From positions 181,518 through 245,517 of the IMG/VR virus record IMGVR_UViG_3300047321_000298: a stretch of DNA of 64,000 nucleotides. One strand, 5' to 3'. A program made the translations under genes and the position numbers. Positions 1-64,000 of this stretch are shown here, piece by piece (position 1 is the stretch's first letter; each line of letters begins with the position of its first letter). This stretch comes from a virus (Duplodnaviria > Caudoviricetes). A model generated the notes under the pieces. That model had not been told where the DNA came from. It was given only the letters and a program-made list of their open reading frames with translations, and did no database searches.

Positions 1-45
1 GCGGCTGCTCGCAACCAAAGAATGGCCTTTCCCTGAGAAGGATGA

Positions 46-1596
46 ATGATTATGGCGGCACCCTTTCTGTTTTTCAAAGAAGTCCTACCCGACCTGTCGT
101 ATCAGGTAGACATCTCGCAGTACATCAACCAAGCCGAAACGATTACGTCAATCGTAGCCTCTGCGCCGCTTCCCACATCGTCCGCACCCCTGGCCGTCAC
201 GATCACCTCAGGACTCAGTCCCGTGATCCGGATGACAGCATCTGGCGGCAATGAAGCTGTGAGCTACGGCTACACACTGACGGTCACGACGACAGCACAG
301 GTGCTTCTGTTCACGGTCGCAATCACCGTACAGGACCCGTCCTTTGTTCCGTACATCACTTCGAACCCAAGCGCCTTCCAAGACCTCGTTGACGAGATTC
401 AAGCGGGCGACGCGGCAATCGCTTCATCCGTTTTCGCGTTTCCTGCCGGTATCGATCCTTCAGGCGGTTTCGTCACGTGGGAGCTTCTGGCGAGTGACGG
501 CACAGTGTATTCAGCCGGTAACGCGTTCGAGTACAAGATCATCCAGAATGGTCTGTCGAACACGGTGATTTCGCGCTGCGTTATCTCGGTTCCGTCCACG
601 GTCCCGCCGTCGCTGGACGGCCAGAAATACCAACTTCGATACACGCTGGCTCTGCCTCAGGACTCAGGAACCCCACAAGACCCGACGACCGGCGCGCTGT
701 CACAGAACACGTTCTTCCAGTTCGAAAATATCCGCGTCGTATCGCTTACGAACGTTCCGCTCGGTACTCAGCCATCTGTGGAGCTTCAGGGCGTCAACGC
801 AACTGTTTCGCTGGTCACAGATAAGCCCTACGACAACGTGACGGTTGAAATATGGGCGGGTACTTCGCAGGTTGCTCCCGCGTCGGTGATTCAGGAATTC
901 GAGCGCACGGCGACTGGTTTCTGCTTTTCTGGCGTGATCAACACGTCACAGTTCCAAGTATCGCTGGTTCCGTATCAGGTGATCTGGAAATACTGGGCGT
1001 CGAATAATCCCGGTGTCGTGTACCAAGAATCGGCCGATCTGTTTGTGATCAACCCTTCGATCATGAACGCGATCAACAACGTCAAGGACAAGATCAACAA
1101 GGCGCGCACAACGCTCTACGGTCATCCTGATCTGTTGTATCCGAACGCCGTGATCATGACTTGGCTGCGCCGTGGGGCAGATGCGTTTAACGCTGCATAC
1201 GGTCAGTTCACTAGCTTCACCATGACCGACGCGCTGGGCCCGATCCGCGAATTCTGGCTGCTCGAAGCCGAACTGTCAGCCATCCGAGCGCAATACCTGG
1301 CTGAGGGTGAGAAAGCATTCGACTTCCAAGGCGGTGCAATCTCACTCGAAGTGGATCGTACGCAGTATCTCGATACTGCTGCGCAGGCGATAGAAAACGT
1401 ACTCGATCAACAACTGAAGCTGATCAAGCAAAACCTGATCATCAAAGGCAACACGTCCGGAACAGGCGCGTCTGGAGCGAACGCTGGTGCCCTTCAACCG
1501 GGTGCTATCGGGGCCGTTGGAATCACCATCACTCCCGCAAGCATGTTCGGACGTTTCTCCCCAGCGTATGGACTAAGTGGGCCGCGCAATTTGTAA
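46..1596 (+). CDS. virion structural protein (possible neck/head-completion protein)
   Basis: 516-aa ORF, beta-rich N-terminal part and helical C-terminal part, at the start of the late module; AAGGA at 38-42 suggests the true start may be ATG 52. Confidence 0.45.
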   Translation: MIMAAPFLFFKEVLPDLSYQVDISQYINQAETITSIVASAPLPTSSAPLAVTITSGLSPVIRMTASGGNEAVSYGYTLTVTTTAQVLLFTVAITVQDPSFVPYITSNPSAFQDLVDEIQAGDAAIASSVFAFPAGIDPSGGFVTWELLASDGTVYSAGNAFEYKIIQNGLSNTVISRCVISVPSTVPPSLDGQKYQLRYTLALPQDSGTPQDPTTGALSQNTFFQFENIRVVSLTNVPLGTQPSVELQGVNATVSLVTDKPYDNVTVEIWAGTSQVAPASVIQEFERTATGFCFSGVINTSQFQVSLVPYQVIWKYWASNNPGVVYQESADLFVINPSIMNAINNVKDKINKARTTLYGHPDLLYPNAVIMTWLRRGADAFNAAYGQFTSFTMTDALGPIREFWLLEAELSAIRAQYLAEGEKAFDFQGGAISLEVDRTQYLDTAAQAIENVLDQQLKLIKQNLIIKGNTSGTGASGANAGALQPGAIGAVGITITPASMFGRFSPAYGLSGPRNL

Positions 1597-1607
1597 AGGA
1601 TAACCAG

Positions 1608-1964
1608 ATGCTCAATGTCTTACCTGATCTTCGTTATCTGGCAGCTAACGGGATGGACCTGGTACTGATGGTTATGGTAGCTGCGTCCGTCGCTATCTTG
1701 CTCAAAATCCAGAGAACGAAGGATGACTACGATCTGCGCTCCGTCATATCTGACGAGAACGGACAACCCTCAATCCACAAGATCGGACAACTGATCGCGC
1801 TAATGCTGTCTACGTGGATGCTGGTGTATCTGGCACTCCACAACCAGATGACTGAAGGTTATTTCGGTACGTACATGGGAATCTGGGCAGCGGCTCAGGC
1901 AGCAGATAGATGGCTGGGTCGTGGTGGAGATAAGCCGGAAGGCGACAGACCTCCGGAGCGGTAA
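1608..1964 (+). CDS. holin-like small membrane protein
   Basis: 118 aa with 2-3 hydrophobic segments (LVLMVMVAASVAILL; IGQLIALMLSTWMLVYLAL) and a charged C-terminus. Confidence 0.45.
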   Translation: MLNVLPDLRYLAANGMDLVLMVMVAASVAILLKIQRTKDDYDLRSVISDENGQPSIHKIGQLIALMLSTWMLVYLALHNQMTEGYFGTYMGIWAAAQAADRWLGRGGDKPEGDRPPER

Positions 1965-1998
1965 TTTGAGGTAGTAACTCAACCAAAAGGAATCGATC

Positions 1999-2493
1999 AT
2001 GACGATTAACTACGTGCAGTTGAAAGAAGCTATGGCCGCAGCAGGACTTCCTGTTTCGCAGGGTGCCGCGTGGCTGGGCTCGGATGATGGTTTGTACATT
2101 CAGCAGTACGTTCCGGGGGTCGCCTACGCAGCAGGTGTACGCCCTGACCGTTCGAACGCACATTACGGTCTGGCGTACGCGGGGGCTATGCCTGCTGCCC
2201 TCTCTGCTGCTGTTACCGGCGCTCAGTACAGCGCAACGCTCGCAGGTTCTCCGCTGACCGGTGTGCACTCATCAGCCCCGGTTACCTGGACGCTGACTGA
2301 AGCACACAAACCGGCCGGTGCAACCGTGTCGTATCTGTGGGCGCTGGGTGATGGCACGAACCAGACCACCTCAGTCCCGTCCGTCACACGCACTTACACG
2401 GCTGCTGGCTCGTTCACCGCGACGTGCACTCCGACCATCAACGGAATTCCGCAGACCCTCGTGACGGCTGCGGCACCGGCAGTTCTGACGTAA
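1999..2493 (+). CDS. PKD (Ig-like) domain virion protein
   Basis: C-terminal VSYLWALGDG...TRTYTAAGSFTATCT matches the PKD pattern (WxFGDG...Y...G.Y.V.L); AAGGA RBS. Confidence 0.75.
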   Translation: MTINYVQLKEAMAAAGLPVSQGAAWLGSDDGLYIQQYVPGVAYAAGVRPDRSNAHYGLAYAGAMPAALSAAVTGAQYSATLAGSPLTGVHSSAPVTWTLTEAHKPAGATVSYLWALGDGTNQTTSVPSVTRTYTAAGSFTATCTPTINGIPQTLVTAAAPAVLT

Positions 2494-2503
2494 GGGGTAG
2501 CAC

Positions 2504-2824
2504 ATGTGGCAGCGCCGTGTGCGGACCGGACGTAGGAACTCGCACGGCGTTGCTCCCATCCGTCGCGAGAATTACTCAACTGTGAACGGCTTTACGCAGA
2601 AAGACGGGTGGTGGGAAGTACGTAAGAAGGTCGAGAAGAGGTCAGGTGGGAAATGTGAAGCGTTGATCGCGGGTGTGCGATGCGGCGCGAAAGGCACCGA
2701 CGTTCACCACATCATCCCCCTATCAAAGGGAGGGACGAACAGCCTTTCAAATCTGCTCATGATCTGTCTCTCCTGCCACGAAAAGCGCCACCGTCATCTG
2801 TTCAGGGCTGGTTACAGTAAATAA
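2504..2824 (+). CDS. HNH endonuclease
   Basis: CE..C...DVHHIIPLSKGGTNSLSNLLMICLSCHEKRH is a canonical HNH/zinc motif. Confidence 0.92.
   Translation: MWQRRVRTGRRNSHGVAPIRRENYSTVNGFTQKDGWWEVRKKVEKRSGGKCEALIAGVRCGAKGTDVHHIIPLSKGGTNSLSNLLMICLSCHEKRHRHLFRAGYSK
2816..2823 (+). promoter_or_regulatory. AGTAAATA phage promoter-like motif
   Basis: Exact copies also at 4301, 22212, 36171 (+) and 46475, 48876, 54456, 59517, 62620 (-), each upstream of a start codon. Confidence 0.55.
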
Positions 2825-2840
2825 AAGGTAAGAGGTAGTT

Positions 2841-3278
2841 ATGGAAAACGAACAGCAGTTGCAGCAACTGATTACGCTGTTTCTCGAAATCAATCCGAAC
2901 CCGTCAGATCAGCAATTCCACATGCTGGCTGACAGCATCGGTGTGGATCACGAAGCACTTGAAGCAGTGTCGTACGCGATGCTTGCCAAGGATGGTCCGC
3001 AACAATCTGTTATGTCCGGAACCGAAGACCTGTCGGAATCGCAAAAGGTTCTGGACGGTGACTACGATCCGAACGTCACGTCGCCCGATGATCTGCTGTT
3101 GAACGACGGCGCACCCGAAGGCACGTCGAACATTCAGGAACTGCAAGACGACCTGTACGACGATGGCGTGGCGGCCGACGACATTGGGCTAGGCGTATCG
3201 AGCGATAAGGATGCGATGGTTTCTGATGGCGCACCTGCCGTCCAGTTGAAAGCACACTCACGACTCATGGGTGGCTAA
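2841..3278 (+). CDS. acidic hypothetical protein (possible prohead core protein) with a C-terminal copy of the leader motif
   Basis: Asp-rich 145 aa ending QLKAHSRLMGG; AGAGG RBS. Confidence 0.55.
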   Translation: MENEQQLQQLITLFLEINPNPSDQQFHMLADSIGVDHEALEAVSYAMLAKDGPQQSVMSGTEDLSESQKVLDGDYDPNVTSPDDLLLNDGAPEGTSNIQELQDDLYDDGVAADDIGLGVSSDKDAMVSDGAPAVQLKAHSRLMGG

Positions 3279-3962
3279 ATGGCCGATCCGTTTCTGTCGA
3301 ATCTGGGGATTGACTCGCTGAAGCAGGCGAGACCCCCAACGGGTTCTGCGTTTCCGCTGGCGTTCAATCAGAACAACTCGTACATCTGGCAAGAGGCGGT
3401 TCAGCTAATCACTTCGTCAGGGGACGCCGCCACTGACTGGGTACTCGCTATCCGAAAGTACGTGGATATCTGCGAACAACGCGATCTGTTTCCTTTTCAA
3501 AATGTCCAGGCCAACCGCAACGACTCGATTGCAGATTATCTGCGCGAGCGACGCACCGCGTTCGTTCAGTTCTGTGAGGCTGTCGAGTTTTTCACAGACA
3601 TGAAGGTACGGGACACGCAGCGAAAGGTAACGATGACGGACTCTGGTTTCATGCTCCGTGGCGAAGCCAAGGTTCGGGTGGAGGACCCTTCCTTCGACCA
3701 ATGGCTACAGCAGAAACCGGCAATGCAGTCGGTAAATGACCGGTTCTCTCGCTCTCTGATGTCTGGGATCGACGTATTTGCAGAGCGCGGTGAGTCTGAT
3801 GTCTGGACCCTTGGGTACGAGATTGCATGTCCGATGTATCCGGAAGTTCCAGATAGCCCGCTGCCGTCCCGCGCCACGCTGGAAAACTTTGTCCTGTCCG
3901 TTTTGTGGATGCCTGTTTTGCGGTGCATGCGTCCATCTAATCTTGCTCACCGTTTGATCTAG
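3279..3962 (+). CDS. hypothetical protein
   Basis: 227-aa ORF abutting the previous stop codon. Confidence 0.7.
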   Translation: MADPFLSNLGIDSLKQARPPTGSAFPLAFNQNNSYIWQEAVQLITSSGDAATDWVLAIRKYVDICEQRDLFPFQNVQANRNDSIADYLRERRTAFVQFCEAVEFFTDMKVRDTQRKVTMTDSGFMLRGEAKVRVEDPSFDQWLQQKPAMQSVNDRFSRSLMSGIDVFAERGESDVWTLGYEIACPMYPEVPDSPLPSRATLENFVLSVLWMPVLRCMRPSNLAHRLI

Positions 3963-3967
3963 GAGAA

Positions 3968-4309
3968 ATGATGGACTACGTTTCAATCATCGGGGATGTG
4001 CTTCATGTTGTGATCGCCGCGCCTCTGTTGGGTGTCGGCATCGTGATCGGTGCTATCGGCTACCGCTACCTGCTGAAGAACGAGCCTTCGCTGCTCAACA
4101 GTCTTGTGTCGGCGGCCTACACGGACCTTCAAGCCGCGCTGAAGGCTCTGGAGGCGAAAGCTGGAGCCGCAGTAATGCCCACCCCAGCGACGACCACGGC
4201 AGCGGCACCAACGAGCGCTGCGCCAGCCGCCGTAGTAACCACAGCCGTGGATGCTGCCGCTGCTGTAACCACCACAGCCGCAACACAAGTAACAGACGCT
4301 AGTAAATAA
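3968..4309 (+). CDS. membrane protein with Ala/Thr-rich tail
   Basis: N-terminal hydrophobic helix followed by a low-complexity A/T/P tail; AGGAG RBS. Confidence 0.7.
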   Translation: MMDYVSIIGDVLHVVIAAPLLGVGIVIGAIGYRYLLKNEPSLLNSLVSAAYTDLQAALKALEAKAGAAVMPTPATTTAAAPTSAAPAAVVTTAVDAAAAVTTTAATQVTDASK

Positions 4310-4342
4310 AAAGTGAGAAAGCAAATCTGTTGCTAAATTTTC

Positions 4343-4370
4343 ACCCGGCACCTAAAAAGTGCCGGGTTTT
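4343..4370 (+). terminator. putative intrinsic terminator/hairpin
   Basis: acccggcac-ctaaaaa-gtgccgggt-ttt. Confidence 0.5.
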
Positions 4371-4389
4371 CGTCGTTCCTTAAAAGACC

Positions 4390-7300
4390 ATGAAACTGCG
4401 CCCCTCTACAAATCTGATCGTCCCGCAGCATCTCGCCCTTCCGCGCGCTCAACTGAAAACGGGGTTCTTCCATGTGTACGGCGCGCACTATGCGGGCTCT
4501 CCGGTCATGTACATGACGAAGCTATGGGCGTCGCTGTTCTTTCCGTCCCTAACGCTGAATCCCAAGTTCGGACAGTCACGCAACCGGGCGAAGATCGGAG
4601 ATGCGCTGCGCAGGCTCACGCGTCCGTCCTACCTCAAAGTCAAGATCGAGCGCCAGTTCAAGGACCCGCACATCATTGCGTCGGTTCCGGTCTTTTCGTG
4701 CTCTGCAAACAATGCAGGCGGCGCATTCTCTTTCCTTTACGATCACTTCGTGCGCCCACCGCGCACGAACGACGCGTACATGCCAACGGCCGAACAGGAA
4801 GCAGAAATTCAGGGACTCCGGGCGTATTTCACGGACGAGTCACAGGAGGCTCAGGAGATTGTCTTTTCTCCGCTTCAGGTGCTGCACTCGCTCCGACATC
4901 TGACTCAGAATGAGCAGGGGATGCTCCGCCAGTCTCTGCAATCAGTGCGAATCGTGCGGAAGAAGGGGCTTGCGGTTTTCTTCGTTGACTTCAAAATCAC
5001 GAGAGCGGAAGCGCAGCAACTCACCACAACCGAATGGCACCAGCTTCGCGAAATCGACATCTATCCGCTGCTCCTGCAATGGACGATGACTAGTTTCGGT
5101 GAGCGTGAACCAGCGCCGCTGGCATCGTTCCCGATTTCGAAGATTGCACTGTCGTTGCCCGCGTCTCACGTCGAATCGGCGCGCGTCAGTGAGCATGGGC
5201 TGTCGATTGGGCCCAACGGCAAACCGTACTACCTGCCGCGATCAATTGATCGTCAGCATACCGTTCAATACGAGGATGCATACACGCAGGCCGGTATGCG
5301 TCCGGATGGATCGTATGCGCTGACAGACATTCACGAAGGGGCAGAAGCTCACGCGGCCGGTACGGAAATCAAGGTGAAGCTTCCGAAGTCTGTGCCTGTC
5401 CTGATCGACTGGGTGAACAACAAATATTCGTACACGGATACGAACGGGCTGCTCCACGTGATGGACCTGATGCGTTTCCGGAAGGCTGAGATTCCGCACG
5501 TCCGCATCTTGCTCGCAGAACACTACATCACCGAAGAGCGTTTGGAGCTATTCCTGAAGTTGGGGAAAGCTGCGGGCGTCAAGGACATGGAGTTCATGCC
5601 AACAAACGACGATCTTGAACGCGCGCCGTACACGATTCGTCACGAGTTGATGCGTGCGGCCACGCCTAAGCGGTGGTTTGATGTTGCGCTGCTCGGCTGG
5701 CAGATCGATAAGGACCGCGAGGACTTGCCGTTCCGGGAAGTGTCAGCTACCGCTTACCCGCCGTTCCGGCCGCTGGCTGAGTTTCTCAAGCTGATCTGCA
5801 AAGAAGTGTTGGCGAACCTAGCTGCGGTGTATCGTGAATATTCGGTGCGAACGGTCATGGAGAATCTGTCGTGGCTCGTGATGATGGCTGAATACAACGA
5901 GCGCTTTGACCAGATACAGGCTGAGGACTTGCTCATTCGCAAACCCGCAATCGAGCAGGGAGTACTTCCGGATTGGTCACTTCCGGAGTGCCCGCTGATC
6001 AACCGTTCGCTTGACATCGGTCTGATTCCCCATCAGGTGAAAGTCAGGAACCTGCTACGCGAATCGCCGCTGTTTGCGTTGATTCCGGTGCAGGCGGGCG
6101 GAGGTAAGACTCTGTTGCTGCTGACTGACATCCTGTACGAAATCCAGCGCGGAAATCCGGGGCCTTTCCTCATCATGTGCCCGGGGCATCTGGTTTCGAA
6201 CTACGTGAACGAAGTGCTGTATTTCACGGGCGGGCGTATGAACGTGATGCCCGTCACGTCTGCGGTAATTCGTGAGCATGGCGTGGAGCGCCTACAGGAA
6301 ATGATGGAGGCGCTGCCCATTAATTCGCTGGTCGTCGTGGACTACGACACGTTGAAATACCGGCAGCAAACAATCTGCTACGGAACGACACCGGTCGCTT
6401 TGTATCCAGTGATCGATTTCCTGCGTCAGTTCAGTTTCGCGTACGCCGGACTTGACGAGAGTCACCGCGTGAAGCGGGATACGGCACGAACCAAGGCCGC
6501 GATGTGCCTGATCACGGATATTCCGAAACTGCGCCTGGCGTCAGGCACGATGGCCCATGATTCCCCGTCAGATATCGCGATGCAGGTTGCTTCGATGGAC
6601 CCGACATTGTTCGGCACGCGCGAGGAATTCAACCGTAAGTACGGATCGTATGTATCGGGTGGTCGGGTCATGCATTGGAGAGAGGGCGCACAGGAACAGA
6701 TCAGACACAAAATCAATTCGCGGATCGTCGTGGCTGGAGCCATGCGCAAGGAATGGGCTGCATTCCTGCCGACCAAACGCGAATGGATCGGCGGTGTCGA
6801 ACTCAAAACTAACCAGCAGCTAGTGTACGACTCGATTCTTGAAGAGACGTTGGAAAAAATCCAGGAGGATGCGAAGGAGAACAAGGAACTCGCGAAGTTC
6901 CTGAAGCCCCAAACGAGCATTGTGCCGAGCCAGAACGATCCAGAAGCGGACGACGATGATCCGCTGGACGAAGACGCCGGGTCGGACCTCGCGTCGCTTC
7001 TACGGCCGTATTTGGCCCGTCTGGAGCGATTCTTGTTGGCACCGGGCAAAGACGAGCTTGGGGCGAAGCTACTGGAAGGCAATGATCTGGTTTCACCGAA
7101 GGCTAAAGCTGTAATCGAGCGCCTCAAGCTGCACATGTTCGGCGGGAAGGTCCGGGATTCAGAAGGGGTGGAGCAGGAAGTTGGCCCAACACCTGGAAAG
7201 GTCCTGATCTTCACGAACTACATTATCTCGGCTGAAGCGATTTGGGAGCTAGCTGGTCCGGAGCTTCAGAAGTGCGGGATTCTGTACAAGGCCGAAGACA

Positions 7301-8958
7301 AGTCCGAGTGCGTTGCACGCTTCGAGAAGCTCGATTCGCTGCAATGGATGGTCGGTGTCGAGCAGTCGATGAACGAAGGTTTGAATTTCCAGTTCGTGAG
7401 TCGGACGATTCGACCTGAGGCTGTGTGGAATCCGGGGACTCTCGAACAGGGTAACTCCCGGACCGGGCGTCCTCAGTTGAAGACGGTCGATCAGCGTACG
7501 TCCGTCTACTACGATTCGCTCGTGATAAACCGGACAATCGACATAACGAAGACTGCGCGACTCATCTCGAAAATCATTTCCGTGGCGAAGTTCGAGAACT
7601 CGGAGAATCCGGAATTCAGCACCATACCGGATGTTCCGATCATCAAGATGTCGCTTGATGCAATCCAGATGTTCAACACGTGGGAGTACATTGACGATGC
7701 ACATCCGGGACTAGCGTCGTACGCTGCTGCGCTATCGAAGTACGAACAGGTACGTAATAGGGACTATGAAGCGTATCTGTCGAAGTATGTGTCGAAGTAC
7801 GGCAATCGCCCAGTTCGTACAGCAATCCCAATTGCAGACGATCCTGAGGGTTCGGCGTTCATGGGGTCACTGCCGTATGTACCCGGCTCAGACATCCCGA
7901 TGAAGGAGCGAATTCGCGCCGTACGCGTTGATGATTACCTCAACCAGATCGAAGAAGAGTTGTCTGACTCGGACGAGGAAGAATCGGAGGGTTCGCTACA
8001 GCGCAAGATCGAGTATCTCAAGACACGACGAGTGCACACGTCATTTGGCGAAGGTCAGGTGCGGCGCTGCGGCCCGAACTCGAAGCACGTTCTCGTGCAG
8101 CTTGATTCGGATTACTCCGTGGCCGTCCGAAAGTCTGCGTGTTTTATGCTTCAGGGAAAGACTCAGGAATCGGTGCGCGAGGTCTTGGCCGAACGTTTGC
8201 GACTGGACTTCAAGAAGGTGCGTGCGGTACCTGCGTCACTCTTCAAGGAATCCCGGCAGAAATCGAAAGCTCGAATTCTGCGCGAGCAGCGCATTGCGGC
8301 TAGAGCAGAACGTGTGCGAATTCGCGAACGACGTAAGGCGCTGAGTATCAAGCTGTCACTCGTCATGAGCAACGGGTTCTTCGGACTGTCGTATGCAGCG
8401 GACGACAATCAGAAGGCAATGCAAACGCTTCAGGCGAACGGTTTCCGTTCGAGTGCCGCGTTCTACTTTGCAAAGCTCGGATCGGGTAAGGCTCTGGCAC
8501 GGCAGTTGAATCGCTGGGAAGAAAACGGCCTGCAGCCGGATCGCAAACACCTGAAGGAGGGTTCTGCTCAGTGGTTCTCTGAAGTGTACCAGCAGATGGA
8601 AGCAGGAATCACCGGCCAACGATCTATCAATCGATTGCATCGCGCGGGCGTTCCGAATTTCTACCAGGTGAAGCACGTCGCGTGCGCTGACCGGCACGTG
8701 ATCAAGCCGTACCCAGTTGTCGAAAATGGCGAGGTTTTCCTTGCTTTGCCTAAGGAAAATCAAGCTTGGACGAAAAATGCGATCCGCCACTCTTCGCTGG
8801 AGTGGTTCGAGGGTGAGCCTTCGCTAACCTATTTTGGATCAATCAAGGATGTGCTACGCGTCGCAAAAGACCTGAAAGCCTCAGGAATCACTGTGCAAAA
8901 CGCTGCATCCATCAATCGTAGCTTCAAAAAGCTGCGCGGACTCACAGTACGTACATAG
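4390..8958 (+). CDS. large SNF2-family (SF2) helicase/ATPase
   Basis: Walker A VQAGGGKT, Walker B LDESH, motif III SGT, motif V EGLNFQ, motif VI QGNSRTGR; long N- and C-terminal extensions. Confidence 0.9.
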   Translation: MKLRPSTNLIVPQHLALPRAQLKTGFFHVYGAHYAGSPVMYMTKLWASLFFPSLTLNPKFGQSRNRAKIGDALRRLTRPSYLKVKIERQFKDPHIIASVPVFSCSANNAGGAFSFLYDHFVRPPRTNDAYMPTAEQEAEIQGLRAYFTDESQEAQEIVFSPLQVLHSLRHLTQNEQGMLRQSLQSVRIVRKKGLAVFFVDFKITRAEAQQLTTTEWHQLREIDIYPLLLQWTMTSFGEREPAPLASFPISKIALSLPASHVESARVSEHGLSIGPNGKPYYLPRSIDRQHTVQYEDAYTQAGMRPDGSYALTDIHEGAEAHAAGTEIKVKLPKSVPVLIDWVNNKYSYTDTNGLLHVMDLMRFRKAEIPHVRILLAEHYITEERLELFLKLGKAAGVKDMEFMPTNDDLERAPYTIRHELMRAATPKRWFDVALLGWQIDKDREDLPFREVSATAYPPFRPLAEFLKLICKEVLANLAAVYREYSVRTVMENLSWLVMMAEYNERFDQIQAEDLLIRKPAIEQGVLPDWSLPECPLINRSLDIGLIPHQVKVRNLLRESPLFALIPVQAGGGKTLLLLTDILYEIQRGNPGPFLIMCPGHLVSNYVNEVLYFTGGRMNVMPVTSAVIREHGVERLQEMMEALPINSLVVVDYDTLKYRQQTICYGTTPVALYPVIDFLRQFSFAYAGLDESHRVKRDTARTKAAMCLITDIPKLRLASGTMAHDSPSDIAMQVASMDPTLFGTREEFNRKYGSYVSGGRVMHWREGAQEQIRHKINSRIVVAGAMRKEWAAFLPTKREWIGGVELKTNQQLVYDSILEETLEKIQEDAKENKELAKFLKPQTSIVPSQNDPEADDDDPLDEDAGSDLASLLRPYLARLERFLLAPGKDELGAKLLEGNDLVSPKAKAVIERLKLHMFGGKVRDSEGVEQEVGPTPGKVLIFTNYIISAEAIWELAGPELQKCGILYKAEDKSECVARFEKLDSLQWMVGVEQSMNEGLNFQFVSRTIRPEAVWNPGTLEQGNSRTGRPQLKTVDQRTSVYYDSLVINRTIDITKTARLISKIISVAKFENSENPEFSTIPDVPIIKMSLDAIQMFNTWEYIDDAHPGLASYAAALSKYEQVRNRDYEAYLSKYVSKYGNRPVRTAIPIADDPEGSAFMGSLPYVPGSDIPMKERIRAVRVDDYLNQIEEELSDSDEEESEGSLQRKIEYLKTRRVHTSFGEGQVRRCGPNSKHVLVQLDSDYSVAVRKSACFMLQGKTQESVREVLAERLRLDFKKVRAVPASLFKESRQKSKARILREQRIAARAERVRIRERRKALSIKLSLVMSNGFFGLSYAADDNQKAMQTLQANGFRSSAAFYFAKLGSGKALARQLNRWEENGLQPDRKHLKEGSAQWFSEVYQQMEAGITGQRSINRLHRAGVPNFYQVKHVACADRHVIKPYPVVENGEVFLALPKENQAWTKNAIRHSSLEWFEGEPSLTYFGSIKDVLRVAKDLKASGITVQNAASINRSFKKLRGLTVRT

Positions 8959-9029
8959 AAATACAAAAACCCTAATTTGATGAGCATGGGGCAGAAGTTG
9001 CCCCGCTCACTCTTTAGGAGCGTACTGCC

Positions 9030-9524
9030 ATGAGTTTCAACATCACAGCAATCAAAAAAGCGCTGGCTGATGCCGGTTACGAAGTCTCGAAGGTTGAGGG
9101 CATGCTCTCAACCGACTTCAAACACCTGCTGACGTTCGCTCACTTTCAATTCGGTTTGTCACCTGCCCAGGTTGGGTACGGCTTGGCTTATCCCGAAACC
9201 ATCACCACCGATTTCCCCGGTCACCCGAACGCGACTTCCGCGCCGGTAGCTGCGGCTGTTGCCGAATCAGCACCTGTAGCCCCCGAAGCGCCGGTTGAAG
9301 CCCCGCAACCTGTTGCTGCGCCTGTTGCAGAAACTGCTGCTGAGACCCCGGCTCCGGAAGCTGCTCAGGAAACGCAAACCCCGGCCGCAGAAAACACCCA
9401 AGCTCCAGAAGCTGCTGAACAGGCCGATGCTGCACAGGAACCTGCTCAGGACGCTGAAGAAAAGCCCGCAGCAGCAGCGGAAGGCGCTACTGAACAAACG
9501 CAGAGCGAAGAAACCGCTAGCTAA
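9030..9524 (+). CDS. Ala/Pro/Glu-rich hypothetical protein
   Basis: Short globular N-terminus plus low-complexity acidic tail; AGGAG RBS; late-type motif at 8972. Confidence 0.7.
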   Translation: MSFNITAIKKALADAGYEVSKVEGMLSTDFKHLLTFAHFQFGLSPAQVGYGLAYPETITTDFPGHPNATSAPVAAAVAESAPVAPEAPVEAPQPVAAPVAETAAETPAPEAAQETQTPAAENTQAPEAAEQADAAQEPAQDAEEKPAAAAEGATEQTQSEETAS

Positions 9525-9535
9525 TCGGAGAACGT

Positions 9536-9937
9536 ATGACAGCGAAAGTTATAGGCAATCGCTCAGCATACTTCCGTGGCGGTTCAGATGGTATCGGACG
9601 GCGCAATCTGCCGGACGGCAACATCGGATGGGTTGGCGTCACCTCGAATACTCAGGGTGATGTCGCCTATCTCTCGGCTGTGGATGTAACGAGCAATGAC
9701 CGCCCCTTCCTAGGTTATTCACTTCAGGCAGTTGGGCACGTGGTTACGGTCGAGTTCACCCTGCAGAATTCAGGCTTGGCTACGGACCCCGATCCGAGCG
9801 TGCAGGCCAGCGTGGCGTGGTGCAACTCAACCACTGTGACCCCGGGCACTGTCACACCGATCACGTTCCCCTTTTCTGCGCTAAAGATCACGTTCTCAGG
9901 CGGTGCAGGCACTGAGTGCTACGTCGTTTGCCGCTGA
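9536..9937 (+). CDS. putative virion structural protein
   Basis: 133-aa beta-rich ORF with GGAG RBS in the head module. Confidence 0.55.
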   Translation: MTAKVIGNRSAYFRGGSDGIGRRNLPDGNIGWVGVTSNTQGDVAYLSAVDVTSNDRPFLGYSLQAVGHVVTVEFTLQNSGLATDPDPSVQASVAWCNSTTVTPGTVTPITFPFSALKITFSGGAGTECYVVCR

Positions 9938-9953
9938 TCGGAGTACGTAAATC

Positions 9954-10874
9954 ATGGCAAAAATCCCACAGGCGTTTGCAAACGCACTCTCAAAGCAGAA
10001 AGCAGCACCCACCGTCTACGTCCCGCAGAAACCAGACGCGACGATGGAAGACATGATGGATTCCCATTCGGTCGGCACGATGTCTCAGGGTGTAGAGACA
10101 TTCGACGCTGAGCGGGAACCCGGAAAAATTCAGCAAATGAATAACCCGGACGGTGAAGAGCGCGGCAAGATGGATTTCGAAACCTGGCTGCCATTCGCAG
10201 CTAAGGTCTACAAGATCAGCCCGCGTATCGAAGACTACATCATCGTCAACACGCTGATCTGTCCTTCAGACATTCCGAACCGAAACGGTATTGCGTTCCC
10301 CGCGACCGAACTCGGACGTTTTCTCCCACCGCCGATGAATCGCATGGTTTACAAGGCGTGGGCCGGATGTCCCGTGCATCTGGAGCATGACAACGAAGTG
10401 CACGAAAAAGCGTACGGCGTGATTCTTGACGCAGCCTTGATGAAGGTTGCGGGTTTCGGTGGCGGAAAGCTCTGGAAGGTTATGGGGTTGCTCGCAATCG
10501 ATAAAAACAAGAATCCCGACATCGCTCAGCAAGTTCTCACACGAAAAATCAATACGTATTCGATGGGTGCACTGGTCGAGTCATTTACGTGTGGGTATTG
10601 CGGCGCTGAATGCGATTCCCGTTTCACTTGCGGTCACATCTCTTCTACAAAGAACGTCAACTGGAAGAAATACAGAGACTTTGACGGTTCTACACATCTC
10701 GCCTTTCTGAATGCGCACTCAATCTCTCCAATCGAATGCTCGATTGTGAAAGACCCTGCGTGGGCTCCTGCGCTTTCCGACACAGTCTATGACCCGTGGG
10801 CGCAAATTTCACAGGACACCAGTTCGGAAGTGTCGGATGCGTTGAGCGGCAAAGGTGCTACGCGCACTCTCTAG
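9954..10874 (+). CDS. prohead (capsid maturation) protease
   Basis: Upstream of scaffold, decoration and MCP; VHLEHD (putative catalytic His) and TYSMGA (putative catalytic Ser) fit HK97/herpes-type serine proteases; extra CGYC...CGH cluster. Confidence 0.65.
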   Translation: MAKIPQAFANALSKQKAAPTVYVPQKPDATMEDMMDSHSVGTMSQGVETFDAEREPGKIQQMNNPDGEERGKMDFETWLPFAAKVYKISPRIEDYIIVNTLICPSDIPNRNGIAFPATELGRFLPPPMNRMVYKAWAGCPVHLEHDNEVHEKAYGVILDAALMKVAGFGGGKLWKVMGLLAIDKNKNPDIAQQVLTRKINTYSMGALVESFTCGYCGAECDSRFTCGHISSTKNVNWKKYRDFDGSTHLAFLNAHSISPIECSIVKDPAWAPALSDTVYDPWAQISQDTSSEVSDALSGKGATRTL

Positions 10875-10930
10875 TTTTATGACGTGTAGATTCCTCTGGT
10901 GAAGATCACACAATCCAAAGTGAGGACAAT

Positions 10931-12511
10931 ATGGCAATCTTGAAGAAGGAAAAGGTGATCGCTCGCGAATCAACGAGCACGCACTTTCCAAATGAAACAA
11001 CTCAGGCACCGCTCGATTCGGATCAGGCAGCGCTGAATCACCAAACGTCAAATACGTTGATCGATCCGGAGGACTTCGAAGGCGGTTCTACTCACTTCAA
11101 AAATGAAGAAGAGTACAACGACAATTCGAAGCGTCAAAACGCAAGCGCAAAGCAGCGTCTCGCCGCAGCGAAGACTCCGAAGCATCCGGGCATCGTTCCG
11201 CTTGCCAAGGAATCGGCAAAGAAGCATCCGGCAAAGACGAAAGCCGGTCTGGACGAAAGCGATTCGACGGGTGAAAGCGATCCGGATTTCGTGCAGGACG
11301 CAGGTGACGAAGTTCTGGAAGCTGATGCAGATTTCGGCGCTACGGGTGAACCGGAATCGGGTCTGCAAGATACGCAGCACCTTCCGAACACCGAAGACCC
11401 GGCTGCTGGCTATCTGCAAGTTGGTTCGGAAGGTGATCTGTCCGGTACTGAACTGGAAGGCGGTGACAACCCGCAATCAGGTCTCGAAGCTCCGCAAGCA
11501 GTGGAAGCCGATGATCTGGACGCTGACGGCGTTCAGGACGTTGTCGATGAGTTCGATGACCAACCGGCCGCTGCTCCGATGGAAGGCACCGATCTGATCG
11601 ATGACGAAGAAATCGAGCAAGCTGCGGGCCCCGCACCGGAAGACATGGCCATTCTTGACGTTGATGGCGCAGACGACGAGTCGGACGATGTTGTGTTCGC
11701 GAATGTCGGCACGTCGGTCAAGGTCATCAAGGCCAATCGCATCATCGCTTCGATGAGCAAAAAGGTCGCTGTCAAAGCCGGTCACGCGGATGTGTATCTG
11801 GGCGATCAGTTCCAGGAAGTCACAGCAGTCGAAATGTCGAAGCACGGCGTTCGCGCTGGTCTGCAAAAGATGGGCTTCGTTCTGGCTACCGTGAATCTGG
11901 GCAAAGCAGACGTGCTGAACAAGCGCGTTGAAGCGAAAGCCTCGAAGCTCACGGCCGGTGTGCGTGCCCAACACGCTGAAGCTCTGGCATCGATGGATCA
12001 GTGTCTGGCTATCGCATCTGTCGGTATCACGAAGGGCTACTTCAAGGGCGTCAGCAACGAACTGAGCGCCGCTCTCGAAGACGAACTGTCGGCTGCTGGT
12101 GTGCGCGGTGCAAAGGGCATGCTCAAGCGCGTATTCGCATCGAAGGGTGTGGATTTCGCAAAGGCAATCCTCGCGCAAGCCACGAAGCTCTCCGCTCTGT
12201 CGGAAGACGTTCGCAATCAACACGCAGCGGCTCTCGATATGGTCTCTGAAGAAGGCATGGACGAATCTACGGATGACTCCGACAACCTCTTCGGTGATTC
12301 AGCGAGTCCCGACTTCCAAAGCGAGTTGAACGGCAGCGATGACGAGTTCGTTGACGGCTTCGAAGGCGATTCGCATGCACCGGAAACTGTGCACGCTGCG
12401 CTGATGCGTCCGGCAACCCGCGTTCGTCATGAAGTGTCCGCAAAAGCTGCTGGCTATTCGACGGATGTTCAAGCAGTTCTCGCTGGCAAGCTCCCGTTCG
12501 GCTTCCAGTAA
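10931..12511 (+). CDS. capsid scaffolding/prohead core protein
   Basis: Very acidic, low-complexity plus helical 526 aa between protease and capsid genes. Confidence 0.65.
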   Translation: MAILKKEKVIARESTSTHFPNETTQAPLDSDQAALNHQTSNTLIDPEDFEGGSTHFKNEEEYNDNSKRQNASAKQRLAAAKTPKHPGIVPLAKESAKKHPAKTKAGLDESDSTGESDPDFVQDAGDEVLEADADFGATGEPESGLQDTQHLPNTEDPAAGYLQVGSEGDLSGTELEGGDNPQSGLEAPQAVEADDLDADGVQDVVDEFDDQPAAAPMEGTDLIDDEEIEQAAGPAPEDMAILDVDGADDESDDVVFANVGTSVKVIKANRIIASMSKKVAVKAGHADVYLGDQFQEVTAVEMSKHGVRAGLQKMGFVLATVNLGKADVLNKRVEAKASKLTAGVRAQHAEALASMDQCLAIASVGITKGYFKGVSNELSAALEDELSAAGVRGAKGMLKRVFASKGVDFAKAILAQATKLSALSEDVRNQHAAALDMVSEEGMDESTDDSDNLFGDSASPDFQSELNGSDDEFVDGFEGDSHAPETVHAALMRPATRVRHEVSAKAAGYSTDVQAVLAGKLPFGFQ

Positions 12512-12593
12512 AGAGTAGTTCTAGGGGCTTAGTCCCCTAGTTCTTCTCCGCGCAGTACTCGCCTCACACCCCTCCGCAGCAAATCCCCAATTC

Positions 12594-12603
12594 GTAATTT
12601 CAT
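12594..12603 (+). promoter_or_regulatory. late promoter-like motif S(T/C)AATTTSA(T/G)
   Basis: Similar copies at 1961, 8972, 20532 (+) and 55745 (-), all upstream of structural-type genes. Confidence 0.45.
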
Positions 12604-12669
12604 CGTTGCAGAGACGCGCTGCTGGTTCAGCGCGTGTCTTGACGCACGAATCCAATATGGAGAAACAAA

Positions 12670-13365
12670 ATGTCTTTTTACTTGCCGTTCACTAAGGCTG
12701 AACAAAGCACGGAAATGATCGTTGCCCCGGGCGCGCAGTTCTACGCCGAAGGTCAAGTTGCGGTCACGACTCAAGGTGCAACTTCAGCAGGCGTTCAGCC
12801 GTCAACTGGTGCCGCGACTGACGTGTTCGCTGGTTTCGTGTTTGCCGGTACGTCAGCCGCTCCGTTCAGCGAAACCTACTACAACAAGGTCGAACAGTTC
12901 ACGGTACCCGCAACGGGCATCGTCACGCTGTCGCTCACGCCGCTCGCCGGTCAAGTGTTCGTGTACGACAACACGACCAAGGCCGTTGCTGCGGGCGCAA
13001 CGGTTTCAGGTCAGAACGTTTCAGGTCTGACTGCCGGTGACACGGTCACGGTCACCTACAAGTACGCACTCACCGTCATCCAAGCACGCGCCCTGTTCGG
13101 TGACGTTCAGCCGGGTGGCTACATCGGCAACTACGTGGGCCAAATCGGTGTGATCACGCGCGGCACGGTGTGGACCTCGGAATTCGACGCGTCGAAGAAC
13201 TGGGCCGCTGCTGGTGGCTCTGCTTCCACGCAACTCGTGGCAGTCGCAAACGGCCAAGTGTCGCTCGGCACGCCGGGTACGACCGGTGTCGCAATCCCGG
13301 GTTACGTGAAGGGTGTTCCGGGTCAAGACACGCCGTTCCTCGGCATCACCTTCTCAGCCCCGTAA
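12670..13365 (+). CDS. head decoration/capsid-stabilising protein
   Basis: Beta-rich 231 aa directly upstream of MCP, strongly biased codon usage, GGAG RBS. Confidence 0.6.
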   Translation: MSFYLPFTKAEQSTEMIVAPGAQFYAEGQVAVTTQGATSAGVQPSTGAATDVFAGFVFAGTSAAPFSETYYNKVEQFTVPATGIVTLSLTPLAGQVFVYDNTTKAVAAGATVSGQNVSGLTAGDTVTVTYKYALTVIQARALFGDVQPGGYIGNYVGQIGVITRGTVWTSEFDASKNWAAAGGSASTQLVAVANGQVSLGTPGTTGVAIPGYVKGVPGQDTPFLGITFSAP

Positions 13366-13446
13366 TCAACACGCGGCTTCTTTGATTTAGCGGGAGTTCA
13401 TTAGTTCGGACTCCCGCTGATTAAACCAAACAAAACGGAGTATCAA

Positions 13447-14532
13447 ATGCGTAATAAGGTTGAAGTCCGCGCGGCTAAGACGCCGATGGTTGCGGCATCG
13501 GAATATAAGTTTGCGAACTCAGGTGAGCGCGCAATCGGTTCGAACGGTGAAATCAACGCGTCGTCAAAGCGCGACCTGATCAACCGCCAGATGGAATTCC
13601 TCGCAGCTTCGAGCCGTCGTGAAGTTGTGGCTGACCCGGTGTTCGCTGCTGCTGAAACGAACGAAAAGCTGCACAAGGAACTGATCCAGGCAGCGTTCAA
13701 CGACCGTGAAGCTCACCGCGTTCTGGGTGAACGTATGGCTGATTCGCTGTACATCACTGCGAACCGTCAAGGCTTCATGCGCAAGTACACGACCAAGATC
13801 ACGGTCGAACAAGGCGCAATCGTTCGCTTCCCGCTGAAGAACAAGAACGTGACGGCTGTGTGGTCAACCAGCCCGACCAAGATTCAGTCACAGATCACAC
13901 GTGACAAGTGGTTCACTCCGCCGGAACTGCAGGTTGTGACCCGCCCGTTCATTCCGATGAACGAAATCAACCAGTCGGCCGGTGACGTGCTTCAAGAGAA
14001 ATACGTCGAAGCAACCGAAGCCATCATGGTGTCGGAAGACCGCCTCTGGTACCAACTGGTCAACGAAATCGTTGGCGTGGACAATCCGCTGTCGATCATC
14101 TCCGGTCAGTTGACCCCGTACACGTTTGCTCAGGTGATGACGAACGTGACGCGTTGGGGCCTGAAGGCACCGCACGTGCTCATCGCTACCGACATCTACC
14201 AGGACATCATCGGCAACTCGGACTTCTTCACGGCAATCGATCCGGTTGCACGTCACGAACTCCTGCTGACCGGCGAACTGGGCGTTCTCTACGGTTGCAC
14301 GATCACTTCGGATGCATACCGTCACCCGGAACACAAGGTGCTGAACCAAGGTGAGTTCTTCGTGATTTCGGATGCACTGAATCACGGCGCTTACTCGGAT
14401 CGCGGTGGCCTGCAATCGCAGCCTATCGATATCTCGGTGGAACGCATTCCGGGCCGTGGCTGGGTGATGTTCGAATCGCTGGCAGTCAGCGTGTCGAACA
14501 GCCGCTCGGTTGCTAAGGGCTACCGCATCTAA
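13447..14532 (+). CDS. major capsid protein (HK97 fold)
   Basis: 361 aa, position after protease/scaffold/decoration, strong codon bias, terminator downstream; DVLQEKYVEATEAIMVSEDR resembles the HK97 spine helix. Confidence 0.85.
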   Translation: MRNKVEVRAAKTPMVAASEYKFANSGERAIGSNGEINASSKRDLINRQMEFLAASSRREVVADPVFAAAETNEKLHKELIQAAFNDREAHRVLGERMADSLYITANRQGFMRKYTTKITVEQGAIVRFPLKNKNVTAVWSTSPTKIQSQITRDKWFTPPELQVVTRPFIPMNEINQSAGDVLQEKYVEATEAIMVSEDRLWYQLVNEIVGVDNPLSIISGQLTPYTFAQVMTNVTRWGLKAPHVLIATDIYQDIIGNSDFFTAIDPVARHELLLTGELGVLYGCTITSDAYRHPEHKVLNQGEFFVISDALNHGAYSDRGGLQSQPIDISVERIPGRGWVMFESLAVSVSNSRSVAKGYRI

Positions 14533-14547
14533 TCGGGCGTTGTTGTT

Positions 14548-14581
14548 CGGGGCTGTTCTGCAAATCAGACAGCCCCGTTTC
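14548..14581 (+). terminator. intrinsic terminator after MCP
   Basis: cggggctgt...acagccccg-ttt. Confidence 0.6.
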
Positions 14582-14610
14582 AATGACACCGCACACAGAG
14601 GAAACAGATC

Positions 14611-15015
14611 ATGAAGACTTACAACCGTGCGCTCGATAACATGGCGCTCGCCGCAAACCACTACCTCGAAGGCAACGAAATCGTTGCTGCTGCTTTCTTC
14701 ATGAAAGCCGCTCAATCGCCGGACGTGGCCCAAGCAATCGCCATCATCGAAGCATCGAACGCGCAAGCGTACGCAGCAGCTTCGGTCAAGACGGAAGCCA
14801 CAGCTAAGGCTCCGGTGAAGGCTTCGAAGAAGCAGATCACCGCATCAGAGCGCAAGCAACTCGCAGCACTCGTCGGCGCTGACGTGGTGAACGCTGAATT
14901 CGGTGAAGAGCCGGTGGGCGAACCCGAAGCAGTGGAAGACGAAGCAGTGGAAGTGGAAGACGAACAGCCGTCGTTCGCTCAAGCACTCGCCGCGCTGAAG
15001 AAGTCGCAGAAGTAA
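14611..15015 (+). CDS. Ala-rich hypothetical protein (possible internal head protein)
   Basis: 134 aa, GAGG RBS, several hydrophobic-x-A sites (VKAS, ITAS, VNAE). Confidence 0.65.
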   Translation: MKTYNRALDNMALAANHYLEGNEIVAAAFFMKAAQSPDVAQAIAIIEASNAQAYAAASVKTEATAKAPVKASKKQITASERKQLAALVGADVVNAEFGEEPVGEPEAVEDEAVEVEDEQPSFAQALAALKKSQK

Positions 15016-15061
15016 AACCGGTCGCCAAATGGTTTGATACAGGCCGCTTTTGGCGGGCGAC

Positions 15062-15098
15062 AAAAAGCCTGATCGGTTTGCTCCGATCAGGCTTTTTT
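15062..15098 (+). terminator. intrinsic terminator
   Basis: aaaaagcctgatcgg...ccgatcaggcttttt. Confidence 0.75.
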
Positions 15099-15130
15099 CG
15101 TTTCTGCGACCTACTTTTAGGCTCACGTCT

Positions 15131-15805
15131 ATGCGATCTACCGAAATTCAACCGATTGAGTTTTTGATTTTCGCCGGATTTCAGCAGCGCTTCGAGCAAG
15201 TGTTTGGCTGCGCCAAATGTGCGTTCATAAATGCTAACGATAAGACAAAGATTCTCCAGCGCCTATTTGGCGAGGGCAAGCCTTTGACTTACCCGTATGC
15301 GTTCTTTGAGATTTCGAAGATCGGTGCAAATACCGACTCATACAACTCACATGCATTAGGCCGTCGCGGTATTCCAGTGAACGTACGTACAGATCAGACG
15401 GTGCAAACGGTACGCGTGATGCCTGTGAATTTCGATCTGGAAATCACGTACGTAACTGACAAGTTCCAGTCGGTAGAGCAGGGCTCTGTACTGGCGTTTG
15501 TTCGCAGATGGCTTCTTGCAAGGCGCTTTGGATATCTGAAGTCGTCCGTGAATTACGGACGCCTGCAATTCGGCATCAACGTAACGATGGGAGAAGACGT
15601 ACAGATTCCATCGAGAGAGAACATCACTGAAGCCGAAGTCTCGTACCAAATGCAGATGAGCGCGACGATTCACGGCTTTATAAGCGAACCGATCCTCTCT
15701 GAAATAGGAAAGGTCGATCAGTTTAATGTAAATGGCCAGGTAGGCGGAGTAAACGGCCAAATAGTAAGTACTCAATTCTTCGCTTTTCCTGATCAAGGAG
15801 GTTAA
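15131..15805 (+). CDS. putative tail-completion/sheath terminator protein
   Basis: Between head and sheath genes; start moved to ATG 15131 because the longer ORF overlaps the terminator. Confidence 0.5.
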   Translation: MRSTEIQPIEFLIFAGFQQRFEQVFGCAKCAFINANDKTKILQRLFGEGKPLTYPYAFFEISKIGANTDSYNSHALGRRGIPVNVRTDQTVQTVRVMPVNFDLEITYVTDKFQSVEQGSVLAFVRRWLLARRFGYLKSSVNYGRLQFGINVTMGEDVQIPSRENITEAEVSYQMQMSATIHGFISEPILSEIGKVDQFNVNGQVGGVNGQIVSTQFFAFPDQGG

Positions 15806-15810
15806 AAGTC

Positions 15811-16110
15811 ATGGCTACTTTAGTCATAAATGTAAGCCGTGTACCGCAACAGGTTGGGCTGATCCTGTCGAATGGGGAGAAGTCGTATTCGCGAGTCATG
15901 GCCCGCAGTCGTGCACAGCTTCAAGACGGTGCGACAGTCGATCCGCACTGGCTCGCAATGAATCCGGGTGTGGTGAAAATCACAGAGGTTCAACAGCCTG
16001 CGGTCGCGCAAGCAAAGACCAACGCATCAAAACCAGCAGTGTCTGTAGCTACACAGACTGCAACGACAAATACGGCAGAGACCGTCGCTAGCGATACGGG
16101 AGTCGAATAA
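15811..16110 (+). CDS. hypothetical protein
   Basis: 99 aa, GGAGG RBS, overlaps the sheath start (TAATG). Confidence 0.7.
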   Translation: MATLVINVSRVPQQVGLILSNGEKSYSRVMARSRAQLQDGATVDPHWLAMNPGVVKITEVQQPAVAQAKTNASKPAVSVATQTATTNTAETVASDTGVE

Positions 16111-18047
16111 TGACGATCTCCGCTAATCAGTCATCAAAAGTTATCACGCAAGAAATCAACCTGTCGCAAGTCGTTACTTCGGCTTCAACGTCAGTCGTTG
16201 CACAAGTCGTGGTGTCGAAGCAGGGTTCCACGTCCCCGATGCTGTTCACGAACGCTCAGGACTATCTGGCGCAGTACGGAAACCCCAACGCTGCAATCTC
16301 GTTTGACGTGTATTGCGCGCTGGACTACTTCAAGCAGGGCAATCAGTTGTGGGCTTTGCGCGTAGCGGGTGCCGGGGCCCTGTACTCGTCAGTGCTGATG
16401 TGGACGGACGGCAACCTGACGTACCTGACGCCGATTACTGCTGGCGTCACCGATCCGACTCAACCAGATTGGGCAGCGTTGCTCCCTGCGGGCACCGGCC
16501 ACGAAGCTATCGCCTTGTTCTATCCCGCGATGGGTCCTGGCTCATATGCGGACAACTACGCAATATCGATTGCGTCATCGAACATTGCGACGCCTTCAGG
16601 TCTGGCGCTGGCTTCGAGCAATACAGGCGGAGTACTTCCCTCAGCAACATACGAGTATCAAGTATCGGCTGTGGGTGCGAACGGTGAGACTCTCGTTTCG
16701 CAGCCTGTGCAGATCGTGATTGCGGGTCCGCAAGTAACGAACAGTGTGACGTTGTCGTGGAATAACGTACCGCTCGCTCAGGGCTACAACATCTACGGCC
16801 GCACTGCTTCGGGGGTCGGCTACATCACGCAGGTTGGACAAGGAACGCTGACGTTCACGGACACAGGCGCGATCACTGTCAACACGAACAAGCAGCCCCT
16901 CGTGTCGCCTGCCGATCTGGAAGCACCGAATCCAGTGTTCACGGTTTCAGTGTTCAACACGGCACAAAGCTCCACATACCCAGTTGAGCAGTTCGATTGC
17001 TCGCTCGAAGACAACACAGATTCGACCGGTCTGGAAACTGAGCTTGAACAACGTATCAATCCGTTCTCGCAATTCATCCAGGTCACGTCGAACGTTCCGG
17101 CGCTCACATCAGCACCGGCTGTTGATTCGGTGGTTACAACGAACCTGGCTGGCGGCAACTCAGGTGCGGCTCCCACGTCAACCGACGTTGCTGGCGCATG
17201 GGACACGTTCTCGAACAAGCAACTGTATGCAGTGAACATCCTGCTGAACTCTGGGCATGCATCGCCAGATGTGCAGTTGGCGATGGACTCACTGGCTCAG
17301 CGTCGTGGTGACTGCGTGGCGCTCCTTGACGTGCCCTCAGCATCACAGAAGTTCCAGCAGGCAATCAACTATCGCAATCTCCAGTTGAACCTGAACTCAA
17401 CGTATAGCGCGCTGTTCTCGCCGGACGTTCTGGAAGCTGACACGATCAACGGCAAGCAGCAATACGTGCCGTTCTCAGGTCAGGCCGCTGCACGCTGCGC
17501 ATATACCGATTCAGTTGCTAACCCCAGCTTCTCGATTGCTGGTCTGAATCGCGGGCTGCTGGATGTTCTGGGTACGCGCTATACGTACGATGCGGGCCAA
17601 ATGGATGCGTTGTTCCAGGCTCAGGTGAACTACACGCAAACGTTCGTTGGTCAGGGTACCGCACTCTGGGAACAACAGACGATGGCCGCAGAAATGTCGG
17701 CGCTGTCGTGGGTATCAGTTCGCCGGATCGTCAACGTGATGAAGGTCGCGCTCTACAAGTTCCTGTTGTATTCGCTGCAGGAGCCGAACGACGACTTCCT
17801 TGGCCGTCAGATCGTTAGCTCATGTTCGGACTATCTCCAAACCATTCAGAACGCACGCGGCATCTCAGCGTTCTCGGTGGTGTCCGACACGAGCAATAAC
17901 ACGGCTCAGGACTTCAACACGGGCGTGCGTAACGTCACCGTGATCATCATCCCGACGATCCCGACGCACATCATCAACCTGCAAGTTGTGATTTCGCAGC
18001 AGGGCGTTTCGTTCACTGAAGCGCTTTCGCAGGTGAGCCCTGGTTAG
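16110..18047 (+). CDS. contractile tail sheath protein
   Basis: 645 aa; C-terminal SVRRIVN..K...EPNDD...VVSDTSNNT..D motifs typical of T4 gp18-like sheaths. Confidence 0.93.
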   Translation: MTISANQSSKVITQEINLSQVVTSASTSVVAQVVVSKQGSTSPMLFTNAQDYLAQYGNPNAAISFDVYCALDYFKQGNQLWALRVAGAGALYSSVLMWTDGNLTYLTPITAGVTDPTQPDWAALLPAGTGHEAIALFYPAMGPGSYADNYAISIASSNIATPSGLALASSNTGGVLPSATYEYQVSAVGANGETLVSQPVQIVIAGPQVTNSVTLSWNNVPLAQGYNIYGRTASGVGYITQVGQGTLTFTDTGAITVNTNKQPLVSPADLEAPNPVFTVSVFNTAQSSTYPVEQFDCSLEDNTDSTGLETELEQRINPFSQFIQVTSNVPALTSAPAVDSVVTTNLAGGNSGAAPTSTDVAGAWDTFSNKQLYAVNILLNSGHASPDVQLAMDSLAQRRGDCVALLDVPSASQKFQQAINYRNLQLNLNSTYSALFSPDVLEADTINGKQQYVPFSGQAAARCAYTDSVANPSFSIAGLNRGLLDVLGTRYTYDAGQMDALFQAQVNYTQTFVGQGTALWEQQTMAAEMSALSWVSVRRIVNVMKVALYKFLLYSLQEPNDDFLGRQIVSSCSDYLQTIQNARGISAFSVVSDTSNNTAQDFNTGVRNVTVIIIPTIPTHIINLQVVISQQGVSFTEALSQVSPG

Positions 18048-18059
18048 TAGACCGAAGTA

Positions 18060-18085
18060 GGGTGCCAGAAAATCGGCACCCTTTT
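18060..18085 (+). terminator. intrinsic terminator after sheath
   Basis: gggtgcc-agaaaatc-ggcaccc-tttt. Confidence 0.6.
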
Positions 18086-18098
18086 CAGAGGAAAAACT

Positions 18099-18548
18099 AT
18101 GAAGCTTAAAGCATCAACCAGATTGCTCGCGGATTCTCCCGTCATCGCGCCGTCTGATTCGTTCAGAGACGAGAACAAAGAGCAGTTGAAGGATCGCCAG
18201 TCTGAGAGCCGGAAGACCGAAAAGACGGATAGCGGCAGCCCTTCAACCGAAGCCTCATCTACTGCGGTTTCTCAGGGTTCGCAGGCACTGCCTCAAACCG
18301 AAAGCACCTATGCGCGGCTCATCCAATCCGGAGCAGAGGACGACCCTCTCACGATGGATATGGAGGACGCGTGTACGGCTGGCGACACATCGGACGGTTA
18401 CGTACCGAACTCAGAAACGGGTTTCGAGCTAGAGGGTCCGGACGTGGATGAGAACTACCTGAACGTAAGGGGCTGCTCGACAGAGGACGAACTGCTGGCT
18501 GACGCGGACCCGACCCTGTGGAACAACGCCGAACAGCCGATGGGGTGA
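18099..18548 (+). CDS. leader-motif protein (putative internal virion protein), acidic
   Basis: N-terminus MKLKASTRLLA; GAGG RBS. Confidence 0.65.
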   Translation: MKLKASTRLLADSPVIAPSDSFRDENKEQLKDRQSESRKTEKTDSGSPSTEASSTAVSQGSQALPQTESTYARLIQSGAEDDPLTMDMEDACTAGDTSDGYVPNSETGFELEGPDVDENYLNVRGCSTEDELLADADPTLWNNAEQPMG

Positions 18549-18551
18549 GGG

Positions 18552-18848
18552 ATGAAACTCAACGCGATGTACCGGCTACTCGCACTTTCTGCGCTGGATC
18601 ATGCGCGAAACGTGGAGAAGCTATTCGACACCCTGAGGTCACGCCATATGAGCGTTGTCCTCAACAAGACCGATTACACCATCGGATTCAGATCGGACAC
18701 CGAACAAGTGCTCCGGGCGCTAGGGCTCATGGGCTTTCGCAAAAACGGCACCAGCCACAACGGAATGATGCTCTCAGACGGGCATCAGGAAATCCGTTTG
18801 TTTGAACCACGCGAAGGCTGGCCCCCAATCGCACAGCTTCTACATTAA
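18552..18848 (+). CDS. leader-motif protein
   Basis: N-terminus MKLNAMYRLLA. Confidence 0.65.
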   Translation: MKLNAMYRLLALSALDHARNVEKLFDTLRSRHMSVVLNKTDYTIGFRSDTEQVLRALGLMGFRKNGTSHNGMMLSDGHQEIRLFEPREGWPPIAQLLH

Positions 18849-18860
18849 AGGAATTCAGTT

Positions 18861-19367
18861 ATGTCACGGACAAGTTTGTTTGATGTCGAGAGCGTAGCCG
18901 ATCCGGCGCAGTCGTGGAACTTCGATATGTTCCTGCCAGCGATTCCCGGTTCGTCAGATACGCGAGCTTTGACGTGGAAGTGCATGACCTCAGCGCTGCC
19001 AGGTTTCGGCTTCGACAACGTTGAGGTTCCACTTCACGGAATCGTCCTGAACTATGCGGGCCGCAAGACGTTCACGCATACGTTCAACTCAACATTCATG
19101 GAAGCATCAGATTGGTCAACGCGTTCGCAGTTCTACGCGTGGTCAGAATCAATGCGTTCGTGGATTAACAACAGCGGAACATTCGCATCAGCCTACAAGG
19201 TCAACGCTCAACTCGTTGTGTACAACGATCTGCCACAGGTCTCGCGCACGATCAACGTGATGGGTATGTGGCCTGCTGAAGTTGCAGACGTTGAGCTGGA
19301 CGGCGGCGCTTCGAACCTCATTTCACTCAATATCACTTGGCGCTTCGACTATCTCCAAGATACCTGA
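18861..19367 (+). CDS. tail tube protein (T4 gp19-like)
   Basis: 168 aa near the sheath gene; SALPG...VEVPLHG..LNYAGRKTF...FME and G.WP..V..VELD motifs of gp19-like tubes. Confidence 0.88.
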   Translation: MSRTSLFDVESVADPAQSWNFDMFLPAIPGSSDTRALTWKCMTSALPGFGFDNVEVPLHGIVLNYAGRKTFTHTFNSTFMEASDWSTRSQFYAWSESMRSWINNSGTFASAYKVNAQLVVYNDLPQVSRTINVMGMWPAEVADVELDGGASNLISLNITWRFDYLQDT

Positions 19368-19387
19368 TGCGCGACTCCGGAGTCTAT

Positions 19388-27581: not shown

Positions 27582-27808
27582 GCGATGCGCAGATTGAACT
27601 GCTGCTCCGTCTGATCCGGGCAGATCAGCAGTACCACGAGAAGAAAGAGGCTGGTGAGCCAGTCTCTCGTGACTATCGTGGTGTTGAGGTCGGACCGATC
27701 AACGGCGTAAATATGCGCACTGCTCAATGGCTGTGCGAACAGGGACTGGCCGAAATGATCGATCTGTTCGGCAACGGACGTAGCTGGATTTTTCTGGGGA
27801 AATATTGA
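27578..27808 (+). CDS. hypothetical protein
   Basis: GTGA overlap with the previous gene. Confidence 0.6.
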   Translation: MSDAQIELLLRLIRADQQYHEKKEAGEPVSRDYRGVEVGPINGVNMRTAQWLCEQGLAEMIDLFGNGRSWIFLGKY

Positions 27809-27813
27809 GGACC

Positions 27814-28026
27814 ATGAGCAGCACCGACCTGAAATATAGAAATGCCGCAGACGCGGTCGATGCGCTGGATGCGTATCTGGACGCACGTGCGGAGTACGAC
27901 GCGGCCAAGGCCCAGTGCGAAGAGAATCACGGCGTCGTGATCTACGATGTCATTCACAAGGAACAGGACGCGAAAGATGACGCGCGTGCGCGTCTGTACT
28001 ACGCCCTGCGTGCCGTTCAAGGATAA
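27814..28026 (+). CDS. hypothetical protein
   Basis: ATG 27814 with GAGG RBS. Confidence 0.6.
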   Translation: MSSTDLKYRNAADAVDALDAYLDARAEYDAAKAQCEENHGVVIYDVIHKEQDAKDDARARLYYALRAVQG

Positions 28027-28031
28027 GAACC

Positions 28032-28397
28032 ATGGCTGAAGTGATTGGACCCTGCAGCACACTGCCTGGCGCGTTGCATAAGGTACCGGCAGGCACGATG
28101 TGCGATAAGCATCACGATGTCCCAGCTACGCACCGGGTGCAGGGCGCAACTGATTCGTTTGGTGCTGAACTGAACGACAAGTGCCAAGCCTGCTACGACA
28201 AGTACAGGGCTGCGGTTGATGAGCACAAGGCCGAAGCCGCCACCGGCACCTGTGACTGGTGCCGAAGCCACGCAACCGATTTGCGGCCCCGTAGGGACTT
28301 CGAGGAAGGCATGTACGGGCGTGTGTACGATGTATGCGGGGCATGCGTCAAGAAAGAAAACGAACGGCTCCAAGACGAGCTAGACGACGATTACTGA
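28032..28397 (+). CDS. Cys-rich putative zinc-binding protein
   Basis: CDKH, CQAC, CDWC, CGAC pairs. Confidence 0.7.
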   Translation: MAEVIGPCSTLPGALHKVPAGTMCDKHHDVPATHRVQGATDSFGAELNDKCQACYDKYRAAVDEHKAEAATGTCDWCRSHATDLRPRRDFEEGMYGRVYDVCGACVKKENERLQDELDDDY

Positions 28398-28433
28398 TCA
28401 AGAGTTGTACGCGGTAAGCTGCACCCCAAGTTA

Positions 28434-28458
28434 AGCCCACTATTTGTGGGCTCTTTTT
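28434..28458 (+). terminator. intrinsic terminator
   Basis: agcccac-tattt-gtgggct-cttttt. Confidence 0.65.
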
Positions 28459-28468
28459 CGTTTTGTTG

Positions 28469-28496
28469 TTGACGGTTTGTGCAGACGGGGTATAAT
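28469..28496 (+). promoter_or_regulatory. early promoter/operator
   Basis: TTGACG-gtttgtgcagacgggg-TATAAT. Confidence 0.8.
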
Positions 28497-28533
28497 CGGT
28501 TTTGTGGCAGGACAAACGTAACGGGAGCGAAAA

Positions 28534-28740
28534 ATGACCATCAACAGAGTGACCCTTGAAAACGGCAACGTTCAGTTCGAAGACTACGCAGCGAGTTCCG
28601 CTGCTCCGTTTGTAGGCATGGCGATGGAACTGCCGATGTGCGCGAGCGGTTGGACCGTGGGGCGCTTTGAAGTGATCGGCGTGTCTCCGCACCCCGTGGA
28701 CGCAAACATGGTGGTAGCGGAAGCGAGGCGGGTGGCGTGA
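28534..28740 (+). CDS. hypothetical early protein
   Basis: GGAG RBS after the promoter. Confidence 0.65.
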   Translation: MTINRVTLENGNVQFEDYAASSAAPFVGMAMELPMCASGWTVGRFEVIGVSPHPVDANMVVAEARRVA

Positions 28741-28931
28741 TGCGCTACAGTGTGCGCGCGTACGAAAGTAGAGCGGCGGGTGAATCCGGCCGCTTTACGC
28801 CCCTTGACCGGTTCCAGACGGGCGATAGCCGAACGGCTGAACACGGAGCGCGTCAATTAGCAGATGGCTACGGCGCGGCTGTTATCGAAGATACTGAGAC
28901 CTGCAGTCGAACCTGGCTTACTCGGAGGTAG
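28737..28931 (+). CDS. hypothetical protein
   Basis: Overlapping start/stop. Confidence 0.6.
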   Translation: MMRYSVRAYESRAAGESGRFTPLDRFQTGDSRTAEHGARQLADGYGAAVIEDTETCSRTWLTRR

Positions 28932-28932
28932 C

Positions 28933-29208
28933 ATGGAAATAAAGGCATTCTGGCAATTCAACAAGGCCCTGGAGCAGGGGCCGTACGCGTGGCCCGGTGG
29001 CTACCCTACGTATTTCCTTTGTCGTGATGGTGAGGCGCTGTCTTTCAAGGCAGCACAGGATAACGCGGGGCTGATACGCGATGCGCTGATCACGAACGAC
29101 CGCAACTCAGAGTGGTTCGTTGTCGCGTTCGACGTGAACTGGGAAGACACCGATCTGATCTGCTCGCATACCGGCGAGAAAATTGAGTTTGCGTACGGCA
29201 ACGATTGA
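28933..29208 (+). CDS. hypothetical phage protein
   Basis: ATG 28933 with GGAGG RBS; YAWPGGYP motif. Confidence 0.75.
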   Translation: MEIKAFWQFNKALEQGPYAWPGGYPTYFLCRDGEALSFKAAQDNAGLIRDALITNDRNSEWFVVAFDVNWEDTDLICSHTGEKIEFAYGND

Positions 29209-29222
29209 TAGTTTGGTAAGAA

Positions 29223-29242
29223 GGGGGCCGAAAGGCTCTTTT
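29223..29242 (+). terminator. intrinsic terminator
   Basis: ggggcc-gaaa-ggctc-tttt. Confidence 0.55.
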
Positions 29243-29255
29243 CTTCGTTTTATTG

Positions 29256-29283
29256 TTGACGGTTTGTGCAGCAGGTGTATAAT
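29256..29283 (+). promoter_or_regulatory. early promoter/operator
   Basis: TTGACG-gtttgtgcagcaggtg-TATAAT. Confidence 0.8.
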
Positions 29284-29320
29284 CGATTCTGTTGGATGTG
29301 AAACGAACCCGGAGCTAGAG

Positions 29321-29593
29321 ATGGCGAAGAAGATTCTAAAAGCTGAAACCACGGTGGGCTGTTTTTCGCGGGCGTCAGAGACAGAGTACAAGTTCGTTAA
29401 GGTGTGGTCAGCGCCGCGCTTCGAACGGTATCGAGACACGCGCGCCAGTACCGGAAAGCCAGGACACTGGCATAAAAACAAGGGATTTGAAGTTACCTGG
29501 CATCAAACGCGCGATGCGGCGGAACGGGCGAAGTGCAAGTGGGTCAGTGATGCAGTGTGCGTCGGTATCTTTCCCGTGGAATCGATAGGCTGA
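29321..29593 (+). CDS. hypothetical early protein
   Basis: ATG 29321 with GGAG RBS. Confidence 0.65.
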   Translation: MAKKILKAETTVGCFSRASETEYKFVKVWSAPRFERYRDTRASTGKPGHWHKNKGFEVTWHQTRDAAERAKCKWVSDAVCVGIFPVESIG

Positions 29594-29672
29594 CAACCAA
29601 GTCGCCGCTCCCGGGTCAAACCCGGGGTCTCGCTGAAATCATTCAATAGCAAAGTACAGGATGGGGTAAATC

Positions 29673-29903
29673 ATGGTTCGATACATCATGCCAACGGCGC
29701 ACCAAAGAGAGATGATTCAGCGCTGCATTCGTTCGGGTATCCCGATGGCGGAAAAGTTCGAGTACCCCGACGGTGTCAAAACCAGTGTTGGATACATGGC
29801 GCTCACCTACGAGAAGCGCGGCAACTACCACTACCTCAACGGCAAGCGTGTCGCCCGCAATTTCGTGCTCGATGCAGGGCACCAAGGTTTGGTAGGCGAT
29901 TGA
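29673..29903 (+). CDS. hypothetical protein
   Basis: 76 aa, GGGG RBS. Confidence 0.6.
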   Translation: MVRYIMPTAHQREMIQRCIRSGIPMAEKFEYPDGVKTSVGYMALTYEKRGNYHYLNGKRVARNFVLDAGHQGLVGD

Positions 29904-29940
29904 ATACACGTTTCGCCCACACGGAAAAGGACATGATCAC

Positions 29941-30174
29941 ATGACGACCGACAAAGAGGCTCTGTTCAACTACCAGCTACTGGGCCGATTACAGCAGGAC
30001 TGTGAGTACTATCTAGGTCACGGTAACCGAGCGAAAAAGCACCTTTGGGCCGGTGATGAAGCTGAGCAAATCGCAAAAATGAAAGAAATTTACGAAGGGC
30101 TGAGCGAGAAACCGGAGTGGATTTCGCTTGAGAAAATTGCCGAGTACGAAGCGGCAATGACTGCGAGTCAGTAG
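29941..30174 (+). CDS. LPD11-like (large polyvalent protein-associated domain 11) protein
   Basis: FNYQLLGRLQQDCEYYLGHGNR.KKHLWAG...EQIAKMKEIY..L.EKPEW matches the LPD11 pattern as I recall it. Confidence 0.75.
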   Translation: MTTDKEALFNYQLLGRLQQDCEYYLGHGNRAKKHLWAGDEAEQIAKMKEIYEGLSEKPEWISLEKIAEYEAAMTASQ

Positions 30175-30219
30175 CCCCTTGGTGCAAGTCAGCAGCGACG
30201 ACTGGGCTGGTGGTAGCAG

Positions 30220-30240
30220 AAGGGGTCTAAGGCCCCTTTT
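30220..30240 (+). terminator. intrinsic terminator
   Basis: aagggg-tctaaggcc-cctttt stem-loop with T tail. Confidence 0.55.
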
Positions 30241-30252
30241 CTTCTGTTTATG

Positions 30253-30281
30253 TTGACGCTTTGTGCACAGGTCCGTATAAT
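30253..30281 (+). promoter_or_regulatory. early promoter/operator
   Basis: TTGACG-ctttgtgcacaggtccg-TATAAT. Confidence 0.8.
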
Positions 30282-30315
30282 CGTTCTTGTGGTTGAGACT
30301 TTCCTGGAGAACGCG

Positions 30316-30537
30316 ATGGACCGTTTCGTTGTGTTGGTTTTCGTTGGTGCTAGCGCTACCGTGATCGATGGCGAGCCGCTGATCTGCGACGGCTGCAGCG
30401 ATGAGGTAGAACTCGAAAACTGGGCTGTTGAGAAGTTCGCTAACGGCCGGGAAGTCTTCAACGTGGTTTGCGTTGCTAGCGAGCGGAACGCAATGGCGTA
30501 CATCGCGCGGTTTGGCTACGAGTTTGTTGCGGAGTGA
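30316..30537 (+). CDS. hypothetical early protein
   Basis: ATG 30316 with GGAG RBS. Confidence 0.65.
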   Translation: MDRFVVLVFVGASATVIDGEPLICDGCSDEVELENWAVEKFANGREVFNVVCVASERNAMAYIARFGYEFVAE

Positions 30538-30543
30538 AAAATC

Positions 30544-30750
30544 ATGGCACGTAAAGAGCCCCTGATGGTGCAGGTTAGCAGCAACGGTCAGGTGATCGGC
30601 AAGCTGACGACTCAAGAATTCATGGACTACGCGAAGAAGAACTTCGGCATCGGTAGCCAACGTTTCCTGGGCGACTACGTGAAGTGTTTCAACGAGGGCA
30701 AGGCACGGATAGGTGAGCCGGAACGCGTTGAACTGATCCTCAACAAGTGA
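30544..30750 (+). CDS. hypothetical protein
   Basis: GGAG RBS. Confidence 0.65.
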   Translation: MARKEPLMVQVSSNGQVIGKLTTQEFMDYAKKNFGIGSQRFLGDYVKCFNEGKARIGEPERVELILNK

Positions 30751-30768
30751 GCAGGTTCGGAGAACGAA

Positions 30769-30969
30769 GTGATCAAGCGTCCTGTTGGCGTTAGAAAGGC
30801 TCCTGAGCCGATCATGTGGTCGGTTGAGCATTTCGGCTACTTCCCGCCTGAGTATGGCCGTGAGGTGGCGGTGTTCTGGGACCAAGCTGCGGCCTATGCG
30901 TGCAGCGAAGAGCGCAACAAGTTTAACTACTGCACAGACGTTCAGGTCTATGCGTATGCGGATGAATAG
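30769..30969 (+). CDS. hypothetical protein
   Basis: GGAG RBS, GTG start. Confidence 0.6.
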   Translation: MIKRPVGVRKAPEPIMWSVEHFGYFPPEYGREVAVFWDQAAAYACSEERNKFNYCTDVQVYAYADE

Positions 30970-31015
30970 CGGACGTGTGTCGCGCTAACGATGATGAAAA
31001 AGGAAAGGGTGGGCG

Positions 31016-31222
31016 ATGGCACTAAAGGACGGCAATTATCTAGCCACGTGCAAGGAGAGGAACCCGTTGGCCGCTGCGGTGAACGGGCACCACCGCGTGT
31101 GGCCTAATGCTACGTGTGTGGTCAAGAGAGGATTCGCGAGATTCAAGCGCGACGGTGACGAAGTCTGGAGTTGCAACGCGACTTACGCGGAAGCGCACTT
31201 CAAGCTCGAACCACTCGACTGA
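31016..31222 (+). CDS. hypothetical protein
   Basis: 68-aa ORF in operon. Confidence 0.6.
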   Translation: MALKDGNYLATCKERNPLAAAVNGHHRVWPNATCVVKRGFARFKRDGDEVWSCNATYAEAHFKLEPLD

Positions 31223-31229
31223 TTTACTG

Positions 31230-31258
31230 TTGACGTTTTGTGCGTCGTTCTGTACAAT
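31230..31258 (+). promoter_or_regulatory. early promoter/operator
   Basis: TTGACG-ttttgtgcgtcgttctg-TACAAT. Confidence 0.8.
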
Positions 31259-31295
31259 GGGTTCTGTGGTGATCAGAAACGGACTGGAGAACGAG

Positions 31296-31499
31296 ATGGC
31301 ACTGACGGCAACTCAAACGACTGGCGGGAGGGCTCTTCCTCAGTTCGTGCTTGAAATCCTGGCAACGAGATTTTCCCCGGCTGAAATCAGCATCATTGAT
31401 CAGAACTGGAACCGATACAGCCAGATGTCTTTCAGCAATTCGTGTGCAGACGAATTCCTTCTCCAGGGCGACCTCATACTGATGCTTGAAAGGACTTGA
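31296..31499 (+). CDS. hypothetical early protein
   Basis: ATG 31296 with GGAG RBS. Confidence 0.6.
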   Translation: MALTATQTTGGRALPQFVLEILATRFSPAEISIIDQNWNRYSQMSFSNSCADEFLLQGDLILMLERT

Positions 31500-31711
31500 T
31501 CATGGCAAGGAACTGGTTCATGAGTGGGTGCGATAAGTTCGGCAACCCCGAGGGTCAACGGCAGAACATCACTGAGGTGGTGCTCGATACCGCTGGTGAA
31601 GAAGTTTTTGATGCGAACAGCGGTGAGCAGGAGATGGCTGCTCAGGCACTGGTCGAAAGCGCGTACGGCACGACCGCTGGCTACTGCAACGGCACCTACT
31701 GGACCGAGTGA
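31496..31711 (+). CDS. hypothetical protein
   Basis: Coupled ORF. Confidence 0.6.
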   Translation: MIMARNWFMSGCDKFGNPEGQRQNITEVVLDTAGEEVFDANSGEQEMAAQALVESAYGTTAGYCNGTYWTE

Positions 31712-31717
31712 GAAACT

Positions 31718-31945
31718 ATGACAGCGACTATTATTTTCCGGAACGGACAAGGCGGATTTGTTGAGGCGTTCGAGGCAATTCGCCTTGGCTACGACTACGA
31801 CGGCTATAACCTGTACGCTGGTGGCATCCGCCGTAACCCCATCGAAGTGGTGGAATGCACGGCTGTTGATGTAGCTGAGTCGTCCATTGACGGTGTGAGT
31901 TTCTTCCGTACAGAGACCGGCCGTGTGTACAAGACAATCCAGTGA
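31718..31945 (+). CDS. hypothetical protein
   Basis: 75 aa ORF ending before the bidirectional terminator. Confidence 0.6.
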   Translation: MTATIIFRNGQGGFVEAFEAIRLGYDYDGYNLYAGGIRRNPIEVVECTAVDVAESSIDGVSFFRTETGRVYKTIQ

Positions 31946-31962
31946 GTGGTGACAGAGCCAAG

Positions 31963-31993
31963 AAAAAGCCCGGAATCCCGGGCTTTGCTTTTT
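31963..31993. terminator. bidirectional terminator between convergent modules
   Basis: aaaaagcccgg-aat-cccgggcttt-gctttt. Confidence 0.7.
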
Positions 31994-31999
31994 GGTGAC

Positions 32000-32182
32000 C
32001 TACTGCGTTGCGTGCCAGTCAGCCGCTGTCAGTGACGGGCTCTCACCCGCGTCGAATTCACGGCGGAACCAATCCTCGTTGTCGTAGGGAACGTGCTTGG
32101 CTTCAAGCATGTCAATACCAAGCTTGGTCAGTTCGTGTGACACGGCCGATGCCCAATCATCAAAAGTGCGGTGTGCCGCCAT
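32000..32182 (-). CDS. hypothetical protein
   Basis: GGAG RBS, downstream of the ParE-like gene. Confidence 0.55.
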   Translation of the reverse strand: MAAHRTFDDWASAVSHELTKLGIDMLEAKHVPYDNEDWFRREFDAGESPSLTAADWHATQ

Positions 32183-32198
32183 ACGGGAGTCCTCCGGT

Positions 32199-32522
32199 CT
32201 ATCGGTCTTGGCGAGTGTCCCAGACGCGCAAAAGAGCTATCGCAGTCGGTTCCTCAGAGTACGGGGGTAGAACTTCATAGTGCAATTCATAGCGCCCCGC
32301 CAGACATACCCAGCGATGAACTTCGCGTGCGGGAGGTCCATCGTAGCCGTCAAGCTCTTCACCGAGTCGGTGGAAGTGATCTTGTCCAAGCCGATCTGCT
32401 TCATCGAGTAGAGCATTGACGATACGTCGGGCCGCTGCTCCATCGTTGAATTTTTTCACGTGGTCAGCGATCAGCGCCAGGTCGGACATGGCTTTAGAAG
32501 TAGGTAGGACCTTGACCTTCAC
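32199..32522 (-). CDS. ParE/RelE-family toxin
   Basis: MKVKVLPTSKAMSDL..IADH.......AA.R.......L ... YEL.Y......I.LLRVWDTRQDR. Confidence 0.85.
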   Translation of the reverse strand: MKVKVLPTSKAMSDLALIADHVKKFNDGAAARRIVNALLDEADRLGQDHFHRLGEELDGYDGPPAREVHRWVCLAGRYELHYEVLPPYSEEPTAIALLRVWDTRQDR

Positions 32523-32788
32523 GCTTCGGGCACCGGCTGTTCGTTATCGGTTCCAATGCTGTCGGCCCAGACGCGTGCCTGATCCATCGGGACGAATCGG
32601 CCCGCAGTCACATCGTCCAGTCCTTCCTGAATCAATCGACGCTTCTCCGCTTCTCGTGAGAGAAACTGGACCAGCGCTTTCTTGACGATCCACTGACGCG
32701 GCCGGTCAAGCAGCGCGGAGAGGGCGTCCACTTCCTGCGCTAGTTCGACCGGCACCTGAGCCGTGAGGGTTCGAGTTTCAGCAGTCAC
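32519..32788 (-). CDS. CopG/RHH-family antitoxin (ParD-like)
   Basis: TLTAQVPVELAQEVDAL...DRPRQWIVKKAL..L ... IQEGLDDV.AGR; overlaps the toxin start. Confidence 0.85.
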   Translation of the reverse strand: MTAETRTLTAQVPVELAQEVDALSALLDRPRQWIVKKALVQFLSREAEKRRLIQEGLDDVTAGRFVPMDQARVWADSIGTDNEQPVPEA

Positions 32789-32819
32789 AGGGGCCTCCTA
32801 TTGAAAACTAACTGAGTCT

Positions 32820-32848
32820 ATTGTAAATCAATAAACCCGTCACTTCAA
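32820..32848 (-). promoter_or_regulatory. sigma70 promoter of the ParDE-like operon
   Basis: Minus strand TTGAAG-17 bp-TACAAT upstream of an AGGAGG RBS. Confidence 0.65.
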
Positions 32849-32873
32849 GGAGACGCCACACGGATTTGAGGGC

Positions 32874-33467
32874 TCAGGCTGCGCTCTGTTGGCACGAACT
32901 GAGTTCCGCCTCCAGGGTTAAGAGTCGTTTTGATCGAGCTTTGAGCCGCTTAACGGGCGTCCCGAAATACATACCCCAAGGATCGAGAGACTTCGTCACC
33001 AACGACATCGCACCAACGGACGATCCTTCACCGATCCGACAGCCAGGCAGGATGACAGTGCCCGATCCGACAATGACGTGTCGTCCAAGTCGGACCGGCG
33101 CAACCTTCACATTCAAATACTGACGAGGTACGGTCGGGTTCGTGAGCGCCGCGCCAGAGTAATCGTCCGACACGCTATAGACACGCACACCCTGAGACAA
33201 TCCACAGAAGTCCTCCAGTTCGATGCCTCCACCACCGGCCATAAAGCACATACCTCCGATGTGCACGTATGAGCCGATGCGTATATGCCCGCTCGAAGCA
33301 GACAGGACACTGGGTCCGTCGATACGCACGTTACTCCCGAACGTCATGTTTTCGATGCCGACGACCGTACAGTTTTTCGCGACCCTAACGTTGCTGCCCA
33401 CGGAGGGCGAGCCGAACTGTTTCAATTCTTCTTCGGTCCAGTAGCCTGGATTGAGCGGGTTTTGCAT
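32874..33467 (-). CDS. hexapeptide-repeat (LbH) sugar acetyltransferase, VioB/O-antigen-type
   Basis: YWTEEELKQFG...VGSNVRVAK...DFCGLSQGVRVYSVSDDYSGAALTNPTVP...VIVGSGTVILPG..IGEGSSVGAMSLVTKSL. Confidence 0.85.
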   Translation of the reverse strand: MQNPLNPGYWTEEELKQFGSPSVGSNVRVAKNCTVVGIENMTFGSNVRIDGPSVLSASSGHIRIGSYVHIGGMCFMAGGGGIELEDFCGLSQGVRVYSVSDDYSGAALTNPTVPRQYLNVKVAPVRLGRHVIVGSGTVILPGCRIGEGSSVGAMSLVTKSLDPWGMYFGTPVKRLKARSKRLLTLEAELSSCQQSAA

Positions 33468-33680
33468 GTGAGTCCCTCGCGCGCCGGGGCGAGCTAAAAA
33501 GTGGATTTGCCTTCAGGCCGCCCGCAAACGACGACCCGATGCATCGCCTATACTAGCCAGTGAGGCGAGGAACGGTTTTCGCAAACAAAAGCAAAAAGCC
33601 GCGCCAATTCGATGCTTTGAATGAGCGCGGCAAGTCAGTGTTCGGCAAAACAGGCGGTACGGCTATTCAGCACTTAACGG

Positions 33681-33947
33681 CTACTCGCTCTCAAGTCGCG
33701 AGATTTCCTCATCCACTGTGGGTGGCGTAGGCAGACCGAGTTTTTTGCGTTCAGCGTCCACTGTCGGTCCGGTTCTTTCGTAGCCACCCAGCTTGATTTT
33801 GTGGCGCACAGCGCGCCCGTCAGGGAGCCACCCGTTGAACGCCCAATCGCTGCCATTGATGCGCCCATGCTTGCACAGGAATTCGTGCACCGCGAAAACG
33901 AGCTTCTCAAGCTCACGACTTTCACTTTCCGTGAAGCTGTCGAACAT
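33681..33947 (-). CDS. hypothetical protein
   Basis: ATG 33947 with GGGAG RBS. Confidence 0.6.
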   Translation of the reverse strand: MFDSFTESESRELEKLVFAVHEFLCKHGRINGSDWAFNGWLPDGRAVRHKIKLGGYERTGPTVDAERKKLGLPTPPTVDEEISRLESE

Positions 33948-34012
33948 TGATGACTCCCTCAGATTTGACATAAATCTAATTATCAACAATTGAACGAGCG
34001 TTCACTTTTCTG

Positions 34013-34234
34013 TCAAGGACCTGGCGCAGCAGCGGCCGGAAGCGTTGCTGTTCGCTTCACAATCTCGCCGTCCCGATACTCGAACCCGTTTTCATCCATC
34101 CACGTCTGCGCAGCCTGAATGATCGCGTCGTCCAACATGAGTCTCTCGACCTCGTTGGCGGAAAGGCGAACGCCGGTTCCTCGAAGGCCAGCGCGATAGA
34201 TGCGCGCGTGCGGATTGTCCTTTATCTCTTCCAT
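34013..34234 (-). CDS. hypothetical protein
   Basis: Coupled ORF in the minus-strand cluster. Confidence 0.6.
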   Translation of the reverse strand: MEEIKDNPHARIYRAGLRGTGVRLSANEVERLMLDDAIIQAAQTWMDENGFEYRDGEIVKRTATLPAAAAPGP

Positions 34235-34236
34235 TG

Positions 34237-34467
34237 CTATCCCTGTCGTATGTCTGTCAGGGTCAATGCTCGCAAACGATCATCGTCGTCGTATGGCGAC
34301 CCGTCCGTCAGCGCGCGCCATGAGATATAGACGCCATGAGCCATGCACCGCAGGACGTGTGCGCGTTCACCCTCAGCGGTTTCCGACGCCTGCTGCATCA
34401 ACCTCTTAATTTGTGTTTCCGCATTCCGGGTAATCTGCTGGTGTGTCCAGCGCGTTGGATTGCTCAT
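34237..34467 (-). CDS. hypothetical protein
   Basis: Coupled ORF. Confidence 0.6.
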   Translation of the reverse strand: MSNPTRWTHQQITRNAETQIKRLMQQASETAEGERAHVLRCMAHGVYISWRALTDGSPYDDDDRLRALTLTDIRQG

Positions 34468-34775
34468 CGCGTGTTAGCCGATTCCCCGGCTGGCGTCCAA
34501 CGCGGAGCCAACTGATCTTCGATGCGGGGGCGCTCTGTGAATCCAAGCCGAACCAAAAACTCGCGAACCTGTTCTTCGGTCTCGAACGGCCTAAAGTGTT
34601 GGGTGCCTGCGCTAAACCCCGGCTGGCAAATTTCGACCACAGGATAAGTACCAGACATCGCTTTGCGGCCGAACCGAAAAACTGCACCGGGTGCCGCGCG
34701 CTTGCCAACCTCGTCATTCATCGCGATCATCCAGCCGTCGATGGGTTCTGCGATAACCTTGGGACTGTCTTCCAT
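34464..34775 (-). CDS. hypothetical protein
   Basis: GGAG RBS. Confidence 0.65.
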   Translation of the reverse strand: MEDSPKVIAEPIDGWMIAMNDEVGKRAAPGAVFRFGRKAMSGTYPVVEICQPGFSAGTQHFRPFETEEQVREFLVRLGFTERPRIEDQLAPRWTPAGESANTR

Positions 34776-34809
34776 TCGTTAGTTCTCCACAATGTCGATG
34801 ACTGGTTGA

Positions 34810-35001
34810 TTAGAGTTTACCGCCGACAGGTGAATCGAGGATGGCGTTGATGTTTTCGATATCGCCAAGGCCCGACAACTTGATCAGCTTGGTGAGGTTT
34901 TGATACGAGACACTGATCGTCTGAGCTTCAACATCAATCTCGTTTTCGGCCACGATGTCTAGCACCAGTTCCTGCAGATCGGTTCTTCGCGGTGTGCTCA
35001 C
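34810..35001 (-). CDS. hypothetical protein
   Basis: GAGG RBS, GTG start. Confidence 0.55.
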   Translation of the reverse strand: MSTPRRTDLQELVLDIVAENEIDVEAQTISVSYQNLTKLIKLSGLGDIENINAILDSPVGGKL

Positions 35002-35057
35002 GTTAAGTCCTCATCAATGTAAATATCTGGCTTCTGCGTTTCGCCCGCAGCCGCCTG

Positions 35058-35285
35058 TTATTTCTTTTTGCCGTGCAGAATGAAAATACCGGGCGCTAGG
35101 TGCGTGATGTCCGGATCGGCCGGACCCTTTGCATAGCAGTGACCCGTTTGCGTGTCGAAGATAGCCCACCGCCGACCGCTCGAATACGCGTCTTTCCAGC
35201 GAAGCGCCGAATCGTAGTCCGTGAAAGTGTCCAAGCTGTCCAGGCATTCACCCGTACTCTCGTAAATCTTGACCTCGTAACCCAT
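35058..35285 (-). CDS. hypothetical protein
   Basis: ATG 35285 with AGGAG RBS. Confidence 0.6.
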   Translation of the reverse strand: MGYEVKIYESTGECLDSLDTFTDYDSALRWKDAYSSGRRWAIFDTQTGHCYAKGPADPDITHLAPGIFILHGKKK

Positions 35286-35298
35286 AACCGCCCCACTC

Positions 35299-35601
35299 CT
35301 AACTGTTCTGTACATCGTCTAGCGCTTGGACCGCATCGCTGAGGTCCGTCAGGTCCTCAATCTCATCGAGCGCTACGATTGCTGTATCGAGACTATCAAC
35401 CGCAGCTTCCGCTGTCTCCCCTCGCTGCCCTGCCCTCAAACTTTCCGGCATGTTATCGAGTGCTTCCTGCTCTTCATCTCGCACCGCTTCGAGTGTGGTT
35501 CGGATACTTTCGCCCTCCGCTTTCAGTTCTTCGATCAGCACCTTCAACGCTTCAAGACGCGAACGCTGCGTCTGGATGATTTTTCGTCTAGTGCCGTTCA
35601 T
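35299..35601 (-). CDS. coiled-coil phage protein
   Basis: MN..RRK.......LE.....EEQEALDNMPESL..G.RGE pattern seen in small phage proteins. Confidence 0.7.
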   Translation of the reverse strand: MNGTRRKIIQTQRSRLEALKVLIEELKAEGESIRTTLEAVRDEEQEALDNMPESLRAGQRGETAEAAVDSLDTAIVALDEIEDLTDLSDAVQALDDVQNS

Positions 35602-35605
35602 AGGA

Positions 35606-35848
35606 TTAGAGTTGAGCGCGTCCGGAATCCGTCAAGCGCACGGCTCTATACATGAGCCCCTGCCCTTTGGCGATAAAACAGCTAGGCGCGCTTGACTGCA
35701 CCTCTTCGTCGCTCACGAGTTCAGCGAGCCCCTTCGCCATGAGCGCATCGAGCGCCGATCCGTAGCACTCTCCATACGGGCTGAATGGTGCCTCTCCTAG
35801 CCACTGTAGCAACCGGCGTTCTGTGCTGTTCAGTTCGATCTGTGTCAT
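35606..35848 (-). CDS. putative winged-helix-like small protein
   Basis: ATG 35848 with GGAGG RBS; L...ERRLL..L ... L.AKGLAE ... VRLTDSGR. Confidence 0.55.
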   Translation of the reverse strand: MTQIELNSTERRLLQWLGEAPFSPYGECYGSALDALMAKGLAELVSDEEVQSSAPSCFIAKGQGLMYRAVRLTDSGRAQL

Positions 35849-35859
35849 CCGGCCTCCGC

Positions 35860-35894
35860 TTATGCACAGGGTTGTGCACCGAAATTGTGGACAA
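35860..35894. promoter_or_regulatory. DnaA-box-like sites (candidate origin region)
   Basis: TTATGCACA (35860-35868) fits TTWTNCACA; TGTGGACAA (35886-35894) has one mismatch; upstream of parA. Confidence 0.4.
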
Positions 35895-36083
35895 CCTCCA
35901 TCCCCTCTGCAAGCCGATTTTCTCTGCATTTGTGTGCGCGGTCGCGGGGCAGACAGTTAGTTGTGTTTTGCGGCAGTCGCCGAAAATTTCCCCAGCGCCC
36001 TGCCCTCCCCTACCGTCGATCCTTCATCCTAGTTCTAGCTTTCTCCCGCAAACCCAGGCTGGATAAGGCTTACCCAGGGAAAA

Positions 36084-36118
36084 GTTAACTTGCAGAAGAT
36101 GAGTTAACCGTATACATT
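36084..36118 (+). promoter_or_regulatory. parAB promoter overlapped by three GTWWAC sites
   Basis: TTGCAG(36090)-17 bp-TACATT(36113); GTTAAC 36084 and 36103, GTATAC 36110. Confidence 0.5.
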
Positions 36119-36144
36119 CCGACCAATTCGCCATTTTACGGAAG

Positions 36145-37428
36145 TTGCAGCGAAAAATGGCGACCACTTCAGTAAATAACCACACTGCCAATGAAGGGGA
36201 GTCCAAGATGCTCGTTGCCAAACCAATCGTATCTATCGAACACTCTGTCAAGCACACTCCGAACCGTGTGGCCCTAGACGACATTGAGTTCATCGCACAG
36301 AACGCGAGCGAGATGCTGATGAATGTGCGTGAGAGCATGCTTGCTCCGCATCCGCGAAAACACGCGCCTGTGTTCACAACCTCACAACTCGCGTCGCTCT
36401 GCCAGGTGGATCGCAAGAAGATCAACTATTACTGGGAGAAGCCTGAACTCGGCCTGCCCCAAGGCACAGTGCTGCCGCGTACGCGCGAATTCACGCTGGT
36501 CGAAGCGCGCGAATGGGTCAAGAAAGTTGGCCCGTACCTGAAGCGGCCGGACGGTGTTAAGGGCAAAAAGATTGCAATCGGAAACTTCAAAGGGGGCGTC
36601 TCCAAAACTACAACAGCGATGACTCTGGCTCAGGGCCTGTCGCTGCGCGGTCGGCGCGTGCTGATAATTGATCTTGATCCGCAAGCATCGCTCACCGCGT
36701 TGAACGGAATCTTGGCTGACAGCGAAGTCAATGAAGACCAAACGATTCTGCCACTCATTTACGGTGAAGCGGACTCGCTCGAATACGCGATCCAGCCGAC
36801 GTACTGGGATGGTATCGACCTCATTGCGGGCAGTCAGTCTTTGTTCAGCGCTGAATTTTACCTTCCCTTCAAGCAGTCACGCGAACGCGAATTTCGTTTT
36901 TGGGAAGTGCTGGAAAAGGGCTTGGAACCTCTGCTCGATCAGTACGACATGATCATCATCGACACGCCCCCTGCCCTCTCCTACGTTACGATCAACGCGT
37001 TCATGGCCGCAGACGGCCTGATTGTTCCGACTCCGCCGAACGCACTGGACTACGCATCGTCCACGCAGTTCTGGTCGCTGTTCACGGACTTCGCACGGAG
37101 CATGAAACAGATCGTGCCGGACCTGAACAAGCACTTCGATTTCATCCACGTCCTGCTCGCTAAAGTCGATCAATCGCAGGCAGCAACGTTCGCCGTGCGC
37201 GAGTGGATTAACCGCACGTACGAGCGTCATGTGCTGCCGGTTGAGATTCCCACGACGACCGTGACATCGAGCGCATCGACCGAGTTCGGGACCGTCTACG
37301 ATATCTCGAAGTACGACGGCAGCAATAAAACCTACCAGCGGGCGCGTGAAGCATACGACCGATTTGCAGAGATGATCGACCAGGAGATTTTCGCGCTGTG
37401 GACCTCTGAACTGGAGGTCGCAGCATGA
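36145..37428 (+). CDS. parA: ParA partition ATPase (type Ia, N-terminal HTH)
   Basis: Deviant Walker A GNFKGGVSKTT, IDLDPQASLT, IIIDTPPAL; N-terminal HTH extension; start may be ATG 36205. Confidence 0.96.
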   Translation: MQRKMATTSVNNHTANEGESKMLVAKPIVSIEHSVKHTPNRVALDDIEFIAQNASEMLMNVRESMLAPHPRKHAPVFTTSQLASLCQVDRKKINYYWEKPELGLPQGTVLPRTREFTLVEAREWVKKVGPYLKRPDGVKGKKIAIGNFKGGVSKTTTAMTLAQGLSLRGRRVLIIDLDPQASLTALNGILADSEVNEDQTILPLIYGEADSLEYAIQPTYWDGIDLIAGSQSLFSAEFYLPFKQSREREFRFWEVLEKGLEPLLDQYDMIIIDTPPALSYVTINAFMAADGLIVPTPPNALDYASSTQFWSLFTDFARSMKQIVPDLNKHFDFIHVLLAKVDQSQAATFAVREWINRTYERHVLPVEIPTTTVTSSASTEFGTVYDISKYDGSNKTYQRAREAYDRFAEMIDQEIFALWTSELEVAA

Positions 37429-38456
37429 GCATTAAGGAGAAAATGGCGGCCCGAACTGCGGCGATTGCAAGCCCCAGCGGTAACCGGCCAGTCGAACCGC
37501 TAGCTCGCCCGAAAACTGGTCCAGGTCAGTTTCTGGCCGCAATGCCGATCCTTGCAGAGAAAGAGGAAGAACTGGAAAAGGCGAACGCTGAGAATGCAAG
37601 TTTGCGCGAGCAACTTGAGCAGGCGTTGGCGAATGGAAATCCATTGGGCTCCGCCGTTGAGGTTCCGCTCGATCAACTTCATGAGGTCCCTGGGCGTCGG
37701 CGCTACATGCCCCGCGAAAAGTACATCGAACTTCGCGACAACCTGAAAACCACCGATTTGATTCATGCGGTGGTCGTCCTGCCACGTGAATCAGGTGGCT
37801 ACGAAATCTGGTCCGGACACCATCGGGTGGACGCGTATCGCGAGCTTGGCCGCACCACGATCATGTGCGTCATGGGCAAGGCTGAAAAGGCTTCTGTCAG
37901 CGCCGGGGCGTTCTACGCAAACCTGATGCAGTCGGACCTGACCGATTTCGAAAAGTACCAGGGCTTCAAACGAATTCAGGAAGAAAACCCGGGCATCACG
38001 CAAGCGCAGATGGCGGAGCGTGCGGGCGTAGCAACTTCCGTCCTTTCCCGGTTGATGTCATTTGAGCAGCTACCGGAACCAGTCCTGCAGATGCTGAACG
38101 AGCGCCCTGCTTTGCTTGGTGCGACCTCTGGCAGCGCACTCTCCGGACTGGCCGCAGAGGGGAAAGCAGAACGTGTAATTGAAGCTGTGCAGAAACTGGC
38201 GAAGGGCGAAATTGACCAGACACAGGCCGTGAAGCTGGCGAGCACGGAACCGGCAAAGCCCAAAGAAACGAAGAAGGCAGAGCGGGTAAAAGTTCGCGTT
38301 GGCAAAGCCGTGTATTGCAGTATGAGCACGGCACGCAACGTTGTGCGGATGGAATTTCAATCGGAAGAGGAAGCCGCAGCAGCTAGGGAAGGGCTAACGG
38401 CATTTCTGGAAGCACGGGCCGAAGAATTACGGGCGCAGGCACAGGACGAAAAGTGA
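37425..38456 (+). CDS. parB: ParB/RepB/Spo0J partition protein
   Basis: ParB N-domain (YEIWSGHHRVDA), HTH ITQAQMAERAGVATSVLSRL; ATGA overlap with parA. Confidence 0.95.
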   Translation: MSIKEKMAARTAAIASPSGNRPVEPLARPKTGPGQFLAAMPILAEKEEELEKANAENASLREQLEQALANGNPLGSAVEVPLDQLHEVPGRRRYMPREKYIELRDNLKTTDLIHAVVVLPRESGGYEIWSGHHRVDAYRELGRTTIMCVMGKAEKASVSAGAFYANLMQSDLTDFEKYQGFKRIQEENPGITQAQMAERAGVATSVLSRLMSFEQLPEPVLQMLNERPALLGATSGSALSGLAAEGKAERVIEAVQKLAKGEIDQTQAVKLASTEPAKPKETKKAERVKVRVGKAVYCSMSTARNVVRMEFQSEEEAAAAREGLTAFLEARAEELRAQAQDEK

Positions 38457-38493
38457 AAGTCCTTTTGAATCAAGGACTTCCAAGTTGGAACTT
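38457..38493. promoter_or_regulatory. candidate parS/centromere palindromes
   Basis: aagtcctt/aaggactt inverted repeat and ttccaa-g-ttggaa dyad immediately after parB. Confidence 0.4.
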
Positions 38494-38533
38494 CTGAGGA
38501 ACACGCAATGAACTGATTCTGAGGCGGGAAAAG

Positions 38534-38565
38534 AAAAAGCCCTCGGCTGGAACCGAAGGCTTTTT
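38534..38565 (+). terminator. terminator after parB
   Basis: aaaaagcc-ctcgg...ccga-aggcttttt. Confidence 0.6.
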
Positions 38566-38711
38566 GCATAAAAGGGCTCGGCTGGAAATCCGTTCCCCGC
38601 ACTACACTCACCGACTGGAAATCGGCAAGGACCTCAACAATCCCGAGTGTAGCGGAACGAGATTGACAGTCAAGTGAATTCAGCCATTTTCTGAAAAATG
38701 GACTGCACAGC

Positions 38712-39944
38712 ATGTCAATCGCGCAACACTCCGTTGCTGGCGAGGGTGAAGCTCGCCCCCAGCAGTCAGTACCCGCCGAAGTCTCAAACGATGCAGCCGC
38801 CCTTGCCGCGTTTCGCTGCGATTCGATCAACCTTCCGTGGGTTATCTTTCGCGCTGCATTCCGCGCAAACCAGATCGAACAACTGCCAGCACGCGCACGT
38901 TCTGTTCTCGCTGCCCTAGCCCGTACAGTTGACGCTAATCGCCCGTTCGCTGCGATCTTTGCCCGCCGTGAGTTATTGACCGGCCGCGCAATGCAATCGA
39001 TGCGCACGTTCTATCGCAGCCTGGACGACCTAGAAGCCGCAGAACTCATCGAACGTCGTCCGCAATCCCGCTACGTTGAAGTCGGTCGATTCGGCCGTGC
39101 GAATTTGCATCTCACAGAGCGCGCAGTGGTTCTTCTTGGATTGGTTGAGGTGCAGGCCGAGCAACTCCCTACAGCGCCCGCAGAAACGGCTCAGACGCCC
39201 TCACATGCCGTCCGGATGCAGACCGCAGAACCCAGCGTTTCTTCGTTTATCCGCCCGACTGCCAACGTGGCAGACGGTGCTATATATGGTGATCTTTACC
39301 CTGCTTCTTCTCAAAAGAGACAACCGGGGCAACTGCCTGCGGACCTCCAACGTCTGCGGTCCCTGGGTTTCATTGATTTCCTGATTTTCAAACTCATGAA
39401 GGAAGCGCGAGAGAATCGCAAACGGCTCTCCGACGTTGTTGAAGCTACGTGGGAACATCTGAAGGCTGCGAAGCGACCGATCAACTATCTGCGTGCGCTG
39501 CTTCGTAGCCCTGTCGATTTCGCTCATCAATTGCGAAGCAAGGCCGAAGCTCGACACGCGGCACAACGTCAAGTCGAACGCGCAGCGAACGCGGAACTCA
39601 TTGCACAACGGTGTGCAGGACAGACGTTTATCGACACTGACGGCCAGCGCAAGTACGTGCTCGATACGGACGGCCAGTCCATGACGGTGTACGTTCGTGG
39701 CGAAGGGGTGGGGCGGCAGGCTGCAGGCTGGAAGGAGCAGTTCGCAGAGGCGCTTGAGAAGGGACGCATTCGTCGTGCTGCGCTCGATAACTTGGAGGCG
39801 TTTGGTCCGGCACCCACACAGACAGCGAGAGCGTCAGCAGGGGAGGGCCACACCGCGAACGTAAAGCCACCGGTTACCGCTCAAGTCCGTAGCCACATCG
39901 CTGGATTGCGTGCCATTCTTCGCACACAGCGGAGTATTATGTAA
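38712..39944 (+). CDS. plasmid replication initiator (Burkholderiales parAB-associated Rep, winged HTH)
   Basis: Follows parAB; wHTH-like LLTGRAMQSMRTFYRSLDDLEAAELIER; resembles 'replication protein O'-type initiators of Burkholderia plasmids as I recall them. Confidence 0.7.
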   Translation: MSIAQHSVAGEGEARPQQSVPAEVSNDAAALAAFRCDSINLPWVIFRAAFRANQIEQLPARARSVLAALARTVDANRPFAAIFARRELLTGRAMQSMRTFYRSLDDLEAAELIERRPQSRYVEVGRFGRANLHLTERAVVLLGLVEVQAEQLPTAPAETAQTPSHAVRMQTAEPSVSSFIRPTANVADGAIYGDLYPASSQKRQPGQLPADLQRLRSLGFIDFLIFKLMKEARENRKRLSDVVEATWEHLKAAKRPINYLRALLRSPVDFAHQLRSKAEARHAAQRQVERAANAELIAQRCAGQTFIDTDGQRKYVLDTDGQSMTVYVRGEGVGRQAAGWKEQFAEALEKGRIRRAALDNLEAFGPAPTQTARASAGEGHTANVKPPVTAQVRSHIAGLRAILRTQRSIM

Positions 39945-40238
39945 GGAGTACATACTACATTAGACGAACGCTGCGCTTGGGTGTCGTGTTGATGGTTTGC
40001 GATTCCGTGAAACACTTCGGAACCTAGCTGAAAACGGGCAAACGTTTGGCTATTCAGCGACTTGGCGCTAGGTCCTCAGTTTGTTTCACGGATTTGTCAG
40101 GAAATCCCTACGCGGATCGAGCAAAACGGCTCGTTTTCTGGCCTAGCGCACGCGGCGCACAGCATTCGCTGGAAACTGTAGTGAATGCTACGTATTTTGT
40201 AATGACGAAATTCTTGGCCACCACTCGCGGAAAACGTA

Positions 40239-40266
40239 TTGACGTTTTGTGCAGACGGCGTAAAAT
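40239..40266 (+). promoter_or_regulatory. early promoter/operator
   Basis: TTGACG-ttttgtgcagacggcg-TAAAAT, with a leader similar to the 26770/29289 copies. Confidence 0.8.
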
Positions 40267-40304
40267 CGGGTTTGTCGGATGTGAACGAACCGGAGCAAGA
40301 ATAA

Positions 40305-40478
40305 ATGGCCTCAAACGAAAAGGTGTACTTCATCGAAACCGATGACCTAGCGAAGCTGGATCGTCTAGCCGACCGGATGATGGGCGGCACTGATCAGGAA
40401 CGCGATTTCGGTCACACGCTCTGGTACGTCCTGGACCGGGTACGCAAGAACGAGCTTGACGCGAGCGTGTTGAAGTAA
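40305..40478 (+). CDS. small hypothetical protein (57 aa, not in ORF track)
   Basis: MASNEKVYFIETDDLAKLDRLADRMMGG...; GGAG RBS directly after the promoter. Confidence 0.6.
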   Translation: MASNEKVYFIETDDLAKLDRLADRMMGGTDQERDFGHTLWYVLDRVRKNELDASVLK

Positions 40479-40517
40479 CGCGGCACCGGCAGTCTCTATA
40501 ACTATGTGGAGTGCATC

Positions 40518-40787
40518 ATGTGTGTAGCTCAAATCAGCAGCGCCCAAGACGAACTGATGGCCCTGATCCGCAAAGCTCAGTCGCGCGGCCTGAACGTAGT
40601 GAATATCGAATTCGAGGAAAGGGCTCTGGCGGAAGAGGGCGCGTTCATCATCGACACCGTGCAGGTTGCAAGCAAAGGTTTCGGACCGTATCCGCTTGGA
40701 CATATCGCGGCACGAGAGCGTATTGCCGAATGGCTGTGGAAGCAGTCGCCCGCGTACAAGGCTCCGTCCTTCCTCGGTCGTATCTGA
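40518..40787 (+). CDS. hypothetical protein
   Basis: GGAG RBS before ATG 40518. Confidence 0.6.
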   Translation: MCVAQISSAQDELMALIRKAQSRGLNVVNIEFEERALAEEGAFIIDTVQVASKGFGPYPLGHIAARERIAEWLWKQSPAYKAPSFLGRI

Positions 40788-40975
40788 TGGACGAGCCGAC
40801 TTTCGATGTACCTCTGACGGAGGGCGAAATCATCATAATCCGCGAAGCCCTTCGCAAGTTTCCGCGTTCGCACGAAATGGCAACCCTGTACGACGCAGAG
40901 ATTCTGAGCGCGGACCGCAAGATGACTGAGTTGCTGGCAGCTTCATTCGATCAGCATATGGGTCTCAAACCATGA
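40787..40975 (+). CDS. hypothetical protein
   Basis: TGATG coupling; MDEPTFDVPLTEGE... Confidence 0.6.
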   Translation: MDEPTFDVPLTEGEIIIIREALRKFPRSHEMATLYDAEILSADRKMTELLAASFDQHMGLKP

Positions 40976-40997
40976 CCAAACTGATCGGGGGCTGACG

Positions 40998-41168
40998 ATG
41001 GACGCCTTCGAGCGCCAGCAGCGAGCATACGAGCAGGGAGAGAGGGCGTATCACGCGGACAAGCCGCGCGAGAAGAATCCGAAGCGTGGAGAACTTGAGC
41101 GCGAGGCTTGGTTTGCGGGTTATGACCGCGCAAAAGAACTGGACGAGTCGAACGACTTCGACGCTTGA
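40998..41168 (+). CDS. ribosome modulation factor (RMF)-like protein (56 aa, not in ORF track)
   Basis: MDAFERQQRAYEQGERAYHADKPREKNPKRGELEREAWFAGYDRAKE follows the RMF pattern (RA..G..A......NP.....R..W..G[WY]). Confidence 0.6.
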   Translation: MDAFERQQRAYEQGERAYHADKPREKNPKRGELEREAWFAGYDRAKELDESNDFDA

Positions 41169-41190
41169 TTAACAAACCCAAACGGAAATT

Positions 41191-41787
41191 ATGGAAAGTA
41201 AAACAATTGTGCTAGACGGTGACGGGGTGGTGTTCGATTACCGCAAGGCGTACCCAGGAGTCTGGAAAGCTGCCTTCGGCACCGACATCATTATGGTGGA
41301 ACCGAATGCCTACCACGCGCATACGGCGCACGGTGTCCAGTTCGAGAGCGCGGAGCAGGAAGCGCAATTCTTCGAACACTTTGGTGAAGACGCGTGGGCA
41401 ACGATGCCGCTTATGGATGGTGCTGACGAGGCGTGTTCGCTGCTCGTCGGCTGTGGCTACAAGCTCGTGATCGTCTCGTCAATGAATCCGAAATTCGAAG
41501 CCGCGCGTTTGAGCAACTGCAAGCTGCATGGCCTGCCCATCTCTGAGGTCTACGCAGTGAAGCGGGCAGGGGAGGGCAATCCAAAGTTGCAGGTGCTGCA
41601 CGATCTGCAGCCGGTCGCTCTGGTTGACGATCTGGTGGACAACTTCGAGGGGCTGAACCAGTCGATTCACTCAGCGTTCATCAACTACCAACGCTTCGAC
41701 TGTCCTAGCATCGGTCGCACGTTGCTGTCAGATAGCGTGCACGGATCGCTTCTGGAGTTCGCGAAGTTCTGGACCTATCCGAAGTAG
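41191..41787 (+). CDS. HAD-superfamily phosphatase (5'-nucleotidase-like)
   Basis: Motif I LDGDGVVFDY, motif II VIVSS, Lys in GNPK, motif IV LVDDLVDN. Confidence 0.85.
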   Translation: MESKTIVLDGDGVVFDYRKAYPGVWKAAFGTDIIMVEPNAYHAHTAHGVQFESAEQEAQFFEHFGEDAWATMPLMDGADEACSLLVGCGYKLVIVSSMNPKFEAARLSNCKLHGLPISEVYAVKRAGEGNPKLQVLHDLQPVALVDDLVDNFEGLNQSIHSAFINYQRFDCPSIGRTLLSDSVHGSLLEFAKFWTYPK

Positions 41788-41816
41788 TTGCACAAAACGT
41801 CAACATCCCCTATACT
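41788..41816 (+). promoter_or_regulatory. early promoter in a reversed operator motif
   Basis: TTGCAC-aaaacgtcaacatcccc-TATACT. Confidence 0.75.
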
Positions 41817-41845
41817 GAATCTGTGGGTTCACTAGGGGATGCAAA

Positions 41846-42007
41846 ATGTCTGAGTTAGCGCGGCACCTTCGATTTAACGTACTGGTAGCCAGGCGCGCTT
41901 TTCCGGACAATCCCGCGTGGACCGAAGAAGCAGCGTTCATAGCTGGCTTGCTGATCGCGGGTGAGTACGACCGCGATCTTTTCGAAGAAATGCTGGAGGC
42001 ACTCTGA
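41846..42007 (+). CDS. small hypothetical protein (53 aa, not in ORF track)
   Basis: MSELARHLRFNVLVARRAFP...; AGGGG RBS after the promoter. Confidence 0.55.
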   Translation: MSELARHLRFNVLVARRAFPDNPAWTEEAAFIAGLLIAGEYDRDLFEEMLEAL

Positions 42008-42008
42008 C

Positions 42009-42221
42009 ATGGCGCTTACCATCAAAAAGGAAAGCCTGATTGACTGGTTTGTCGAAGACGACAGCAAGCCGCCTGCTACTCGTGTTGTTGCCCGCATCAC
42101 GAAGACGACCCAGGGTTACCATGTGGCGCTCCGACTGTTCGATTTCAAAGAGCCGTACTTCTTCCAGTACTTTAAGGAAGCAAAGGCATGTGCGCTCGAT
42201 CCTGCTTCGCAACCCGACTGA
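42009..42221 (+). CDS. hypothetical protein
   Basis: ATG 42009 with GGAGG RBS. Confidence 0.6.
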   Translation: MALTIKKESLIDWFVEDDSKPPATRVVARITKTTQGYHVALRLFDFKEPYFFQYFKEAKACALDPASQPD

Positions 42222-42239
42222 CTCTCACAGAGGGAACAA

Positions 42240-42467
42240 ATGAATAAGATTGCAGTGTTTGACCAGATCGACGCGGCATTGATTGCAGGTGAGCTTCCGC
42301 CGAAATGCGCTAATGCTTGGATGGCGGCTGGCGACAACGCCACCGGTACGGAAGGGTCAGACGAGTTCAAGATTTCGGCCGTCGAATCGTTGTCGCTGAC
42401 CGCACCGTTTCAAGAAAACGAGTCGGTTCGTGAATACTTCGATACCAAGTTCGGCTACCAGTGGTAA
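42240..42467 (+). CDS. hypothetical protein
   Basis: GAGGG RBS. Confidence 0.6.
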   Translation: MNKIAVFDQIDAALIAGELPPKCANAWMAAGDNATGTEGSDEFKISAVESLSLTAPFQENESVREYFDTKFGYQW

Positions 42468-42498
42468 CCGCCGACACCTCTCACAAAGACCAACTGCC

Positions 42499-42762
42499 AT
42501 GACCATTGACGAAGCAAAGAGGGCCGGGGCTAACGCATTCATCGCGGGCTTGGGCCGCGCTCCCGCTCTGAACCACGGGTTCACCACTGACGCTATCGCT
42601 TCGGCACGCGAAACTGGCGGCAAACTGACGGATTTGCTGGCCGCCTACGGTACGGGTTGGACCGTGGCGAACCTGGCAGAGAACGCCCCTCTGCCGGACA
42701 TGCCGAGCGTCATCGAATTCAATCGCCTGATGGCGGTTTGCACAGTTGGGCTGAGCGGCTAA
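42499..42762 (+). CDS. hypothetical protein
   Basis: MTIDEAKRAGANAFIAG..APALN...AYGTGW. Confidence 0.6.
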   Translation: MTIDEAKRAGANAFIAGLGRAPALNHGFTTDAIASARETGGKLTDLLAAYGTGWTVANLAENAPLPDMPSVIEFNRLMAVCTVGLSG

Positions 42763-42780
42763 CCGGAATATTCTGTGGAA

Positions 42781-43155
42781 ATGAGACAACTCAGTAATCT
42801 CGCAAAGCCCAAATCTGGCGAAGCCTGTAACGGCTGCGGATACTGTTGTACCGTGGAGCCGTGCATGCTCGCGCAAGATTTCCTGCACAGCAGCAGCGGG
42901 CCGTGCGTTGCGCTGGAAACTGTGGAGGGCAGATTCATGTGCGGGCTCGTGCGTAACCCACTAGGGTACCTGTTCAAAGCAGCGCACCCGGAGATGGAGG
43001 TCCCTGTCCTAGAAGCTCCCCCAGCGGTGAAGGAAGGGTACCAGCTATCCGTCAACTTCGCAGCGGCCTTGGGCATCGGCATGGGCTGCGATGCGGACGA
43101 CGATGAGAAGTCGGCCGCTTGGGCTCAAGCCTTCTACCCACGACCTTCCGAATAG
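42781..43155 (+). CDS. Cys-cluster (Zn/Fe-S) protein, YkgJ-like
   Basis: CNGCGYCC...PC...PCVAL...CGL. Confidence 0.65.
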   Translation: MRQLSNLAKPKSGEACNGCGYCCTVEPCMLAQDFLHSSSGPCVALETVEGRFMCGLVRNPLGYLFKAAHPEMEVPVLEAPPAVKEGYQLSVNFAAALGIGMGCDADDDEKSAAWAQAFYPRPSE

Positions 43156-43158
43156 ACG

Positions 43159-43204
43159 AAAAAAGCCCCGCAACCTGATCTAAGTTTGCGGGGCTTTTGC
43201 TTTT
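43159..43204. terminator. bidirectional terminator
   Basis: aaaagccccgcaa...ttgcggggctttt between convergent genes. Confidence 0.75.
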
Positions 43205-44591
43205 ACTCAGCGTGTACCAGAAGCTTATGCGCCACCGGTTGTTGCTGCTGCACGTGCGTCAAATGCTCGTCTGACTGTAGCTTTTCGAGCGCGGCCTGAA
43301 TACAAACCTCCTGCCACTGGCTAGGAGTCCAAGCGACGCTCTGATCAGCGTGCTCGCGCATCAACTGTTCGATGATATCGGGCCAGTCCTTCAGGATTTT
43401 CTGCGCCATCCGTAGTCTGTTTTCCTGATTGATGTACCCGACCTCGATCACCGAATCGACACGGCCAGGGCGAGTCGAAATGCCGGAACCTTCTTCCTTG
43501 ACAACACCCAGCGCCGGGTCTATCTGCTCGATATGGTTTGTCGTGATGATCAAGAAAACACCGTTCAGCGACGACACTCCAGAAATTTGATTGAGCACAC
43601 AGTCGAAGCTCAGCGACTTGTGCTCCGTCTGGTTCTCGCGTCCGTGGAACACGTTATCGAAGTCTTCGAATAGCGCGATACAGGGAACGTTCATCGACTC
43701 CCAGTGCTCAATGAACTCCTGATCGGACAGTGTGGCCAGATAGAAGTGGTTGATCGGGATTCCAAGATTCTGGGCCACGGCTTTGGCTATGCTCGATTTA
43801 CCAGTTCCTCCCGGACCGTGCAGCAACCAACCACGACGCCATGGAATCTGGCGGTCCAGATACCAGTCACCCATCTGGAGCCAGCGCGAAGCCTGCTCGA
43901 AATACTTCAAGATGCGAGGCTCAAAGAAGAGCCCGTTCAGAGCATCTTCATCATCCCGGATCGCGTAGGTATCCGGCGCATACTTGAATGAGCGATCAAG
44001 CGTCAGATCAGGACGCAGCAATGAGCTTCCGCTGACTGTGTTACCCACCGGGGACGTCTCATCAATATAACCAGAATCGGCCTGCTTCCGCTTATAGTTG
44101 GTGAGAGCAGCGCCCATACCCTTCTCGGAGCCTATGATCTTGCGCACCCAGAAACGAGAATCGCGCTTCTTGCTATTCAGCTTCAGATGCTCATCCCAGG
44201 AGTCGAGAGCGTCCGACGTGAGCTTGTCGAAGTTGATCAGCCCGCGAATCGCCCGGATTTGAAGCTGGCTCGAATCCGCGTTCACGACCATGAACGCGCG
44301 CTTGCCTACGTACACCGAAATCGGAGCCGGGAGCCGGAATGGGACAAGGACTGCGTCCTTGCGTCCGCGCATGGTCGTGACTCGATGCGAAACGTAGTTA
44401 AGCAGGCCAGACGGCAGCGGTTTGTAGTTGCGCTTCAGGTAGGCGTAAACAACCGGCGACAGGTCGTGATCGAAGCTTGCCTTGATCAGCACAAAGCTCG
44501 AAACGTAGCCCATAGCATTCCTAATCTGCTGCCATCCGGCCGTCAGTGCCGCAGCCAACCCACCTAGTCCAAGAGTCGTCAGGTTGATCAT
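43203..44591 (-). CDS. membrane-anchored AAA+ ATPase, BCS1-like
   Basis: N-terminal hydrophobic segment; WRRGWLLHGPGGTGKSS, ALFEDFD, ITTNH...DPAL...RPGRVD; ATG 44591 overlaps the upstream stop. Confidence 0.85.
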   Translation of the reverse strand: MINLTTLGLGGLAAALTAGWQQIRNAMGYVSSFVLIKASFDHDLSPVVYAYLKRNYKPLPSGLLNYVSHRVTTMRGRKDAVLVPFRLPAPISVYVGKRAFMVVNADSSQLQIRAIRGLINFDKLTSDALDSWDEHLKLNSKKRDSRFWVRKIIGSEKGMGAALTNYKRKQADSGYIDETSPVGNTVSGSSLLRPDLTLDRSFKYAPDTYAIRDDEDALNGLFFEPRILKYFEQASRWLQMGDWYLDRQIPWRRGWLLHGPGGTGKSSIAKAVAQNLGIPINHFYLATLSDQEFIEHWESMNVPCIALFEDFDNVFHGRENQTEHKSLSFDCVLNQISGVSSLNGVFLIITTNHIEQIDPALGVVKEEGSGISTRPGRVDSVIEVGYINQENRLRMAQKILKDWPDIIEQLMREHADQSVAWTPSQWQEVCIQAALEKLQSDEHLTHVQQQQPVAHKLLVHAE

Positions 44592-45079
44592 GTGGCGGCA
44601 CCCCATGCCCAGGAGTTCGCTGCGTCATCAGGATGAAACATCGCTTGGCAGATTACTTCGGCCTTGTCCCGGTCCACGATGCTGTAGCGCCGTTCGTGGT
44701 TGGCGAAGCGCGCGTGTGCGTACGCATGCTCCAGAGCATCAGCGTAGGAATCAGCCGATGCGATCAGGTGCGTTGTGTCCTCTTCCACCGTATTCATGTA
44801 CACCAGGAATTTACGGTAACCATCGGTTGTTAGGTCCCGCACCGGAAAGTCAAAGCCATGCGCCGTAAGCGAGGACGGAATCAGACGACCCACAAACTGA
44901 TCACCGTATTTAAATGGTGCCCAATCTGGAGCCTCCACCACTTTGATCATCTGCGAACCCGCAAACTCACCTGAAATCACGGGACCACACAACTGCCCGT
45001 AGAACAGAATGGTGGGCCAGAACTCGCGCGCTAAGGCGTGGTCGGTGTTGGCTACGTAGAAACGAATGTCACTGTTCAT
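44588..45079 (-). CDS. hypothetical protein
   Basis: Coupled between dnaB and the AAA gene. Confidence 0.7.
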   Translation of the reverse strand: MNSDIRFYVANTDHALAREFWPTILFYGQLCGPVISGEFAGSQMIKVVEAPDWAPFKYGDQFVGRLIPSSLTAHGFDFPVRDLTTDGYRKFLVYMNTVEEDTTHLIASADSYADALEHAYAHARFANHERRYSIVDRDKAEVICQAMFHPDDAANSWAWGAAT

Positions 45080-46443
45080 TAGATGTCGGCAGCAAGGTTA
45101 GGGAGGTTTTTACGTTTAGGCTTGATTGATCCGTCTTTGGCGGCCTTTCCATCTTTCGCGCCGGATTCTGGTATCGAGCCTAGTGCGTCATCGTTCGGCG
45201 CGGACTCAACACGCATACGTGCGTAGTCCATACGAACCTTGAACTTGAAGCGTCGTGAGTTACGCGACTTCGGCTGATCAATCTCCATGATCCCGGTCTC
45301 TTTGTTATCTTCCGTTGCGACCCAAATCCATGAATTGTTCGAGTGTTCGGAGATAGCGCGGGAATACCGAATCTTGCCGGTCTCGTCCACCTGGCAGAGC
45401 AGAATGTTCAGCCGGTCTTCAGCACCTGCGTTGATCTTGCCGTAGCGTGCTGTTGACGACAGTGCACGCCACATATCATCGCCATCGGTGCCCTTGAGCA
45501 GCGAGATATAGTCCACAATCGTCGCATCGTAGTCAAACGCAGATGTCGCGGCGTAGACCTCTTCCAAGGTCATGTCCTCTTCTGGTTTGTAGATGGTGTA
45601 GCGCCCCCCGGCTTCCCGCACCTGACGCATCCACCGCTTCATCCGCTTCTCTGCGAGCGCCTTCTCTCCAGTCGCTAGCCCCTGAGTCAGAATCGACGTT
45701 AGATCGTAGCCCGTGATGTTAGCCATCGCGCGGCACGTCATTTCGTCTTCAGTCATTTCGAGGGGAACGACGAGGACGCGGTAACCCCGCATAGCCATAC
45801 CCAGAGCCATCGCATTTGCCATCAGCGATTTACCACCGCCTGAGTTCGCGCCGATTGTCACGAGCGACCCGCGCGTGAACCCCTTCGCAACTTCGTCAAA
45901 GGCTTCGATGGTTGAAGGGATAATCTGCTCTGACCGATCATCGTAGAGAATCGACTTGATGCGGCCCAACGAATTGTTGTTCACACCGAAGTGAACGAAC
46001 GATTGCTTGCTGGACTTTCTCGAACGTGCGTCGCTTAAGCTCAGCGAAGTCTGTTCGAGCAGTTGATCAATATCTACTTTGGAGGCTTGCATCGAATCAT
46101 TAATCGATGCAGCGATGTTGAAAAGACTACGCGCCTGTCTATACTTATTTAACGACGCTACGGCTTTATTCGCTTCGGGGATCGTTGTGACTACAGCTTC
46201 TGAATCCCGCAAGTGCTGACGTGCACCCTCGCTTAGCCCCGGGTCATCAATCATCAATCTGTAGGTCGGGGATTCGCCAGTGTCCTTCATGTGCTTGCGA
46301 ATCGCGTGGTACACCTCTACAGATTCGGGGAAGTGGAAATACGATTCGTCAATCTGACCCAAGATCGTACCGGCGATTCGCTTATCCCTGTTGCAGGCTC
46401 CCCGAAGCACTGCCAGTTCAACTGACGGTCTAGCCAGCTTCAT
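45079..46443 (-). CDS. dnaB: DnaB-like replicative helicase
   Basis: IGANSGGGKS Walker A, PLEM (H1a), IVDYISL (H2), LCQ (H3), KSRN. Confidence 0.9.
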   Translation of the reverse strand: MKLARPSVELAVLRGACNRDKRIAGTILGQIDESYFHFPESVEVYHAIRKHMKDTGESPTYRLMIDDPGLSEGARQHLRDSEAVVTTIPEANKAVASLNKYRQARSLFNIAASINDSMQASKVDIDQLLEQTSLSLSDARSRKSSKQSFVHFGVNNNSLGRIKSILYDDRSEQIIPSTIEAFDEVAKGFTRGSLVTIGANSGGGKSLMANAMALGMAMRGYRVLVVPLEMTEDEMTCRAMANITGYDLTSILTQGLATGEKALAEKRMKRWMRQVREAGGRYTIYKPEEDMTLEEVYAATSAFDYDATIVDYISLLKGTDGDDMWRALSSTARYGKINAGAEDRLNILLCQVDETGKIRYSRAISEHSNNSWIWVATEDNKETGIMEIDQPKSRNSRRFKFKVRMDYARMRVESAPNDDALGSIPESGAKDGKAAKDGSIKPKRKNLPNLAADI

Positions 46444-46473
46444 GCATACCTCTTGTGAACAAGTCTATATTCT

Positions 46474-46965
46474 TTATTTACTGCCGCACGCGGGTTCGTC
46501 GCAAACCACGACATATCGACCGGGCGGAGACATCAGGTGCATGCCCCAGATGTCATATCTGTAGTGAACGTGTCCCGCGTGTCCCGAAAGGCAGAGGAAC
46601 ACATCAACGTTCAGGTTCCTGTCCACGATGTCGGACGCAGTGTTATTTGACGCGTCACACACGATCAGGAAGTCATACAGTTTGCGTTGGTTCTGGAAAC
46701 TCAAACAAACATCCCTCATCTCGAAGATGATAGTTTTGCGTGTTATGTCGTCGTTCAGGTCGTAGCGGCGGGCGTCGTAGACTTGCTTCAGTAGCTCCGG
46801 AAGTTCGAGGTCTGGGACCGGAGGGAGAACCGCAGCGACAGGGGGTTTTTCTGGTGGCAGCACAAACGGTGCCGCCTTGAGTGACGCATCCTGCGCTGAT
46901 ACTTTGAGCGACGCAACGGCAGCGGGAATAGCAGCCAGCATCTGGATAAATGATCGGCGTTTCAT
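46474..46965 (-). CDS. Tat-signal protein containing a tail-sheath C-terminal-like domain
   Basis: ATG 46965 (TAATG coupling, AGGAA RBS): MKRRSFIQMLAAIPAAVASLKVSA signal; DLNDDITRKTI...QNQRKLYDFLIVCDASNNTASDIVDRNLNVDV parallels the sheath C-terminus. Confidence 0.7.
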   Translation of the reverse strand: MKRRSFIQMLAAIPAAVASLKVSAQDASLKAAPFVLPPEKPPVAAVLPPVPDLELPELLKQVYDARRYDLNDDITRKTIIFEMRDVCLSFQNQRKLYDFLIVCDASNNTASDIVDRNLNVDVFLCLSGHAGHVHYRYDIWGMHLMSPPGRYVVVCDEPACGSK

Positions 46966-47240
46966 TAGTGTTCCTTGTTTATGTACGCGTCGAGAGGCGG
47001 TGTCACGACCGGGGCATCTACAAGCTTTGCGAAGTTCGACACAGAGGTGGTGTCGGGCGCAGAGCTTAAGAAGAGCCACGACAGTCCGAACTCCTTTGCG
47101 AACAGAGCGTTGAACCACTCGTTGTAGGCTTTGACCGCTTGGGTGAACGCTGGAGTCGCTACTGCAGCAGCCCACCAGCCGCGTCCGACACTGCGCTTCA
47201 GGCGCGTGAGGTTGCGTCGCTTAATCGAACGGATGTTCAT
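46965..47240 (-). CDS. hypothetical protein
   Basis: 91 aa, basic N-terminus. Confidence 0.55.
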   Translation of the reverse strand: MNIRSIKRRNLTRLKRSVGRGWWAAAVATPAFTQAVKAYNEWFNALFAKEFGLSWLFLSSAPDTTSVSNFAKLVDAPVVTPPLDAYINKEH

Positions 47241-47277
47241 TCGATAACCCTGCTGAAATCAGTGTCTGTCACGTTCA

Positions 47278-48027
47278 TCAAATAATCTCCACGCGTCGGC
47301 GTAGCAGAGCCTCGCTGAAGTAGGCAAGCGCGTTGATTGGTGTGTACAGCTTCGTGCTGTGGAACGAGATGGGGTCTTCCCCGGCAGACACGACGATGCG
47401 CGGAATCTTTTGGAAGCGCTCGATCAGATCGCGTGCCTTGTCGAGCTTCACGGTCGTAGCGTTGGGCGTCAGATTCGAGATGACGAGAATGGTCGGGTCG
47501 CGTTCTTCGTCACCGTGCTCCTTGTCGTACTTCCGCATGATCGGGTTTTCGAATCCGCCGTACAGCGTCGCCCACTCGATGCGTGCGTCTTTCACCTTCG
47601 CTAGGTGAATCGACAAAAGATAAGCTGCGAACAGCTTCGCTTTGGTGTCGTCCGGAGCACCTGACACCCCGTAGATCATCGGGGCGGCCGGGTCTTCCAT
47701 GAACAGGGACAGCGAGTCGTTCTGAACTCGCGCCTCGATCACCTTTTCGTTCAGCTTCTCCGATTCGAGACCGAACGGAGTAGGGTCCCATTTGAAGGCA
47801 GGAATTGCCCACACGTGACCCGGAACGCAGCGGCGCAGTGTTTCGGTTTGCTTAACTGCAATTCGCGTTGGCAGTTGCGTGTCAGAAACCTCTACAGCGG
47901 GCTGCGGCCTCTTGGTTGAGGTGTCGATAACCGCCTCATCTTCAGGGCGGTAGGCAGGAGCTTTTGACGGGGCCTTGCGGCCTTGGTACACGCGGCGCTG
48001 CGGTGCGCCCCCTTTGACTTCGTTCAT
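47278..48027 (-). CDS. putative degenerate DnaC/IstB-like helicase-loader
   Basis: IYGVSGAPDDTKAK (degenerate Walker A), TILVISNL (Walker-B-like strand), two genes from dnaB. Confidence 0.4.
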   Translation of the reverse strand: MNEVKGGAPQRRVYQGRKAPSKAPAYRPEDEAVIDTSTKRPQPAVEVSDTQLPTRIAVKQTETLRRCVPGHVWAIPAFKWDPTPFGLESEKLNEKVIEARVQNDSLSLFMEDPAAPMIYGVSGAPDDTKAKLFAAYLLSIHLAKVKDARIEWATLYGGFENPIMRKYDKEHGDEERDPTILVISNLTPNATTVKLDKARDLIERFQKIPRIVVSAGEDPISFHSTKLYTPINALAYFSEALLRRRVEII

Positions 48028-48851
48028 GGTTCAATGGTCAGGATGACGGACTCATCCAAGTAGAAGTGCGGTTTGACGAGCGCCTCGGAAAATCTGGAAA
48101 GCTGCGGATAAGCAAAGGTCGCGGTGTCTAGGAGCAAGTTGAGCAGTTCCGGTCTATCCGACGATACGGTCCACAACGTCGGCGTATCTCTATGCAGCCG
48201 GATGCCGACAGATATCTCTTGGTTGTAAGAGAAGCTATTGAACGTCAACGACATCTGTACGTACTCTTCCGGTGCCAACACCTTGAGGTCGCTCAAGCGA
48301 GGCAAACGACCCTTACGACTCGAACGGAGGTCTGCCAGTGGTGCGTACAGGTGTCGGCACAAAGCGATTTGCTGTTCAGACTCGATACCGTCAAAGGTGT
48401 GCTGTCGCGTCTCGATCAAGTCTCGGACGGCCCACGACACGATGCCCAGCGTCTTCATCAGGATGTAGGTCAGGGGAATCGTCGGGTAGGGCGAGTACCC
48501 CGACCGCGTGACGAGGTTTTCCCCGTAGACTCGAAAACCGTAGTCTGCAAACCGCGAGAGCGCGATCACGTTGTAACCAAGGTCTCGTGCATCATCTATA
48601 GCGCCCATCGTCAGTTCACGCGTATCCGGGAAAATCTGCCGAACCACGTCACTCATTGAATAATGGTGGCTGAGGGGCGATTCGTCGTCGTAGTACAGAT
48701 AAAGGAACTTCGACAGAGAACGTATCGAATGAGCGTGCTTTGACGGGATGAAAAAGTTGATGCCTGGCTTGGCTCGCTCTGTCGGTTGAACGTTTACGAC
48801 GTTGGCAACAGATGGCACGCCCAGATACTGCGGACTGATGAGGTCGAGCAT
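48024..48851 (-). CDS. hypothetical protein
   Basis: 275 aa, GGAG RBS, AGTAAATA upstream. Confidence 0.7.
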   Translation of the reverse strand: MLDLISPQYLGVPSVANVVNVQPTERAKPGINFFIPSKHAHSIRSLSKFLYLYYDDESPLSHHYSMSDVVRQIFPDTRELTMGAIDDARDLGYNVIALSRFADYGFRVYGENLVTRSGYSPYPTIPLTYILMKTLGIVSWAVRDLIETRQHTFDGIESEQQIALCRHLYAPLADLRSSRKGRLPRLSDLKVLAPEEYVQMSLTFNSFSYNQEISVGIRLHRDTPTLWTVSSDRPELLNLLLDTATFAYPQLSRFSEALVKPHFYLDESVILTIEP

Positions 48852-48867
48852 TAGAATCTCCAGTTGT

Positions 48868-49056
48868 CTACTTACTATTTACTCGTGCCAACTGGATTAA
48901 TTGCCAGATTCCGTCGTTGACGCTAGACCCCTTACTCAGGGCCTTGAGAAACTGCTGCTCGTCGTCGGAGAGGTACACCGCCACCCGCTTCCTGCCTAGC
49001 TCATCCTGTTTCTGCTTCCACGCGGCTGCTTTTCGTTGACTGTGGTTTAATCCCAT
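48868..49056 (-). CDS. small putative DNA-binding protein
   Basis: ATG 49056: MGLNHSQRKAAAWKQKQDELGRKRVAVYLSDDEQQFLKAL, an RHH-like pattern. Confidence 0.5.
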   Translation of the reverse strand: MGLNHSQRKAAAWKQKQDELGRKRVAVYLSDDEQQFLKALSKGSSVNDGIWQLIQLARVNSK

Positions 49057-50576
49057 CCTGCGGTTTCCTGTTGATCCTTTGACCGGAAATACGAATTCAG
49101 TACCTCCGTATCTGAGTCGGATATGATCGGCTTGAACTTCGGCCGCACCACCTGATACCACTCCATCTGAAGACACCTACGGCGCACCGGCATGTCGTCC
49201 AGGAAATAGCGTGTGAGCGGATCAGGCTTGTCATCCCAAGGTGTCAGGACGCGCGCCGTGCGCTGTTCGCAGTTTTCCTTATTTGAGGACAACGAAACAT
49301 CGTAGAGACAAGAAGCGCGGGGGATGTTGGTGCCGGTCGATAGAAGCTTGAATGAGCCAACGAGCACCTTGATCTTGTAGGTACGTGCCCACTCAAGAAA
49401 ATCATCCCGGTCCTTCTTCTTCAGCGAACCAATGAACGGCTTCGCTATCTCCTTGCCCGCAATCTTGTTGATCGCCAAGACCAGCGCCTTGATTGGCTTG
49501 ATCTGAGCCATCGGTATCAGGATCATGTGTCCGTTCTTTGCGTCTCGAACCGCCCACTCTGCAATCAGCTTCAGACGTTCGGGGTTATTCTCCAGGTTCG
49601 AGACCAGACGAACCCACGGAACCATACCTTTGGCCTTGAACTGGTACTTCGTTCTGACAAGCCGCACGCGGGGTCGCAGGCGTTCAACCTTAGCCTCAAA
49701 TATGATGGGACCGACCAGGTTGCGCATGATCACGTAGCGTCCGTCCTTACGCGAGGGTGTGCCCGACAGACCAATCAGGTAGCGCACGTTCATCGAAGAA
49801 ATCACTTTCGCGTACTTCGGCGCGGCTCCAGTGTGAATCTCGTCAATGATCATCACCGTGAACATGTCGCGGATTTCGCGCAGCAGTTTTTGTCCCTTCT
49901 CCGAGAGGAACGTTTGCGGAGTCACGAGACACACGTCGTATTTCTCGAACTCTTCAAGTGTCTTGCAGAACCCGATTTGCGAAGGCTTGCACGAGGTCAG
50001 CGCCTTCTGGGTGTTCGATCCGACGAAGGTTTCCCGGAATCCGTTTAGCCACTCGCGCTGGCTCGCAACGATGATCGTCTTCGACGCCAGATCGCAGGTT
50101 GCGGCGGCTCCAATCACAGTCTTGCCCGAACGGGGAGGGGCCTTGATAACCCCGCGCATCTTTTCGAAGATCGCATCAACCGCGTCATCCTGAAACGGCT
50201 TGAGCGTGCCCGTGAACTTGAACGGGCGTTTCATCGGAATGTCGGGAGTGTGATTCTTGATCTTGAACTGAAGCCCGTTGCGCTTCAGCAGCTTCAGGAA
50301 GTTGGGCTTGTCACCGGCCGGTGCCTTGATGTACTTCTTGCCCTTGATTTCGACACTGGACGCCAGGTCTGCGCCACCTTTAAACGCTGCGCACTGATCG
50401 CAGATGTCCAGATGCTTATCGTACGATGCGCGTCGCTCATCTCCGAACTCACAACCGTCACATGCCTTTTCCTCGTAGAAGCGAAAGCTGTACTTCTGGA
50501 CAATCTCCTTGCGTACTTCGATGGGTATGAAATCTTTTCGAACCAGCAACGCTTCACGATGATGGACTGTGATCAT
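49047..50576 (-). CDS. SF2 DNA helicase (UvsW/XPB-like)
   Basis: LKPFQ Q-motif, APPRSGKT, IIDEIH, GLSGTP, STGTNIP, QRTARV. Confidence 0.9.
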   Translation of the reverse strand: MITVHHREALLVRKDFIPIEVRKEIVQKYSFRFYEEKACDGCEFGDERRASYDKHLDICDQCAAFKGGADLASSVEIKGKKYIKAPAGDKPNFLKLLKRNGLQFKIKNHTPDIPMKRPFKFTGTLKPFQDDAVDAIFEKMRGVIKAPPRSGKTVIGAAATCDLASKTIIVASQREWLNGFRETFVGSNTQKALTSCKPSQIGFCKTLEEFEKYDVCLVTPQTFLSEKGQKLLREIRDMFTVMIIDEIHTGAAPKYAKVISSMNVRYLIGLSGTPSRKDGRYVIMRNLVGPIIFEAKVERLRPRVRLVRTKYQFKAKGMVPWVRLVSNLENNPERLKLIAEWAVRDAKNGHMILIPMAQIKPIKALVLAINKIAGKEIAKPFIGSLKKKDRDDFLEWARTYKIKVLVGSFKLLSTGTNIPRASCLYDVSLSSNKENCEQRTARVLTPWDDKPDPLTRYFLDDMPVRRRCLQMEWYQVVRPKFKPIISDSDTEVLNSYFRSKDQQETAGWD

Positions 50577-51043
50577 TTTGCAGAAATCGTTAGCGTGATA
50601 GATGACGCGTTCGTTATGTTCTTGATGCCTTGGAGATTGGCACCTGTGAAACGGACTTTCACGGGAGCCTGTGCGTTGGTCAGAGTTGAGTCCGCTACAG
50701 CCTCAAGCGTGAAGTTGAGCGAAGTCCAGCCCTGCACGATCCGCTCCTGAGTGGATGCAACATTTGCGGCCAGCGCCAGAGCCAGGACCAGTGCATCATT
50801 ACCAGTCGCCACGATGTTTTCGCCCTTGTACTGCTTGGCTAGGGCCTTGACGAACGACAGAAGCGCACCCAGATCGTCGGTTGACTGAAGGTCTGAGTTC
50901 AGCGACAGCACATACACGCTGGTCTTTTTGTTGACTTCGATTGACCCGACGAACGACGCGTTACCTGTGTTCATCAACGCGTAGTAACGCGAAGAGCTTG
51001 GGTCAACTGCTAGGGCAGGGCCCGAAAGAATGGAATAGTTCAC
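50573..51043 (-). CDS. hypothetical protein
   Basis: Coupled ORF. Confidence 0.65.
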   Translation of the reverse strand: MNYSILSGPALAVDPSSSRYYALMNTGNASFVGSIEVNKKTSVYVLSLNSDLQSTDDLGALLSFVKALAKQYKGENIVATGNDALVLALALAANVASTQERIVQGWTSLNFTLEAVADSTLTNAQAPVKVRFTGANLQGIKNITNASSITLTISAK

Positions 51044-51507
51044 GGTGTCACCTTGGGATTACGTGAGAAACGCACTTTGTTGACTCGCGATTTCTCGACT
51101 TCTTTTGAGTTGCCGAACCTGTCAATCTTCTCCAGGGTGCCGGTTGCAGTCACCGACTCCACTTCAAAGTGACCTTTCGGTTCGAGCGTCACAATTGCCT
51201 GATATGAGTTGCCGTGCAACCGAACTTCGATCTGCTCGTGCTCTGCCAGGTAGTACGGCGCGAAGTAGTACAGCAGGTAGGACATGTGCTGGTACAGACG
51301 CTGCTCCTGTGTATCGATAACCAGCAGTGAGTATTCGGCGGGGCCTTGAGCCGATGGCGACTCGATGATCATGGCCGATGAGAACAATGCCAGTTCGCGC
51401 CGATAGCCGAACTTGGTTTCGTACTCTGTGTACTTCCATAGGTGCGCCGTGGTCTGATCCGCGTGCTCCAGGAAGTGGTTGAAGAAGTTTCTGAGATTGG
51501 TGCCCAT
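51040..51507 (-). CDS. hypothetical protein
   Basis: Coupled ORF. Confidence 0.65.
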   Translation of the reverse strand: MGTNLRNFFNHFLEHADQTTAHLWKYTEYETKFGYRRELALFSSAMIIESPSAQGPAEYSLLVIDTQEQRLYQHMSYLLYYFAPYYLAEHEQIEVRLHGNSYQAIVTLEPKGHFEVESVTATGTLEKIDRFGNSKEVEKSRVNKVRFSRNPKVTP

Positions 51508-51510
51508 AAA

Positions 51511-52005
51511 TCACCCGTGCTTATGAATAGTTCCAGCGAAGCCGTTCATCCGGGCAGTCGTCAGAGTTGCGGCCATCATTCGGTCCAGGAACGTTGATCT
51601 GTAGTAGTCGAACTGAGAGTCGATCACGTACATCAATGCAACATCTCCGCGAAGCCCCCGGGGAGAGGTCAGCATCGTATCGGCGTTATAGATGACGATC
51701 TGTTTGTTAATCTCTAGGGCCTCCGCGCGCTTACGCGGCTTGGACACGAACAGGGACAGATGTTCGTCTGCAAAGCGCGATTTGTAGTGTTCGTACAAAC
51801 TCTCAAGCAGCGGGGCCGCATCGTTGGAAGCACCCAGCATCAACGGGATAGTCACTCGATCTGCGAACGGGTTGTGAAGGAACGCATCGATTTCTGCGAT
51901 CAAGACGCTGAGCGTTTCTGCTACATCAGAGGAAGTCCGATCCGCGACGCTTGGTCCTGCCACCACGTGATCCACCTTTTCGTAGGTATGTGCAGAGGCA
52001 CTCAC
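51511..52005 (-). CDS. hypothetical protein
   Basis: Coupled ORF, AGGAG RBS. Confidence 0.65.
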   Translation of the reverse strand: MSASAHTYEKVDHVVAGPSVADRTSSDVAETLSVLIAEIDAFLHNPFADRVTIPLMLGASNDAAPLLESLYEHYKSRFADEHLSLFVSKPRKRAEALEINKQIVIYNADTMLTSPRGLRGDVALMYVIDSQFDYYRSTFLDRMMAATLTTARMNGFAGTIHKHG

Positions 52006-52421
52006 TTCGGCTCCTTTGCGCGCGCCGCGTCAACGGAGGCGTCGAAACACTCCGGAAATTTTGGCTCCAGCTTGGCCCCGATGAAATACTCGACATGCTT
52101 GTCTTTTACGGGGACTTTGACGAACACAGGCTTGCCCTGGCGAATCCAGCGATACCGCGCCGCGTCTTTCGCTTCGTCTGCTTGCTCGCGGGATGGGGCA
52201 CGGCGGTTCCAGCGCTCCAGCGCAGCAGTTCGGGATTCGCCCAGTACGGAAGCGTCGCAACCGCCTGAAGGTGCTGTGCAATGCGCGCCCCATATAGACC
52301 GAGATGTCGTGAGCGGGTAAAGAAAATCCGGGTCGTCCATTTCGGGCTGAAACCCGCAAAACGGGCACGGTTTCAGTTCCACGCACTGCGCGGTAGATTG
52401 GGATTGGGTCGTGGTCATCAA
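52002..52421 (-). CDS. Lar-family restriction-alleviation-like protein
   Basis: ELKPCPFCG ... HC...GC ... AALERWNRRA. Confidence 0.7.
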   Translation of the reverse strand: MMTTTQSQSTAQCVELKPCPFCGFQPEMDDPDFLYPLTTSRSIWGAHCTAPSGGCDASVLGESRTAALERWNRRAPSREQADEAKDAARYRWIRQGKPVFVKVPVKDKHVEYFIGAKLEPKFPECFDASVDAARAKEPK

Positions 52422-52975
52422 ATCACCTTGGAGCCTTTCGAACCGTCCAACATGACGATCATTTGAGTCATGTTGGACATGTGGTAGGAAGCCTTGTCTA
52501 TGTCGTTCACGATCTGATCAAGCATGTCGATCAGGGCGGTGGCTTCTGTGGTAATGGAGCGTGCTGACTTCTGTACCCGCTCGATTAGCGCGTTGCGTGA
52601 CTCAGCGTTTGAGAACGCGCGCATCTCTTCCATGTACGTCGTCAGTACGTGGTTCTTCAGTGCCTTGCACGCGTCCTCCAGGCTATCCAGATGGACTTTG
52701 CAACGCACACGTATTTCCACAAGACGTGCGCGACTGGACATGTCGTTCGCTGCGGCTTCCAACATGATCTTTGGGCTGAACTGCTTTTTGCCGTGAATCT
52801 GCCGAGACAGCCGGTTCATCATCAGAGCCAGCGCTTCTTCGCGATACTGTTCGATCTTGAGGTAGGTGCGGGCCGTCTTAACGATGTTTCGGAACGTCGA
52901 AAAAGCATCGTCTTGGCGTATGGTGTCGAACAGCGAATCCAGATCGAAATCTTCGTTTCTAGAACTGCGTGCCAT
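52418..52975 (-). CDS. helical protein, possibly a UvsY-like recombination mediator
   Basis: All-helical 185 aa near the UvsW-like helicase; function inferred only from context. Confidence 0.4.
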   Translation of the reverse strand: MARSSRNEDFDLDSLFDTIRQDDAFSTFRNIVKTARTYLKIEQYREEALALMMNRLSRQIHGKKQFSPKIMLEAAANDMSSRARLVEIRVRCKVHLDSLEDACKALKNHVLTTYMEEMRAFSNAESRNALIERVQKSARSITTEATALIDMLDQIVNDIDKASYHMSNMTQMIVMLDGSKGSKVI

Positions 52976-52978
52976 TAA

Positions 52979-53356
52979 TCACTGCTCCGAAAATATTAGG
53001 TTGAGCGCATCGGACACGCGTGGCGACACGATGAGCGAACCCTTGCCCGGGTAGTTGTAGACGACTAGCACCTTGTCGATCTTCAGAACTACCTCCACGG
53101 CGGTCGCTGCCCCGCGCTTCGATTCGAGGAACGTCGCGACGTAGCCACCTTGATTCAGCGTCTGGAACTCCGACTGAAAGAAATACCCAACGCGCTCGTC
53201 ACCTACCAACAGCCAGTTAGCAGTGAACATGCAGGCCAGTGGAATCCTCGGTCCGATTTCGATGGGCGTTCGCTTCGGTACCGGCCGCGTAAAAAGGGAA
53301 AAACCCCCATTTGCTTCATAGAACAGATGGGGGTCCAAGTCATTGTTGAATAACAT
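52979..53356 (-). CDS. hypothetical protein
   Basis: 125 aa, AGGAA RBS. Confidence 0.65.
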   Translation of the reverse strand: MLFNNDLDPHLFYEANGGFSLFTRPVPKRTPIEIGPRIPLACMFTANWLLVGDERVGYFFQSEFQTLNQGGYVATFLESKRGAATAVEVVLKIDKVLVVYNYPGKGSLIVSPRVSDALNLIFSEQ

Positions 53357-53359
53357 TTC

Positions 53360-54424
53360 CTATTCCTGATTCAACGCGATGAGCGAGTAGGCGTCTGCCG
53401 TCTTTAGGACAAGAAAAGATTCGGCATACTTGATTTGAACCGAGTCACCTGACTTGCGAACGGCCTCTTCAAAGTATTCGGCATCGATCCTGAACTCTGC
53501 ATCGAGCTTGGTTGTTGCTGGCAGCTTGCTTTTTGCTGTGCCCAGCGTGGTCTTAACCGTGAGAGTGACGAACCCGGGCTCACACTTCACCTGGACTTCA
53601 GAGCGCGATTTGTCGGAGACCGAACGCGCGTTGCTGAGGAAGCCCTGAACCTCTGACTTCTTCACTTCGATAGACTGCGCGTCAACCTTGAGCGACTCCT
53701 GCGCCTTTTCCCGGAGCATGTCGATACCGATCACCGAATCGTCGTCCGTCGCAGGGAGCGCCAGCGACACATCAACCAGCTTGTTCTTAACGTGCAGCGC
53801 TGACCCAGTGAGCAGCATCTTGCATTGCACCTTGTTGAACGTATCGAGGACGGCCGTCAGCGTGTCAATCGGCAACGTGAATTCCATGTCGCCAGTGATT
53901 TCCTTGGTGCGCGTGAACATCATGTGATTCGCGTCGGCGCACGCGACGAACGCAGACCGATCCGATAACTGAACCGACACGGGCATGAACGATGTGATGT
54001 TCTGTGTTGGTTTCAGGTAGACGGCAGCAACCGCATTCTTCAGCCAAGTTAGCTGCTCGATACTCACGACCCACGGCTTGCCCGTCACGTCTTCACGCTC
54101 AACAGCAATCGCGTCCAGTGTCGTTAGCTGCACCCGGTAGCGGCTGCTCTTGATCGTGAGCAACGACCCATCGAAATCGAACGTCAGTTCCTTGCGGCCT
54201 GAAATCGCATCCTTCAACGCCGTTGCTGGAATCGCGAACGTCGTGTCCTCGCCGTCAACTGGGGCAGGGATCAAGATCGAGCAGCGGCTCAGTGCGTCCA
54301 CGGAATGCAGGTAAATCTGGTTGTCCGAAATCTCGAAGGTGAAGTTGCCGGTGATGGGCGGGGCGAGGCGAAGTGCTACACGAATCGCCTCGTTGACGAT
54401 GTCAGAATCAATAGAAAAACGCAT
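53360..54424 (-). CDS. dnaN: DNA polymerase III beta-type sliding clamp
   Basis: 354 aa with the three-domain beta-clamp pattern (FVACADANHM; FRIDAEYFEEAVR; YSLIA C-terminus). Confidence 0.8.
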   Translation of the reverse strand: MRFSIDSDIVNEAIRVALRLAPPITGNFTFEISDNQIYLHSVDALSRCSILIPAPVDGEDTTFAIPATALKDAISGRKELTFDFDGSLLTIKSSRYRVQLTTLDAIAVEREDVTGKPWVVSIEQLTWLKNAVAAVYLKPTQNITSFMPVSVQLSDRSAFVACADANHMMFTRTKEITGDMEFTLPIDTLTAVLDTFNKVQCKMLLTGSALHVKNKLVDVSLALPATDDDSVIGIDMLREKAQESLKVDAQSIEVKKSEVQGFLSNARSVSDKSRSEVQVKCEPGFVTLTVKTTLGTAKSKLPATTKLDAEFRIDAEYFEEAVRKSGDSVQIKYAESFLVLKTADAYSLIALNQE

Positions 54425-54467
54425 TGGGAAGGGGTCAGTTTGTTGGCTTATTTATTATTTACTGGCG

Positions 54468-55313
54468 TCAAACCACAGTCAGGTTTAGCGTTGCAGGTGT
54501 TGAAGTCACGACACCGTTTGTGTTCATGGTGACCAAGAACGAAAAGGTGTAGGTTCCTGCGGGCGGGTCTTGCAAACGCAGAATCCGGATCGTGTCGAAC
54601 ACGGCACCGCCACCGGCAGAAATCGTTTGACCGCCTTGACCCGTCACCACCGAAGCCTTGAAGTAACCGCCTGCGGGATTCGACTGAATGCTGATCGACT
54701 GCGGCACAACAAAGTTGCCCGTGTTCTGCGTGTTCGTATCCGGGTTGAATTTCGCATTGAACAGCGTGGTCCACGAGAAATCGAAGAACGCGCAGTTCGG
54801 ATCAAACGCGGCCATGTCGATGCTGGTTGCCCAGCGCAGCGCTTGAGGTGTCGTCACTTGCGGATTCCCTGGAGAAGCGGCCGATGGGTTAACGAAGTCT
54901 GCGAGGCTGAACTTCAAAGAGTCCAGATACACGCCACGGCCGAAGAAGTTGATCATCTTCGTCGGGGTCAGCGCCCAACGTGAGTAGAAGCCGAGAGTGT
55001 TCGGGACACTCGAATACACGAGTTCGGTGTAGCCGAGCCACGGAGTCAGACCGTCTTCCACCTCAGGCCACTGTGCTGCCATGAATTGTTCAACGCGCTG
55101 CTCATCGTTGATGTTGGTCCGATTCTTCGGAGCCAGCGTCACTGTCGTGATCGGCACAGAGCCGTCAGCCAGGACGAACGATTTCTCGGTGCCAGCGAAG
55201 GTCGTGCTCGCGATAGGGAAGAAGCCGACCACGTTTCCGGAGGTCGTAAGAACCGGAAGCACGGTCTGTGTTGAGGGTGCTGCCAGCGGCAGACCATACT
55301 GATTTTGTGACAT
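54468..55313 (-). CDS. putative virion structural protein
   Basis: ATG 55313 with AAGGA RBS; Thr/Gly/Pro-rich beta protein with an Ig-like C-terminus (GTYTFSFLVT...ATLNLTV). Confidence 0.55.
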   Translation of the reverse strand: MSQNQYGLPLAAPSTQTVLPVLTTSGNVVGFFPIASTTFAGTEKSFVLADGSVPITTVTLAPKNRTNINDEQRVEQFMAAQWPEVEDGLTPWLGYTELVYSSVPNTLGFYSRWALTPTKMINFFGRGVYLDSLKFSLADFVNPSAASPGNPQVTTPQALRWATSIDMAAFDPNCAFFDFSWTTLFNAKFNPDTNTQNTGNFVVPQSISIQSNPAGGYFKASVVTGQGGQTISAGGGAVFDTIRILRLQDPPAGTYTFSFLVTMNTNGVVTSTPATLNLTVV

Positions 55314-55324
55314 TTGGTGTTCCT

Positions 55325-55708
55325 TTATTGAGCGACGTTCTGTACCTTCACAAAACTGAGATTCGTACCCTGGCAAGTCACGCCGCACACACAGGTACCG
55401 CCTGACGGGTCGGTCTGAGTGATCAGTTCTTCATTCGGGAATAGCTCGGTACCCACGGGCTCGCGCCAACACACTCGAAGTTCTTGCTGCTGCGTGTTGG
55501 ACAGATCGAGAGGGCCGTCTGTAATCGGCGCATAGGCGAAAGGCGTGAATGCTGACGTGACGGGTGCACCTACGAGCGTCACAGTTGGTGCTGCCTGCAC
55601 GGGCAGGAACGCGCCATCTGAGAGAACGAGGTCGGTCGTATCAACATCGATCACCTGTTGCGGTTGGCCGTTGACAGGTACCAGATACAAGCGAATGAAA
55701 GAGGGCAT
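55325..55708 (-). CDS. putative virion structural protein
   Basis: 127 aa, downstream of the late-type motif at 55745-55754. Confidence 0.5.
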   Translation of the reverse strand: MPSFIRLYLVPVNGQPQQVIDVDTTDLVLSDGAFLPVQAAPTVTLVGAPVTSAFTPFAYAPITDGPLDLSNTQQQELRVCWREPVGTELFPNEELITQTDPSGGTCVCGVTCQGTNLSFVKVQNVAQ

Positions 55709-55750
55709 GGTTGCTAAGACTCCAGGGAAATGAGGGAATGCCCTATCAAA

Positions 55751-56515
55751 TTACTGCTTGTTTTTGGCTTCCTTTATGCGAGCCACGGCCATTGGGTAAT
55801 ATTTGTCGTCCTTCTCGATGCCGATGAAATTTCGGCCCGTGTTCGCACAAGCGACACCGGTCGTACCCGAACCCATGCAGTTATCTAATACCGTGTCACC
55901 CTCTTGGGTATAGGTGTTGATTAGATACTCCATCAACTGAACCGGCTTCTGCGTGGGATGCATGTGCCCTTTGCCGGACGGATTTGAAATCTTCACGACT
56001 GAGCGAGGAACCCGCTTACCATCGCTCTTTCCGAGATAGCCTTTCATGCCACCGCTTGTGACCCGCTTACCGCCCGTAGCGAAACCTCTGTCCCAGGGCT
56101 CACCCGCCTCGAATTGCGGGTGATACCGCATAGGGTCTTTCGAACCCTGCGCAGCAGGAGCCTTACTGAATACGCATATGTCTTCGTGCACTTTCAAGGG
56201 TTGATACTTGGTGTGAACGAAATTACTGCCCTTGGTCTTCTCCCACACCCAGCAGTACTTGAATAACTTAATATTGCTGGCTATGAGCGTGGTCGTGAAC
56301 GGCTGAGAGGCGGTCAGCACGATTGCAGCGTTGCGTTTTGTTATACGCAGATAGTGCTTCCAGAGAGGGGCGAATGCGATTATCGAGTCCCATTTGCAGG
56401 CAGTGGTTCCGTACGGTAGGTCACACAAAATAAGATCAACAGATTGGTCTTCTATCTTGTACATTTTGTCCAGACAGTCGCCATGCATAACCCATGTCCA
56501 AGGTTCTTTACTCAT
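55751..56515 (-). CDS. orphan DNA amino-methyltransferase (N6-A/N4-C, beta class)
   Basis: DLILCDLPYGTT (motif IV), HPTQKP, VLDNCMGSGTTG (motif I). Confidence 0.93.
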   Translation of the reverse strand: MSKEPWTWVMHGDCLDKMYKIEDQSVDLILCDLPYGTTACKWDSIIAFAPLWKHYLRITKRNAAIVLTASQPFTTTLIASNIKLFKYCWVWEKTKGSNFVHTKYQPLKVHEDICVFSKAPAAQGSKDPMRYHPQFEAGEPWDRGFATGGKRVTSGGMKGYLGKSDGKRVPRSVVKISNPSGKGHMHPTQKPVQLMEYLINTYTQEGDTVLDNCMGSGTTGVACANTGRNFIGIEKDDKYYPMAVARIKEAKNKQ

Positions 56516-57228
56516 TGATTCTGACTCGCTGACTTGATCACGTACATGATTTCGAACTGCTCAACGCCGAATTCCTTGCACACCTGTTCCACTGGTTTGC
56601 TGTTGGTTGCCTTGATCGCTTCGCGCAGATTCAGCGCTTTGTCTGAGTCCATCATCGAGAGCAGATCGTTGAACTTCAGGCTCGATTTGAGGATCGTTTT
56701 GACCTTGGCGAGGGGCACCATCCCCGCGAGATACTGGATGCACAGCTTCTGCACTTCCTTGCGCTTCGGGTACGGCGTGATGCGGTAAATCGAACCTTGG
56801 ATCAGGTTGAGGAAGGCAGGCTTCGAGGCAATCAGTACGTAGTCAGATAGTGAAGGTTCATTGACCGTCAGCGACCAGCTTGTCTCCGCGTCCAACGCGT
56901 GGACCAGCGCATCTTTTATCGAGTCCTCAAGAGACTTCGTGCGGCGCTCAGGCCACAGCATCTGACTGACGTTGGACTGTCCTAGAGCCGTGCGCGCATC
57001 GCACACAAAGTAGATGAGGGGTGACCGCTTCGTCTTGATCTTCGGAATCGTTTTCAGCTTGTCGATAACGACAGGCCACGCTGGCTGCGCCGCAGATAAG
57101 CCGTCAATCGTCACGGCCATCGTGCGGATAAATCCCCCGACTACGGAATGGCTCAACTGGAAGCGCTTCAGAATTTCTGACGCTTCGATAGGTGAGCAAT
57201 CCACCAGGCCATAGGCGTTTAAAATCAT
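56512..57228 (-). CDS. hypothetical protein
   Basis: 238 aa, coupled to sbcC and the MTase. Confidence 0.7.
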   Translation of the reverse strand: MILNAYGLVDCSPIEASEILKRFQLSHSVVGGFIRTMAVTIDGLSAAQPAWPVVIDKLKTIPKIKTKRSPLIYFVCDARTALGQSNVSQMLWPERRTKSLEDSIKDALVHALDAETSWSLTVNEPSLSDYVLIASKPAFLNLIQGSIYRITPYPKRKEVQKLCIQYLAGMVPLAKVKTILKSSLKFNDLLSMMDSDKALNLREAIKATNSKPVEQVCKEFGVEQFEIMYVIKSASQNQ

Positions 57229-59480
57229 TTGATTACCTTCTGTTGGTTCGGGAAGCCCTCAACGATTTGTGAGACACCTTTGTTTTTTACGACTGTGTAG
57301 ACGTGTGCCCCTTCGATGATTTCCATCTTGGGGCTGAGGATGACGATTGACGGGATCAGCGTGTTCATGATGCGCACGAGCTTCACGAACACCTGCGTCA
57401 TCTCATCCGACAGACGCGCGGTCGGCTCGTCCAGGATCAGGACCGAGCTACGCTTCTTCGAGGGAACGAACGCGAGCAAAGCACACACCAGAATCAGCGT
57501 GAACAGCGTGGACTCAGCGCCCGACAAACGACGCACGTCGATGGGCTCCTTCGATTCCGGCCGGTGGCACAGAATCTTGATGTCGGATTCCCACTTGAAC
57601 TCGAACGTGAACTGTTCCGGCAGGATCATTGCCGCGTACTTATTCACGAGTGCCATCAGCCGCTGACTGATCGCTTCGATGATCATCTTCTTGATGTTCT
57701 TGTCCTGGAACCCTTGAACCAGCAACTTCAGCGGCTCTTCGTCCTTCAGTTCCTCGCGCATCTCACGGAGCCGTGTGCGCATATCTGCCAGACGTTCCGA
57801 CAGTGTTTCCTGCACTTCGAGCTTCGCCTGAAGTCGTGCACACTTGTCTTGAAGCTCGTTCATCTGCAAAGCCAGATCGTGAGATTCGCCCGCTTCCTTG
57901 ATCTGCTCCTTCGTCAGCTTCTGGAAGTCGATCACTGAATCCAGATGCGGTTCCATGTATCGGAGCAGAGAACGGCGCTCGTTCAACTCTTCGATCATCT
58001 TTTTCAGGACGACCGTCTGAAGCTTCTTGCCCACGAACGGTTCGGGGCGCTCCGGGAGCTTGCACAGTTCCTCGTGCGCGTCTTCCCACTTGCTCAAACG
58101 ATCTTCCTCAGCGCGCTCCTTTTCAAGCTCCGCCTTAAGCGTGAGAATGTCTGCCTTGTCCTTCCGGCGCTGATTGAGCGCTTCTTTGTATTCGCGGTAC
58201 GCTTCGTGGTCCAGAAGCTTCTGCTTGATCGTCTTAATCTTCTTTTGGACCAAGGCGGGGTCTTTGATTTTGACCGGCTGTCCGCATGTTTCGCACTTGC
58301 CGTCTTCGAACTGTTCGGCGTGCTCTAGATGGTGTTTGTACACGCGCAGCAGCGTTTGCAGATCGCCTTCATCTTCTTCGGGTTTCTCCACGCGCGGTGG
58401 GAGTTCGACCCTAAGCCGGTCGCGCACCACGCGGTACTCATGGTCGGCGGCATGCACGTTGACCGACTGATGCATCCGTAACTCAGCCTGTGGGCCAGTC
58501 TTCTTGAACACGTCATCGCCGTATTTGTTCAGGAGCTTCGCGGCAAACGGCGAGAGCTTTTCGAGCATCCGCATGTACCGCTCGTTGTCCCGCTTGTACT
58601 GTTCCCAGCGCTCCGCGTCTTCGAGTTCGGCTCTACACTTTTTTAGCTCCCACGCGTTGTCCGATTGCAGGCGCTCGAATTCCTTGTGCGTGATTTCGCC
58701 TTCGGCCGTGGCATCCGCCAGAATCTGTATAGACTCCTTGGCGCTGTCGGCGAATTGCATGAGTCGCAGAGTATCCTGCACGCCCGTGAACCGGTCCTGA
58801 AGCGTTTTAAGCTGCTTCCTGAGCCTTTTCACACGAGCTTCTAACTTCTCTCTTTCTTCTGTCGGTAGGATGTCTGCGCGTAGCTTGTCGGCTTGGGCCC
58901 GGAGTTCATCGTAGGCAGCGCGTACGCGTTTGAGGTTCGAGAGTTCGGCTGAATACAGTTTCCGCTCAGCGTCGATCTTCGTTATGTTGAAAAATTCGGT
59001 GAAGAAACGCAAACGTTCCGCAGACTTGCCCATGACAAGCGGATGCGGAACGCGAGAATCGATTGCTACGTACGTGTCGTACTCTTCATCGGTCAGGGGC
59101 CACGCCTTTTCGATGTACGACTTCGCGATGGTTGGAGTCCGGAATTCCTTGTCAACCCCGTCCTCCACGATCTTGATTTTTTCGCCGCGCCCCTTGGCTT
59201 GACGCTCAACCAAGATACGCTTGCCTGCGTAGTTCGTGAATTCGAGAGACCGCGTACCATGACGCACGCGGTCGGACTTCTCTCCAACGGACGGCGAGTC
59301 GTACACAATCTCGCGAGGCGCACCGCCTAGGAACGATTTACCCACACCATTCGAGTTTTTCGAGTTGCGACCTCCAGCCCGGTTCAGGCCGTAGATCATC
59401 GAAATGCCGGGTTTGATGTCGAACTTCAAATCCTTAAACGGCCCCGTATTTTGAAGCCCAATGCTATGCAGGTAGTTCAT
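57225..59480 (-). CDS. sbcC: SbcC/Rad50/gp46-like ABC ATPase
   Basis: Walker A SNGVGKS, central CETC zinc hook in a coiled coil, LSGAE signature, LILDEP. Confidence 0.92.
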   Translation of the reverse strand: MNYLHSIGLQNTGPFKDLKFDIKPGISMIYGLNRAGGRNSKNSNGVGKSFLGGAPREIVYDSPSVGEKSDRVRHGTRSLEFTNYAGKRILVERQAKGRGEKIKIVEDGVDKEFRTPTIAKSYIEKAWPLTDEEYDTYVAIDSRVPHPLVMGKSAERLRFFTEFFNITKIDAERKLYSAELSNLKRVRAAYDELRAQADKLRADILPTEEREKLEARVKRLRKQLKTLQDRFTGVQDTLRLMQFADSAKESIQILADATAEGEITHKEFERLQSDNAWELKKCRAELEDAERWEQYKRDNERYMRMLEKLSPFAAKLLNKYGDDVFKKTGPQAELRMHQSVNVHAADHEYRVVRDRLRVELPPRVEKPEEDEGDLQTLLRVYKHHLEHAEQFEDGKCETCGQPVKIKDPALVQKKIKTIKQKLLDHEAYREYKEALNQRRKDKADILTLKAELEKERAEEDRLSKWEDAHEELCKLPERPEPFVGKKLQTVVLKKMIEELNERRSLLRYMEPHLDSVIDFQKLTKEQIKEAGESHDLALQMNELQDKCARLQAKLEVQETLSERLADMRTRLREMREELKDEEPLKLLVQGFQDKNIKKMIIEAISQRLMALVNKYAAMILPEQFTFEFKWESDIKILCHRPESKEPIDVRRLSGAESTLFTLILVCALLAFVPSKKRSSVLILDEPTARLSDEMTQVFVKLVRIMNTLIPSIVILSPKMEIIEGAHVYTVVKNKGVSQIVEGFPNQQKVIK

Positions 59481-59519
59481 TCGCTAGTTCAGGAGAGAAG
59501 TGTTGTTTACACCATTTAT

Positions 59520-59831
59520 TTACTGCGGTACGGGCAAAATGTGCGGTCGGTAGGCTTCGAGCCCTGACGCCTCCCTCCCCGATATCAAGCAATCGGACAG
59601 CGACATGATCACGTGGCCCTTTGGCATGCCGTACCACGTGTCATCGAGTATGTATTCCACCTCGAACAGCAGCCACGGACCAGTCAGGATCATGAATTCA
59701 TTCAGTTCGCGCAGCAGTAAATAATCGGAGACGCGGAAATCTCGATCATTTACCCTGAACTCGAATTTCTTCCGGCCATCTACCAGCGCGGGGAAGTGCA
59801 TTGCTGCAACCTTTAGATCATGGATTCGCAT
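59520..59831 (-). CDS. ASCH/PUA-like (DUF3850-type) protein
   Basis: IHDLKV...F..LVDGRKKFEFRVNDRDFRV.DYLLLRE. Confidence 0.8.
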   Translation of the reverse strand: MRIHDLKVAAMHFPALVDGRKKFEFRVNDRDFRVSDYLLLRELNEFMILTGPWLLFEVEYILDDTWYGMPKGHVIMSLSDCLISGREASGLEAYRPHILPVPQ

Positions 59832-60021
59832 CGCGTACCTCCGTGATGATCGATGGGCTTAGCAACACCGTGGCAACGCTCGCGGGAAGCCATTCATCAC
59901 TAATGCAGTAATCACCTCGACCAGTTATCCACGCACGCCACTCCTTTTGAAGCAACCACGGATTCTCTTTCGCGAATTCGCTACTTGGGTCTATACGAAT
60001 GAATACATATTTAACCGTCAT
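59818..60021 (-). CDS. hypothetical protein
   Basis: ATG 60021 (MTVKYVFIR) with GGAG RBS. Confidence 0.55.
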   Translation of the reverse strand: MTVKYVFIRIDPSSEFAKENPWLLQKEWRAWITGRGDYCISDEWLPASVATVLLSPSIITEVRDANP

Positions 60022-60158
60022 TTTCGCTCCCGTTTCTGCTGACAGTGCGATACGCACGCCATGATCATGAGAAGGGCGATGAAACCAACAACTGCCCAGT
60101 TCCTCAGAAATATCGAAACGCCGATTACGGCCAGCCCGCCAGCTAGCGCAGCCTTCAT
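60018..60158 (-). CDS. small membrane protein (46 aa, not in ORF track)
   Basis: MKAALAGGLAVIGVSIFLRNWAVVGFIALLMIMACVSHCQQKRERK; overlaps neighbours at both ends. Confidence 0.5.
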   Translation of the reverse strand: MKAALAGGLAVIGVSIFLRNWAVVGFIALLMIMACVSHCQQKRERK

Positions 60159-61297
60159 TTGCTCATCTCCTTGATGAGCGTGTACGCCTCAGCCGACAGC
60201 AGATCGGTTGCCGGAACTTGAAAGCTCATGGCTTCGGCCGCAATCTTGGTGATGCGAGAGTTGACCAGCGCGAGCGTTGACAGAGTCGGCTGGAACTCCT
60301 TGACGGCAGCGCTCAGTTTCTTGTTCGACTCGTTCCACCACACCTTGCGATGTTTCTCACCCTTCAGGACCTTGACGTTCAGCAGGAACTGAGCGCCCCA
60401 CGTCACTTTCTTCATGAACTGGAAGGGATCGGACACGTCCATCAACGCGCGATGAGCGGGTCCGAATTGCCCTGCGTACAGCGCGATGAGGAAATCGACG
60501 GCCAGCTTGTCGTCACTTGATTCCAACGACGACAGAACGTCACCGAGCGCTTCGATAGATAGAAGGGCGGGCTTCTTGCCTTCCACGCCGTCGTAGTACT
60601 GCTGAAGGCCTTGAATCATGTTGGCGAGCGTACGCATCGAGCTTTCCGAAGCTCGTGCTACCTGGCGCAGAAGCTCGCGATCTTCGTCCAGCAGGTACGT
60701 CATCTTTTCGCCCTTGGCCACACGGATCGCGTACTTCAGCATGTCGTCTTCTGACGGTGCCTGAAGGTGGAACACCGTGCAGCGCGAGAGCAGGGCGCGG
60801 CCATGATTCGATGAGTTGAATTTTTCAGGTTCGGACGACCCGAAAATCCAGGTGGTGTGCGAACTCGGCTCTTCAACAGGCTTCAGCAGACCCTGAGCAG
60901 CAGTAGCGTTCGACATGAACTGCTGTGCTTCGTCAATGAGGATGAAGCGACGCTTCGAGCCCATCGGCCTGAACTTCGATACACGCTCCAGATCGCGTAC
61001 GTCCTCGATTGAGCGCTGAGTCGCGGCGTTCAGTTCCTTGTAGTCCTGCTGCTCTGCAACCGGTTTTTCGTTCACAGCAGCAGCCAGACATCGAGCAAGC
61101 GTGGTTTTACCGGCTGAGAACGGACCGAAGAAAGCAATAGCGTTCGGAATCTTGCCGGTGTTGACCATGCCGCGCATCCGGGTGACCGCTGCTTCCTGGC
61201 CGATCACGCGATCTAGTGTCTGCGGCCGGTACTTGCGGTGAAGCGCGTTTTCTTCAGGGTCGGGAACTGCTGCTGTTGCGGGTTTCTTGGTTGCCAT
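60155..61297 (-). CDS. dnaX: clamp loader ATPase, DNA polymerase III gamma/tau-like
   Basis: LHRKYRPQTLDRVIGQE, GPFSAGKTTLAR, ELNAA, ILIDEAQ, LLKPVEEP, LSRC. Confidence 0.92.
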   Translation of the reverse strand: MATKKPATAAVPDPEENALHRKYRPQTLDRVIGQEAAVTRMRGMVNTGKIPNAIAFFGPFSAGKTTLARCLAAAVNEKPVAEQQDYKELNAATQRSIEDVRDLERVSKFRPMGSKRRFILIDEAQQFMSNATAAQGLLKPVEEPSSHTTWIFGSSEPEKFNSSNHGRALLSRCTVFHLQAPSEDDMLKYAIRVAKGEKMTYLLDEDRELLRQVARASESSMRTLANMIQGLQQYYDGVEGKKPALLSIEALGDVLSSLESSDDKLAVDFLIALYAGQFGPAHRALMDVSDPFQFMKKVTWGAQFLLNVKVLKGEKHRKVWWNESNKKLSAAVKEFQPTLSTLALVNSRITKIAAEAMSFQVPATDLLSAEAYTLIKEMSK

Positions 61298-61300
61298 GTT

Positions 61301-61633
61301 TTATTCGTCTGAGTCGTTCGTCGGTTCGTAGCGTTTGATTTCGCGGTCGATTGCATCCTCCACCGCGTTCCCGATGCGCTTCGGAATCACCCTTCTGTAC
61401 ATATCCATATCGGCACCGGGCGGCACGCTGTACGTCTCAGTAATGCCCATGCTCACCGGTTCGAATTTCGGTACCTGCACCGTTTTGTGGATCGTTATCG
61501 TTATCGAATCCGGTGTCGGGATCGGCGTAGATTTGGTGGAATTCACCATAGAGTTCTGCCCATTCTGTGGACGGTCTAAACATCGTCCGTTGCTTACGTT
61601 TGCGCTGGCGTTCGTAGTCTGCCTGGAAGTCAT
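61301..61633 (-). CDS. hypothetical protein
   Basis: 110 aa; DSITITIHKTVQVPKFEPVSMG. Confidence 0.65.
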   Translation of the reverse strand: MTSRQTTNASANVSNGRCLDRPQNGQNSMVNSTKSTPIPTPDSITITIHKTVQVPKFEPVSMGITETYSVPPGADMDMYRRVIPKRIGNAVEDAIDREIKRYEPTNDSDE

Positions 61634-61662
61634 CCAGTAGCTGTTTGCGCAGCGCTACCCAT

Positions 61663-62565
61663 TCACTTAGCTGCATCCTTCAACTCTCTATTTACGAAAG
61701 CCCTCAGAGGCAGGTGATCGGACTGCTTGCCCAACCGGTACGCCTGCTTGAGTTGGTTGTACAGAACCTCGTCGTCCTTCTTGCAGACCGAGCACATGTC
61801 ATTCGTGCACTTGTCGTATTCGAGCAGTGCCTTCACGTCGCTCCATGTCTCCGCATCCAGTGCGTCGTTGTGCGCGCGTCGATACCGTTTGATCCGGCGC
61901 AATACCTCTTCCCGTTTCGTATCGGTCAGAAGCCGTGCATACACGGGCGGTTCAACGCTGGGGTTGTCACGGAGAATGAACGCGTCCATGAAACCCTCAA
62001 TCTTCTTGCCGTACTGGATTTCGAAGAGGACTGCATAGACCTCGATCTGTTCGATATAAGCGGCACCCGGATTAGTCTTTTTGTTGGGCGCGGCCTTCAC
62101 TGATGTCGTTTTGAAATCGAGAATCCACAACTTCCCTTTCTCATCTACGTACACCGCGTCGATGTGGCCTTTCATCCCCTTCGTGTCGATCCGCACCTCG
62201 TGATACTTCGTCGGAAATCCGCAGCACTCGTGCTTCAGTGACAGGCGGTGCCACTTCCCGCATTCGAGGCAGTGGTAGTCAGCGAGAAACCGGCCGCTCG
62301 CCGCGAGATACGACTGCATAACGTCGTGCACCACTGTTCCAACGCGCGTGTAGAAAGCGGTGCGCATCGACTGCGGTCGGTTCAAGCCGTATGAGGCGTG
62401 AGTAATGAAAAATTCGCGAGGACAAAAGGGGAGTTGTGAGGCGCGCAGCGAGAGGATTCGCATTGGTTCAACGCGCTCCATCATCACCGTGTTTTCAAGC
62501 GCGTTCGAATAAACGCGAAAGAAATCTTTGGCTATAGAAACAGATGTTAGGGGCCTCACGCGCAT
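61663..62565 (-). CDS. PD-(D/E)XK exonuclease (Cas4/RecB-like, Cys-bearing)
   Basis: ASQLPFCPR, GTVVH, GHIDAV, ILDFKTTS, YIEQIEVYA, C..MC..C. Confidence 0.88.
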   Translation of the reverse strand: MRVRPLTSVSIAKDFFRVYSNALENTVMMERVEPMRILSLRASQLPFCPREFFITHASYGLNRPQSMRTAFYTRVGTVVHDVMQSYLAASGRFLADYHCLECGKWHRLSLKHECCGFPTKYHEVRIDTKGMKGHIDAVYVDEKGKLWILDFKTTSVKAAPNKKTNPGAAYIEQIEVYAVLFEIQYGKKIEGFMDAFILRDNPSVEPPVYARLLTDTKREEVLRRIKRYRRAHNDALDAETWSDVKALLEYDKCTNDMCSVCKKDDEVLYNQLKQAYRLGKQSDHLPLRAFVNRELKDAAK

Positions 62566-62637
62566 ATAAAACCTTCAATTTTAGTGAACCAGTAATCAAA
62601 TTCCCCTGTTTCTATACTTTATTTACTAGAGGCTTCT

Positions 62638-64000
62638 ATGATCGTGCAACTGACTGCTGCAGGGCAGGCGCTGCTAGAAGGCAATACGGGGCCAGTGACC
62701 GTCACGAGTTTCCAGCTTGGTTCGGCATACGGATACGTGCCCGAAGCATCAGACACAGGCATTCACGGAACCCTGGTATATACGGGCGTCCCATCAGCAC
62801 CTCTCGCAGTTTCAGCAAACCTTGTTGCGTACTCGTCGTATCTCGATTACGACTTGGGGCCGTTCGAGTTCGGAGAAATCGGACTGTACGTCGGCTCAAC
62901 GCTGTTTGCTCTGGCAACGGGCTCCGCTCCGATTTCGAAGAGCGCACCGGCCGCCAACACCTCAGGCAACTCGATACGAATTGATGCGTATGTATCGGTC
63001 GTCGGAACGAACTATCAAATGTGGTTGAACCTGGCTGAGTCCAGCAACGCTTTCCAGATGGCTGTGCTTACCTCGCCCGATCTGTTGCCGCAGTCTCATC
63101 AAGCTGTCCCGAACGCGTACATAATTTCCGGCGTAGTAAATAGTCAGTCAGCGTTTCTTGCGTACACGGATAAGTTTGGTCTGTGGAACTTCGACGCGTA
63201 TCAGTACGGGTACCAGACGCATGCGAATGTAGTTACTTCGGATTCGCAGTCGGTAACGATAGCGCTGGACCAGTTTGTGTCGCAAATGCAGCCGCAGTAT
63301 TTCGGCCAGGTGATTCTTGAGTTCACGAGTGGCGCTCTGTACTCAGTGTGTCGTTACGTTGAGACAGCAATCGTGTCCGGCAACTTCGTGACGCTCGGTT
63401 TCGACTCACCTATCGCAATGCAGCCTGCAGCGGGCGATACGTTCGCGACGTTTGTTCGAGTGGCTGATTCGGAAATTCCGCAGTTCCCAGCAGCAACGAC
63501 CTCCGAACTCGGTGGCGTTATTGTTGGCGAGTATCTGACGGTGCAGCCGAACGGGCTGCTCGCGGTGGATGCCGCAGCGCTCCCATACCCGGTGACTTCG
63601 GTCAATGGGCTGACCGGCGCGGTGGTTGTGCAAGCGACGAACAACAATGCTGCGTCAGGTGTTTCGTTGATTTCGAACTCAGGTGCAACGACCGGGAGTA
63701 TCAAGCTTAAGACGCTGGTCGCGGGCACGAACATCACAATAGCGCCGGACTCAAACGGCAACCTGCTGATTTCGGATACGTATGCGCTTCCGATTGCTAG
63801 CCTCACTACACTTGGTGGAGTGAAAGCGCCTAGCGACGGCAACATCACGATTTCGGCAACGGGCGTTATCGATCTGGGATTCACGCCCGTCACGTCGGTT
63901 GATGGGATGAGCGGCGCTGTCACTTTGCCGTTGGCTACGGCTGCTGCTCCTGGACTCATGCAGGTTGGTACCGGCCTGTCAGTTACCAACGGAGTCGTTT
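62638..64000 (+). CDS. tail fibre/baseplate-attached protein (runs off the window end; not in ORF track)
   Basis: ATG 62638 with GAGG RBS: MIVQLTAAGQALLEG...GPFEFGEIGLY (tail-collar-type N-terminus), VTSVNGLTGAV/VTSVDGMSGAV repeats, LPIASLTTLGGVK; open to the end. Confidence 0.85.
   Translation, partial: MIVQLTAAGQALLEGNTGPVTVTSFQLGSAYGYVPEASDTGIHGTLVYTGVPSAPLAVSANLVAYSSYLDYDLGPFEFGEIGLYVGSTLFALATGSAPISKSAPAANTSGNSIRIDAYVSVVGTNYQMWLNLAESSNAFQMAVLTSPDLLPQSHQAVPNAYIISGVVNSQSAFLAYTDKFGLWNFDAYQYGYQTHANVVTSDSQSVTIALDQFVSQMQPQYFGQVILEFTSGALYSVCRYVETAIVSGNFVTLGFDSPIAMQPAAGDTFATFVRVADSEIPQFPAATTSELGGVIVGEYLTVQPNGLLAVDAAALPYPVTSVNGLTGAVVVQATNNNAASGVSLISNSGATTGSIKLKTLVAGTNITIAPDSNGNLLISDTYALPIASLTTLGGVKAPSDGNITISATGVIDLGFTPVTSVDGMSGAVTLPLATAAAPGLMQVGTGLSVTNGVV

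Follow-up and report, generated by a model that had tools for sequence, protein, structure and literature searches.

A plasmid-type parA-parB-rep cassette in a 245-kb RSL1/BcepSauron-like jumbo myophage points to probable persistence as a low-copy plasmid

The final 64 kb of a 245,517-bp phage contig from a rhizosphere (soil) metagenome, hereafter the window, contain an intact partition and replication cassette whose counterparts reside on Burkholderiaceae plasmids. The genome is that of an RSL1/BcepSauron-like jumbo myophage, and the parA-parB-rep cassette described originally is confirmed: positions 36208–39944 specify a type Ia ParA, then a ParB, then a winged-helix protein of 410 aa. The phage probably does more than kill its host, persisting in it as a low-copy plasmid. 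On balance, we favor the view that the cassette is a working low-copy maintenance module of the Burkholderiaceae type, by which the 245-kb phage genome is copied and segregated extrachromosomally in a Paraburkholderia/Caballeronia-like host, and that the phage is a phage-plasmid. This plasmid-prophage reading is unproven, though the best of those weighed, and it would make the phage a further example of a kind already known.

The complete genome is contained in one contig that closes on itself through an exact 127-bp overlap between its ends, is classed by IMG/VR as having direct terminal repeats, and has a CheckV completeness of 100%; the full contig is circular as assembled. The major head protein is 82.5% identical to that of BcepSauron/BcepSaruman and 76.5% to that of RSL1. 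BcepSauron and RSL1 were mapped in full, and both are collinear with the phage genome. The portal, major head protein, sheath, and tube genes are present, as are DnaB, SbcC, the clamp, and the clamp loader, so that the large-myovirus complement named in the original prediction is all there. Five cultured members of this lineage (RSL1, BcepSauron, BcepSaruman, BCSR5, and Achromobacter phage Motura) share the virion and replisome genes, with head proteins 62–82% identical, and have neither ParA, ParB, and Rep nor the two toxin-antitoxin (TA) pairs described below. The cassette lies in a lineage-specific region whose genes have no homologues in BcepSauron or RSL1; the genes flanking this region are <1 kb apart in RSL1, and the distance from the head gene to dnaB is 7 kb in the IMG/VR relative G010 versus 31 kb in the cassette-bearing phage.

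Table 1 Coordinates of the cassette and surrounding features in the window.
Feature	Position	Strand	Basis or remark
Lineage-specific region, ~24 kb, contains the cassette	21400–45079		Between tail module and dnaB
TA pair 1: Gp49/HigB-like toxin (26171–26458) and HI1420-type antitoxin (26460–26732)	26171–26732	+	Pfam
TA pair 2: RelB-like antitoxin (32519–32788) and ParE-like toxin (32200–32522)	32200–32788	-	4-nt overlap
Control region before parA	36083–36163	+	Conserved in phage contigs and Caballeronia pSBC1_4
parA, type Ia partition ATPase, 406 aa	36208–37428	+	AAA_31, CbiA, TIGR03453, SopA
parB, centromere-binding protein, 343 aa	37425–38456	+	ParB_N, HTH_ParB, TIGR00180
Candidate centromere parS, AATCAAGGAC then 13-bp palindrome TTCCAAGTTGGAA	38467–38490		Directly after parB stop
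Candidate counter-transcribed RNA gene	38524–38673	-	Conserved promoter, covarying hairpins, terminator
Palindrome CCATTTTCTGAAAAATGG	38684–38701		10 nt upstream of rep start codon
rep, candidate replication initiator, 410 aa	38712–39944	+	Gene context, winged-helix fold, remote homology
Split inverted repeat CCGTGAAACA - ~68 nt - TGTTTCACGG	40005–40091		Arms invariant

ParA matches AAA_31 (5.5e-37) and CbiA in Pfam, and TIGR03453 'partition RepA' (1.5e-61, under the model cut-off) and SopA in NCBIfam. The start of parA was chosen by comparing two related phage contigs, L004 and L003, and is most likely the ATG preceded by GGGGAG. A TTG at 36145, flagged as the start of a 427-aa reading frame (36145–37428), is probably not the parA start, since the frame upstream of the ATG is closed in L004. 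In the numbering of that longer frame, the ATPase domain begins at about residue 140 and the TIGR03453 and SopA alignments run from residues 50–80 on; the N-terminal extension of ~120 residues is typical of type Ia ParA. parA overlaps parB by 4 nt, and a Walker-type ParA with an N-terminal extension stands beside a helix-turn-helix ParB with a ParB_N domain, the arrangement of a type Ia ParABS system. Upstream, two direct AGTTAAC repeats (36083 and 36102) flank a weak promoter-like block, followed by an inverted repeat, TTCGCCATTTT / AAAATGGCGA, at 36127–36163. Both copies of the direct repeat read GTTTAC in Caballeronia pSBC1_4, and therefore the two copies changed together. We regard this region as a putative operator.

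The third reading frame has no Pfam or NCBIfam match of its own. Its product consists of a winged-helix domain (res. 43–142), a disordered linker (res. 146–205), and a C-terminal domain (res. 210–365), modeled by AF2 at pLDDT 80.7 and 92.8. The winged helix has a structural match at Z ~8; for the C-terminal domain, the best Z was 5.2 and no clear structural relative emerged. The 488 relatives of Rep come nearly all from Caballeronia, Paraburkholderia, or Burkholderia; many are labeled 'Replication protein O' by NCBI, and on Burkholderiaceae plasmids the gene always comes directly after parA-parB. Among 48 remote relatives, 29 match HTH_36 and 14 match RP-C (best E 3.1e-6). Neither RP-C nor RP-C_C matches the Rep protein or anything else across the phage genome, a feature-based search giving a weak lead to RP-C_C at 0.83, and no Rep_3 or related Pfam match was found, so Rep does not class as an iteron-type initiator (Rep_3, RepA/pi/RepE, TrfA). 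Gene context, fold, and weak remote homology make this protein a candidate initiator.

The non-coding elements of the cassette are those of the plasmids: the phage keeps every one that the plasmids conserve. The AATCAAGGAC/TTCCAAGTTGGAA element occurs as a single perfect copy genome-wide; the same palindrome is found twice in Burkholderia glumae bglu_2p, and Caballeronia has TTAAGAGTCTTAA at the equivalent position, which makes it a candidate parS. The split repeat, a candidate origin or centromere element, has arms that are the only invariant blocks across 9 replicons, giving two parS candidates of one copy each, one at 38478 (palindrome) and one at 40005/40082 (split repeat). The palindrome ahead of rep, kept in all 11 aligned replicons, may be an autoregulatory site. 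No repeat family was detected in the three cassette spacers, nor iterons in or around the cassette, which agrees with a repABC-like origin (PMC6090056). The lowest-G+C part of rep (39300–39450) is still at 0.50.

Between parB and rep, the minus strand contains a predicted antisense RNA gene. Its promoter is TTGACT-16-TACACT at 38673–38646; only one other promoter-like site lies within 4.6 kb, and both hexamers are unchanged in 11 of 11 replicons. The predicted RNA, from ~38639 to 38524, would form a stem-loop (~38629–38607) and a terminator hairpin (~38565–38534) followed by a T-run. Compensatory changes occur in 9 of 18 pairs and the proportion of paired cells is 95.4%, a result that none of 500 shuffles attains. 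G-U pairs number 9 when the minus strand is read and 1 when the plus strand is read, and the folding z-score is -3.15. The Rfam model ctRNA_p42d matches weakly, scoring 22 bits where the threshold is 50 (E 0.3). With the candidate RNA in this spacer, and no iterons, the layout is repABC-like.

Both TA pairs noted near the cassette were confirmed. In pair 1, the toxin scores 22.8 bits against PF05973, just below the 23.9 cut-off, and the antitoxin (dnstrm_HI1420) 46.7 bits against PF21716; the pair is present in L003 and in neither BcepSauron nor RSL1. In pair 2, the antitoxin matches an NCBIfam RelB-like model (1.7e-4), and the toxin is 89% identical to an L004 protein that has a weak ParE_toxin match and adjoins parA there. 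Both pairs are specific to the lineage that bears the cassette, which favors the plasmid-prophage reading. Counted against that reading is the fact that phages that are not plasmids can also have TA pairs or partition genes.

The lack of an integrase noted in the window extends to the whole 245-kb genome, where searches with positive controls found no tyrosine or serine recombinase. No CI/LexA-type repressor was recognized in the 245 kb, nor a Peptidase_S24 domain, and the one XRE helix-turn-helix gene is distant from the cassette. No carrier of the phage was found among bacterial isolates, plasmid records, or species-representative genomes; its head protein is not in PLSDB and has as sole genome match one short MAG contig, every sighting being from a metagenome. 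The missing repressor, isolate carrier, and direct initiator-family match for Rep were counted against the plasmid-prophage reading, as were the 11 tRNA genes and full replisome. Many tRNA genes together with a full replisome are a trait of virulent jumbo phages.

The parA-parB-'Replication protein O' modules of bglu_2p (NC_012718.1), Caballeronia pSBC1_4 (NZ_CP049160.1), and Burkholderia sp. PAMC 28687 plasmid 1 share gene order, spacer elements, and a split GTGAAACA repeat with the phage cassette, at identities of 53–68% for Rep, 45–74% for ParA, and ~48% for ParB. The phage differs in its split repeat, which follows rep in phages and precedes parA in plasmids, and in the nature of the carrier. 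The triad stands at the start of bglu_2p (Rep 53–68% identical), an ordinary 141-kb plasmid maintained in a cultured strain, and is also found on Burkholderiaceae plasmids of 280–600 kb. In many plasmids of Burkholderia, Paraburkholderia, and Caballeronia, it makes up the replication/partition region. The literature searched yielded no experimental work on this replicon family. The phage Reps cluster as one clade with SH-aLRT support of 98, and that clade branches within plasmid Reps from Paraburkholderia and Caballeronia, in line with the Burkholderiales plasmid-type origin first proposed.

Phage P1 is maintained by repA/oriR, parA-parB-parS, and phd/doc. P1 ParA and the phage ParA are 26% identical in an alignment that covers 85% of the phage protein. 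Phage-plasmids are operationally defined by phage core genes plus plasmid replication/partition genes in one replicon (PMC7969092); here, phage structural genes and partition/replication genes lie on one molecule, with Rep assigned by homology and context. With P1/N15/SSU5-type phage-plasmids (PMC7969092), the phage shares the lack of an integrase, a plasmid-type initiator (a candidate here), type Ia ParAB, and addiction modules; a separate apparatus for lytic replication is present too, as in the P1 type. It differs in having no recognized repressor, no iterons, no known lysogen, and another replicon family, and also in size and descent: it measures 245 kb and belongs to the RSL1/BcepSauron lineage, whereas most described phage-plasmid groups are of ~50–110 kb. 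pBtic235 of Bacillus thuringiensis, an extrachromosomal prophage, is likewise circular and >200 kb; as far as its description in PMC9700832 goes, it is unrelated in host phylum, in phage lineage, and in maintenance genes.

The repABC replicons (p42d, pTiR10; PMC6090056) likewise have the order partition ATPase, centromere binder, initiator, and the best named match of the phage ParA is TIGR03453 'partitioning RepA', though below its cut-off. Also repABC-like are the candidate antisense RNA and its terminator hairpin on the opposite strand of the spacer before the initiator, the absence of iterons, and, as predicted for the phage Rep, an initiator in which a hydrophilic linker joins the DNA-binding N-terminal domain to the C-terminal domain. 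In contrast, the hosts are Betaproteobacteria rather than Alphaproteobacteria, Rep lacks the RP-C or RP-C_C match expected of a RepC, and the predicted phage RNA measures ~115 nt with two hairpins, against ~50 nt in repABC. A more far-reaching proposal, which we hold only tentatively, is that Burkholderiaceae plasmids and the phage share a repABC-like replicon with an initiator barely or not related to RepC, and that a virulent-type jumbo lineage captured it and turned temperate without an integrase or a classical repressor.

Under the plasmid-prophage reading, a mechanism can be proposed from what is known of repABC replicons and of P1. parA, parB, and rep would be transcribed from a promoter before parA and repressed by ParA and ParB at the AGTTAAC repeats. 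ParB would load on the palindrome right after parB, and ParA would separate the copies. The ~115-nt minus-strand RNA from the parB-rep spacer may pair with the rep leader and limit Rep synthesis, thereby setting copy number and incompatibility. The winged-helix domain of Rep would bind DNA and open an iteron-free origin, which may be within rep or coincide with the split GTGAAACA repeat, and Rep would then recruit the host replisome. The two TA pairs would penalize loss of the element. By analogy with P1, there would be two modes of replication, one based on Rep and its origin and the other, for lytic growth, on the phage DnaB, clamp, and clamp loader.

RSL1-like and BcepSauron-like phages have been studied as strictly lytic biocontrol or therapy candidates against Ralstonia and Burkholderia. 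If plasmid residence is true, a jumbo-phage group can change lifestyle by acquiring one ~4-kb module, rhizosphere Burkholderiaceae have a 245-kb vehicle for gene carriage, and there is a case for screening relatives for the cassette before biocontrol or therapy use. If the repABC-like reading is true, this design occurs outside the Alphaproteobacteria, to which reviews confine it. Comparing the phages with the plasmids further identifies which control elements are conserved in a widespread, seemingly unstudied Burkholderiaceae plasmid replicon, among them the directly testable candidate antisense RNA.

Among the alternatives, pseudolysogeny fares best, although we consider it rather improbable. 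The module would stop the dilution of unexpressed or slowly replicating phage genomes in slow-growing rhizosphere hosts, stabilizing a carrier state with no true repression switch and therefore allowing persistence without stable, immune lysogens. Everything that points to a functional cassette is equally compatible with this idea, no repressor was recognized in the phage genome, pseudolysogeny in jumbo phages has been discussed (PMC7824862), and jumbo phages account for more than their share of persistent non-temperate infections (bioRxiv 10.1101/2024.12.31.630880). However, a regulated initiator, antisense control, and two addiction modules exceed the needs of passive persistence, and a screen of the persistent jumbo phages of that study found no ParA and no Rep.

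A role confined to lytic growth, in which Rep fires an early theta round on host machinery and ParAB positions or separates replicating phage DNA with no plasmid state, is less probable still. The cassette does adjoin phage replication genes (AAA ATPase, DnaB, helicase), and the 'Replication protein O' label of the Rep relatives derives from the lambda initiator. Yet eight relatives with the same replisome manage without the cassette, its nearest homologues are all on plasmids, and copy-limiting antisense control with type Ia partition suits low copy number, not runaway lytic replication. Besides the five cultured relatives, the cassette is absent from four near-complete or large IMG/VR relatives (G009, G010, G012, and G014, at 97%, 100%, 72%, and 50% completeness); as a positive control, dnaB was found in 10 of 12 records, and BcepSauron recurs as record G013.

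The cassette could also be a selfish or decaying plasmid module, acquired by recombination and of no benefit to the phage. It sits within a hypervariable, indel-rich region, and its parts are discordant in similarity among phage contigs, suggesting exchange. This idea was already disfavored and is very improbable given that parA, parB, and rep are all intact in four diverged phage genomes, that the cis elements are retained, and that neighboring genes are gained or lost between samples while the cassette remains. With dN/dS, at dS ~1, of 0.04 for parA (versus L004), 0.10–0.12 for parB, and 0.14–0.27 for rep, the cassette is under purifying selection. It is a vertically inherited trait of one phage sub-lineage, which, from the Rep tree, seems to have gained it once.

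That the phage and plasmid parts were falsely joined in this single metagenome-assembled contig is refuted for practical purposes: the cassette has the same position, neighbors, and junctions in three independently assembled phage contigs (L003, L004, and L037), near-identical contigs from runs X2–X5 extend from neighboring genes into it, and contig depth in X2, another sample, is flat, at 91–102, over the cassette and the flanking phage genes.

The 64-kb window forms the end of a single 245,517-bp contig from a rhizosphere metagenome. An exact 127-bp overlap between the two contig ends makes the assembly circular, settling a point that the original prediction had left for checking. The contig's IMG/VR entry, a virus record, is of the direct-terminal-repeat type with 100% completeness (CheckV), and at least four other rhizosphere runs contain near-identical DNA. 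Genes for a portal, major head protein, tail sheath and tail tube are present in the window, together with those for DnaB, two more helicases, SbcC, the sliding clamp and its loader. A DNA search against cultured phages matched nothing. Head-protein identity is 82.5% with the Burkholderia phages BcepSauron and BcepSaruman, 76.5% with Ralstonia phage RSL1, 73.5% with BCSR5 and 61.7% with Achromobacter phage Motura; mapped gene by gene, the genome proved collinear with BcepSauron and RSL1 along its whole length. Because of these identities and the genome-wide collinearity, the phage is, judged from its genes, a jumbo myophage of the RSL1/BcepSauron lineage.

The first of the three cassette genes had been flagged as parA, and it does encode a type Ia partition ATPase, but its start is most likely ATG 36208 rather than TTG 36145, because this ATG is preceded by GGGGAG and a related phage contig has no open frame upstream of it. 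The third gene matched no Pfam or NCBIfam model. Its 488 relatives come nearly all from Caballeronia, Paraburkholderia and Burkholderia, and many are labelled 'Replication protein O' by NCBI; on plasmids, the gene always directly follows parA-parB, and the triad opens the record of the B. glumae plasmid bglu_2p. An AlphaFold model of the product (pLDDT 80.7) consists of a winged-helix domain (res. 43-142), a disordered linker (res. 146-205) and a well-packed C-terminal domain, which reaches pLDDT 92.8 when folded alone. A structure search with the full model returned relatives for the winged helix only (generic winged-helix proteins, Z about 8), namely MarR-type regulators and, lower down, the N-domain of the staphylococcal RepA initiator. 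For the C-terminal domain, the structure search found no clear relative (best Z 5.2); weak DnaD-like rows at Z 4.6-4.8 and feature-based similarities (0.80-0.83) to the C-domains of RepC and RepA serve as no more than leads. Among sequences of solved structures, the best E was not below 0.36. Remote relatives match HTH_36 in 29 of 48 cases and RP-C, the RepC N-terminal family, in 14 of 48, and also DnaD_N and RepL; the phage protein itself matched neither RP-C nor RP-C_C. The name Rep is thus taken from context and predicted fold, which make it well founded, and carries no family assignment. Divergent from parA runs an 81-aa ORF that has a good ribosome-binding site; two further cassette-bearing phage contigs share it (83% in L003, 99% in L037) and a third (L004) does not. 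It has no family match and is possibly a small regulator.

Features of the cassette and its surroundings, in window positions or relative to a gene.
Feature	Position	Strand	Description
TA pair 1	26171-26732		Gp49/HigB-like with HI1420-type antitoxin
Variable segments	29235-30234, 31501-31718, 34010-34445		Skipped or replaced in contigs from other samples
TA pair 2	32200-32788		RelB/ParE-like
Hexapeptide-repeat gene	32874-33467	minus	Left-handed beta-helix, acyltransferase-like (Hexapep 6.8e-11); between TA pair and cassette
81-aa ORF	35606-35851	minus	Possible small regulator
AGTTAAC direct repeats	before parA		Two copies
Inverted repeat	across parA start region
parA	from 36208		dN/dS 0.04 in phage clade
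parB	37425-38456		4-base overlap with parA; ParB_N and ParB helix-turn-helix domains; dN/dS 0.10-0.12 in phage clade
AATCAA-N-GAC, then 13-bp palindrome	just after parB
Stem-loop, then hairpin and T-run	downstream of TTGACT-16-TACACT	minus	Candidate antisense RNA
Palindrome CCATTTT-N-AAAATGG	ten bases upstream of rep start
rep	38712-39944		dN/dS 0.14-0.27 in phage clade
RMF homologue	40998-41168		56 aa; operon just after cassette (PF04957, 35.4 bits, above cut-off)
DNA methyltransferase	55751-56515	minus	Inside replication module (PHROG 67, 4.7e-78)

Alignment of the spacers with up to eight plasmid or plasmid-like replicons revealed that all elements conserved in plasmids are retained by the phages. 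At both positions of the AGTTAAC repeats, the Caballeronia plasmid pSBC1_4 has GTTTAC, so the two copies changed together. The palindrome after parB reads TTCCAAGTTGGAA in the window, where it occurs once, and in B. glumae, where it occurs twice, and TTAAGAGTCTTAA in Caballeronia. The two most invariant blocks of the parB-rep spacer are TTGACT-16-TACACT on the minus strand, one of just two promoter-like sites that a consensus scan found in 4.6 kb. The minus-strand hairpins downstream show compensatory changes in 9 of 18 pairs, with 95.4% of cells paired across 11 replicons, values reached by none of 500 shuffles. They contain nine G-U pairs on the minus strand versus one on the plus strand, the region folds with z = -3.15 in the window's own sequence, and Rfam ctRNA_p42d gives a weak match (22 bits, E 0.3) at the same place and strand. 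We read this element as a candidate antisense RNA gene. A split inverted repeat, GTGAAACA and TGTTTCAC separated by about 68 nt, is invariant in nine replicons and is located after rep in phages and before parA in plasmids. Iterons and repeated palindromes were found neither in the three cassette spacers nor genome-wide.

The cassette recurs in L003 and L004 (Logan contigs) and L037 (IMG/VR). The small-gene region upstream is retained in all three, and the AAA ATPase, DnaB and helicase genes beyond the cassette in L004 and L037; L003 stops right after rep. In one further metagenome run (X2), depth is 91-102 and equal for contigs over the cassette and over flanking phage genes, and in four such runs (X2-X5) near-identical contigs run from adjacent genes into the cassette. 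An assembly chimera, a hazard raised with the original prediction, is rejected because of this linkage, flat depth and spanning contigs.

The four phage Reps form a single clade (SH-aLRT 98), which also takes in one Rep from a 2-kb contig of unknown context and sits inside the Paraburkholderia and Caballeronia plasmid Reps. This placement points to a single capture of the cassette and suggests that the host group is that of these plasmids. In the phage clade, at synonymous divergence near 1, purifying selection acts on parA, parB and rep alike. Their similarity patterns are discordant among the phage contigs: the window ParA is nearest to that of L004 (91%), the L003 and L004 ParBs are closer to each other than either is to the window, and for L037 the identity is 100% in ParA and 95% in Rep. 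This discordance suggests that partition and replication parts have been exchanged between related phages, as expected for incompatibility determinants. Base composition gave no information on recent transfer, since the cassette is as low in G+C on plasmids (52-59%) as in the phage.

ParA, ParB and Rep were not found in five cultured relatives, by tblastn against all phage records and by direct genome searches. ParA was likewise missing from four IMG/VR contigs whose head proteins show 79-88% identity, G009 (230 kb, 97% complete), G010 (217.6 kb, terminal repeats, 100%), G012 (172 kb) and G014 (119 kb); G013 in the same set is BcepSauron again. As controls, the dnaB search succeeded for 10 of 12 records and the ParA search for L037. 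The cassette is embedded in a ~24-kb stretch (21.4-45.1 kb), none of whose genes is homologous to BcepSauron or RSL1, and in RSL1 the genes flanking this stretch lie <1 kb apart. Both TA pairs noticed near the cassette are real, and neither is present in BcepSauron or RSL1; in L004, the RelB/ParE-like pair directly adjoins parA. The small-gene region upstream is highly polymorphic between near-identical phages, with the cassette retained. On the other side, 40969-41205 is swapped for 38 other bases in four other rhizosphere runs, making the RMF (ribosome modulation factor) gene variant-dependent.

The module resembles the repABC replicons of Alphaproteobacteria (PMC6090056) in having a partition ATPase, a centromere binder, an opposite-strand antisense RNA (a candidate here) and a two-domain initiator with a hydrophilic linker in between, with iterons absent. 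Unlike repABC, the phage Rep fails the RepC test, which places the module outside that family. Because the layout matches, the module appears, by analogy, to operate in repABC fashion: ParA and ParB would repress the operon, the palindrome after parB would serve as the ParB loading site, the candidate antisense RNA would limit Rep synthesis, and Rep would open an origin either within rep or at the split repeat.

The absence of an integrase, first noted for the window, extends to the whole genome, which encodes no tyrosine or serine recombinase. Taken together, the cassette evidence, the TA pairs and this recombinase-free genome make plasmid-like carriage of the phage genome the best reading. 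Against this reading, no immunity repressor was found in the genome, where an S24 peptidase is absent and the one XRE helix-turn-helix gene lies far from the cassette. No lysogen turned up either: none of 72,556 plasmid records has the head protein, and the 185,579 species representatives yielded it from a single short MAG contig. A full replisome and 11 tRNA genes are further traits that the genome has in common with virulent jumbo phages. Alternatively, the cassette may support a carrier state without true lysogeny, which we consider unlikely, or serve lytic replication, which is more improbable still.

Plasmid-like carriage has precedents, in that phage-plasmids are a known kind (PMC7969092) and a jumbo plasmid prophage has been described in Bacillus (PMC9700832). 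New here are the phage lineage, studied for biocontrol and with cultured members isolated and grown as plaque-forming phages, the parA-parB-rep replicon family, and the putative antisense control. Our literature search found no paper, experimental or other, on this replicon family, nor any on partition genes in RSL1-like phages.

Among other carriers, bglu_2p appears to be an ordinary plasmid that a cultured strain maintains, because the 50 kb inspected contain IS elements and chemotaxis genes. The 141-kb B. glumae 'provirus' records of IMG/VR, considered as phage-plasmids with the same replicon, gave no match to head and sheath queries. A related cassette (Rep 61% identical) is carried by IMGVR_UViG_3300047322_001237 (278,988 bp, 127-bp terminal overlap, rated 100% complete). 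This record was rejected as an RSL1-like phage, having only three other genes in common with the present one; it lacks both the phage's head protein and a Phage_sheath_1 match.

Within the replication module, the DNA methyltransferase gene has no BcepSauron or RSL1 homologue. The window DnaB is an intein-free protein of 454 aa, in contrast to the 900-aa DnaB of L004 (L004 14618-17320), which contains intein splicing and LAGLIDADG domains.
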